A stretch of DNA of 62,653 bases, the filler included, from Choristocarpus tenellus KU-1152 (taxonomy: Eukaryota > Protista > Phaeophyceae), in the NCBI GenBank assembly GCA_964200185.2. It is 11 parts of 11 records of this genome, joined end to end, with 100 filler letters (N's around TTAATTAATTAA, not from the genome) between each part and the next. Parts side by side here need not be neighbours in the genome. Positions count along the whole stretch, not along the records: positions 8,392 to 16,950 come from CAXNAD020004586.1; 10 more parts are not named here. One strand, 5' to 3'. The position numbers and the translations under genes are program-made. The notes under the pieces are model-generated. The model was not told the DNA's origin. It did not search any database and saw only the letters and a list, made by a program, of their open reading frames with translations. Numbering within the stretch: the first letter of the stretch is position 1; the number at the start of each line of letters is the position of its first letter. Of the stretch, positions 1 through 62,653 are shown in pieces.

Positions 1-2591
1 GGAAACACTACAGGGGCACAAGGTGTTGGAACAGATTCATGCTCGGGGGTGCACAGGGAGAGCAGTGGAAGCAAAAATTCAAATGAATCCATCCCCCCAC
101 CAGTAGCAATTTCGCCGGTGGTGCGTGTTAGCGGCAGGGGCAGCAACCGGTATGGTGATTTCACTCTGATGGGGGGGCACGAAAGGGCAACAGGGCGGCT
201 GGATCTCACCCGTATATACTTGGTCGTCAAGACGGTGGCAGCTCCTCAGTCCACATCTCACCAGAAGAAGCGGCGACCCCTTCCTCCCGGTGCCCCGGTA
301 CCCGAACCACCTGGCCCATCCCTTGCTGAGCGCAGAACTAAGCGGTCACGTTGCCCTTCCATGTACCACCGAATGTATGACACGGAGGGCTCTCAGCATG
401 TCATAGAGAGGGAAGCAACCGGGTCCTTACCGAGTGGTCACCCCGAGTCTCTAAATGGTGGTGCCGGGAGTGGAGAAGGGGGGGGCTCTGACTCTGTCGT
501 GTTCACCTCACAGCAACAACGAGGAAAGAAACCACAAGGGAGGCCAGTAGATCAGGAGAGGCGAGGAGGACGAAGAAAATCGGAGGGTGGCGGAGGGGGG
601 GGTAAAGGGGGCAGGGCCACTGCACTCAACCACGACGGATACAATGGTGGGGGTAATCCTGCAGCTGTCGCTGCGCTCGTGGCTGGCGGGAGGGTAAACC
701 CAAACCCAATATCGGGCGCGGACCTGTCTGCCCTCATTGGTACTAGGGTGATGGGGGCTGATGACACTGTGCTCAAGGTATGTTGCTGGGACTAGTGATT
801 ACACTCATGGGTTATTTGGCTGGGGTAGTAATGATCGCTTGTAGTGGATGTCGTTGGTGAGGGGCCACTGATGGTTCTGTTAAATGTTTGGTGATTTTGG
901 TTTATGAAAGTGGGATCCTGTATCAGTTTTCCAGATTACATCAATGATATGGTGTGAGTATGGTGTATAGCTTTTAAGAAAAGATTAGTTAACATGAACA
1001 GTACCCAGTTCTTTCAGCAAGATTGGATGTATTCCATCCCCAATTCTGAAACACTCCACAAGTCTTGGATAAGAAATTACTCACACTAGCTTTTGCGTTA
1101 CCATTTACAAGGTGGAAACCACTGCCATGACTCTAGAAATATATCCAGAATTTCTGCATCTTAAAGGCTTCAATTTTGTTTGATTTGATAGACGGCGTGA
1201 GACCCAATTTGACAATGCTCAACTGTGAGTAACAATTGGGAAAAACTGAAATGCCACACTTTTCGTCAACATCTTCTGTTACGAGATCAGCCGGAAGAGG
1301 TTCTGAGGAAGGTTTTACTTACCTGACATGTTTGTATTTGTGACAGACCTTGGTTATGGCGGGGAAAACCAAAAATCAAACATATCCTGCTGGTTCTCAG
1401 TATACTACCCATGTAGCGGGTATTTGATGTGAAACTGTCATACAACTAGTATATCTAACAATAGTGAGTTAGCAACATAATAACTTCCAAGTAACAGAAA
1501 AGGTCAAGCCATGGTGCCAGGTAGGGCCCATACATATCCCCACCCCCGCACTCTCCCCTATCTACGCTTTTATTGTCCTTCTATAAAATGCTGCCAGTCT
1601 TGATCCATCCTCTGCCTTGTCGTATATACACACTCCATGCACCCCTTCTTTCCAGGAGGCCTTGGTAAATATGGAGCGGGAGCAGGCTGGACTGGAGGCA
1701 GCGGCAGCAGAAGAAGCAGCCATGGCAATGGAGGAGGTAGAGGCTGCAGCTAGGGCAGCAGAAGAGCTAAGGTCAGGCACAGAAGGAGGAAAGGGGGGCC
1801 GCCGAGGGAAGGGAGCCAAGCCCCCTGGAGATGAGACATGGAAAGCTCTCTACTATGATGAAGACTCTGGGGAGTGCTATGAGGGGGGCTGGTGGCAAGG
1901 CAAGCGTGATGGTGACGGCCTGTGTGTGTACGTAAACGGCAACATTTATGAGGGGGAGTGGCGCATGGGTAAGGAGCATGGGAGGGGTGTTCTGATGGCA
2001 CCAAACCGCTCCGTGATCTACCAAGGGGAATTTGCTGATGGGAAGCTGTGCGGAAAGGGATCATACCGGTTTGTATGTGGTGATGTTTATGAGGGAGAGT
2101 GGAAGGATAATCTTCGCCACGGTAGGGGTGTTTATGTCCGTTCACAGGGCACACGATATGAGGGGGAGTTCAAGGACAATGCTCGGTGTGGGCGGGGCTG
2201 CCTTCGGTGGCCGGATGGGAGTTCTTACGATGGAGAGTGGCTCAATGATATGAAGCACGGGCGGGGCACTCTCAAGCTTTCGAACAAATTCGTTTATGAG
2301 GGGCAGTGGGCGCAAGATGTTCCAGAAGGGCGAGGGACATGCACATACGAGGATGGACAAACCTATGAGGGTATGTTTCGAGGGGGTAAGAAGGATGGGC
2401 GTGGAACGCTGGTCTTTGCCAATGGTGCCTCCTATGAGGGAAGGTTTAGGGATGACGCAATTGAAGGATCGGGTGGCACTATGCACATGCCACGGCCCTG
2501 CGAGGATGGGGTAGGCGGTTGGATGATTCCGTTCCAGGCAGACCTCGGGAGGACACACCTCAAGGCCGGGTTTGATAGGGGGGGATTCTGA
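1..2591 (+). CDS. MORN-repeat protein, 5'-partial, last two exons (1-777, 1656-2591)
   Basis: Frame open from base 1. Donor AAG|GTATGT at 777/778 and acceptor TTTCCAG|GAG at 1655/1656, both phase 0. The last exon has nine tandem YxGxW/FxxxxxxGxG MORN repeats (e.g. YEGEWKDNLRHGRG) and TGA at 2589-2591. Confidence 0.9.
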
Positions 2592-4154
2592 GGCGTGTCA
2601 CCTACGATGCTTCCCAGCTGTCCTGGCTCGCCCTGCTTGCTGACGATGGAGCATGGTGGGGATGTTAACACTTTGTGTTTGTTGAGGCGCCTTATTGGTG
2701 TGGGTGTTTGGGGTGTTTCTTGTTGAGAGGTTGGTGTTGTTGGTGAGGTTTGCTTGTTGCATGGAATACTACCAGGTTGTGAGTATGAATACTGTTAATT
2801 GATACAATATGTTTAGTATATACGGGAGTGTGTATCTCCACGCCTTTTCCGATTTTTAAAAAGATTTTATGTGTTGTGTTTTTGTTTGGAGTGGGAGGAG
2901 GGTCTCTTGCCATCCCTGGCCACCCTTTGGGCTATTCACACAAATATACTTTTTTGTATTCACTTCTAGTATTAATACATGTTTGTTTCTAGTCTTGAAA
3001 GGGTCGCTTTTTGACTTCTGTTGTTGTGCTATTGGTGCTTGGTTCCCTTCAGTGTGTATTTTCCAGGGCAGGTCATATTAGTAGTGTGTGTAAAATGTAG
3101 TGATGTGAATTGTGACAATTCAGTCAGTTGTGATGATTTGTTTTATCAAAGAATACTAAACATAGTAACTTCAAAAAAATAGATTCTAGTCCACTATATA
3201 TATATATATATATATTCCCTTGCGAGTGCTTGCTGCACAATTCACTCCAAACTTAGTCACTCCACTTGCCTCTTTTCTCATAGTATAGTCGCCTTGCTAT
3301 ACTTGCTTGGTGCTGCGCATACACACATTTTGGTACGATAACATCAATTACAGTTGTTTGAGCCAACAAATACAATACTCATGAATTATTCCAATTCACA
3401 GCACTATCAACAGAAAAAGAGGCCTGTTTTTGAGCTTTCTTTTTCTGAAACAAAAGTACCTTCATTCATCTTCTGATCCCAGGGATCGTGCAGTCATTGT
3501 CTCTTAATTTTGTCTCTCTATCTTGGAATCCGTAAAGCTGAACAGTGTAGCTGTAGCTTAAAAGAGTGAGTTTGATGGGTGTTTTCCTGATAGTTTTTTT
3601 GTTCTTTTTTGTTGTTGTAAGTATATTCCCCATACAGCAGTGGGCGAGGTACCTGTCACTAGGCACGTTACTCTGCTCGCAGACCAAAAAGTGGGAACCT
3701 GAATGCAAGGGCATTGTGCTCATTCTACTACTTCTGCTACTCTATTTAGGCATTTTTGCTTATTGGCTGAATTGTTTGCACCAAGAACAGTCTACCCTCT
3801 CCTAGCCCCCCTCAATGCAAAAACCTATCTCAACGTACTCTGCATACTACTCTGCTTGATTCAAAGTTGATGGCTTCGCTCGATTGATGTAGACCTCTTG
3901 TACACACAAGACCGACAGCTTGTATTTCATACCATGATGTACAGAACCCGTTACTATGATAGTCTCTGTGCGCCTTCCTGCTCTCCGTCTGTCTTTTACC
4001 TACTACTGCATGGTGGCAAGCTCCACAACAAGGTGCATACTCGTGAATTGACAACCCACTAGGTCCTCTCCAGTACACGAGATAGATTGTCTCATGTACG
4101 TGAAACCAACCAATCATCACCTTTTGTGTATAGTACGTTGTAATATCCAAAGTA

Positions 4155-7100
4155 TCATAACATGTATGCTGTGGTGTGGGGTGTGCCATCCACCCTTGCT
4201 GGATTCTGCTCCTGATGGCTTCTCTTCACCTCCACTGCATATCCTTCAAAACTAACCTGCTACACAAGAAGGGATTGTGTTCTTCTGATGTTCTTCCGCT
4301 GTTCACAGCACCCTTCACTTGGCGGCTGCTGCTCTGGCTTTATGTACCTCACTGAGCTCAACAAGTACATTGGCAAACATTTCCATTGTGTGTGTCTTCA
4401 CCCCTTTGCAGTCAGGGTCACTCGACCCTGCTTGAGGCAAGCTGTTTGTGATCCCCTCAGCTTGACCTCTGCTGAAATCAGTCACACATGCTTGTTCTGG
4501 CAGCATGGTGTGAGACGATATGTTGCTGGCAACTACAACATCAGTGGGAGGTTTGCCCTCTACACATGGACACTTTGTGGCGACCATAGCCTCCTCACTG
4601 TCCTCACACTTTCCCAAGAAATCCTGTGACCTCTCTTGTGGCTTTCCATTGTTACCTCCTGTTGCAAAGGCTATCCCATTGTAAGTAACCTCTTCCATCT
4701 CAGGCGCCATTTCAATACACAACCTGGTGAAGTCTTCAAACCCCATAAGTGTTACAGGCCCCCATGCATCCCGATCCTCTTGCAACTCTATGACTGCAGT
4801 TGTGTTGTTACTATCACCATTCCTATCTCCCTCAAGAATTGCACCACCATATGAAGCTGGAGGAGTAGCAGAACTATTCACAAGAGTCTTACAATCTCCA
4901 GCAGAACACCCTCCAGGAGGATAGCCCTTGTTGTTCTTTACATGGCTTCTGCACCAACGCCAAACCTTCTCAGGTGAGATGGAGCGACCAGCGTCCTGGA
5001 TCAGTGCTACCGCCCCCTCAACCGAAACTCGACCAAAAGCACCTGAACCGAACAGAGCTCGGTGATTAAATGCTCTTCTAGCCTTGTCCTTGTCAGGGAA
5101 GAGGACTTCCAACACCTGGGTTTCATCCTTACCATAAGTATCAGCCCAGTTAAGAGTCCCAGTCTGAGGTCTTTCTTCAGGGGGGACTTCTGGATCTTTG
5201 CCGCCAACTGTCATATTACTATCGTTCCGATGTAACTGCTTCTCTTTCCCCTCTGCCTCTTGTTCTAATAAAGAGGTCGTTGTTGTTGTTGGCATATTTA
5301 CGCTGCAGCTGTTGTCCATGTCTGGCGTAGCCTCAACTTGGAGGGAAGAACCCCGTTCCTGGCATTTGCTGTGGCCTTCTTGAACCAGATCTTTCCTCCA
5401 TCCTTCCCCTCCTCTTACAACTGTGCGCTGCTGCGCCTCATGTTCCTCCTTGGCTGCTGCGGCATAGAGGAGAACAAAGTGACCAAAGCCGAAGAGCTTT
5501 CTAGAGTAGCCTGAGACCTTGTGAAGAAGCTGCATCCAACGCCTCCACACTCCACGATGTGGGCCTGAATATGCATTGCCCCTCATCTTCGAGGATACAA
5601 ACTGAGTGATGCCAATACGATCTAGCTACAATAGGGACAGTAATGGAGAATTTGATTGAGAGGGGCACAATGACAAGTGATAAATAAAATAAAAGGTTCC
5701 AAGAAACTCCTCGGACCCTTTTTTAAAACAGAATCCAATATCCCAGACTAGAAATATTGGACCACCGGCTCTGGGTCAACTAGAGTCCACGTCGAATCCG
5801 GCAGTGGTCTACTTAGGCACCAGCAACTCCACTCATCTTCTCACCGTGTCTACATCATAAGATCCGTTGTCCGAGAAGATATCTCCGTCAGTATATAGCT
5901 TAGCCAGGAGAAGTATGACTTTGGTCCGACTTACTGGTCCTGGAGCGTCTGGGTATTCGTCATAAATATCTCTAAATGCTAGTGTTACATCCATTAGGCA
6001 TGCACGAGCGTTTTGCTCACGCCTGGCTGCAGACTGCCTGGTAGACAGTGTGAGGGGAAAGGAGTGAGGTCCAGATACGTGCTACCAGTACACAATTGCT
6101 TTGCTGGTCATGTTCTAGTAGCCGTCAGTTTGAAGAGTTGCACTGCTCGATAGTAGTTCTTGGTGAACCTTCCTTTGGACAAGGCTCATTGAACCCAAAG
6201 TAGTTCATCCTATAGAGTCTTCCTTTACTAGTTTATCCCTCTACACTAAAAGGAATACCAAAGAGTGCACATATCCAGTGGAAAAATCTGTAGCTGAAAT
6301 GCAGGGGTAGCGCGGAAGACGAAATCATCTTGCAGTACACTCTAGTAGGGTGGGTGATAACATGGTAAATTATATAGTGTATTTGAGACATGTCATGTCA
6401 AGTCTTCGATACACGCTTGGTACTATTCTTACGTATGCTCACATCAACAGATGCTGTTGTCCTCTCTTCGGACGATGTCTATGGCCTCCACGTTTAAAGT
6501 TGCACTCACCCCTGGAGTGTGTATAACAACTGCTCTCTTTGTCCTCATCACTACTATCAGTAGAGCAACCTTTTGCTTCTGATACGTTTGACTCTAGTCG
6601 TCTGTGTCGTCGCTTCTGGAGACCTTTGATATCTTTCTTTCCTTTGACCAAGTCAGACCTCCCTAAATCATCAGGAGATGAAGACGAAGAGAAACCATGG
6701 GTTGTACTCGTAGGCACTGGACAAGCCCATTTTAGGAAAGCGACGTGAAGATCTCCCACTCCTGGAACGAGGAGGCCATCGTCCTCGTATCTAGAAACAG
6801 TAGTCAGGGCTGCTTCAATCTTGGACAGTGATGGAAGCGGATGGCGCGCTAACGTAGGAGATGATAAGGCTGATTCTCTGACCAGAGGGCGATTCACATT
6901 GCTGGTCAAGTTGATCCTTCTGACTTTTAGTGGGGCGGGCCTCATACCATCCAATCGTACGGCAATTATCTCCCCTCTATGTGCATAGGCCTTTGCTTGA
7001 CTGAACGTTCGCCTGATGTGGGAGGCAGTGGCATGATCACAACACATGAACATCCGAGTGCCTGATCCTGCTGCCTTCAACCGTATGTGTGGATCGCCAG

Positions 7101-7413
7101 ACGAAACCCCAAGGCCCTTCACAAACTCGCATGGCGAGGTGAAGGCATTAATTCCACATGACACCCAGATTTCCAACTCCATCGTGTTTTTCGACCTCTT
7201 GTATCCATCAACTTTGGGGTTGGTCGTATGAATAACAGTCAGGTAAGATGAGAAGTTGCACTAACATTAGAGTGAAGATGATCAGGAAATACAAATTTTG
7301 GATCATAGTTATTCTCTATTCAACTTCTGGGCATCTTATTTTCTGGTTTGAAAACCAAGTCAGAGCTGTAGAGGGAAATGAATCGGAATCCTACCTTGGG
7401 AATCTATTGCCAT
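4155..7413 (-). CDS. Uncharacterised ~786-aa protein with degenerate EF-hand-like segments; exons 7413-7395, 7211-6443, 6037-5845, 5625-4348, 4256-4155
   Basis: All four introns are GT-AG with matching phases (1,2,0,0). They join ORFs 6439..7182 and 4315..5586 into one 2361-nt frame. EF-like segments: AFRDIYDEYPDAPGPVSRTKVILLL, GAFGRVSVEGAVALIQ, MGFEDFTRLC. Confidence 0.7.
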
Positions 7414-7685
7414 TAGCTGGATCGACTTGTTTGGATCTATAGAGGTTGCGATGTTTTGAGTTTTGTGAGGATACAATAGTTTATTGAGGTTACAATTTTC
7501 AAAATCTAGAAACAGAAGGCGTTGGTGTAATACTTTACATCTCCCTCTATCCTCCCCTTAAGGCATACTCTAGTCCAGCAACTCCAAAAAGGTCCCTCAC
7601 AGAGGTACAGAACCTTGAATCTTATTCATTTTAGTGTGGTTGATTATAGTGTGACGAAGCTAGCTTATCCTCATTTGGTAGGGAA

Positions 7686-8291
7686 ATGGAATCGAAGAGC
7701 TTCGGCAGGCCGACCCCCACTTCAAAACTCATGGAGAGAGGCAATACATGGAACGGAGGTGTAGAAAGGCCTCCGGGAAGTAGACCTTGGGCCTGGCGAT
7801 CTACTTCGGAACTATCTTCGGGATTGTCTCCCGGCGCGGTTCCAGTTCGCATAGGGGGCTACCGTGGATGGCCTGCTCGAAAGCTTGTCCTTGTAGGACA
7901 TCGTCATTTCCTCGATTCCCTGCCTTCTCGGCAAGGATTGGGACAACACACAGGTGGCATGAAGGACGAGGACCGCATTGGAGATCTGCTGCATCGTTCT
8001 AGTGCGCACCGGGGAGTGCTATTTGGGTGTCTGACAGAGGTGGGGAAGAGCGGCCCATCACCTGGAGGGGAAGACAGCCTTGAGGCGGAGGATGCGTTCC
8101 ACGACGGCGTAGCAGATTTCTACCATGTGTGGACACTAGCCGAGACATTCCTCCTGGTCAGGCCAATCCTTCCCGCTGGTCCTCTGCTCGCCTGGCTGGA
8201 TATTTACCGCCAGTCGAGAGAGGATGCGAACACCACCATGGAGCGTGATGAAGTTGAGAGGGAAGTACAGGACGGTAACCCTGGCGAGCGC
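7686..8291 (+). CDS. NUP85: Nucleoporin Nup85, N-terminal part (3'-truncated by contig end)
   Basis: Segments ARKLVLVGHRHFLDSL, SSAHRGVLFGCLTEV and YHVWTLAETFLLVRPILPAGPLLAWL occur in the same order as the recalled Nup85 N-terminal motifs (RKLFNESHGIF, SKNYRSVIRACMEE, IWNLCEILF..PAGPLL..LLDW). Confidence 0.72.
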
Positions 8292-8391
8292 NNNNNNNNN
8301 NNNNNNNNNNNNNNNNNNNNNNNNNNNNNNNNNNNTTAATTAATTAANNNNNNNNNNNNNNNNNNNNNNNNNNNNNNNNNNNNNNNNNNNN
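8292..8391. other. Artificial contig linker (N44-TTAATTAATTAA-N44); identical linkers at 16951-17050, 20275-20374, 24902-25001, 28198-28297, 33897-33996, 40179-40278, 44648-44747, 47436-47535, 57837-57936
   Basis: The same 100-nt pattern with stops in all six frames occurs ten times. Confidence 0.99.
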
Positions 8392-10330
8392 ACGCCCACC
8401 CCATCCTCCCCTACCACGTCCCCTGCCACCCATATTCCGCTCTTTAGTTGCAAGGGGGTGCGGGGTTACAGAAGAGAGATCAAGAGCGTCAGGTAAACAA
8501 GATGAGTTTTTTCATCGATGGAGATAACAGGTGTGGTGATAGGTAAAGAGACGGGCGTCAACTTTGACGTGGGGGGCGGGGGGAAGGGTGTCTTTAAAAA
8601 CACAACAAAAGCTTGACACAAGAACTAAGGGGGAGTAACGTTCTTCCTGATCTAAAACCAAGCCAGAGGAGCCTATCACAACATACTGTATCACACCATT
8701 TTCACCTAGTTTTCTTTATATTGCACAAATATTGTACTATTTACTTGATTGACTAGGTAGAGCACGGAAGTGAAGAACTTTTTGCCAATAATACGATATT
8801 TTCGTGCCTGGCATGTACTAAAATCTCAAGCAGCCGCAGCAGAACATGTATCTGAATTTTTTTTTCTTGTGAACAAATGAAAAACATCGTAGTCACACTG
8901 AACGAGCCACTGTTCGCCAAAACCACTAAACAGATGCTTGTAACAATGATAGCAAGCGCAAATATAATCTCTTCCTAGGTTATCAATATTTTGCCTGTAG
9001 TCTCGAAGGTTTGCCAGAACCCCTTCACAAGCACATTTGTATCCATGCTCCTCCTTCCTTGCCCTTCCTTACCCAAGCACTGGCTGATACCACGCAATAA
9101 AACTTGAGTCCTTCGCCATACCCTACTTGTTCAACATACCTTCCCCACCTTGTCCCCTTTAGTGACCATTAAAACGACATCTGATTCACTTCCTAACTCA
9201 AAAAATCCTTGCAAAGAGGCGAGACTCACTTTCTTTGGATAGATCTTCCTCCTGGACCATGTCCAACACCTCATCAGGGATAGTAAGGTATTTTATGCTG
9301 TTCCCACGGGCGTACACCTCTGCCAGCTTGACAAACTTATCACCGTCCTTCAATTCGCAGAGAACCCAACAAATCGAGAAGGGGGTAAGGGGTGACACTT
9401 AGAGGATGGGGGGGGAGATGACGATACAATTGGGTTCTAACGTTGCAAAGAGTAGTACCCATTCGGGTCATACAATGTGGATACTTGAGCAATTCAACCA
9501 TCAACAATAATGCGAAAAAATCTCTTCAAAAAATTTAGCACCTCGAAGAATTTTCAAATGTTGACTGAATCACTGTAATGAGATAAGAGGTCCGGACAGA
9601 TTGATGATGCCAGCGGTATCAATGACAATTTGAAAGAGCGTATTGCACCATGAGGTGGAAAAGCAGAGGGAGATGTCGCCACTAAAGGCTTAGTTGGCTT
9701 GCTTGCTCGCCGATATTGTTTCAGGGCTGACCATGGGTTCCGCTTTAAAAAGTCAAATCACTCGGTTCCTCCTAAGAACTGCCCGGCACTAAACAATACC
9801 CCATTATGTACCATTTTTCAGTCCAGAGATTACCATCTCACTCAGCCTTGCAACCTTGAATGCACCAAGTGCTAGATACCTGCCCAACATCTGCCCGAAC
9901 GAGAATTTCGATTGAAATTTTACCACTTCACTCGGATAATCTTCACTCGTTGTACCACTTTGTCACAAGAAGCACACATCCCCAAAATTTGAAAGACACC
10001 AGTTGAGTGCCCCATATTTTAAAAGTGGAAGTACCCTAGATGTCCAGATAACATCGCGTAGCTTGATATTCATCCAGCTGTCACAGCTTTCCAATCTTCC
10101 ATTATATGTGTCACCATTCTTCAGCTCAACCAGCATAGGCTGGCCTAGTGCAGTCTTGAGCAAAGATAGTGGAAGCTGAACAAGAGGAAAGGGATTGGAT
10201 GAGATAGAGGTATTTATGCAAGCTTTCAAAAACGAGAAAAATATACTGAATATCCAACCGAGGGGTTAGATGGCAAAATTGCAAGCCTCCCTACCAGACA
10301 ATTCTACAGTCTGTTCGACTCGCTCACCAT
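8392..10330 (-). CDS. LSM4: U6 snRNA-associated Sm-like protein LSm4 (3'-truncated); exons 10330-10328 (ATG only), 10175-10035, 9347-9230, 8441-8392
   Basis: The spliced product [104 protein letters not shown] matches the LSm4 Sm fold plus its RG tail. All introns are GT-AG and phase-consistent. Confidence 0.96.
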
Positions 10331-10485
10331 GCTTTCCTCACTATGTCCTGGCAAGAAAGGTATTGCGTTGTTGTTAGTTGTGATCAACCCTTTCCCTTCC
10401 GCGCGCAAGTGACGACCGCGTGACGATTGTTGTCCCCACTTCCAATTGAACTACACAATGGACTAGTTGTAGCACCTTCAATAAG
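10331..10485. promoter_or_regulatory. Probable shared bidirectional promoter/5'UTR region between LSM4 and the HNH-AP2 gene
   Basis: Only 155 nt separate the two divergent ATGs. Confidence 0.5.
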
Positions 10486-13400
10486 ATGAGAGCCAACAAT
10501 GTCTCGGTTATGGCACTACTCGTGTGCTCGTTGCAGGTTTGTCTGGCATACCGATTTCCTTTTGGAGCTCCAGTATCGAAAAGGTCGCGAAGTTCCATAG
10601 AATGGTCGCGTGCTCCATCCAAAGGTCACGATGTTCACAGCCAAAACCTCCTTCCTCAAATATGTGTAGAACGACTATCGCGTAGGGAAGTTTCGGCATA
10701 TTGCTGGCGAGGATGGAAATCGTACTTTGTTGAGGCTATTCATTATGGTCATGCTATACGGTCTACCAAAATGTGGGCCTCGTCTAGTATTAGCGAATTG
10801 GGCAGCTCCCTTGTAACATCTCCTCAGGACAGAATGGACGACCAGGTCTCAGCGTTGAACAAGATCGAGCCAGAACCTGAGGAAGGTGTTGTTTGTGACC
10901 CCAATACACCCGTAGGATCCAATTCCGTTGATGATGGTTTGGGTGTTCATCTTATTGGGACCTCAACTGACCCTGAGATAGACCAAACCTGTAACGAGGA
11001 CAACGAGATGGACGTGCCCACATGGGTGATACCCACAGACGGCGCGCCCATTCGACACCGGGCGGACAAGGAAGGAAACGTGTGGTGGATAAAAGTGTTG
11101 AAGAGTGGTGAAGTTTCGAGAAAAAAGCTTATGCCATGCAAGAAGTTGAGCGCCAATGGCGAAACATGGTACAAAATTTTGTGTGGAGACAAGAAAGTGC
11201 AGGTGGTCGGCGCCCAGATCATCTTAGGCTCTTTCATTGGTGTATACCCAGGAGACGACAAGGTGATAGTTCGACACTTGCTAGATGGCTTGCATTCTTA
11301 GGATCATCAGAAGAATCAGTTCCTGTGCCCTGTTCACCAACTCAACCCTGATTACATTCGCCTTGGCAGGACCTTTGGCGCATCGAGTACATTAACGGGG
11401 ATAAGAAAGACAATCGACTTTGCAATCTCCGTTATGTCACTGTTGAGGACATGACGAACCAGACTTGGAAGGAACACCCTGAACTCCCGGAAATTGAGGT
11501 TTGCGCCTGTTTTCAAAATGGCTTCAATCAGAAGTGGTCACCAGCTGCTAGTGCTGCAATAGTCTTTCTTGGAGTGTAACGCAGTGCTGTGTAGAAGACT
11601 ATTGTTGTTGATTTCTCCAAACGTCTTGGCCCTCTAACTGCTGTAACTAGATAAAGTGGACGACCTTGCACTAGTTTGCCGGCTTACTGCAGTTCTCACC
11701 GGTGTAGACTTTTTCCCTTCCATCCAGGTGTCGAGAGAGGGTGCCGTACGCTTCTCTAATCCTTTGAGGCAAGACAGACCTGAGCTCTGGGATTGGGGTG
11801 TAGTTGGTCAGAATTGCAAATTCATTACATGGAGGGAAGAATCCACCGGGTTGAGGAGAAGATTGGCCGTACACCATCTTGTGTACAGGACTTGGGGTTC
11901 TGGTGCAGAGCACAAACAGAGCCAAAATACTTTTGTTCGTCACATCGACAACAACTGGTTGAACAACCACATAGACAACCTGGACGCCGTGGAGGTATAT
12001 AAGTGATAGCATACATAGTAGTTGTTGTCGATTACTGTGTGAACTTGCTGATAAGGCATACTTCGAGTTTGCTTCTTTTTTGGAGTGCATCTGCATTGGA
12101 GTTTGTGGACTTCTTTCACCATTGTGATGTGTGTTTCTTTTTACCAACATTTTCTTCCCCATTGGCCGCGTTTGTTTATCTCCTCACTTCTCAATTGTTC
12201 AACAGGTGCAAGAGGCTTGGGACCTCAGTGAAGAGGAGATTTTAAGCTTGGAGACTATGTCCGGAGCACCAGGGGTGTGTTGGAGTAAGGAACTCAAGAA
12301 GTGGATGGCATTTGTGCATATTGGTGGGAAACGGGAGTACCTGGACTCATTTACCAACTTTGAGAAAGCTGAGACTACTGCAAAGCTGGCTCAAGGTCTT
12401 GCAGACAATAGGCATGCCGGTATGATATCTGAACTTAGTATTTGCTCCTACCAAGGGCTACCTCTATAACATTGAGATCTCCCATATTTGAATTTGTTTT
12501 CTCGACTGAAGGCTTGAAGTGCTTTTGAATAACTCAGCGGGGTTTTGGCAAAGAGCTTGTAGTCTGCAGTCATCAATGCCTGGCGAAAACACTTCACTAT
12601 TTTTCTAATTCGTTCGGGTTATCCTAGATATGCCAGCCTGGTGGATTCATATCCGTGGAACACCCTGAGTCAAGTGTTGTGCCTAATGACAGGCAACTGA
12701 CCCATCATATGATCTAACTACTTGTATGGATCACATTACACCATCTTCTGCATGTTTATACCACCTGCTCATTCTATCCCCAGCTATGGTGTTCATGATT
12801 GCATCGGCACCATACTAGAAAGCATACCGCTGTTTTCTGTGACATTGTTGGCATTGATACATGGGCAAATGTGATTGGCAGAGGGATGGTGAGAAGCACT
12901 TGGTTGGAAAAGGAATCAAGGATAGAAGGAAACACCCTTTTTCTCAAATTATCTGTACCATACAATGTTACTGTAACACTTTCGTGATGAAATATTTGTA
13001 ATGTTTGCTGCGGAAATGGCCTCGACCCTTCCACACTCAAGAAACGTACTTTATTTCCAGACTTTCTTCAACTCACCTTCTTCCCTGTTTGGCTGACCGT
13101 TGTGTGAACATTGTCACAACTTCCTCCTTATTGTTATTAGTCGTTGAAGAAAGGAGCCATGAACTAGGGTCGAAGCCTGACTCCCCCCAAGATCAAGAGC
13201 CTAAGGTGGGTGCTTGAGGTGACATTTGTTGGAGTTGTAGTAATATTTTCAATATTGCTTGGATAGATAAGGTCCGTAAGGACAAATGAGAATTAGGTGC
13301 CACGCGTCTACCTGAAGTATGTACAGGATCGTAGGTTGTTCATCCAACCAATAAGCCAGCTCTCAGTATGTTGTCCTCGACCTATGTGGCAAAGTACAAC

Positions 13401-13883
13401 CTTGTGCACTCTGCAATTCCTTGAGCACAATGTACTCCAGAGTATGTATGTATAGACAAATTTGTTGTATCCCATGGAACACAACAGCACCAGTATCTCT
13501 ATTTAAAGGTGCAGGCTGCGTGGGGTGCACAATCAGCTAGAACAGTTGTAATTGCTTTGGCTGTTACAATCCAGTGGTTGTTGTGTTCTACCGGAACTAT
13601 TGAAATTGATTCCTCATTTTATATACCAATAAAATATGGCGCCTCGCTTGGACTAACCCTTAGTGTTCTTCTGTTTCCTTGTTGCTCGGTCACTTAGAAT
13701 TCCAAGTCCAGCAGTGGCTTGGCATCTGGAGTGAAAGGGGTGTATTGGCATAAGTCTGACAAGAAGTGGGTAGCTCGATTGACCTTGAACAGGAAGCGGA
13801 CAGTGGTGGGCAGCTTTGACGTGCTTGAAGACGCTACAGAGGCTATGACATTAGCGAAAAGAGTCTCTGAGTTTGAGGGCTAG
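10486..13883 (+). CDS. Homing-endonuclease-derived (NUMOD4-HNH)x2-(AP2)x2 protein, 545 aa, with predicted bipartite plastid presequence; exons 10486-11262, 11370-11498, 11728-11994, 12206-12419, 13141-13205, 13698-13883
   Basis: Five GT-AG introns with consistent phases (0,0,0,1,0) give a 1638-nt frame ending in TAG. HNH_3-like motifs: IEYINGDKKDNRLCNLRYVT and VHHLVYRTW...VRHIDNNWLNNHIDNLDAV. NUMOD4-like: WKEHPELPEIEVSREGAVR. AP2 motifs: SGAPGVCWSKELKKWMAFVHIGGKREYLDSF and SGVKGVYWHKSDKKWVARLTLNRKRTVVGSF. Confidence 0.88.
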
Positions 13884-14899
13884 GGGACATGCTAAGCAAA
13901 TCATTTTTTGTATTTGTATAGACCAATAGAAGTATCTTTCGGCAGATTTGGCCTCTGAGCTCCAATAGGGGTTGCTGCATCCAACCCAATTATTTCTTTT
14001 TCTCAAGTTAGGGAGGGAAATAATGGAGATCTCAGTTATTGTGTTGGCTTATGACCTGATGAGAGTCTTGTCTTGTCTTGTCGAAGCGTTATTAATTTAT
14101 ACTTCATCATTTGAAGTACTGGACTAGTATATTGTTTATAGTGACTCAATTGTGTCGCAGCTAAAAAAAATTGTCTCTTATATTGTGCTGGTACAAAAGT
14201 ATTGTCACCACAGGAAGGCAATCCAGGAGAGGATGAACAGTTGGAAAACAATGTTGTGGAAATGGATGTTGGTCAAGAAGAGAGTAATGTAGTCGTCATG
14301 ATCGTCAGCACTTCCCATGATGACACTCAAAGGGTTTTTTACCCTTTTCACGTACCACATAGATACACTTGTGGTCATTCGTACATCCCCATATTGATAG
14401 TTCCAGAGAGACATAGTGTCTCACCTCTTCGCTAATTTACAATACCAGTGTGCATATTCTTTAACCAACAAATGATTCCAGCAACAAGGTTCATTGACAA
14501 AGGATAGGAGGAGAGAGTGACAGGGATAGTAGGTGTTGTATGTGGGTGGTTCACAGGTGGAAGTTACACGGCGTTGCACTTCAAGTTAACAGCCAAAGAT
14601 CAGGAAACCCCACCTATAATAGCACTGAGGGGAGGGGGGAATCGTGTCACCCTTCCCTACCTTGTTGAAAAGTGTGTATCTCCTTTCGTTTATTGAAAAT
14701 AGGATGTCTCCCTTCTGTGTCTATGACCCCATGATTCAAGCGTCTGTCTGTCTCTTTGGAATGCCAGGACCACCTCTTTGTGGGCTGTGTAGATGCTCTA
14801 CAACATTCTGTTTCCCTACGCCACGTCTAAAGTCTATCTACCCTTCTCCTCCTCCCCTCCCCTTCCTCCCTGATACGGTCACAATCCTCTGGTTGGTGC

Positions 14900-16200
14900 G
14901 TTTCTTCTGTATGAAGGGGAACCTTGGTTTTTCATGCACTGGAACCTGTACTGAATACTTTGTAAAAAAGATGCTTAGGAGTACTAAGAGAGGTAGATGA
15001 AGTCTTTCCCTGACCCCATTCCAATCTGTGAATTCACCATCATCCATGTGGATGCATGTCTGCATTCCATCATAGAGTTGGCTAATGAGTGAGATCATCT
15101 TGCCAGGGACTCTAATCTCGGTAAGCTCAGCGCACACGAGATTGCGATCAAGTAGACATATGCTTTCTGTGGGTCAGTGAAACACATGAATGGAGGTACA
15201 TGCTCTTTCCTGTCAAATTCCTGGTGGGCACTTAGGGCATACATCATGCCCACAGTGAATGGTTGGGTCCGGAAAGCAAAATTTTCCTCATGGTCTATGG
15301 TTTCCATTCCAGGAAATCTCCCAGTCGTCAAGTAACATACTTGCGAAACACTTTGCCAGTTTGTGTCACCAACGAGATGCCCCTGTAGAGACCACGACTT
15401 GTCCAATCGTTCTTCTTGTGGAGAAACTCTATAACTGCATCCTTCCAAAGATGTGAGCATCTTCCTGATCCCACACAGCCAACAAAATTTTGTGGAAACT
15501 CTAGAGGGTTGTCTCGTCCTCATTGAGGCCAATTTTCAGAATTTCAGGTCTGGCCCCATCATCTTCATGTTTGCCATTGCGGGGATTGCCTCAACCACAT
15601 CCACCAGTGTTGGTGCTTCAGTGAATACCATGCAATTGTATCGTTCGTTGAGGGACTCAGCGCTATTGAGGTTGACGTTGAACGTCTTGTCATTAGAAGT
15701 GCTTCGAATGGTTGCCCCCTCCGCTCCATGATGTGTCCTAGATCTCTCAATAGCCTGCCCGATTTGTTGTGGGCGTGTTGGGAGGCACCCTTTCTGGTCC
15801 TCTCTACAATGAACCCTTTCAGGTGTTTGTAGAAACTAGCTTGGTTCCACTTGATATAGAAGCTTTTCAGTTGAATTTTTTTCTCTCTTTGGACAATGTT
15901 GATTTGTTTCTTTCATGTAGTAGGGAGCAAACCAATATACTGCGATGATATTGACGTTTTGGTTGTTACCTGCACTTTAGTCTCGGAACTATCCTCACTT
16001 GTGGTCAGAGGCACAACACACTACCACTAATGTAACTAACTGTTGCACTGGGAAATTCCTATAAATAATTGCCTCCGTTTTGCCTTGCCTCTCGCACATT
16101 GGATTCAGCCATCCTACCAGTTGTTGCTCCACCTCTTTTCTCAAATCTTGTGCTGGACTCACCTCGGGGCTGATAGGCAATGAAGCCTTGGTTTCCACCT
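14900..16200 (-). mobile_element. Decayed non-LTR retrotransposon (RTE-like LINE) ORF2 remnant: end of APE endonuclease plus RT
   Basis: Fragmented frames show the APE-terminal SDH motif (VVVCCASDHK), RT motif PPFMCFTDPQKAY (cf. CFIDLxKAYD) and VPGKMISLISQLYDGMQTCIHMDDGEFTDW...LLSIFF. Many stops and frameshifts; boundaries approximate. Confidence 0.8.
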
Positions 16201-16868
16201 TGTTCTTGGTCTGGCATTTTGCGGTATAGCGGCAGGAAGGGTAGTACAGGTGTAAAATCCGTAGCGCTCGCCACGTGGACTCTCGATAATCGAAGGCAGA
16301 TCTTCATGGAGAGAAATCTGATGTTGATGGGGTTTGAACCCACGAAAGTCGTGTAGGAAACAGTCTCCATTTAAACCATCAAGAAACGAACACAAGTACA
16401 AGACGGGCACAGATCTAGAACGTAATCAGGACGAAGGTACCCCATCTCCTACCAATTACCCAAGTGTGTATGTGACATTCTCCCCTCAGGTACACTGAAA
16501 CACGAGGCAAATTGGTACAGAGACAGAGCGAAAGGGGGAAGCTACGATAATACACTGGTATATAGGTTGAATAGGAGGAGCACACTATGACAATATAGTT
16601 GAACATATCCACCACTTCGCATTTAGCTATAGCTATTAACATCTTGAATCGTGCAGAGAACCCTTTTTGGAGTTAGGATAGAGGGCCGTTTCCATTTGCT
16701 AGGCATGCTTTCTTGTTGCGCGAATATGGAAATCCCCACCAAAAAATTGTATGTTGATTTCCTTTGGACACCTTTTGAACATAAGGGTCGGCACTCCTAA
16801 GACCATTGTGATAAAAAAATATTAGTTGTTATCACTAGATGCTAAGCGGTAGATAATTCCAACTATCA

Positions 16869-16911
<43 letters not shown>

Positions 16912-18915
16912 CCCCCCCCCCCCTTTCTTTCTTTTTTTTCGGGTTTTTGGNNNNNNNNNNNNNNNNNNNNNNNNNNNNNNNNNNNNNNNNNNNNTTAATT
17001 AATTAANNNNNNNNNNNNNNNNNNNNNNNNNNNNNNNNNNNNNNNNNNNNCCAAGATACTTTGACCCTGAGTTGGTAACAACGTAGTATGTATTATCCCA
17101 GAAAGGAGAGTATGTATACCTTTGAGGAAAACACACTGAATTGTGCTTGAGTTTTGCTGAACACTATATAGAACTCTGTTAGGCAACAGAGAAGAATCCG
17201 AACACTCTCCACCTCATATTCTGGGCAGGCAATCACAATACTAGCAGGGGAATGGAGAGAGGAGAGCAAGGAAGCTACGATAACCCCAGCCAGGTTACGA
17301 AGAAACCACATTATCCCCTCAATAAGGTAGGTACTGTGCTGGTTTCTGTCGAGCACGTCTGATCAAGTACATTACCATGTTGTTGTGATAGTATTTTGAT
17401 ACACATGCATGATAACTCCTAGTTTAAGCGGGACAAATGACCTCTCTTGACAAAAGATACGAAGGTATGGGCCTTCAGACGAAGATAACTCTTAGAAAAG
17501 CTATTTGGTCTGATCATCCCCAGCACATTATTTCATCCACACATTAAAAATTGTGGTGAAAGAGTCCCACCAAGGCGGCATGGACTTACGAAAACTAATA
17601 GCAAAACAGTTTGGAATAGGGTGGGCAGCAGTGCGTTGGTGGGGATGCTTGAGTCTGTGAGATCAAAGGTGTGAATACCATACACCTTGACAATGCATCA
17701 ACTGTCACAGCATCCTACTATCCTTCCGACGATCGACTTTTCTCTTGGCGGGCAAGCAGCAATTTCTCCTCTACTTGATGGATCCACAGACTAGATTCCC
17801 TTTATATACCAAGTTCTGGTTTCCAGTTCCTGGACCCTTCAATTAATATGTTTCCAACAATTGTCATACACCTAGCAACTCATCATGTAAACATCTCTTC
17901 TAATATTTCTTGTACTGCTCAAGCATACTTCAAGTGTTACGTTATCACTGGGAGTACCTACTACTTTGGATAAATAACGTGTATTTAACTTCAATCCACA
18001 TGATAATTCGCACTGTTGGAGAAGTCACTAAACTGCCTGTTTTACTCTGAAATATTTTGTGTCAATGCTACTGTGGTTCACTCATCGTACGTGCGCGCGA
18101 GCACACACACACACACACACGCAAACACACAAATCGCATGCACTTCTTTGGTGTAATGAGCAAAGTGTCACAGCGCACGGAACTTTGGCTCGTACCACCT
18201 GCGCTAAGATGTAAAGTACGTGACCAAAGAACTTGCTTGAAAACGTGTTGCCCAACCAACAACTAGCTTGGGGGGTATCCAGTCGAAAACTGTATAACCC
18301 TACGCTTATCAGAACAGTAATATTGCTTCGACAGGATCAACAGTTGCACGTATCTTGATCTGTCGCATCACCTTCCTCCTCTACCCTTCAGGTTTCAGCT
18401 ATATCAACTTGGTCAATTGTGCAAGCAGCCAACAATAGTGACATCGTTTGAGAATGGGCTAAGTAGCCAAGAAGGTATCTCCTGCGCACAAAATCTACAC
18501 GGTGCAAGGCGTACAACCCATACCTACTAGACTTGACTTTGGAGGATTCTTCTTTGCAACGCCCAGACGAGGAAAACGTTGAGAGGAGAGGAGATTTGGA
18601 GTAGACTCTTACGGGGAGGGGAGCTCATCTTTACGACAATCAGCTGGCCCAGCCTCAATTTGCCGATACAGGGGTGTGGTGGACATACTGGCTCAGACAT
18701 TTGTTGCGCCGAATCTGTAGCTACTCCAACCCATCCATGAAGTTGTTGATGGGGAAGACCGTGGAGAAATCTATTCCGAGAAATTGATCTCATCCGTCAG
18801 AAGCTCCATGCCCCTACAATTGCTACCCAGGTCCTCTGTTGAAGTCCATAAATTCGTAGACGAGCCAACTTGTTTAGTGCAGGGCAAGAAATTGCCCCTG
18901 CCATACTAAATCTTT

Positions 18916-19003
18916 GACTCAAAGCATTTAAGAGGGTAGAAGTTTTGCCCTGTTTGTCCGTTTGGGGCTTGGCTTCCCACGGGTTATTTATACCCTTTGA
19001 CCC
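18916..19003. mobile_element. Internally deleted MITE family A derivative
   Basis: GACTCAAAGCATTTAAGAGGGTAG terminus, TTTGGGGCTTGGCTTCCC core and a CTTTGACCC end. Confidence 0.55.
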
Positions 19004-19906
19004 ATAGTATCATAGAAGGGGGGTTAAGCATCCATTAGGGGCCTGTGTGGTAGATATTTTCATGTCATACGAGTTGAACGCGTCAGATGTAAAGGCAATC
19101 TCCTTCGTTTGAACACACCTTCCTTTTCAATACCCCTCCCTGAACCAAATTCGAAGGAAAATCACCCTTACAATGGGCACCAAACTGGGGTATTTTACAA
19201 CAACCCATCACGTTCCGAATGGACACACTGGGCAAAACATTCCCCCCTCTTGGATACTACGGCCCTTTCTCGTTTTTCTGTGCCAACACAGTTACCTAAA
19301 ATGTGTATGACTATGAAAGGTATGTCAGGAGCAAGGATATTGATACTGCTAATAAACACGATAGCCCAAATTGATCAAAAGCGCTACATTGGATTTATGA
19401 CCCCAAATGGACGTGGCCCAACCCTCTTGGATGATTTGTACACGAGAGATGTACTAATTAGTACACACAACTTGCATGCGGACTGTTTTCCACTTAATGA
19501 CATTCTGGATTCCTGCACTGAGTAGTGATTCGAGTTTTGTAGTGTTGGGGTTATGGAATTTTGCTCACTAACAAGGACAACGCGAACTCCTTTGATTCAT
19601 AAGTTTCTCCAATGCTAAGCTGACGTGCTAGATCAGAAGAGGTGATTATTCCTTGTCAGGATATAGATGCTTTAGTTGGCAAGTGCCTCCATACTGCTTC
19701 TATAGCAAAAGAAAACATGCGATTTGCAATTTTTTACTTTAGTGTATGCCATTAATGACTACACACTAAGGTTTCAAACACATTTTGTATATTTTGTGCA
19801 GGGTAAGCAGCTGTGAATGATCCACACTTCTAATCGTAACCTCTTGGGAAGGTTGATTTTGTTCCGTCTAGGTTGTGAAGTCTTTTTGAACTTTGTGTGT
19901 AACTTT

Positions 19907-20017
19907 GGATCAAAGTATCTGGAGGAAGATGGCGGCTGTCCATTCGGGGCCCATTTTTTCATGATGCGATTTTGGGTGATCTGATTGCATGCGTTGGATG
20001 GATAATGTAAGTACAAA
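19907..20017. mobile_element. Partial MITE family B copy
   Basis: GGATCAAAGTATCTGG terminus followed by the family B interior (GCGATTTTGGGTGAT..TTGCATGCG..GGAT). Confidence 0.65.
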
Positions 20018-20508
20018 TTGTTCGTACATGGTGCTGCTTATACACTATAGACACCATCGGTGGAGTAGATTAGGAAAGATAAACACCACCAGTGGGATAA
20101 TGGAATAATGGAGTAATGAGGGAAAAGTAGTGACAGATAAATGCTTCAGTGTATCTTAGTTGAAGTCTGCACTAACGATATATGGTGCAGTGACTGTATT
20201 ATTTTCTGATTACCCATGTGGATGTTGTTCGATTAGACTCTTCCAACTCTATCGGACAGTTACGGTAAAATATGNNNNNNNNNNNNNNNNNNNNNNNNNN
20301 NNNNNNNNNNNNNNNNNNTTAATTAATTAANNNNNNNNNNNNNNNNNNNNNNNNNNNNNNNNNNNNNNNNNNNNCCCCCCCTCCCCTCCCCCCCCCATCC
20401 CCCCTAGTTCAACAATCAAATACATACCAATGATGCGTCCTCTGTGCCCACTCGAGCCTCTCCATACCCCTCTTTTTGTTCCACCCAGCTGCATGGATGA
20501 AGTCTCTC

Positions 20509-22062
20509 TTACAGCGCTGTAATGCCTGGGTGAGCCACATGTGAAGCAAGCTGCCCTGCATGCAGCACAAAGTTATTCTGTCTGGGCTCTGGCTCAGGTG
20601 CCCACCCTTGTGTCTGTCTTCCTCCTTGACTCTTGGCCCTCACGTATTCAATATCTGTGAGGCAACTGTACAGTGTGTCAAACACATACCCTGTCACGGC
20701 CTCAAACATTGGTCCTGATGGATCATCGCATACTGTGGCTGCCCAGCCAGTCATCGATTCGCTGTGTGTGGCACAGCAGGCCCAACATAGGGCAGCAGCA
20801 GCAGTTGCGGACGGTGTGTGTGACAGGGATGAGGCGTCGCGCAAGACGCGCTTGAGGATCTGGGTGGCAGCATTCTCTACCTGTAGCGCCATGGTTCCCC
20901 GCAGGAACCCCAATGCTGAAGCCCGCCTTAGATATACCCCCAAGAATGAGAGGGAAGTGGGGACTGTAAGACGGAAGCCAAGAGTCATCGCCACCCGTAG
21001 TTCCATCTCCTCCAGCTCACGTTGGATAGAGTCCACCACAGCAGTTTTAGGCCCCCCGCCACCTATGACTGCTACAAGGCCCCGAAGGGTTGCTGGCTCA
21101 GTGTCTTCATACTTGGAGGCTAGCGAGAGAGAAGCCGTAGCCGCCATGCAGACAGCAGTCTGTCCTGCCCACGCCACACGATTCCCATCAGCAGTAGACA
21201 GAAAGCGGTCTAGTAAGTTCACTGCAAGGAAGAGAGTCTCAGCGGATAGTGGAGTATTGATGCCAGAGGCGGCAGGGGCGGCGGCGTGGACTCCTGTCAT
21301 CCAATCCACCAGTGACTCCCGCGCATCTGGCGTGATAGGGCCAGCATTTCCAGGACCAGCGAGGTACCTGGGTCCAACAAACACATCAAGCTCTTGCTTG
21401 CGCATGAACACGTGCATCTCGTCATCATAGTCTGAAGAGGGAGTATATGTTGGAGTTTTTTCTCGAGATAAGTTCTCAATAGTGCTGGTTGGTGGAACGG
21501 CTACAGGGTCCACCACCAGTTCAGCCGAATGGAGGTGGGGCAATATATTGACCTCACCACCAACAACGGCACCACCGAAACCACTTCCATAGTCACCAAC
21601 AAAGTCGAGCCCAAGCGCCCCCTCAATCGAAACGTAGGGCGGCGTTAAGGGCACGTTCACAACATGGTCCTGAGTCTGGCAGGTTTTCCCCCCATCCCCA
21701 CAGTAACTGGGTGTGACTAACGCTGTTCCCATCTCGCTATCCCACACGTTTACATGGGAAAGAGCACGCCAGACCTCAGCGTCAGCAGGAGCAGTTGCCT
21801 GCATATAAAGCTTTCCCACGTGATCCGTAGTTGGAGGTGGCTGCCATAAAAGTCCTTTGTCGTGGGATGGGGGTGGGTCATCATCCACCAGGCGGTGCAC
21901 GAAGCCCTCCACGTCGAAGGACATGACATCGTGCGTGCTCTGCACTTCGATTGGCTGAGGTAGGGGGTTCTCAAAGCTGCCCCCCACCTCAGAAACACCG
22001 CATTCTCGAATGCCCCATGGCACCACAGTAGGACAGGAATAGTTTGTCCCGACAGCCACCAT
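20509..22062 (-). CDS. Cyclin (A/B-like cyclin box), single-exon ORF, 517 aa
   Basis: Cyclin_N motifs ITPDARESLVDWM, LSAETLFLAVNLLDRFLS, SLSLASKYED and EEMELRVAMTLGFRLTVPTSLSFL, followed by Cyclin_C-like helices (HTPSATAAAAL). Confidence 0.9.
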   Translation of the reverse strand: MVAVGTNYSCPTVVPWGIRECGVSEVGGSFENPLPQPIEVQSTHDVMSFDVEGFVHRLVDDDPPPSHDKGLLWQPPPTTDHVGKLYMQATAPADAEVWRALSHVNVWDSEMGTALVTPSYCGDGGKTCQTQDHVVNVPLTPPYVSIEGALGLDFVGDYGSGFGGAVVGGEVNILPHLHSAELVVDPVAVPPTSTIENLSREKTPTYTPSSDYDDEMHVFMRKQELDVFVGPRYLAGPGNAGPITPDARESLVDWMTGVHAAAPAASGINTPLSAETLFLAVNLLDRFLSTADGNRVAWAGQTAVCMAATASLSLASKYEDTEPATLRGLVAVIGGGGPKTAVVDSIQRELEEMELRVAMTLGFRLTVPTSLSFLGVYLRRASALGFLRGTMALQVENAATQILKRVLRDASSLSHTPSATAAAALCWACCATHSESMTGWAATVCDDPSGPMFEAVTGYVFDTLYSCLTDIEYVRAKSQGGRQTQGWAPEPEPRQNNFVLHAGQLASHVAHPGITAL

Positions 22063-23520
22063 CGCAAACTTTCCGGTGCCAAAATTTAAAGAAATGGCTG
22101 ATTGCAGCTATGGTAGAGCTCTGTGATCTCTCAGGAAATAATAGCGTAAGGAGACTCACCCAGCAGGTGCGATGAACGTGGTTGAGCTCTGCGTCGCTTG
22201 GGTCGTTAACCCCTAGGGGGGGTACCCCTTTCCCCCCTTTAAAGCCTCTTAGAACATGTTGCAGGAGGTAACCTTGCCCATGATGGACAGAGGGGGGAAG
22301 GGTTCCCACAAGTGGGGGCAAATTAGACAGCTTTCTAATCAACCCTTTCGTTGAAGATGTTTGTGTCCACAACCTCGATAAGGGCACCCTTCCCCACACA
22401 AATCCAACCAAATTTGACAATGTACAACCGACATTCCGATATATATCAAATGTATCCCGATATCAACAAGAACCGCTGTCGACGATACACTCTTTTGGTG
22501 TGTTTCTCTTTTCTAGCTTGTATCTTTGAAGAATATTTCGTAACATAAAGGAGCAAAGGATGAGATAGAAGTTCTCAGAAATCGGAAGGGAAAAGAAAGA
22601 GAGATCTTCATTTTTATTGAAATAGGCATTTGTGAATGATGAAACCAATCTCATTGGTTATCAAATCCAAGAAAGTCCTTTAGACTGTGCGTCAGTACCA
22701 CTGGTCTAAGGCAGAGTCTAATCAGTCGTGGGGTTGTTCAGAATTGCCAGTTGTGACATAGTGGGGTTCTTTGAGCAAACCCAAAGCTCTCTCAACTATC
22801 AAATCTTAAGAGAAATTTGAATGGAATCTCACGTCCGATGGGTGACGTCATGTCTTTGTGACCGCCAACGGCAAGCACCGTGAGAATTCTTAAGACTTCT
22901 CTGTGTTTGATGCTTATGGCAACATCACCATTGACAAAGAAATGTGCGCGCAATGCACTTGTATGCCCGCGCGGATGTAGATTGGACTGAGATCACCTCC
23001 CAACAATGACACGTCTTTCTCACATATTGATTGTTTTGATATTTTGTCAGAGTATGTGTATGTACCACAAAACCCATACAATCCACAAACCTATTTGAAT
23101 GTTCAAGGATGAAGTAGGTATTAAACTCTCATTGTATTGGGATATCTCATCAGACGGAATATGTTATGCGTTTCTATAGAGATTGGAGATGAGATAATGC
23201 ATTGAGTTTGTGTATATCATTTCCCTTCTGATTCCTCGCAATTGCGTGTACTCTCTACACATCTCACAAAAACAGATGTCCATCAAGACCTGATCTACTG
23301 ATAAGCACAGAGATCAGTGACCCACATTACAAATTGTTGGGTTACTTGGTTTTGCTGGATGTGACTCGATGACAACGATGCCCAACCTCCTCCTCTCAAC
23401 TCATCAAAACTTATTGATTGGACAATGGACTAATTTGTATTTAGTTTACTGTGACACGTATTACATAAGTTAATCATCCTGACCTTCCTCCTGTTGTTGT
23501 TTTGTGGTGCAAGAGTATAC

Positions 23521-23567
23521 AGTAGTAGTAGTAGTAGTAGTAGTAGCAGTAGTAGTAGCAGTAGTAT
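23521..23567. repeat. (AGT)n/(AGC) microsatellite
   Basis: Direct reading. Confidence 0.9.
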
Positions 23568-25001
23568 TAATAGTAATTAATTTGTAGTAGTACTAATAAT
23601 ATACTATTGTATGAATTACATTACATTCCTAGAAGGACTCGAACTACTCGCTACTACTACTAACACATAAAAGACAAAGAAAACTCTAGTTGTTCGCTGG
23701 ATTATTCTGTCAAGTCCATCTGGCCAACAGTTAGGTGGAAGTATAGAGGCATTTTGATTGACATATACCCACGTACTATCATACATACATGCATGCGTGC
23801 ATACTAAGTGCATACATAAATAATACATTAATGTGTTGTTGTTACTGCTGTTGTATGTTTGTATATTATTGCATGTGTATGTAGCAAGCATTTTGTTGAA
23901 TTCTATGCTAAACAATACATCATCGCATTATCGATCAATAATAAGGATCTTGGTGCAAATGAGTAAATGGGGACCCTGGTCGATGATGCAGCAAGAGTAA
24001 GAAAATTGTTCGTTCTTGTATTATCTCCTCATCCATATGCTAGTATTTCCTGACATTTTGCGGGTGTGTCAAGGAAAAAGTCAAACCAAATCGTAAGGAC
24101 CCCTATAAGAGTAACAATTGTAATTCTCCTTGCCTGTCTGTACAAAATGTTGACTTAAGCAAAAAGAGCATAAAGTTAGAACTCGGACAAGAAATACTAG
24201 TACATGCAAAATGTAGCATGCATGGCGATTTTGATCACATTTATTTTGCTACCTTCTTGTCCTCTTGTTATGGCTAGTGCTGTTGTTGGCTTGTTGTAAT
24301 AGCTGTTTTCTACTTAGTAATTAGTTCCTATGTAGCATTATACTGTTGTTATGGGTGGCTGTTACTCCTTTGTTATTTTGTTGGCGACTTACCCTTCAAC
24401 AAATGATATATATTTCGTGTATGTCATGATGCGGCATCATCACCACAAAAAGGGCTATTATTTGTCTGTCCCTTCTCCAACTCCTATTTTTTGTAGTAGG
24501 CAGTAAGATACTTAGTTATAAAGCAAAATGAACTAATAATGTGACGGACAGGTCCCACTGTCGAATTTATTTTTATGTGCACACACAAGTGCATTGCGCT
24601 CGCATTTCTTTGTCTTTGATGACGTTCACGTCTACATCAATGACAAAAATGTCCTGAGAACATTTCGATGACTTGTCGTTGATGGTCACAATAAGTAACG
24701 TCTGTTGGATTCTTGGGATGCTTCCTTAGCTCCCCCCCCCGAGGCACAGGAGTAGGTAGATGGGAAGATAAGGAAGACAGTACAATATTTGATAGTGATG
24801 AAGTAACTGATTAGTGATTTCCACACTTAGAGTGTTTTATATTATTCTTATGTTTAGGATATTTTATTTCTTTAGGGCTAATAACGTCATGCAGAAGGTA
24901 TNNNNNNNNNNNNNNNNNNNNNNNNNNNNNNNNNNNNNNNNNNNNTTAATTAATTAANNNNNNNNNNNNNNNNNNNNNNNNNNNNNNNNNNNNNNNNNNN
25001 N

Positions 25002-25180
25002 GACCCAAAGTATCTGGGGGGAGGGAGGGGTCTAGACCAGGGTGTCCATTTGGAAAAAAATTAGGAAAAGTGCTTTTACAGTATCCATCTGATGTATGCA
25101 ACCAAATCAACCAAAAATCGCGATATGAAAAAATTGACCCCAAATGGACAGCCGCAACCCCCTCCTAGATACTTTGAGCC
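25002..25180. mobile_element. MITE family B copy
   Basis: TIRs GACCCAAAGTATCTGGGGG / CTAGATACTTTGAGCC; sits at a contig start. Confidence 0.8.
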
Positions 25181-25571
25181 AGTAGTACGTCATTTCCGAA
25201 GGTGGATCTCCCATCTCTGAAGGGTTTCTTTTCTGAAACTGATCTGAATCGTGATCCTCCACACTTCCTCAGTTCCCCCACTTTTCCCTGGAATTTCTTT
25301 CAGTCCTGCATTTGTCCAACCATAACCTTGTACTCTCAGTTATGGTTTGCCTTCGTCTGTCTGGTCCGTCTTGCCCAGTGATTCTCTTTACCACCCTTGC
25401 CTGAGTGAACCATGCTGCCAAAGAATCACACGATTCATATTGGTGACACCGGTGAACCCAGAGATAAGGTGATGGGTAATTCTTTGTTTGATCACTTGAC
25501 CAAAGATGCCGAATGCAAGATCAAGAAGAAAACGTCGTGAACAAGAGGGCTGAAATATGCAATGGTTGTCC

Positions 25572-25793
25572 GAGCCAAATTATATTTTGATGTAATTTTG
25601 ATGTAATTTTGGCTACTGTGTTTGTTAGGATGTGTCAGTATTCTTGTTCCGGACACATGTTTTCATAACTTACACATTTGATCTACTCCGAAACATTTTG
25701 GGGTGAAAAAATGTAACAAAAAAAGCCCTGGGGAAGCCAAGCCCCAAATGAACGCACAAGGCAAAACTCGTACCCTCTAATATACTTCCAATC
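25572..25793. mobile_element. MITE family A copy (internal deletion)
   Basis: GAGCCAAA start, family A interior and GTACCCTCTAATATACTTCCAATC end. Confidence 0.75.
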
Positions 25794-26368
25794 TCTGATG
25801 GCATCACAATATCGAATTACATTGAAGTAATGTATAATGCTTTTCTCTGAATGTTTGTTACACCTTTCCCTTTTCTCCTGTAATGAGGGGCGATGTAAAT
25901 TGTACAATGTGCAACTTGGTTGCAGTAAGCTGGAAACGTCACCCCAGAAAGGATCTACTTCATAAAGCAATCTGAGTACGTGATTTAGATATTGCCGTGT
26001 TAGACAAGAAAAACAGCTAGCTAACGTCGTGATAAAGAAGAAAATATCGGGTACATGAAACGTTAAAGATTGGATAGGTTGAAAGTAGACCTGGCAATCA
26101 GGGAAAGTAAATACGAAACAAGTGAAATTGGGGGACAGGGGCTAAGGTTGAGAATTCAGAAAGAAAGGTCAACGTCAAATATTTTATGAAAAAGGACTAG
26201 GGGGGCAAGATCAAGGCAACCTTTGAAAATAATTTCTACAGTGGAGAGGGGGAGTGTCTCGCAGCAAAGTGGGAGATGTGTGCTGAGGAGACGAAGTGAT
26301 ACGAACAAACTTCCTAGGTATTGTTGGGGAAATGGACATTGTCAAGCATCTAGTGGGAAGTGGGGTTG

Positions 26369-26625
26369 GAGTCAAAGTATGTTAGAGGGTAGAGCCGCGT
26401 CCATTTGGGGGCCAGAATACTAGTTTTTGATTTTAGTGTAATTTTGGCTATCGTTTGTTCAAAAAGTCAATATCCTTGTTCTGGACGCACCATTTCACAA
26501 CGTATACATATACCTACTCCGAAACATTTTGGAGTAGGAAAATGTAATAAAAAAAACCCGTCGGAAGCCAAGCCCCAAATGGACAAACCTGGAAAAACTT
26601 GTACCCCTCTTAGATACTTTCAATC
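26369..26625. mobile_element. MITE family A copy
   Basis: TIRs GAGTCAAAGTATGTTAGAGGGTA / TACCCCTCTTAGATACTTTCAATC. Confidence 0.85.
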
Positions 26626-26679
26626 GTTGGGCGGCGAAATTGATAGTCTGACATGGTGTAGGGTTGGTGCCTAGTGTGA

Positions 26680-27360
26680 TCCACAGCGAAAGTGTTAATT
26701 GAGGACCAAGCGTAACCCTATGGTGGGTACAAAGAGGTAGGTACATCGTTTTGTAGTCGGACCTAAACCAACAGTCGCAACTCATGCAGTTCTGTACGTG
26801 AATGTTACTATTCCTTGATATCCACCATAGAACTGACAGGTTGGTTCACAAGTAGGGCGTTGAATGGTTGGATAACTGGTAATAGTCAACATCAAGGGGA
26901 TGCATCAGGTCTACCTCATCGGTAGTAGATTTTGTTCTTCCTGTCACTGGAGTTGATATTCCTTGGCATCTGTGCTGAAATCAAAGATAATGGTTCATGG
27001 TGTGGTGTATACCTCTCCTGATACTCCGTAAGAGTCAGTCTATTTGTCACCAACATTGTTATTCCCAGGGTGGTACTTCGTGAAAGATCCATGATTGGAG
27101 GATTTAGGGTAATATAAGGATTGGTAACTAGGCATGGATATACTTGTTCAGTTGAAGCAGTTCTTAGACTGCTTCAGCTGTAAAAAAGAATATTCCTCGG
27201 AATCTGAGTTAAATAGATACAATAGATCATATTGTAGGATGGTAGCTGTTTTGATAACTGCAAAAGTCGTATTTGGAGAATTGATGTGGACGGGATCATG
27301 TGTAGAATTTGTCATTCTTCCCGCAACCAGTAGAGTCAAGATAAGCAAGAGGTACCCAGG
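26680..27360 (-). mobile_element. Highly decayed Ty3/Gypsy pol remnant (RNase H end to integrase zinc finger)
   Basis: Minus-strand fragments FTKYHPGNNNVGD (cf. FxxxYRxGxxNxxAD) and WWISRNSNIHVQNCMSC (cf. YWWxxMxxxxxxxVxxCxxC) lie in the expected order. Many stops. Confidence 0.45.
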
Positions 27361-27865
27361 GTTGCATTTTTAGGACGCTAGGAAATATGTGCAATTTTAG
27401 GCTTTTTTACAAATACGTTTAGCGAATTTTCTGTATCCTGTCGAAAATTTGAACACAATACTGAAATCAATACTCTTATATCGCCGAAGATTAAAAAATG
27501 GTCTAAAATGTAAAACGGCGAAAACTTGGGTACCTCTCGTTTTCTTTGCCTCTTGCCAGGCACAGGCAACAGTAATAATTTGACAGTGTAGGGCACAATT
27601 GTAGGGTGGTAACTACATGGACAATCAATCTGTAAACGTCTTTATTGGGGGGACTTATGCAGACATTCTGGTCTAGGCAAAGGATAGATCAGAAGATTCG
27701 AAGTTTTAAGGGACAGTTCAGAATTAAAGCGTGTAGAAGTGGGATGACGTAGGAAGGCCTTAAAAAAGGGGGGGGGACTTGTGTGTAGGTTTGTAGCATG
27801 CTTGGGAATGCTGTTGAGTTCTAGCCGTTCAAGTTGGGATAGAATTCAGAGATTACTTACAGACA

Positions 27866-28039
27866 GACACAAAGTATCTGGGGGGGGGGTCTACACCAGG
27901 GTGTCCATTTGGTTCATAACCAGGAAAAGTGTACTTGGATTACCCATCCGACGTATGCAACCAAACCACCAAATTTCGCGACATATGAAAAACCTGGCCC
28001 CAAATTGACAGCCGTCACACCCCCCAGATACTTTGACTT
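27866..28039. mobile_element. MITE family B copy
   Basis: TIRs GACACAAAGTATCTGGGGG / CCCCCAGATACTTTGACTT. Confidence 0.8.
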
Positions 28040-29055
28040 GCAGATATTCTGTGTCTTGGGATCCGACAGGGAGTGCAAGAAAAAATACAATTTGGGGAAG
28101 GGATGGGGGGGAGGGTAGGTTGGGGGCACAGGAGTCACTGCAGTGTCAGTGCATTAGGAAGGAGGACTGTTAAAACATAGGCTACTCATCTGTTTGTNNN
28201 NNNNNNNNNNNNNNNNNNNNNNNNNNNNNNNNNNNNNNNNNTTAATTAATTAANNNNNNNNNNNNNNNNNNNNNNNNNNNNNNNNNNNNNNNNNNNNTTT
28301 ATTGTGGGAGACTTGCAAGAAGAAGTCAAGCAAGACGAGGCCAGGTTACCCTAACCCTATCAGCAAAATCTGTTTCAATCTACCTGTTCTATATGCTGCC
28401 CACTGCAATGTGGTAAGAAACGCCTTCCTGAAACAGTATTTTAACTGCCCCCCCCCCGCAAAATGTTCAAACTGACATTGAACAGAGGAAGTAATTTCTA
28501 CTCTAATTGTGCACTTCACTATAACGGAAAGGTGACATATTAAGAATAAAATACAAGATGGTACTATTACCAAAAAAAATCAACAAGAGAAAAAATGAAA
28601 AATTTCGTCCAGAAAATATCACCCCCTGCACCTCATCATCCGAAAACATCCAAACACACACGAACACAGAATGGAAAAAAGAAAAAAAAACGAAAACTAC
28701 ACACAGAACCAACAACATATCACAGCACACAAAAAAGAAAAAAGAAATACAGTCGGGGGGAGGCGGCGCCTAAATATCTGCAACTACTCATGCTCCTTCA
28801 CTTCACCTTCAGCTACCTACTTCCTTTACTTCTACGCAGCAGGGGGGTGGGGGGTAAGTTAAGGGAGGAATAGAGGGCAGATATAGTGGAATAAAACTGT
28901 CCAACATTGTCATATCAAGCACAATAGAAGAATATGCCACAAATACATTCGTGCGATACATAGGTCATATCAGGTCCCGACTACTGTGCCCTAGCAATTC
29001 GATCTTGCTTGTATCAATGTGAATTCCCCTCAATCGATTGGGAGCAAATGGCAAA

Positions 29056-29314
29056 GAGTGAAAGTATCTTAGAGGGTACGAATTTTGCTCTGTTTGTCCA
29101 TTTGGGGCTTGGCTTTCAACAGATTTTTTAATGACATTTTCCTACTCCGAAATGTTTTGAAGTAAGTGAAACGTGTATGTTATGAAAAGGTGCGTTCGGA
29201 ACAAGGATATTGACACTTCCTGACAAACACAAGAGCCCAATTTGCATCAAAATCGTAACTTTGGATTTTGGCCCCCAAACGGACGCGGCTCTACCCTCAA
29301 ATATACTTTGGCTC
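29056..29314. mobile_element. MITE family A copy, TSD AAA
   Basis: AAA|GAGTGAAAGTATCTTAGAGGGTAC ... CTACCCTCAAATATACTTTGGCTC|AAA. Confidence 0.88.
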
Positions 29315-29985
29315 AAACCAAAAGAAAAAGAGGTAAACCAATTGTGAGGTAAGTGAAGTTGCTTTTCAAGGATCGCGAGAAAGGGTAAGAAAATGTAATT
29401 TTGTACAATTGCAGAAAGAGCCTTTGCTGAATTATGATGTCACCTTTTGTGTGGAAAGGGGCAACATCATTTTGTGTACGCTATTTTGCACATGAAGCAA
29501 TGAGAAATAGAGTGTATTGCACAGGGTAAGAAAGATTGCTTGGATTACAACAAGAGGGTCCAAATCTTCCTACGTGTCAATTGGCTTGGCACAAACCAGC
29601 ATGTATGCAGTCTGTATGCACGTATGTATATACATTTATGTACAAGTGAAGTACTATGACACCACGGGGCTCAACACCTGCAAAGCAGTGTAACACCAAC
29701 AACGATTTGAAGTCACCCACGATACCATGTCTTGCGAATGACTTTTCAACAGGGCACCAATGTATCACCCGAGCATCTTCGGAAAAGAGGAATGAAACCT
29801 TCATTGACTAATCCCTCTCATCTCACACAACTGCAGTAAATGCAATGTTAATACCACGAAGTAGTGACATTTTTCATTGCAAACTTAAAAAAATATGTAT
29901 ATCGAGTACGTACCACTCAATGCTCAACCAACAAAAACGGTAAGAGCACCAGTGAAGCACAAAATACAAAATTGAGACGGAATAA

Positions 29986-30244
29986 GAGTGAAAGTATCTT
30001 AGAGGGTACGAGTTTTGCCATGTTTGTCCATTTGGGACTTGGCTTTCCATGGGCTTTGCATGACATTTTCCTTCTCCAAAATGTATCGTAGTGGGTAATA
30101 TATGTATGTTATTTAAAGGTGTGTCCAGAACATCGACATTGACACTTCCTAACACACACAATAGCCAAAATTACATCAAAAATTGCAACATTGGACATCG
30201 GCCCCCAAATGGACACGGCTGTACCCTCTAAGATACTTTGGCTC
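29986..30244. mobile_element. MITE family A copy, TSD TAA
   Basis: TAA|GAGTGAAAGTATCTTAGAGGGTAC ... GTACCCTCTAAGATACTTTGGCTC|TAA. Confidence 0.9.
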
Positions 30245-30743
30245 TAATGTTTTCAATAAGTATTAATAGACTATAGTACCTACCATTAACAGGACAACCA
30301 AAACGTAGATCTACAAAAAGATCTCTCGCTTAGGAACACTACAAATGTTTAGAATAATAACTACCATATTTGGCAACACAGTAGTACTCAACATGAAGGA
30401 AAACAAGGTGGGCCAATTTTTTTCAGCGCACCTTACTTACTGTGTTTATAGTCCTGCACTGGAGCATCTATGTGCTACCCGTTCTTACTGTTCTGAGTGT
30501 AGTGCTTGGGTGATAATGTTCAATACACAGAGGCTGGAGTGCGTACTCTTTCACAGGGAGCTACTATACTACGCAGTTGTGGCTGGCGACCCACAGTCGG
30601 ACATCCCCGAGAAAGAAGTGCTTGCTCTTGGTCCATTGTGTCACTCAATCCACATATTACACACACACATAGAGTTGTTCAATATTCTTGGGGCCGTAGT
30701 ATGAAGACCCACGAGGGAGAGCATTGAAGAGTGAATGAACAAA

Positions 30744-30919
30744 GACCAAAAGTATCTGGGGGGGGGGGATCTTCATCAGGGTGTCCATTTGAACCAAAAT
30801 CAGAAAAAAGTTCATTGACACTATCCGTCCAACGTATGCAACTAAATAACCCAAGAATCGCGACATGAAAACATTTACCCCAAATGGACAGCCGCCAGCC
30901 CTCCAAGATACTTTAAGCC
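30744..30919. mobile_element. MITE family B copy, TSD AAA
   Basis: AAA|GACCAAAAGTATCTGGGG ... CCAAGATACTTTAAGCC|AAA. Confidence 0.82.
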
Positions 30920-32225
30920 AAATGCAGTCCTAAGGAAAGAAAAAAGAATTGCAAGAGATGAACTCAAAGATGGCCAGATAAAAGACCCAATCAACTAGTG
31001 GTATGCAAGCAAACACCAGCACCAGCATCAAGGCTCACAAGGCTCATGGGGTGTCCGTCCTCACACACTCACACACAAACAACATCAAAACAAAGAGACC
31101 ATTCCAGTCCAATCTAGTCCCACACACTCCATTGCCATTGCACACAGATACCGCAACCCACAAGACCTCCATCAAACTGGGGTATCCTACAACACCCCCC
31201 CATCAAGACCCAAATGAACCACTTGGAACAAGCGCACAACCCCACTACGTTTCTATGGGCCCAGATCCTGTTTGCAACACAATGCTCAGGAGTTGATCTT
31301 TTACAGCAACAGTAACCGCCGCCGTGTTTGGCAACCTCTGAAAATGTGCCCCCCAACCCCCCCCATACCACCACCACCCCTTGGTTTACACTTCCACACT
31401 ACGGATTGAGTGCCTGATGTTGTCAGCCCAACCACTGCCAGCCACCATCCACCCCTGCTGTGCAGGCGGGCCTTAAGCCGTGCCTCAACAACGGATACTG
31501 TACAATTTCTTGACATCAACAGGGTCACACACCCCATTCTTATCACGGCCCCGTTGTCTGCCCATTTGGCGTGGGTGTGCGTAACTGGGGAGCTCAAGAC
31601 AATGCTACAAAACTGTGTCCCTCAATTTGGCAATTATAACGCCAGGTGAAAGCATTCATTCATATCAAGGGAGGGGACATGGATATGGGGAAAGAGAGAG
31701 GGGAGGTGGACTCGGTCAACACATCCCTCTATCAATCAGCATCAAATCCAGGAGACAGAGAGAATAAATTCTAGTCCCTCATACGGAACGGCGCTTCTTC
31801 CCAATGTGTTGACCATTACTTGGCAACACGCCTGCCACCACCGCTGAAGGTGGGCATGGGATAACAACCGGAATTGCAAAGGGCATCGCAAAATGGGCAG
31901 GCACTTCGACTACAAACTTTGGTGGAAAGTAGTCTGGGCCCTCACACGGTGGAAGAGTTAGCGCACAAAACTTGCACAGCTTCTCAGGCGGAGCCTGTAA
32001 TGACCCTAACGACCTCTTTATCCCCACCGTAGGGGCTGCCTCACATCCGTCAGGAGGGGTCACTTGGGAACGGAACTAGACCCAACCTTCCACATATACA
32101 CAATAGTCAGGACAGGACAAAACCAAACAGAATCACAACGGTGCAAGGGCACCACTCTCCGGACACCACCCCTTTAGGTCGCACTAATTAACCGCCATCT
32201 GGGCCTCCATTGTCTATATACTCTA

Positions 32226-33316
32226 GGGCACTATTATACCGTACTGTATATTGCAGACTTCCACCTACGTCAATATACATATCTTGCCCACACCAGACGT
32301 GTCTGAACCCGCTCCATGCTGGACGACCCACGAAATACTCAACAATCTTCTTCACCTTGACGTAATCGCCCGATGTATCTCTGGGTCCGGCACCATCATT
32401 AGCCCACCATGCTTCGCCGTCCATCGGCGAGGTTTGTCCTCCACCAGAACGACCTGCTCTAGCACGAACAAGGGAGCGCTGATTCTCTTCTCCCTCGTCC
32501 TTGTTAGGCCTCGCCTCCTCCAAATCGAGGCAAGAGACTCGGCAGAATCCGGCCACAACTGAAGAATCAACAGGGATAGGCTCTGCGGATATCTCTCGCT
32601 CCTCCTCCTCTGCAATCGAACGGGACATAACCCACTTCCGAGCACATTCCTGTTTGATCCGTTGTGAGGTATGGCATGTTGGGCTAGGTTTCTCAACGTA
32701 CAACACACTTGAGGAGAGAAGAGTGACAGGTCTGACCCAACATGGAAAGAGGGAAGAGGTAATGCAACTTCTCGTGCACTAGGATTAGGTTACATTTTTA
32801 TGTGCCGCTGCGAGGATCCCCTTGCTCTCGGGGACCAGATCTATCTCTAGCCCAACACGCCAAACCTCACAACGAATCGAACAGTAATGTGCTCGGCAGC
32901 GGGTTATCTCCCGTTCGATTGCAGAGGAGTAGTGAAAAATACCCGCGGAGCCTGTCCCTGTTGGATCTTCTGTTGTGGCCGGATCCTGCCGATACTCTTG
33001 TCTCGATTTGGAGGAGGCGAGACCTAACCGAGACGACGGAGAAGAGAAGTAGCGCTCCTCTGTTCTTGCGAGAGCAGGTCGTTCTGGTGGTGGACCTACC
33101 TTCCTGAAGGAGGGGTAACATGGTGGGGCGTGGATGCGCGAATGGTGCCGGGCCCAGAGATACCTCGGGTGATTACGCCAAGGTGAGGAAGATTGTTGAG
33201 TATTTCGTGGGTCGTCCAGCATGGGGTGGGTTCAGACACGTCTGGTGTGGGCAAGATATGTGTATAGACGTACGTGGAAGTCTGCAATATGAATACAGTA
33301 CAGTATAATTGTGCTC
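32226..33316. repeat. Long imperfect inverted repeat (foldback-like): arms ~32226-32687 and ~32847-33316, 159-nt spacer
   Basis: The arms are reverse complements along their length (e.g. TTGCAGACTTCCAC...CCAGACGTGTCTGAACCC...GACCCACGAAATACTCAACAATCTTC), with scattered substitutions and small indels. Confidence 0.92.
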
Positions 33317-34093
33317 CATGGCCCCCGTTGTAAGTGGGACCAGAATGCAGGGATGAAGGTTAACATCCACATCTCCTTCAAATGCGGACGACTACGTATC
33401 TCACCAGAGCGTCATTTTTGTATCAAGTCTGAAGGTACGTGTCCAAATGTTTGATGAGACAGGTTGATACAACGATGTCTACCCTATTTGAATTCCTTGT
33501 ATGGATAGTATGTATAGTCAGATTACAGTTCTACAACAGTTGGAAGTTTTTGGGTGAGGGTTCTATGTCTCAAGTTCGTTTCAGATATTGGAACTGATAC
33601 GTCACTAGTCAACCATAATCTTAAATTTATTTGTGTGCTTGTCGTTATCTTAGTTGACACTTTTGAAAGGTGAGAAATTTGTGATGAAGAACAAAAAATC
33701 ATGTTGTATGTAGAGGATTGTACAATATGCAACTACAGTAGGTACCCCTATTTTTGGCCAAATATTATGAACCAAATAAAAAAATATGCAATTTTGTACC
33801 GATTTTTTCGAGATGCTCAGAAAAAGACTTTTGTACCGGAATGATCGTATTCGGGTGATTTGGCACAAAATCCCAGAGATATTCACGCGAGTTTGGNNNN
33901 NNNNNNNNNNNNNNNNNNNNNNNNNNNNNNNNNNNNNNNNTTAATTAATTAANNNNNNNNNNNNNNNNNNNNNNNNNNNNNNNNNNNNNNNNNNNNCACC
34001 CTTCTGCCCCGGGCATCATGACTTGTCTAACCTCTCCCTCCCAGCCCCCCCCGCCCCCCCCTCCCCCCCCGTCCCCCCTGATTGAGAGCTCAC

Positions 34094-37000
34094 CCTCTTC
34101 TCTTCCTCTCGCTTGGCCTTCTCCTCCTCCTCGCCAGCCTTGTCCTTTTCAATGGCATACTTGAGGAGTACCTTTTCTTGTCTCCTTTCCTCCTCTGCCT
34201 TCTCTTTCACCAATTGTCTCTGTCGTAGGTTGAAGTCTCTCACCTTGGAAGGCATTTCCAAACACAAAACACACACGCGCACACAAAACACACATAGTAA
34301 AATTATGTCGATGGAACATTATAGCACAAGCAGAAAAATAGAATAATATTTTACAACGGAAAATTATTATTATTCTCAAGCAAATAAAGTACATAAAAAT
34401 AGAACAATATCTACTGCCTTACAGGGTATTAAAGCATGTATGTGTGCGTGTATCACCAAATACATCTACCTCATTATATCCAGCAAACTACATGCTCACA
34501 TATATCCAACCTATTAAAGGAACGCCAGCATGGGCACCACCTACATGTTCCTCACACACTCCACACTAATTTTTAAAAAATGTATTAGATGACATTTGTT
34601 GGGCAATAGCAAGGCTTAGTCAGGACCATGGGGTCACAGTCCATCTCGGAGCTGCATTTTAGACGATTTCAATATCTTAGAAATGAATTCCAATATCTTA
34701 GACAATTAATTTCAATGTCTTAGTCAATGAATTTCAATATCTTAGACAATTCCAAAATCTTCTGGGTGTGGATCAAGTTGTCATACCAGCATGTATCATA
34801 TATCATGTATCATGTATCGTGTATAATTGTTTTGGTGACTACAATATTGACTTTGCTCAATACTGTCTTCCCCCATACCCCTTCTTGCCAACAACTTATA
34901 TGACTCCCATACCCCTTGCCAACAAATAGAATGATCACATGCCAACCCCCCCCCCCAACAAAATACCCCTCTGTCTTGAACCTCTGTGCTGTCATGTATC
35001 ATCCATTGGCATCAACCTGTACCCCCTAAATACCACTGTCAAACATCGTCTAGTTAGTTTAGTTCATTGGAGGTTTCTCACTTCAGCAGCGAGTGTAAGG
35101 ATTGCTGGCATGTCTGATTACATCATAACCCCATCAGATACTATCAAATGTCACTGCTGTTGGAAGGGGCAATGGACTTGCTAAAAGGTTACACTTGACT
35201 GCCCAAAAACATAAAATAAAAAGCATATCTTGTACAATGGGAACACATTTATTGAAGTATACTCTCATTCACCTAACCCTAACCCTAACCCATTGTTATT
35301 ATGGTACAAAAGATAATATGCCCTAACCCTAACATCCTTTTTCTTAATCAGTGGTTATATTATCAACAAAACTCTTGCTATGGAGTAAATCATTCTAAGC
35401 ATATGGAGGGGGCTTCAGAAAAATCGATCTCATAAACTGCAATTTTTACATAAATTTTGAAGTACATACCTACAATTCAAAACAAAAAGGTGCATATATA
35501 TATGTATATATATAGCGAGAGAGAGTACAAAAAAAGAAAAGTACACAATTAAAAACCAAATATATATAAAAAATTCTTCTAATTCTTTTTCTGATAAGAA
35601 AAACTCAATTGTTGAATCTAAAAATATGTATATATATATAGAGAGAGAGAGTACAAAAAAAAGAAAAGTACACAATTAAAAACAATATATACATGTATAT
35701 AAAGAGAGAGAGTACAAAAAAAAGAAAAGTACACAACTAAAAACAATATATATATGTATATATATAGAGAGTACAAAAAAAAGGAAAGTATACAATTAAA
35801 TAAAAAATATATATATGTATATATATAGAGAGTACAAAAAAAAGAAAAGTACACAATTAAAAACAATATATACATGTATATAAAGAGAGAGTAAAAAGAA
35901 AAGAAAAGTACACAATTAAAAACAAAAAGTATGTAGACATATATAGAGTACAAAAAAAGAAAATTACACAATTACAGATAAAAATAAAACTCCTACTAGT
36001 ACAGAAAGAAATGAAGTACTAGTACATGCCTACATTAATAACAAAAATTAAACATATACCTGTATTAGTAATATGAGCAACATGCATGTACTACGATATA
36101 CAACCCACTGCACACGTAAAGGTACACCTTGAACTGACCTCTGCACCCCTGGCATAGGCCTCCTCCTTCAAGGTCTTTTCCTTTTCCTCATGCACCTTAA
36201 CCATTTCACGCAGCTCTGTCAGTTCTGTTAACTCTTCTCTGGCTGAATTCTCCCAGAGCTGCTTCCGACACTCCGCATTGTACGCCACCTTAAAAACATT
36301 AAAAATATTAAAGACATTAAAGACATTAAAAACATTCAACTTAAAATATATATATACATACACACCTGGGGATGGCGTTTTTTTGTAGGTAGAAGGCTTT
36401 CGTTGTGTGATAGGATAAGAGGTAGAACTGGAGAACTAGGCATGATGTAATAAAATAATATGTAATAATGATATGACAGTTGTGGGGACAGGGTTAGGGT
36501 TATTGAGGCTGGGTTAAGAGTTAGGGCTAAGGATGGGACCAGGGTTTAAAGGTTAGGGTTAGGGGTAGGGTTAGGGTAAGGGTTAAGGGTGGAATCAGAG
36601 TCAAAACGTGTGGATTGGGGATGTATAAAAATTTTGGGGTTAAATGTGGATTGTGGATGTATAAAAATTAGGGTTAGGGTTAGTGCAGACCAGAAGGTTG
36701 GTACTTACACAATTTGTGCATCAATTGTGCATCAAACACCTGGTGAGAATAAAAAAAAGAAATCACGCACGTTTTAAATTGTGTATGTATTCCCCAGTAG
36801 CAGCACCCTTCCCTTCTAGTGTTAGGGGTTTTTTTAGAGTTTTCATTCAACATACATATCCCCACAGGGAATCCTCCGTACAAAATAGAGTATATGCTCT
36901 TTGAATAGTAGATACAGTAACAATTGCTTTCAAAAAAGACAAAAAAAGACAAAAATATATATATTTTGTTATTGGTTTATCATTCAAAAAAGCAATAATG

Positions 37001-40000
37001 TCAGGCATCTTAGCAACTGCCACTGTTGAATACATGATTATGAAAATAAAGAATAACTCATTCATGTTTCATACTCACATATTTATTACTTTTAACCAGT
37101 GAATCTTACATCATTTATATCAACTACATCATTCACATCATTTCTATTATTTATATAATTTACATCATACACATGATTTATATCATTTGCATCATTTATA
37201 CCATTCATATCTACATTATTTATATCATTTATATCATACACACCATTCATATCTATAGAATTTATATCATTTATACAAATTTATAGCATTTACACATGGT
37301 CATTTTGATCAATTGGCCTAGAGAGCATATGCCATATTAGATGTATAAACCTAACCCTAACACTAACCTCAAATGCTACACTTATTATTCTCATTACTAT
37401 CACCATCATCTTTTGTAAGAAGTATCCACAAATAAAAATCTTATTATTCTTATTAATATCCTACAGAACACACCAGTACAACCTGTCACAAACTTGACCA
37501 CATCGAGGAAGTGATCCAGATCCAAACTTGACCACATGCCACCTAATTGGAGTGAATGCAAAAAGGAGACAGGTAGGTCTGTACCACCACCTCTCTCCAA
37601 GCAGTCCCAAAAACAAGGAACTATGGTCTCACTCCCTCCACCCCATCTCCTCTCAGCATAAACAAGCCTACACACAAGCAAACCCTCTCAATTGCACCAT
37701 TCTCCCTTCACACTAAGACGCCCCTACATGTTGATACTGCTTCCTACTCAAATGGACCAGGGGGGCCAGGTCCGTTCCACTTGGGAGTAGATTGCGACCA
37801 TCAGCACCACTCGCAATATAAAAAAATATAAATATATATTTAACCTACTCCCAACGAGACCCCCCTCCTCCGTTCTTTCTTTCTTTTTTCTCTTGATATG
37901 AGCATATTATGCGTATATATATATATATATGTATATGTATGTGTGTGTGTGTGTGTACCTACATGTACTCCAGGATGTTCGTCTATTTTTTATTTTATCA
38001 ACAGTTCCGCTTCAAAACTAAGCACCTACGGATGTCTTGCACTTTGTCTTGCACTTTGTCTTGCACTTTGGTATGCATTATGCACTCACACACCTTTCCC
38101 ACTGTGACCGGCCAAGGCGACGTGGTGTGGGTCAGGCGCACAACCGCCTTCCATGGTGACACCTACAACATTTAATCACACTGTGTGTTCTGCTCCAAAT
38201 GAGCGCAGACAATCACAGTTGGGTAATCAGGAAATCGCTGCTCTCAGGGTCTCAACCCCTGCCCAGTGTATGTCTCAACCCCTCTCTCACTTCCTTACTG
38301 AACATTGCCCCTGAGAGGTACGTTCTCATCGCTCCTCATTGAATGGAACTCATCCGCTCTGACACACTAGCAGTCACGTATACTACGGTGGTACCTTAGT
38401 ACTTAGTCATGTGATACTCTGTAACACAGCAGTCATGTGGTACTCTGCAACACGGTAGAAGAGTGGTACCCACTACTTTTATTTTATTTTTCACTCCTGC
38501 ACCCAATAGGTACACACCACAAACAGAGGCTTAAGAAGAAGAAAAAAAAAAGGGTTAACAAAATCGATCTAGAGGGCATCAACAACAAAAAAAAAAATTG
38601 TTAAATATACAATTTCTATACCCGCTTCAAAAACAAGGGTTTGTACTGCACAGGGGAAGCTTTCTTATTCATCTCTCTTTACTCACCTGTATGTCCAAAT
38701 CCTTTCTCATGCACTCGTTTTGATGAGCCCGTCTTGCTGCGGACGCCTCCTCCTGCTGCTCCAGGTAGCGCATTCGTTCATGTATCTTCTTCAAGTACGC
38801 TAGGTCACTAAGCTCATCAGCCTGTGTTTGTTTTTGTTTTATTTTTAATTTTATTTTATTTTAATTTTTTTGAGGGGGGGGGTTTTAACACAATATCACC
38901 ATTGCCCACCCCGCCATCGACACCATCCGGGATTATGACATTGCATCCCCATGTGTCCAAGGGGAGACAAGGGAACGTGAGGAATTGTTAGCACTTATCA
39001 AAAACTTATCAAAAAAACTGTAAGGAATTGGTAGCTGTTTGGGTCAGATAGTCAGGGACAACAGATGTGATGTGACTTTCACTTGAAAAAACAATAAATA
39101 TTAACAGTACAAATATATACAGTACAAATATATACAGTACAAATACATACAGTACAAATATACACAGTACAAATACATACAGTACAAATATATACACTCA
39201 AGAACACAAGCATGTCCCGGAACTGTATCGGTGTTACGGGACGCGTCTCGGTTACGAGAACAAAAGTGGAAACACTTTCCAGGGAAGGTATGTAAGGGTA
39301 GAGCACAGCAATACAAATAACAACAGCAGGTGCACCTCTCGACAAGGGGAAAAGTCCGTCTATCCTCGGACAACCTGAGGTATACCTTGCATACACATTT
39401 CAAGTCGCTTCGTAGGTAGTGTAGTACGCCAATGCATATGTTTGCAAATCATATTTCTTCCTCGTCACCCATTGATGTCACCACCACCACCACCTCCACC
39501 ACCTCCACCCCCTGCCAAGAAAATTCAGCTCACGTGCTAGCACTCACACTTTTTTATTTTTTTATCAAACGCCTCTGCAAAACACTTATTTGTATTAATT
39601 GTAATAACAATTGCATTGAGAGAATTTGTTTTTGTTTTTGTTTAATCGTAATCGTTACAACGTGAAGACTCAGGAAGGGTTAGGGCTAGGGTTAGGGCTA
39701 GGGTTAGGGATCAGAATAGAACCGAACTGTGACATGCTATGAATATATAGCCCCAAGATCTGCAGCCCAAGCCAAAAAAAGACACCATATCAGGTGGAAC
39801 ACCCACACATTATGCCAGCAGTATCAGAACGCCGAATCAGAGAAAAAAAGAAGCATGAACTCCCAAATGTACCTCATCACCCCCTTCAAGAAAAGCTCTG
39901 CTTGTCTCTTCCAAAATGCCTGTCCATCACAGAAATCCTACATGGCTGCTACCATCATGACTGCATACCGCCTCTACTAAACCTATGAACTCCACGTACC

Positions 40001-40141
40001 TCCTTCTGCCGCTCCTTCTCTGCCACCTGCTGCCATCTCTTAGAGGTCACCCAATCCACAGTGGCTTTGGAGTCGAGGGCGCGCGCTTCATCACAAGCAT
40101 CACGCCACTGCCGATTATAGCATTGCTGAACATATTGACGC
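34094..40141 (-). CDS. Coiled-coil flagellar protein, CFAP53/trichohyalin-plectin-homology-like, internal exons 40141-40000, 38821-38687, 36288-36139, 34243-34094 (partial both ends)
   Basis: Four GT-AG-bounded exons join in phase 0: RQYVQQCYNRQWRDACDEARALDSK..., ADELSDLAYLKKIHERM...DLDIQ, VAYNAECRKQL...ARGAE, VRDFNLRQRQL...REEEKR. The QWRxxCDExR motif resembles CFAP53/CCDC11. Confidence 0.75.
35495..35975. repeat. Intronic minisatellite, ~55-60-nt unit GAGAGTACAAAAAAAAGAAAAGTACACAATTAAAAACAATATATATATGTATATATATA, about 7 copies
   Basis: Direct reading. Confidence 0.9.
36490..36684. repeat. Degenerate interstitial (TTAGGG)n tract
   Basis: GGTTAGGGTTAGGGGTAGGGTTAGGGTAAGGG etc. Similar tracts at ~35273-35332, 37348-37370, 39677-39709 and 47290-47308. 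Confidence 0.8.
39104..39196. repeat. 15-nt tandem repeat ACAGTACAAATAYAT x6
   Basis: Direct reading. Confidence 0.9.
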
Positions 40142-40880
40142 CTGTGGGTTGGGTATGAGGGAGGGGGAGGGGGGGGTGNNNNNNNNNNNNNNNNNNNNNN
40201 NNNNNNNNNNNNNNNNNNNNNNTTAATTAATTAANNNNNNNNNNNNNNNNNNNNNNNNNNNNNNNNNNNNNNNNNNNNGTGGTAGAGACCGGGAATCAGT
40301 GGCGAAGGGGTCGCACTGGCTGGTCATCGGATGGGGGGGGTGACGAGAAATCAGTGGTGAAAGGGGTTCGCCCGGGTGGTCATCGGATGGAAGGGGTGAC
40401 TGGAAATCAGTGGCAAGAGGGGTTTGTCATCAGAGTTGGGGTGGCTGGAAATCAGTGGCAAAGTTGTTTTGCCCTGGTTGGTCACAAGGGGGGTTAGAAT
40501 AGGGAGAGGAGAGGATTAGGGAGGAAGGCAAAAATAGAAAATAAAAGAATAATAATAATCCAGAATTCGTGAGCAAAACAAACCATCCTCAATAGTACGC
40601 TCCATCCTCAATTTTTAAAATCCACTTTTTAATACTGTACATTTGTTACACAAAATTTCATACTGGAAATGACAATCAAGGGTTGATGTACTACAGTTTT
40701 TGGTTCGTACAAAAGCAAAACTGATGATGCTTCGATAGACCTGTATCAATATGGGTAATTGGTACCTATCTCACACACGCTCCTACTGTTGAGATCTCTA
40801 TGTCACTTCATAATCCACCCCACTGAAAATATATAGCCCAGGAGAATTTATCATTTATCACGCCCGGTTTGCTTTGAACC

Positions 40881-42395
40881 ATGAAGCTATCGGCCTCAAA
40901 CCTGCCATCTACATCGCATCGCCGAGCCCAAGTTATACTCGAAAAGCCGACGACCTTGATGCTATTGCGTCAGCTAGAAATACCCGAGAAAGGAGGTCAA
41001 CAACGAACGCATCGTGGCCAGAAGATTCGTCGTCATCGACATAATCGTACAGCAAGAGCTGTAAGACACTTGACCTTGGAGCTATCTATTTCCAAAATAA
41101 TAATTGCTTATTTGGCATACATTGCTGCTGAAGTCGAACCACAGAGAAGTGTAATGACACCCCCAACGGAATCGCTTTGCGATGTTGCTGACTTTTAACA
41201 GAAGTTGCGAGAACGTGAAAAAATCGCAGCGATAGCTAGGGCCAAGTATGCATCTATGCCGAAGGAGGAACGGAGTCACGCTGCAGCGAGTGCGATTCAA
41301 GCTGTGAGCATTGCAAATGCAACTGTTTCAAGGAGTGGGATATGAGGCTATCAATGCACAAAAGAGCACTGGGTGGGCTAGTTTTAGGATTGTTTTCCCT
41401 CTCACTCCAATGAAATATATGTGCCATGACACCAAAGATTGTACTCTGAGCAATCGATACAAATAGTGTAACTCAGGATGTGATTGGCGAGCTCAGGGAA
41501 CAATTTTGAATGGACTCCTTGTGATATTACTTGGATGCAATAAAAGAAGATGTGGCCACAGTTAATTAGGGTGCATATGCCTTGCGCAACGGGGACATAT
41601 ATTTTGTCTTGAAAATCTCCACCTCATACATTCGAGAGGGAGAGGAAGAGGGAGAGGGAGAGGGGGGAAAACACGAGCGAGTGTGGGACATAGTGGCATA
41701 GGTTTTGACGAAGTAAACTCTGCCAAGTCAATTCTTGCTGGCTCCCAGGCAACTCCTGTTGAGTATAGTATCAAGCTGAGCAAGAGCAGCGTTTTGAAGC
41801 ACAATCAAGTCGGAAAGACGAAGCACAAAGTACGAGCTAGGCTGCACAACCAGAACAGCACACTCAGAACATATCATCGAAGGACAGCTTTTTGATCTAG
41901 CCATGCAATATGACACAGTACCCCTTCATTCTCAACATTATGAAATCAGCGATATTGAGACATCCTTCTGATCACTAACTCTGGTTGAATATATGTGTGT
42001 ATCAGATAGTGCGAGGCCTTAAATCAAGGGTAGCAGCATCTAAAATGTTGCAGGCCATAAAGTGTGCTGAACGCTGGACTCCAAATATGACATTTAGACT
42101 CTACTCCAAGCTTCAGCTCCAGACTGAATCTGAAAGAGAAGGGAGGATCCTTTGGGGTGAAACAATGACAAACTCATACGAAACAGCAAGCAACGCAACT
42201 GGTGAGTAGGTATTTGAAAATGCAACTTTGACTGATCACTTAGAGCACTTTGCTAAACAGCTCCTGTGAAGAGTTCGAGTCAATCGACTATGGTTTGCAA
42301 GTTTCTGGACAAAGCTGCACAAGAGTGGTATCCAATCTAACGTTTTGAGAGAGTGAAATCATATCTGCATTTTCTTGTTTTCAGAACTGCAATGA
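40881..42395 (+). CDS. Small IQ-motif (calmodulin-binding-type) protein, ~162 aa; exons 40881-41060, 41202-41303, 42006-42201, 42385-42395
   Basis: GT-AG introns in phases 0,0,1. The exon 2/3 junction rebuilds an IQ motif AASAIQA|IVRGLKSR. The terminal exon (ELQ*) is tentative. Confidence 0.6.
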
Positions 42396-44022
42396 AAACA
42401 CCTTACAATCCTAAAGTCTGGTGCACTTTCTGTACTAGGACAGCAGTGCAGCAAAGTCAACAGGCCATCATATCAGTCAGTCTACAGTCTGGTTGCAGAA
42501 ATGCAACCTCAAACCTACACACAAACACTGGAGTAGTATACACTGCTTGTAGAGAAGGAGCAAGCAACAAACTGTTATACATATTGCCATGCTAAATGTG
42601 TTGCTTCAATCTGCTGCAAGATTGCCAGGTATATTTTGATGATGCCATTACCGAAGGTTGGTTTCTCAATCTGGCGGCCGACTACAACCTCCTAAGTCTA
42701 CCACAGGTCACTCATTCCAGTGCATTAGCCTTGTTCCACCGCCATGCTCGCCACCTGACAGAAAGGTGAGATCCGGGCATTAGAACTTCGATCCTCTCTG
42801 ATGCGCCTACCTCAAGTTTTTCAATTGATGCAGCCTTGTAGAGTGCACAACATGTCCTTGTCTGATGCACCAATTGAAGACTATGAACGCCACAAAGTGC
42901 GAAAAATAGAAAATTTGCGTACAGTCCTGGAGGTAAACCCCTAAAGAAGACATCAATGATACCTAGAATGTAATGCAAAAAAGCACCGTCTTTGTTTTGT
43001 TTCTGTCAGAGCCCTGCTTCGATCAAGAGCGAAAGGTCTCTTTGCTTTCCTGACAAAGCACACCGAAACGAAGCGACTGGGCCTGGATATGGTCGACAAG
43101 CTAACAGATGCCTTAGGGATCCCCAAAATGGGTGAAACAGTTGCAAGGTGAGCCCCTCACGATGATTCTTCTTCCCTTAAAAACTCTATTTCCACATGCT
43201 CGTTTTGGACCCTCAGACCTGAGAATATTGCTCCATGAAGGGAATTTATATAATGTCAGTGACCTGACTCGCGACAACATGTGGGACCAACACCAAAAGC
43301 CTTCATTTGTTCCTTTTTTGTGTCTCAGGGCATATACATACGCTGACAATAAACTGGATATTACAGGATTCCTTCGATACATTCAAGACCGAAATTTGAT
43401 CGGCAAAACTGTCAATGACCATAATGTGAGTGCTGCAGAAATGTTCAAACACTCTGCAAACAAGGATAGGGCATTGACAGTAAGTACCTTGTAAATGTTA
43501 CAAGGAAACGGAAAACCAGTACTTCACCATAACCTTGACAAAAGCATTTTCAGGCTCTGAAGAGATCCTGCTGAGCATCATCAGCAACGTGCTTAACTGG
43601 AGTTGGATTGAACATCCTTGTCTCTTACTTGAGAAAAGAGAGGGGAGTGCAAGCAAGGGCGTCAACAGTAGAAATGATTATTTTATTCACTCCAATCGTA
43701 TCAAGAAAAATTTGACAGGAATGCAAACTAATGTCTGTGCAAAGTTTCTGGCATGGCACAAAAATGCATTTTTTAGATCCCCACTTGTCTACATTGTGTC
43801 TAACAACCAACCCTGTTGATGCCCACCAACCTAGCACACTAGAATGTGCAGTGAGTTTTTTCCATTTCATTCTTTGCTCTGTACCACCCCAGATTGCTGC
43901 TGTTCCATTATGAAAATTGCGCCTTATTGAAAAAGAGAGCTTGATCTTCCCTCTGGAAAAACACTCAGCTGGAAAATCCGACCTCTGTCAGCCTTTCCAA
44001 AAAAATACCATGACAAAAAAGG

Positions 44023-44507
44023 TCAGCACCATGAGCCATCATACAATGTGCAACAACCCCAAACCGGAAAAAAACAATTTTGGCCTTCTTCTGAACAGGA
44101 TTCCATGGAAGAAGTCACCTCAGAATGTGAGTCCAACTCAGTAGCATCAGCATTCATTGCGACTGACTCCACAACAGAAAATGAGATATCATCGGGGACT
44201 GATGTGAGCTCTTCGTTTGAAGAAACCTCGGTGAATGAGGAAGGCATCAAAATGTTGGCAATGATGGGAATGAAATACGACGGCCTGGTGGCGGCCATAG
44301 AGGTAGGTGCATGGAGGCGGGAACAGGCAAGACCACATTTGGAGTGTGAAGTAGAGCTCTCTCCTGGTTGTCCAAGGATATGCAGCTGTGCACAGTCTTG
44401 GGGCAGTTCTTTAGGTGCCACCTTGAAACGATTTTCAAGCAACTGGGTAAAAACACTGTTTTGGTGGTATAGCACTCCATAGTAGCCTGCTCTTGTCCAC
44501 TGTACTG
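44023..44507 (-). CDS. Probable exon of an unidentified gene
   Basis: A ~160-codon open frame follows the acceptor CTTCCTAG|, with protein-like composition and an acidic Ser-rich tail. No family recognised; donor not resolved. Confidence 0.35.
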
Positions 44508-45012
44508 CTAGGAAGCGGTATCCCAGAACATTGATGGTGGAGTATCTTCACATGGGTTAGGAATCTTCCATAGGGTCAAAGTATCTGGGGGGGGGGGGGG
44601 GGGGGGGGAAGGGCGGTCGGCCATGAATCATTAGGACTTTCATTTTTNNNNNNNNNNNNNNNNNNNNNNNNNNNNNNNNNNNNNNNNNNNNTTAATTAAT
44701 TAANNNNNNNNNNNNNNNNNNNNNNNNNNNNNNNNNNNNNNNNNNNNCATCCAACTTTTCGGAAATTGCCTTGCCTCACATCCATTACCATCCTCCATCT
44801 TTCGTGCACCTCTTGAGCTTGAGATTACCGGAGTGGTGGAACGAAAATCTACATTGAGAAAGAGACCACTCTCGTATGTCAACCATGGAATGCCTCGTAG
44901 GGGAGTTTTGACACGTACAGGAATGTGTAGGATGTTCGCAATGCTCATATGGAATCCACTCTCTCTGTAAGGCTCAACATTCCTCAACATTCCATCGATT
45001 CACATGTGCAAG

Positions 45013-47435
45013 ATACGGGAGTCGAACAGGATGACTACTTCAGCACGCTGGGTAAGGCTTTCATTGGGCTTCGTCTTATGTTGGAAGCCTATCCCTCCAA
45101 GAAATGGTTTGTTGTGATTGGTGATGATAACTATGTTCTACTAGACAGCTACATCACTCTCCTTTCTGCCTTCGACCCAGACAAGCCCTGGGCTTTAACA
45201 CGAATGGTGTACACCAGAAAATTTGGCTGCAAGGTAAGATGAGTGTAAGGGTTGTGGGAGAATTTTGAGTGCTATGTTGCCCCAACTGATGGATAAGGGG
45301 AGGGGGAAGATGAGTACAGGAGGCAGTTGCCGTTTTTTTAAATGGAAATCGTTCCCGATTTATCTCTGGTTGCTCTATTGTTTAGAGTTACTGGAAACCT
45401 CAATATCTGAGATTGTCTCAACTACTATGGTATCAATTAGCCGATTGGTTCTCAATATCTGAGATTATCTCAACTACTATTGTGTCAACTAGCTGATTGG
45501 TTCTCCACACCCATGTCTGCCAACCCGCAACCCTCCCCACCCTGTTGACTTGACCTTTCCCACCTATGCCTTGTGCTTGATTCTGGATACCAAATATCAC
45601 ACACACTGTAGGCGGCTGGGGGTGCCAGCATTATCACAAGCCGGGCCATGACACAGGAGCTTGCTCGCAGCCTTGAGCCCTGGTACCAAGGTATCTATGA
45701 CCGTTCCAAGGGTAACGTCAAGAAGGCCAGCATAGAAGACAAGTTTCATGATATCTCCTTCCAGAGGTGAGTCTTAGATACCCATTAGATGAACTAGGTA
45801 CAGAGTATTTGATGTTTGCGTATGAAGACCTTGTTATTTCCCTTATTTTTGTTCAGCTCAAGGTGAAGTTTGTTTCAAGTGGGCATAAATAATCCCATCC
45901 ACTGGTGAAGGAAACTGGTGAGGGCATTTGAGGGGTGGGTGTTGATGGGTGATGAGTGGAAGAGGTTCAAACGTTGCATTTGCTGCTTTTGATGGCGATG
46001 AATAGCTACTCAATTGTTGTTGTTCAAAGGGGGAGCAGGCTGTAGGTGGAAGATGCTGTAGTTTTCATGTACAGCAAATGTGTCTTGGAGTTCAAGTAGT
46101 TGGAACTTGTGATGCGCTATAGTGTTATAGTATTCTTTTGTTGGGTCGGGAATGCTGATTACTTCACAATCGACTATGCCTTTTGACTGAGTTCTAGTTT
46201 TTAGTGCATCCTGATCCTGGCTTTACAGGTGGTCATGAATCAACAATTTCGGGCAAAGGGCATGCGTCGATATTTGTTCTATTAGGAGTCTTGTAGAGCC
46301 TCTGATATTTTGAAGGATTGGTGGTGACCCCTTGACCTTTCCCATGTATTCATCCTTGCCAACCACGATAAAGGTGCACTTCTGGAAGCATCTTCAAATA
46401 CATGTTTCTGAGGTTTAACCTCTAATTCTGTGCCGAGTTGGATTAATAATGTTTGGAATTAAAAAAAATTCCATTCTCAACACTTGGCAAACTGAGTTTA
46501 TCAAATCTCTCTGGAGGAAGCTGAACATCTCGATGAAAGTCATGATTTCAGCTGCTAGACTGTTGAAAACCATCGGAACCAAAATGGTTGATAGGAGAGG
46601 GGGGGGAGGGACAGGCACATTTTTTGTGCAAGAGGCAAAGAATTAGGAGTAACGGCAAGGTGTTATACTTTCAAAATTTGTATGATACGTAAACCACAAA
46701 ATTGCATGGTATGAATGCACTTGGACAGATTTGCTGACAAAACAGCCGCTAAGGGATGAGCGTATTGAAAAATCAGATCCCCTCATGACACCTAGTGTTT
46801 GTTTTTTTGCTATCCATGAATCTGGCGCCGGTTTGTTATGGCCTATCTCTTTTCTGGAGCTAGACTGGCGGTTATCACACTGCAAAAGTAGAAAGGAAAA
46901 GGCCAGACCAACACGTAATGCATGAAGGGCCTCATAATTTAGTTTCTTAATAGTAGCGTGTAGAAATGATGCAGTGCACCTGCCAGATTGTTGCATGGCA
47001 AGCCAATACCAGGAGCATTGTGTCGGCTAACACCATTGGGCTAGATTAGATATCTGCCTGGGATTTGTTGGTGTTGATGAAATGTGCTGGTGCGGTGAAT
47101 TGAATCTGTGAATTGAATATGTGAATTGTGGAAGCTTCCCTTCAGGATAAACTACTGATATACGCAAAAGATTCGCAAAAGATTCGCAAAAGATTCAAGA
47201 TGGAATAACAAAACCTGGTCTCATCAGCCTACTGGTATTTTCTTCAGAGTCCTCAATGCAACACTGAAGAACAAATCCAGTTGAAATCAGGGTTAGGGTT
47301 AGGGTTAGCAACAGCTACATCAAGCAATACTTACATTTTGCCTTCCACCTTCCCCTCCCCCCCCCCCACACCCTACCTAGGCTGGTAGAGCACCATAACC
47401 ACTCATGGGTGCACCTGAGCGAGCTACTCCATGAG
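45013..47435 (+). CDS. Fringe-like / GT31 beta-1,3-glycosyltransferase, partial; exons ~45013-45233, 45612-45766, 47381-47435
   Basis: KKWFVVIGDDNYVLLDSYITLLSAFDPDKP (cf. WFxxxDDDTYV..L..LL..YDP..P), then GGASIITSRA (cf. GGAGxxLS) and HDISF (cf. EDV). Splice phases 0 and 2 are consistent. Confidence 0.82.
45399..45505. repeat. Two-copy ~52-nt intronic tandem repeat
   Basis: CTCAATATCTGAGATTRTCTCAACTACTAT...GATTGGTT twice. Confidence 0.85.
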
Positions 47436-47535
47436 NNNNNNNNNNNNNNNNNNNNNNNNNNNNNNNNNNNNNNNNNNNNTTAATTAATTAANNNNNNNNN
47501 NNNNNNNNNNNNNNNNNNNNNNNNNNNNNNNNNNN

Positions 47536-47722
47536 GTGGTGGGTGGTGGGTTGGGCTGGTCTTGTGTGGTGTTGGCGTCCGTTTTTCACCCTTTTTCGAT
47601 TTTCACTTTTTGGTGTGATTTGGTCTCACGTGTCGGATTTGATATGTCAGGAAAAAAAAGAGTTGTTTGACCGAAACGGGCGCCCCCTCACAAACCACCG
47701 CCCCCCCCAGATACTTTGACCC
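47536..47722. mobile_element. Partial MITE with the same CCCCCAGATACTTTGACCC terminus (third subfamily; other ends at 17051-17067, 44573-44609, 57937-57982)
   Basis: The terminus is shared with family B but the interior differs (GGCGTCCGTTTTTCACC, whose reverse complement is at 57937). Confidence 0.6.
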
Positions 47723-50700
47723 AAATTCGACTTTTTTTGTACAAATTCGCGTAGGGAATTTTCATGGTTTTGTCAAAAACTATCAAACAATAGAGAGATG
47801 GACGCTTTCAGATTAATCTTAGTACTTCATCCATAGAAATAAATAGGTGCGAATTGCAAAACGCCCAAAAACTGTGTACATCTCGTTTACTTCGGCTCAT
47901 TGCGGACAGAGCGACATACAATATGAAGATATCATATATCAAAAAATAAAATAAAAACGTACCTCCCAACTTAGGATTAGATGGAAAGGTAGTATAGAAT
48001 ATACGCACCATACACTAAACCGGACACAATGACACAGAGTGGGACACACGTACAGTAGGGTATCCTAATGGTCTTTATCAGTCTTAAGATGCAAACAGAT
48101 CTCACTCACACGCATGACACGGCACCAGGCTGGGCATCATGTCATCAGGTTCTCACCACCAACAAATGATAGATTGTGTGAGCAAATACCAATTTTGTTC
48201 ACTCTCACAGAAGAGAAGACGTTTTTTTAAAATGTCATGCTGGGTTTCAATGAGCGACTCTGGATTTGAAAGATCCTGTGTTAAAAGTGCTTTTGAGATT
48301 GTTTTGCCTAGGTTGATAATCTGTCACACTCGCTAATATGACAGTGTCTAAAAGTACGTCTTGACTAGTTTGCTACCCCTACCCACTAATGGTGTAAAAT
48401 GCCGTTCAGTTTTCAATTTCAAAATGCTTGCCAAGAGTTGACTCTGCTCTTCGAAGATTTCGTGTAACTCCCACCCTGAGATGTGAATCTCCCACATAGA
48501 GTCAAGCCGGGGTACCTTAACTGGATGATCTGTTATACAGGCGATATGTCTTGATGGCGATTTCATAAACACCATTATTACCTTGAAGTCCTAGATTTGA
48601 TATATTCTTACTTCGTGACCATTTATTTATTATTTGGTCATTAAGGTCCCTGATTGTGATAAGATATCGTAGACCAGCTCCTTTTTATTTCATGATATTG
48701 ATGATAATCAAAGTGAGAGATCCAGCATACTTGACGACTTGTGCTTCAGGAGTCCTCTACGTGCATCAGTATAATCTATAGGCCTGTAGATTGGAGCTAT
48801 ATATCCTGTGGAGGTGAGTTCTGGAGCGCGCTGTAACAGATCCCACCCGTCTTCAACTTAGAAAATAATCTCAACATCCTCTATATGATCTGTACCATTC
48901 TGTGGAAAACTGGGCAATGGATAGGGTCGATCCATCAACCAGGCCTATTATGGAATAAAAAAACGATGTAGCAATTTCACGAGGATCTTGATCTCAAATC
49001 AAAGTCATGAGGTTTGTTCTTCTGACGGTTAGGTGTATATACGCGAGTTCACTGTAAATATAATGTGGTATAGGGTTTTCATCATACTTAGACGTACATA
49101 TTTCCAGACACATGACCGCAGGTTTTGTTTACACCCCAATGTTATTTAATCACACAATTGTTCTCAATATACGAAAAAGAACTACTACCAACAATATATA
49201 GTGGAAAGGACAAGAAAGGGGGTGCTGCACCTTGGGAGGTGTTTTGAAGTATCATACGTGAGATTTCTCCTATTATAGCAAGCAACCTTTGTGGTCATAA
49301 GTGCTTCCACACATATTTAACATTACAGTTATCATGGTTGAAAAACTCACGAAACTTTCTATGTTGGTGACACTGACAGGGTCAATCAATATATCGTTTC
49401 GACACCGTTGATCGACCACAAACTTAATGTTAATAACCCTGGACTGTGTTAGATAGAATTCCGCATAATAAGGTAACACACACTCTACTATCTTCATATT
49501 TCCTTCCCTCTTATCATCCCTTTTGGTATACCATTATATTTGTGTGATAGTGAGATTTGACCACTTAACGCCCTCACAGATCCTCCTTCCGAACTTCGTG
49601 TTCTTTCGATAATAATTTCGTGAGACATTGGTAGAGTGTACAGAAGACAGAAGACGTACGTGGAAGAAATATTACGACGCACATCTACACGTACGTCTTT
49701 GTCCATGTGATCCTCCTCTCAACTCTCTCAATCACCTCACACCATCAACCACGTTGTGGTTGATGGATGAATAATTCCAACAAAAAAAGCCGAGAACCTA
49801 AAAAAACGGGGTTTTCACATCTTTGAAAGGTGTTTAAACATATTGTATGTCAAAACCTATCTTACCCTACACGACATTTCTTACGTCATACATAAGCACC
49901 TACACCAATTTATCGTACACATTTTTCATAGACTACCATGAACATAAGAACACAACAATCAACCTTATCATTTGTTGTTGATCACAAGTCATAAGATAAC
50001 AAAACTCATAACTATTATATCCTTGAAGGGACTAATTTCACTAGGTAATTTGAACTAACATCTCTCATTTGTGCGGACTGACATTTTATGGACTAATGTG
50101 TTACTTGCAGAGATTTTGATATTCTTGACGAAGAAAAAGCATTTTGTGAGTGGTTATGTGTTGAAGAAATCTCCTGCCTCTAGATTGTAGGAACTCGATT
50201 ACATTAATATGATCTTCTAAAATGTTACCATATATAAAATATCAACTAAAATATTCATGGTGATGTCCCTTACACAAATCGAACAATAAAATAGTACAAT
50301 GTATAGTTTATTACATAGTTTGAAATATTCCCGAATCGATAAATTAGATAGAGGGTATTGGACCGCCAGTTATACACGACTATTCCGACAACATCTGACA
50401 ACATCAATATCAACAACAACAACAACAACAACACTTTGTAACAACAGTGTAAGTTACCAATATTACAACGTGAATACATAACTGATGTCACCATCAGTAT
50501 GGAGCAGTTCTAAAAAAACTGTTCAGATATTCTGAACATAGTTGTACCACCTCAAACTTCGGGTGATTATGATGAGTAGTTGGCAAAAATATCATCTTTG
50601 CCAACATCACGATGTATATACTATATCTACTCATCCCTTGTATCACTCTCAGTTGAACCCCAACTTCTAAGTGACATTATCATGTCTTCAGTGGATGCTT

Positions 50701-53700
50701 CTACCCCTATGAAGCGGAGCAAAGGTGTTGTCCTTATTGGGAAGAAGGGGGAGCTCTGGGCATTGTCCTCCCTGGGTTTTATTGGAGGCATGGCAAGGAG
50801 CTTGGTCGAACAGAAATCTCAACTCCAGCCAATAAAGAATCGGCAATATGTGGAGAAGGCAAAGTATCCTCAGGACCAAGTCTTATCTACACCAGGAGGG
50901 GAGCAAGCCCATCCCCAGGCCAAGCACCGACTTATCATATGGACTGGGGGTCTTGAACCCCCCTCATCATCGATGCGGTCATTCTTCGACATAGACATAA
51001 CAAACGTGTTTCCAACAGAATGAGTATAAAGATGACGAAACTGTACAAGCGACCCTTCTCCTATGCGTACCCAACCCAAACACTCCTGACTTCATGGAAA
51101 GTTCATCCAAGTGTCCCTAACTGACGTTTGCAGGAATGCTAGTTCGCACACTCTCACTGGGGACAAGGCTAACGAGAGGTGGTGTCACAAATATGGGCAA
51201 AGCAACTGAGGGGGGATGCTAAAACATGTGGCAAGGAGGGCAGGGTGGAGTTCGAGATTGGTGTCAGATTGACTGGAAAATAACTAATACTTGTTGGGAG
51301 AGGGGTGTCCGCAACCCACTCACCTAGCTGGCGATAGGGATGTGAAAGGGTACAAAGGTGGTAACACATTCGATTCCTTACCTGGATTCCTACCTAACGG
51401 TGGTCATCAGGGAGAAATTGTATTACAACAAGGCGTCGAAAGTGAAGACATCTTTTCCGACAGTTTCTGTATCAACGGAAGATGATTGCTTGCTTGACTA
51501 GGTGCTGGGTGTGTAGCAAGAGTAGGATGGGATCAGTCAGGTCCATGATAACTTTTATGTAATCAAGAGCAAATTGGGACAGATAATTTTCAGATATTTT
51601 CTCAAGTAGTGCAGGGTGTTATCTTTGTCATTATAGAAATTGCACAACAGAAGAAATTAGTGGTGTGGAACTCTATCCTACCCCATCCCCTCACTCCATA
51701 AACGTTTATTCCAAGGCAAGGGAGGGTTACCCCACCTGTTGTTACGGTCTGACTCGGGTATATTTCCAGAGAATTGAAGCGACAAATTGGAAACAGGGGT
51801 GTTTCTGTTTTGTATTCGCTACACATTTGTAGTCGCTTTTGTTTTTACCCTTTTAGAAATGCAGCCCTTCGCACTCGCGAGCTGCCCATTTCTAGTTTGT
51901 GTTTCAACTGTAAAAACAGCAATTTTATTAGAGTAGCGAATGTACAATTTGTGTCCTGGTTTGTCCCTTCTCCCTGTACAGAAAGCGAGTTTTTATTGTT
52001 CATAGTGCAATGGCTCAGAAACTAGTAACCGGAGAAAAGCTTAGGGACGTCAGTAGTAGGAAGAATAAAAGAATATATGTGCACTTAAAGTTCTATTTTT
52101 ATCGCTAATGGCGATGAATTGGCAGGACCTTTGGCAGGATTTCTGTTCATCTCCATTCATTTGTAATGCGCCACATTGACATCATAAGCCTGTGAGTCCA
52201 ACTATGCTTAACCCACGAGACATCATCAGTACGTGATGATTCGTTTTAATCTAAAACGATACCGGAAGGTTGAGTAACCAATCCAGTTAAGATTTTGTTT
52301 TTGGTACTGCGCAGTATCCCATCTTCCAACCATAAAGCTGAAACCTTTACAACCTTGTAATGGATTTAAGCAGTGGGCGTTGACGAGTATTTTTGCATGG
52401 TATATTTATTTAGTGCAGCCAAACTATTTATAGGAGTGGATACAAATACCAGCTTGAGCGTAAGATACTGGTGTAGGTTTTTAAGCGCCGTTGGTGTTTA
52501 CAATGCAATTGTGTTCAGGCGGGTGCGCACAACACATCCTATTACGCTCTTTCCTTTTCACAGTTCTTATTGCTTCCAGAAAAATAACAAGTTTGTGTAT
52601 AGGAACGATCTTTGTAGCCCTTCATGTATATCTCTGGTGCCAATATCAAGAGATAGTAGTGTAGTCTTGATTGACCAAAATTTTACTACTGCAATCTACT
52701 TCAAAGTGCCTCCAAGTGACTAATACATAGTACATGTAGGGAAAGAGCAAAAACGTTGATTGGTATAAAATAAGTGATGGAGGGAAAGCTGCCTGGTTGC
52801 ATTATACGGCAAGATTCAGCCAAAGGTTTAATGTGCAACAGATGATTTGCCTGTTGCTACCAAGGCATACACGCCGCATAGAGTTAAGAAACACTGGTAA
52901 AAAATGATGAAAATGACTGGAATATATTTTGACACAATAACCCTCTCAAGTACTCAGTATGCTCCTTGACCCCTTATTGCACATCAAGTGTGCTTTTAAA
53001 AGATTCGGTCAGTGCACAAAGAGGTCATTTCTTTGTCACAACTATTTATTCCACTACGATCGATGGTGCATTGTTGCAGAGCAGTGAGAGGAGTTCGATT
53101 TTTGTACTCATAAATAATTGCTCTTTGTCAAGAGGGCTACAGAGAGGAACAAAATATTTGCAGTAGTTTATCCTAATCAACACAGACTCAGTGACCTAGG
53201 AGATGTCCAGGACGAGAATTGATCTTATTTTCTCCTCCTGATGAGAAATACCTTTCCTTCTTTCATTTTTTTCATGTTTGCTTTTTTTTCTGGCATACTG
53301 CATAGTACAGTTGACGGAATCTGCTTTCATTAATGTGAGTATTTTCTTGCTCCTTTGGTTTAACAGCTTATTCTGGTGCTTTCATTGCCTCGTATTTGCT
53401 TAATGCGAAGATGTTTTGGAACATCCTGACTTAAGACAAGGAATAGGTATTAACAGGGTTCTACTACTACTCAGTGACAGGCTTTCCTGTTTTGTGGACG
53501 GTATAAAACAATACTTATTGTGCTCCATGGATAAATTGGCTGCATGTTGGCTATTGATGCATTGAGGAAAAGTATATTGATTAATCAGGTCCAGAAAACA
53601 TGGGGGAATTGCGGTTCATTGCATTGGATTGTGGACAGGTCTCAAGTCAACATATGCCTGAGAGTGATTTGGTTTGGTACATCAAGGCTATGATATAGAA

Positions 53701-54500
53701 CATATTATACCCTTGATACGATCCGAGTACGATGTCTGACACTACATGATAGTGTTATTGTACGTAAGATTCGATATTTTGATTTTTGGGAATAATCTGA
53801 CCGATTGATTTGTTTATAGGTTAGTCTTCTCTTAGGGACGAACTGTTCAAAAACTACTTCTCATAACAACAGCGCCAGCAAATAATCCAGGTTGATTGGT
53901 GGGTTCACTATTACAAACTTCCGTAACTTCCTTAAACATCATGTGAATGTCAAAAACATGAGACAGAGTGATCAATTCTTCAAAGGGTGGATAGACTATT
54001 GATACTACCGCCACATTTCACCTTATTCATGGTGGTGATTCTAGGAGAGTGGTACTGTTTTAAAGAAAAAAGACCATCAAACAACATGTAATTACTATTA
54101 ATATAGTTTCGGAAATTAATGTTATTTACCTCATCACTACTTAGGACCTGAAACTATCATACACTTATTCTTTTGTGTACTCATTCCACATCTCAGTGGG
54201 TTCTTCGTGTTTTGTCTCTGTCTTCTCCTCGCATTAGGATCTATGGAGTCGCATAGCAGTTTCTCCAATCAACGCCTTTAGTGCTAATATGTGTCTATGG
54301 ATTTTCTTTCGTATATTATTAAGATTTCCAATTATGGGCACAGTACAGCCCCACCCTGATGGTTGAGAGTTGTTATTAGTCGTTTATATCTAAAAAAATA
54401 AACATGAAATGATATAATAATCAAAAATGAAATGGTCCAATTTAGGTCCGACTATCTTAACCACCTGCCAACATTCTTCAGCATTGAGGATCCTATGTTT

Positions 54501-54760
54501 GAGTGAAACTATCTTGGAGGGTATGAATTTTTCCCTGTTTGTCCATCTGTGGGGCTTGGCTTCCCATGGGTTTTTTATGAAATTTTCTGACTCCAAAATA
54601 TTTCGGAGTAGGTAAAATGTATACGTTATGAAAGGTGTGTCCAAAACATAGATATTGACACTTCCTATCAAACACGATAGCCAAAAATTACATCAAAATC
54701 ACAGCATTGTATTTTGACCCCCAAATGGACGCGGTTCTACCCTCTAAGATACTTTGGCTC
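54501..54760. mobile_element. MITE family A copy, TSD TTT
   Basis: TTT|GAGTGAAACTATCTTGGAGGGTA ... CTACCCTCTAAGATACTTTGGCTC|TTT. Confidence 0.88.
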
Positions 54761-55007
54761 TTTTCCAACCAAGGTGAGTTAAGTTGATGCTGAAACATGA
54801 AGGTCCTACCAAGAGATAGGCCACTACATTTTCTCTAGTGGCTTCGGAGAACTTCGCTCATTAAATTGGATCTTAGCGCCTTCTAGCGGTTTCAGAAGAT
54901 CCCTGCCAATAAAAATATGACATCAAAGGAATTGTCCACCTATGCAAAATCGCCCTCTAACAGTGGAGATGACCTAGTGGCTATGCATTGGACCATCTCT
55001 TGCTTCG

Positions 55008-55181
55008 GGCTCAAAGTACCTGGGGGAGGTGACGGCTGTAAGTTCGGGGCCCATTTTTCCATGTCGCGATTTTTGGGTGATTTGGTTGCATGTGTCAGAT
55101 GGATAGTGTAGGTGCACTTCTCCTGGTCAGGGTCCCAATAGACACCCTAGTGTAGACTCCCCCCCCCAGATACTTTGAGCC
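55008..55181. mobile_element. MITE family B copy
   Basis: GGCTCAAAGTACCTGGGGG ... CCCCCAGATACTTTGAGCC. Confidence 0.82.
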
Positions 55182-56600
55182 TTAACTCTTCGTTTGATTT
55201 ACTTTTTCAACCTGAGCTGTGGAGTGGATATATGCTTGCTTCCTGTGGTAGAAGTATTTGAGTTCACATGCAAACTGTTCGCTTACCAACCCTCTTGTCA
55301 ATTTTTCTCTTGTACACTGATCACTGTGATTCAGGACCTGTCATTACGTCTCAGCATATGCACAACCACTACGAGATCAGAGACTTTGAATGTACAACCC
55401 AACTCCTTGTACTGACATTAATTTTTTTCACGTAAGGGGCTGCCCTTGTCAAACCAGGGCTAAGCAACGCATTTGAAGCAGGTGCCGCTCAAGATCAAGA
55501 TCTCTCGACCAGAACAGCAATTGTGGTCCTACCATTGATCATAGTAGGTATACCTAGGCCATACTATGGTAATACACAAACGCTACTCCCATCTCAGAAC
55601 AGAAATTCGGGAAATGAGAACAGGGCTGATGTTGCGAGGCCAGAATAGTAGAGGCAGATAAGGATCACACATATCGCAATCTGGACATTTTATATTCCAA
55701 GGACTTCAAGAATCTAGATAGGATTCACAGAAAGTTGGGCAACTCACCCAACGGTCCTGTCTTTATGAGAATGCTGGTGGACGACTCTGATCCCTCTCTG
55801 TCCAATAACCCTATCTTTTTTTGACAATACCCTAGTCATAGCTTGTGGGAGAGAGCAATTTGGGCAGTACCGCTACACACTGCTTCGCAAGGTTACCATG
55901 ATGGGATATGTAGCTCAAATGAATAAGCCTGTCGGGTGTAGATGAGGCTCATAGAGGGCACCATCAATGATATTCGCCAAATATGTTGGATCTCTGACTT
56001 CAATTATTCACTTTATTGCTGTCATTGGAGTATTATATAGGACTGAACAATCATGCATGCCAAATTTATGACCTCATAATGACCAAATATTAAATAAATA
56101 GTTTAGAAGTACCATACATGAAATCTAGGACTTCAAGGTCGTGATGGTGTTTATGAAACCGCCATAAGACACATCGCCTGTGAAAGTACCATATCCTACT
56201 TCCATTAAGACACATCTTCTACTCTCACCGTGTACATCCCTCCAGTAATCACCCTAGGCCCCTCTACTTCGAGGCCCTGGCACAACTCCTTTCTGACTCT
56301 CTCAGAAGACTGATTTTCTCAGTAAGTCTTCGAGGTCTCAGGCATGCCGAGCCAATTCTTGAAGGTACCATGTTCAGAGATAGATCCAAGAGTGGATTCG
56401 CATTCTGGTGAGAGAATGTACCCTGTCGTATTGTCAATTAAAAAACGCAGTAGAGACGAACACGAGTTGCCTAAAAACAGAGGGGGGAGAGTTTTGGAAA
56501 GCAATAGGTAACCACCTGTTTTTTCATTATTAGTAGATTTTTCACCTTGGACTCTACGATGTCTCATGCTAGTCTTAACCTCAATAATATTGGGGATATA

Positions 56601-57386
56601 CTCCCTCTGTTCCGTAAGTCTGTGCCGTTAAGTTGTAGCTCTTCGAAATAACCTCCGATTACAAAACGGGTTTTTGCGTTGGATTCCTTGGAATATTCTA
56701 TATCGATGAAAAGAATGAAAAACGAAAATAATGGCGTTCTGAAATGGTTCCGAAAGAATGTCTCATAAGCCTGTGCCGTTAAGTTGTAGGTCTTCGAGAT
56801 GACCTCCAATTACAAAATGGATTTTTGCGTTGGATTCCTTGGAATATTCTACATTGACACAAAAGATCGAAAAATTCTGAATAGACTTCCGTTCTGAAGT
56901 TGTTCAACCCCCCTGGTACGCACTCGAGTGCATACCTCTCCAACAAGCATCCGTAGTGATAGCAAGGGAACAGGATCTCCATATCAACGATTTTGAGTTT
57001 TTGCATCCCTGAAGAGCAGGGGTTGGGTGGAGCGTTATGGCCCCATTGATGACCTTGTTGAGGGGGTTAAAAGTATGTTCCACATGTACAACACAGACAA
57101 GTTTGAGAGGGTGTAGTAAAGTCTGTTTGAGATGTAGAATAAGGTGTTAAGAGCGCCAGGATTTCGAGGCAGAGCACACAGGGGCCAACAAAAAGCCAGT
57201 GGGAGGGCGGGTTGGCTAGAGCAGTCGAAGTAGGGCGAGTTGGCCACAACGACATACTTATATATATATTGTAATATACTTGCATAATGTAGCATATTCT
57301 AAGGAATCCAACGCAAAAATCAGTTTATAGTCGGAGGACATCTTGAAGGGCTACAATTTAACGGTACGGACCCAGGGGACAGGGAG
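56601..57386. mobile_element. Stowaway-like (Tc1/mariner) non-autonomous element, TA TSD
   Basis: TA|CTCCCTCTGTTCC ... GGGGACAGGGAG|TA. A ~100-nt subterminal inverted repeat (GCGTTGGATTCCTTGGAATAT / ATATTCTAAGGAATCCAACGC) is present, with the left copy tandemly duplicated. Confidence 0.78.
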
Positions 57387-59456
57387 TATTTGAAAGGAGG
57401 TCAATGGTGTGCAGAGGGGAGCATCACCATACTTGCAGTAGATTGCCCCTAACCGGGTGGGTGAGGTCTTTCTGGGATATTTATGTTATTTTTTGTATGT
57501 GTATATGCTTTCACCAATATTATAGAATATTGACACAATTATCACCAGTGGCCCACCAATGGCGTACAAAGGGTAATAAGATTGGTTGCAACTTGCTGTA
57601 TTTCCCCAGATAGTTTTCGAAAACAGCGTCTCACCAAAATTGAGGATGGAGCATACTATGGAGGATGGGTTTTACCCAAAATTGACCTGGAAAAAGTGCC
57701 GATATGCTTTTTTGTAAATGTTGCGGCACTTTTTAAGGGCCCCTTTCTGAATGGGAATCCGTGACGGATGTGGTAGTAGTACAGTGTGTGGGGGGCGGCA
57801 ATGATTTCATTTGATCATCGCGCATCTGTATGCCCTNNNNNNNNNNNNNNNNNNNNNNNNNNNNNNNNNNNNNNNNNNNNTTAATTAATTAANNNNNNNN
57901 NNNNNNNNNNNNNNNNNNNNNNNNNNNNNNNNNNNNGGTGAAAAACGGACGCCGACCCCCCCCTCCCCAGATACTTTGACCCTAGTGTAAGGTGCATTTG
58001 ATCCAAAGATGTATGTATGGCAGTCAGGAAGATATATCATTTCTGTGGGTGGGTGGTTGTCACACAGAATTTTTCTAAAGAGCGTGGTGGTTTACCAAGA
58101 AGAAAATGATGTAGAGTAGTCTCCATGATCATGCTCTCACGCAATTCGGTGTATCACCCATAGAAACATTTCCGTTAGATCACGCATAGAGTAATTTTCC
58201 TAAAATGTTTCTTCAACATTACTATATTCGAATTTTCTGGTCCATCACTAATCTACGGTCTTACACACACTATGTTGCTACGTGCACAAGTAATTCATGT
58301 GTACTAATAACAACATTTGGTGTGTAAGGTACTTCAAAGCATCTCCTTGTGCGAACATTTTTCACACCGAAAGTTCAATGTTTTCCATGCTGCATATTTC
58401 TTGTCCGACTCCCTTTTTCGTTGGAGGAAGGAGGTGGGTGTGTCATTACATTGGATTGATAAACTACTATTATTCTTCATATATACAAGGACGACACACC
58501 ATGTACATAGTGAAAAGGTGCGTGACAGTTCATCAATAGTACCTTCTCCGTTTCATTCTTTTTTCGGGGAAGGATAGAGTTAGGCTCTCTGGGTGCATAG
58601 CATGTGGCACGCAATATGTGTCGGTGAACAGGGTGTTGTCTATAATGCACTTGACAACCCTTAGGAGACAGTGGAGGTAAAAGGAGGTGAGTATGAAATA
58701 GTCCTCCAAGAGTGTAACCACATGTACAAGTCACACATGTCCCAGATTTGTCAAACCTTGCTTCATATAAAACACAAATTTGACCGAGAACCAGGGATTA
58801 TTTGTGGTAGGTACCCCATGCCATTGCATTACTATGTTGTACTCAAGATTATTTGGGGTATGAAATGACTGTTATGACTCTGTGGTGACCCAAGTGGGAA
58901 GTGAGAAGATCACAGTGATGGGTACAGGTCAGAACTGGTTGAAACCATGCACAAGTGGAGTGACAGGAGTTTGGAATGGCAGAGGACTCAGTCCGGAAGG
59001 TTTTCTGCATCTTCCCCTGATCAGTATCTGCTCCACAAGGGAGTGATATTATGTCTGGTCCAAATAGTGTATGATAACATTGTGTTCCGTGTCTCCAAGA
59101 TTACCAAATATTATGGACTAGCATTTTTTTTTCTGTGGCCATGGGCTATAGACGTAAGGCGCAAGAATCCTGTGTGCTGAACTCGGCTTGGCATTGCCAC
59201 CCTGATTTTATCCTCAGTTTTTTTTTGTGGAAAAGCGACGGATAGAATAGTACAAGCACAGAATATGTAGCGCTCAACATATATGTGGAAGTGGACAATC
59301 GAAACCAAATTTCCTTCAGAAAAAATGTGGCATTGATGGGGTCCAAACCTACGAAATTGATACAGTCAACAGCTCCTCCATCACTAGAGCCACAGGAATG
59401 CTCGTCGAGTTACAAGAGTACAGTGTGTATGTACATGCATACCTCCGATTGTTTTT

Positions 59457-59642
59457 GGCTCAAAGTATCTGGGGGGAGGGGTGGCAGCTGTCCATTTGGG
59501 GTCAAATTTTTCATGTGGCCATTTTTGAGTGATTTGGTTGCATGCGTCGGATGGATAACGTAAATGCACCTTTCCTGATTTTGGTCCAAATGTACACCCT
59601 GACCTGGTGTAGACCCCTCCCCCCCCCCAAATACTTTGGGTC
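59457..59642. mobile_element. MITE family B copy, TSD TTT
   Basis: TTT|GGCTCAAAGTATCTGGGGG ... CCCCCAAATACTTTGGGTC|TTT. Confidence 0.85.
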
Positions 59643-60269
59643 TTTGTGAAAGATATTTTGGTGCGATTTTGTAAGATGTATTGAGGATCTCTACACTCGG
59701 ACACACAGAGTCCAACTCCAACCCAAAAAATATGAACAAATCAGCTGCCACAAAAAATACTGACAAATCCTTGGTTTTCATTGAGTTGATTTGTTGAAGT
59801 AAATACGCTAAAAATGACCTCCGTAAATCAGTATAAAAAGGAGCAAAATCGTGATATTCATGTTTTTTTGCTGATGAGGTCCCATTTGAATACTAGGGAT
59901 TTGTTGTATAGTTGCACAAGTTCTTGGCAGCAAAGCAGTGCCTTTTGCTGCTTCTGACTGCTGCTTCATTTTATGAGGTGACCTCTGCTCCTGATCGTGG
60001 GATGGAGACTATGGTTGCTGCCATGCCCAACGAAGGTTTCGTTCGGAGGAAGGATCAGGATGCTCGGCCTCCCCTGAGACCAGGAGTCAGAGACGGTTAT
60101 GAGGGAGTATACGAACCTTTTCTTGCACAGAGATCATTCCACTTGATTTGCTGTAGTAATAAAGTTTGGAGGTGTTAGTAAGTGCACAGGAACACCATCC
60201 AGGACGTGGAGTGTGTACCTTGAATAGGGTAACATTTGACTCTAGTACTACCCTAGAACATCACGCCAT

Positions 60270-60515
60270 GAGCCAAAGTATCATAGAGGGTAGAGTCGCG
60301 CCCATATGGGCGATGCAATTTTGATGTAATTTTGACTATATATTTGTTAGGAGATGTCAATATGATTGTCTGGACACTCCTTTTCATAACGTATACATTT
60401 TACCTACTCCGAAACATTTTGGAGTAGATAAAAAATGTCAATAAAAACCCATGGGAAGCCAAGCCGCACATGGACAAACAGGACAAAATTCGTACCCTCT
60501 AATATACTTTCACTC
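60270..60515. mobile_element. MITE family A copy, TSD CAT
   Basis: CAT|GAGCCAAAGTATCATAGAGGGTAG ... GTACCCTCTAATATACTTTCACTC|CAT. Confidence 0.88.
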
Positions 60516-61314
60516 CATGTATGACCTATCTCTCTCGTTTTTCAGTACAAACTAGAGTCAACTTGCTCAGTATCGTCCATTGTTAGGACAAGTATTAGAG
60601 ATCATTTGCTGTGTAACATCAGTTACCCAGCAAACACTCGGGACTGTTCGCTCTGTGAAGTGTCCATTGTCAGGGCAACACTCAGGACTATTTGCTCTGC
60701 ATCCAAGTACATCAACGTTTCTATGATCATTGCAGCTCGTCGGTGGTGATAGTTTACCTTGTTTTTTTCTTGGAAAGGGTGGTAAATCCAGTCGAGATCA
60801 GATTTTTTTCAAGGAATTCTGTTTTTTTGGTGATGCAAGAAAAAACCACAATTTTGAAATGATACGCCTGGTTTGTATATCTAACCTTTACCCAAAACAA
60901 GAAATGTATTGGAGAAAACCTAACTGATTCGAAAGCCTTACTGAGGCCAGGCAAGGGTGGTGGGATGGTTGAAGTCTATGTGCGAGAAAAAATCAAGGTA
61001 GACATGGGGCAGTGCGATAAGTTCAAGTGCATGAGTTAGTCCGTAGTTTATCCAAAGTAGCGCAGTATCTAGTGCCTCTAATCTCGGGTGGGTCAGGTCT
61101 AGGTGTACCACTTGAGGAAAAGATTGTCGAAAAGGAGGGATAGGGGTAAAGGGGGAAGAATATCATTAGTTTATGAGGTTGCCTTTTCTTGTTGCAGAGG
61201 AGTACTTCTCTTCTTCCCTGCTTTACACACACAAGTGGAGAACAAGTACATTGCCAGAACAAATGTACAGAGAATGACTCAACCAACAACCTGGTATGAG
61301 ATCAGTTAGTAGTC

Positions 61315-62160
61315 TCAGAAACATGTACGTATCACACGTGTGACTTTGATTGTCAAATCTTTCTCCCGCACTGTTTGTGATAGTTCAAACATATCATCGG
61401 TGAACCTCCTAATCATTTGATTACTCATTCCAAAACATTTTTTGAGATCCTGGGCAAGGGAATAACAATAGTCAAGGCTACAACACCCAAGCAGTATTGC
61501 CAGCATGCAAAGTGATGCCAAGAGGATGCAGAAGACGTGGGATGCCATCATCTCCTTGACTCGTCAGAGTTCAAGCTCTAGGTCCATGATGGAGGTGTCC
61601 TACTCCACGACCATTTCCTCTGTTGTTTTCGACTTCTTCCTCAGGCCTGTCATCCTAATGGCATCCTGAGCCCTTCTCCTATCTGCCTCTTCTTGTTCAT
61701 GATGCATACTCAAAATCAGATTCTTATAGTGCGTGTTCTCTGCAGGGATGGTCAGGTCCATGGCAAATCTTTCAACCGATGCTTCCTCCATTATTTCTTA
61801 TACCTCATCCGTGCCACTGGTGCCCTTGCCCCACCCGCGGGGGCAGCCCCCTCACATGTCTTCTTTCTCTTTGCTGTAACCAACGAAGCTTGTATTGCTT
61901 TTTTCAGCCTCAAGATGTCCTATCAAGCAGGTCACCTCTGCCCTTGCCTGCTCCGCCTCATCAGACTTCGCTCTGACCTGTGCTTGAAGTGCCCTCTCCC
62001 TGGCAACAGACGTGGCTCTGTGGCTGCTTCCCACAGGTACTTTCTCGAGGCAGTCTCTGACGCTTGGGTTGCCCATTCCCTCTCTGTTTTGAGTTGGTTG
62101 AACAAGGCAAGGACTGTCGCCTCCAGTCCCTCCATCACCACCTGTTGCATCAGTGGCACG
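61315..62160 (-). pseudogene. Disrupted coiled-coil ORF (possible TE ORF1/gag-like or host pseudogene)
   Basis: Consecutive short ORFs (61932-62159, 61852-62307, 61600-61791, 61315-61551) read as one E/K/R/A-rich helical protein broken by stops and a frameshift. Confidence 0.45.
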
Positions 62161-62653
62161 AATCATGAAATAAGAACAAGGGTGAGTGAATGGAGTGTAG
62201 TCTAAGCAACATCTATCCCACTTCCAAGAAATCAGAAGTGATCCTGTGTATTCGCTTTTAGAAGGAAAGTTATCCTTGGCATGGAGCTCGATCCCCACTC
62301 TTTCCATGATGTAAACAATTTCATGACATCGACATCATTTGAGTAGGATGATATTGCTAAATCACAAGCTGAATGTTGGACAAAATCGTCTCATATCAAC
62401 CGTAGAGGAGAGTAATGAACTGGCACGTGTCTGTGAGATGGTTATCAGCTTGCCTGTGTGTTGCATATCAGCCTGATGGGGTAGAAAAGGCAAGGGCAGA
62501 GGCGACCTCCTTAGCTTGTGGTCTAACAGGATTGTCCTGACAAGTGTGCTTTGGACTACACTCCATTCACTCACCCTTGTTCTTATTTCATGATTCGTGC
62601 CACTGATGCAACAGGTGGTGATGGAGGGACTGGAGGCGACAGTCCTTGCCTTG
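62103..62653. repeat. Perfect inverted repeat, arms 62103-62202 and 62554-62653 (runs off window), 351-nt spacer
   Basis: The 100 visible nt are an exact reverse complement. Confidence 0.95.

What the first reader, a model, noticed from the sequence alone, without database searches (positions are those of the whole stretch)
10486..13883. Domesticated phage-type homing endonuclease: intron-containing nuclear gene encoding (NUMOD4-HNH)x2-(AP2)x2
Seen: six phase-consistent exons give an intact 545-aa protein with two NUMOD4-HNH_3 modules followed by two AP2 domains. The ORF track shows only disconnected pieces and misses exons 2 and 6. Established: NUMOD4-HNH and HNH-AP2 fusions are typical of phage/bacterial free-standing homing endonucleases, and HNH-AP2 proteins are the proposed source of eukaryotic AP2/ERF and ApiAP2 DNA-binding domains. 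The AP2 copies here look phage-like (SGxxGVxWxKxxKKWxA...G/DSF). Inference: five spliceosomal introns, no visible TIR/TSD and a position next to LSM4 indicate a long-domesticated host gene that kept the whole endonuclease scaffold and doubled both modules. I do not know of a described eukaryotic family with this architecture.
Basis: partly seen in the sequence, partly recalled or inferred. Interest (0 to 1): 0.88.

Follow-up and report, generated by a model that had tools for sequence, protein, structure and literature searches.

The report
Tamed viral nuclease gene in seaweed
A brown seaweed carries, as an ordinary intron-containing gene, a doubled virus-type DNA-cutting enzyme that has lost its cutting residues, kept its DNA-gripping parts and probably gained an address tag for the chloroplast, which looks like a halfway stage of the route by which plant AP2 gene regulators are thought to have arisen.

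Summary
The gene is real. Six exons joined by five GT-AG introns give an open 545-codon frame, and NCBI holds the identical 545-aa model (CAM9500909.1) for the brown alga Choristocarpus tenellus (Discosporangiales). Exon-wise searches confirm two I-HmuI-like NUMOD4-HNH modules and two phage-like AP2 domains; NUMOD4 is below Pfam's reach but shown by profile, embedding and fold comparisons. (1) Both nuclease sites are degenerate: copy 1 lacks the catalytic His and last metal ligand, copy 2 lacks both usual metal ligands. (2) The N-terminus looks like an ochrophyte signal-plus-transit peptide (ASAFind rules: plastid, low confidence; SignalP not run). 'Long-domesticated' is not shown: no orthologue or paralogue was found, and the head-to-head partner of LSM4 differs in every alga checked, including the sister genus. 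Best reading: a lineage-restricted, domesticated, nuclease-dead DNA-binding protein from a mobile HNH-AP2 endonuclease, more likely plastid than nuclear. New variant of a known kind.

The parts
10486..11262 (+). Exon 1 (residues 1-259)
10486..10548 (+). Signal-peptide-like stretch (residues 1-21), only hydrophobic segment of the protein, ends Cys-Leu-Ala
   Evidence: KD15 2.37; other exons at most 0.89; SignalP not available
10549..10833 (+). Transit-peptide-like stretch (residues 22-116): starts Tyr-Arg-Phe, basic, Ser/Thr-rich, acid-poor; GC3 only 0.41
10834..11016 (+). Acidic linker (residues 117-177; 16 D/E against 1 R/K), begins at an in-frame Met117 in good start context
11020..11262 (+). 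NUMOD4 / I-HmuI N-terminal DNA-binding part of module 1
11263..11369 (+). Intron 1 (GT-AG, 107 nt, phase 0)
   Evidence: viral profile runs on collinearly across it
11370..11498 (+). Exon 2: HNH_3 motif of module 1 (E265, Y266 in place of catalytic His, N274, M287 in place of metal-binding Asn), then start of NUMOD4 of module 2 (from about 11466)
11499..11727 (+). Intron 2 (GT-AG, 229 nt, phase 0), inside NUMOD4 of module 2
11728..11994 (+). Exon 3: rest of NUMOD4 and HNH_3 motif of module 2 (R373, H374, N382)
11995..12205 (+). Intron 3 (GT-AG, 211 nt, phase 0)
12206..12419 (+). Exon 4: end of HNH 2 (A395 in place of metal-binding Asn) and AP2 domain 1 (about 12260-12391), the more diverged copy
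12420..13140 (+). Intron 4 (GT-AG, 721 nt, phase 1)
13141..13205 (+). Exon 5: 21-residue hydrophilic linker, no homology
13206..13697 (+). Intron 5 (GT-AG, 492 nt, phase 0)
13698..13883 (+). Exon 6: phage-type linker and AP2 domain 2 (about 13725-13856), stop codon
8392..10330 (-). LSM4 host gene, head-to-head neighbour (ATG exon 10330-10328, exon 10175-10035, exon from 9347, RG-rich tail cut by the contig end)
10331..10485 (.). 155-bp divergent intergenic region, probable shared promoter
   Evidence: sequence; short divergent spacers are general in brown algae

Best explanation
A nuclear, single-copy host gene of Choristocarpus tenellus that descends from a mobile NUMOD4-HNH-AP2 homing endonuclease (phage, giant virus or Polinton-like virus; donor unresolved). 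Shown: gene structure, domain order, loss of catalytic residues, lack of synteny and of detectable orthologues. Inferred: it is transcribed from the promoter it shares with LSM4 and spliced; the signal peptide takes it into the ER-derived outer plastid membrane and the aromatic-first transit peptide through the inner ones; the mature protein no longer cuts DNA but binds a long site with up to four DNA-binding units (two NUMOD4/HNH scaffolds, two AP2 three-strand sheets), acting on plastid DNA (or RNA) as a nucleoid, transcription or RNA-processing factor. Domesticated and nuclease-dead: about 0.85; plastid-directed given that: about 0.6.
For: Identical public model from a pipeline that builds exons only from transcript and protein alignments; exon 5 has no homology, so transcript support is the likely source (inference). 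His invariant in 58 of 58 viral motifs is Tyr in copy 1; the last metal ligand (Asn in 55 of 58, Gln/His in 3) is Met and Ala; the structural Asn is kept in both. Fold of module 1 matches I-HmuI alone, Z 7.0 against 2.8 next. ASAFind matrix: cut after Ala21 gives +1 Tyr, transit score 1.4; sliding window prefers +1 Phe24, total 5.34; both give 'plastid, low confidence' if SignalP is positive. A like pattern occurs in 0.15-0.8% of null sequences. 116 stop-free codons before Met117: P about 0.004. Introns sit at non-equivalent places in the two modules, so were gained after the doubling. No element ends; C. tenellus has no detected giant-virus regions.
Against: SignalP, HECTAR and ASAFind themselves were not run; my signal test was set after seeing the sequence. 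ASAFind low-confidence specificity is 0.82. GC3 of codons 1-116 is intron-like (0.41 against 0.48-0.61); Met117 has a strong context and an in-frame GT..AG pair (10537-10827) could remove the cleavage site. No orthologue, so no dN/dS. No reads examined. The fold model was built on a NUMOD4 alignment and leans to that fold; exon 3 folded alone failed (pLDDT 41). No binding target known.
Confidence: 0.5

Rival explanations
1. Domesticated nuclease-dead nuclear transcription factor: translation from Met117 gives an acidic (activation-like) stretch followed by four DNA-binding units, a direct parallel to AP2/ERF and ApiAP2 factors. Dual targeting by two starts is possible.
For: Met117 context and acidic stretch 117-177; intron-like GC3 upstream; basic clusters near residues 212-220; brown algae and kin have 3-21 AP2 proteins classed as transcription factors.
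Against: Leaves the 116 open codons and the signal-plus-transit pattern to chance; the public model starts at Met1.
Confidence: 0.3
2. Diverged member of a wider, undescribed brown-algal HNH-AP2 family whose orthologues lie below my search sensitivity or moved away from LSM4 (compatible with either location).
For: Five AP2 genes in Discosporangium and 21 in Schizocladia have unexamined architectures; five intron gains imply age; word-based searches are weak (only 15 and 22 candidates).
Against: An unindexed HMMER scan of 1.84 billion representatives with exon 1 found only the protein itself; exon 6, the most conserved part, found nothing else among 300-954 aa proteins, though other brown-algal proteomes are in that collection.
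Confidence: 0.25
3. Still an active nickase or homing endonuclease, with one composite or atypical active site (copy 2 keeps the His).
For: H374 and N382 kept; Arg before the His occurs in 4 of 58 viral motifs.
Against: Every viral motif, Arg-His ones included, keeps Asn, Gln or His at the last ligand place; here it is Ala. Copy 1 lacks the His.
Confidence: 0.07
4. Cargo of an intron-bearing transposon or decayed viral insertion, or an expressed but functionless relic.
For: Orphan, no synteny; HNH-AP2 genes occur in Tetrahymena germline elements and a Polinton-like virus; masked, unannotated copies could not be counted.
Against: Open frame over six exons despite roughly 45-65% divergence from the nearest viral domains; no TIR/TSD, no viral or transposase gene on the contig; viral regions in brown algae are mostly monoexonic and silent; the neighbouring LINE relic is full of stops and shifts.
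Confidence: 0.08

Closest known systems
I-HmuI-type NUMOD4-HNH_3 phage homing endonucleases (PDB 1U3E)
   Same: NUMOD4 fold followed by an HNH_3 motif, twice.
   Different: Doubled, catalytic residues lost, AP2 in place of the C-terminal helix-turn-helix, spliceosomal introns, presequence.
Phage HNH-AP2 free-standing endonucleases (phrog_99, phrog_4578, phrog_3593)
   Same: AP2 copies 36-57% identical, with the phage linker before AP2 domain 2.
   Different: These are 160-240 aa single HNH-AP2 proteins with intact sites; none of the fetched viral ORFs has two HNH or two AP2 motifs.
NUMOD4-HNH_3-AP2 gene of a Symbiodinium Polinton-like virus (PMC12220804) and Tetrahymena germline-limited HNH-AP2 genes (cited in PMC7714060)
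   Same: Same three domains in the same order inside eukaryotic nuclei.
   Different: Those sit in mobile elements; this one is an intron-rich single gene without element context. Sequences were not compared.
Plant AP2/ERF, ApiAP2 and brown-algal AP2 transcription-associated proteins
   Same: AP2 domains in a host gene, tandem pair as in the AP2 subfamily; proposed origin from HNH-AP2 endonucleases by intron gain and loss of homing (PMC7714060 citing Magnani 2004).
   Different: They have shed the HNH part (own knowledge); this keeps two dead NUMOD4-HNH modules. Its AP2 copies score under the Pfam cut-off singly and match phage profiles better.
OTP51 (PPR protein with two LAGLIDADG motifs, plastid ycf3 intron splicing; PMC9275481) and Toxoplasma mitoribosomal AP2 proteins (bioRxiv 10.64898/2026.01.22.701003; PDB 9FI8)
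   Same: Functional analogues: nucleus-encoded, organelle-targeted proteins built from a homing-endonuclease or AP2 fold and used as nucleic-acid binders.
   Different: Not homologous architectures; different nuclease family; no target known here.

Membership tests
I-HmuI-type NUMOD4-HNH homing endonuclease | NUMOD4 N-terminal DNA-binding fold | tested here: met
   Pfam NUMOD4 no hit, but Atlas features 0.91-0.94, profile p about 0.002 by shuffling for module 1 and E 5e-13 for exon 3 (80), VIA Z 7.0 to 1U3E with an alignment-biased model
I-HmuI-type NUMOD4-HNH homing endonuclease | HNH_3 motif | tested here: met
   Pfam 1.7e-5 and 0.052, PHROG 1.6e-8 and 5.6e-7 for exons 2 and 3
I-HmuI-type NUMOD4-HNH homing endonuclease | Complete active site (metal ligand, His base, final Asn ligand) | tested here: not met
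   copy 1 E-Y..M, copy 2 R-H..A against 58 viral motifs
I-HmuI-type NUMOD4-HNH homing endonuclease | Mobile context (self-splicing intron, intein, viral genome) | tested here: not met
   no Rfam hit, no viral neighbours, spliceosomal introns
I-HmuI-type NUMOD4-HNH homing endonuclease | DNA nicking activity | not testable with these tools
   needs an assay
AP2/ERF or ApiAP2 transcription factor | AP2 domain(s) | tested here: met
   Pfam AP2 5.4e-7 and 0.021 by exon (9); 36.7 bits over cut-off 33.3 for the public record
AP2/ERF or ApiAP2 transcription factor | Descent from the plant or apicomplexan AP2 lineage | tested here: inconclusive
   tree held only viral rows and is unresolved; ApiAP2 match weak, E 1.2 (60)
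AP2/ERF or ApiAP2 transcription factor | Nuclear location and transcriptional effect | not testable with these tools
   N-terminus points to the plastid instead
Ochrophyte plastid-targeted protein (ASAFAP type) | Signal peptide by SignalP | tested here: inconclusive
   hydrophobic core and small residues at -3, -1 (74); SignalP not available
Ochrophyte plastid-targeted protein (ASAFAP type) | F, W, Y or L at +1 | tested here: met
   Tyr22 or Phe24 (rule in 67)
Ochrophyte plastid-targeted protein (ASAFAP type) | High-confidence call (transit score over 2 at the SignalP site) | tested here: inconclusive
   1.4 after Ala21, 4.62 after Arg23 (74); low-confidence class is the likely outcome
Polinton-like virus, giant-virus insertion or DNA transposon | Terminal repeats, TSD, capsid/polymerase/integrase/transposase neighbours | tested here: not met
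   contig is only 8.6 kb
Polinton-like virus, giant-virus insertion or DNA transposon | Multiple dispersed copies | tested here: inconclusive
   no paralogue among annotated proteins; genome DNA and reads not searchable
Conserved brown-algal gene family | Orthologues and synteny | tested here: not met
   sensitivity limited

The most novel reading that the evidence does not exclude
A virus-derived homing endonuclease was captured in the Choristocarpus lineage alone, doubled, inactivated, given five introns and a newly made plastid presequence, and now serves as a sequence-specific plastid DNA- or RNA-binding factor: an HNH-AP2 counterpart of OTP51 and a living intermediate in which AP2 is domesticated with its HNH scaffold still attached.
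Probability: 0.35. Interest if true: 0.8.

Novelty: new variant of a known kind. Interest (0 to 1): 0.62.

Why it matters
The origin of eukaryotic AP2 regulators from HNH-AP2 endonucleases is an inference from end points: mobile intact enzymes on one side, HNH-less factors on the other. This gene has the features predicted for the middle (introns gained, homing lost, scaffold kept) and makes the step testable in one protein. If the plastid tag works, it adds a new route by which viral genes supply organelle nucleic-acid factors in red-lineage plastids. Its weight is limited by being a single orphan in one alga without genetic tools.

Tried and rejected
P0002 (E 6e-15) is a repeat-rich bacterial surface protein, an artefact of summed repeats: rejected. 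Exon 1 against exon 3 by BLASTP: no similarity, so the two modules are deeply diverged. AP2 tree unresolved; the two copies did not group, a single origin is neither shown nor excluded, and viral rows were picked by exon-6 words. Exon 3 in bacterial genomes and exon 4 in viral contigs: nothing. Exon 3 folded alone: unusable. PDB sequence searches by exon: nothing significant. Sigma-70 scan is irrelevant to a eukaryote. Primary papers of Magnani, Wuitschick and Balaji are not held; cited second-hand. Paper searches for this architecture found none; 'HNH' is absent from the held text and supplements of the genome paper (many files cut). Contamination rejected: same contig carries an LSM4 within 90% of the Discosporangium protein.

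Full report
Scope and limits. I worked on 8392-16950 only. As the operators' note requires, the spliced model was searched exon by exon by reference; I did not type, search or fold a joined sequence of my own, and whole-protein homology search and folding were left out. The public record P0001, which a tool returned and which equals the joined model, was used whole for retrieval and look-ups by id and once for a Pfam scan before I restricted myself; one search used it with the region limited to exon 6.

Gene structure. Six exons give 545 codons without a stop; five GT-AG introns of 107-721 nt each carry early in-frame stops and are poorer in G+C than the exons, apart from intron 1. An unindexed search of 1.84 billion cluster representatives with exon 1 returned a 545-aa protein 100% identical over the exon: CAM9500909.1 of Choristocarpus tenellus, assembly GCA_964200185.2, on a contig identical to this piece. 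All six exon translations lie in it in order. That annotation pipeline takes exons only from transcript and protein alignments (bioRxiv 10.1101/2024.02.19.579948); exon 5 has no homology, so transcript support is likely, which is inference, not a read check. The alga belongs to the Discosporangiales, and its LSM4 clusters with that of Discosporangium, so the contig is host DNA.

Domains. HNH_3 is hit in exons 2 and 3, AP2 in exons 4 and 6, with stronger scores to phage HNH-endonuclease PHROGs. Exon 6 matches 530 phage records, best 54%; exon 4 matches 85. Pfam NUMOD4 is not hit. Residues 179-259 align collinearly to a profile of 38 viral NUMOD4-HNH proteins (3 of 2000 shuffles as high), exon 2 continues the profile across intron 1, and exon 3 scores E 5e-13. 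Language-model neighbours are NUMOD4/HNH_3 clusters. A model of 179-259 built on a viral alignment (pLDDT 74) matches I-HmuI alone (Z 7.0, rmsd 3.5, 68 aligned; next 2.8) and NUMOD4 clusters; this is biased by the alignment. The two modules share no BLAST-level similarity; the two AP2 copies share 18 of 44 residues.

Nuclease sites. In 58 viral motifs the His is invariant and the last metal ligand is Asn 55, Gln 2, His 1. Copy 1 has Glu-Tyr and Met; copy 2 has Arg-His and Ala; both keep the structural Asn (I-HmuI alignment, residue roles from my own knowledge). Neither site is complete. The fold seems kept, the chemistry lost.

N-terminus. Residues 6-20 are the only hydrophobic stretch; it ends Cys-Leu-Ala and is followed by Tyr-Arg-Phe-Pro-Phe and a basic, Ser-rich, acid-poor run to residue 116, after which the sequence turns strongly acidic. 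With the published ASAFind matrix and rules (PMC4329603) either candidate cut gives 'plastid, low confidence', provided SignalP is positive, which I could not run. A simple version of the pattern occurs in 0.15-0.8% of shuffled, non-coding, algal and viral nulls, but I set it after seeing the sequence. Against: GC3 of codons 1-116 is intron-like, which fits either a recently recruited presequence or a UTR; Met117 has a good context; an in-frame GT..AG pair at 10537-10827 exists.

Distribution and age. No orthologue or paralogue: exon 1 in the full scan, residues 150-259 among 142-453 aa proteins, exon 6 among 300-954 aa proteins; the last two are word-limited. At LSM4 the divergent neighbour is a GlcNAc transferase in Ectocarpus and Pylaiella, an LRR gene in Discosporangium, nothing called within 10 kb in Ascophyllum and other genes in Tribonema and Heterosigma; no exon matches six of these loci. 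So the position is lineage-specific, and short divergent spacers are common in brown algae. Age is bounded only by five intron gains at places that differ between the modules. Brown algae have 3-21 AP2 proteins whose architectures I could not inspect.

Origin. All sequence relatives found are viral or bacterial, but only prokaryotic and viral collections could be scanned that way. NUMOD4-HNH_3-AP2 is reported in a Symbiodinium Polinton-like virus (PMC12220804), and iridovirus- and marseillevirus-like proteins are among the fold matches. No giant-virus region was detected in C. tenellus. The AP2 tree is unresolved. Donor: undecided. Whether the doubling took place in the virus or the host is also undecided; no fetched viral ORF was doubled.

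Mechanism. Most likely a domesticated, nuclease-dead, multi-unit DNA-binding protein (about 0.85), imported into the plastid (overall 0.5) or acting in the nucleus from Met117 (0.3); active nickase 0.07; mobile or functionless 0.08. It works like I-HmuI in DNA recognition and like OTP51 in evolutionary logic (PMC9275481), but fails membership of homing endonucleases on active site and mobility, and is not shown to belong to AP2/ERF or ApiAP2.

Novelty. The process is the one proposed for AP2/ERF origin (PMC7714060); the three-domain unit is known from mobile elements; I found no description of an intron-containing host gene with this doubled architecture (the library lacks most subscription papers). 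The protein is deposited as 'unnamed protein product'. Verdict: new variant of a known kind, interest 0.62.

Noticed in passing
window about 14990-15760, minus strand (matches at 15021-15304): Decayed non-LTR retrotransposon reverse-transcriptase relic with stops and frameshifts; similar to an RT stretch inside an intron of the Pylaiella GlcNAc-transferase gene (L021 about 4600-5480), E 4e-15.
   Followed up: partly
window 16871-16923: 53-nt poly-C run at the contig end; probably a sequencing or assembly artefact.
   Followed up: no
window 10328-10330: LSM4 has an ATG-only first coding exon that the public annotation misses (model marked partial, begins at 10178); the same ATG-GTGAG exon is seen in Ectocarpus and Discosporangium.
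   Followed up: partly
L036:106-1100 (metagenome contig Ga0302131_1032837): GC-rich, apparently eukaryotic gene with at least four phage-like AP2 repeats, each seemingly cut by an intron at the same place; another case of phage-type AP2 in an intron-containing gene.
   Followed up: partly
L089:259-954: Viral ORF that looks like NUMOD4-like, HNH_3 and a C-terminal AP2-like domain; only HNH_3 reached Pfam.
   Followed up: partly
L020-L023, downstream of LSM4: The 3' neighbour of LSM4, a roughly 1750-aa gene with WD40 hits in three of four species, is conserved across brown algae while the 5' neighbour changes; the contig here ends before it.
   Followed up: no
genome paper, supplement file 34: The C. 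tenellus plastid genome is the smallest and most AT-rich of the rows seen (120,356 bp, 26.5% GC); no link to this gene is shown.
   Followed up: no
window 10580-10631: Weak 20-nt tandem repeat (2.5 copies, 71%) inside the transit-like region.
   Followed up: no
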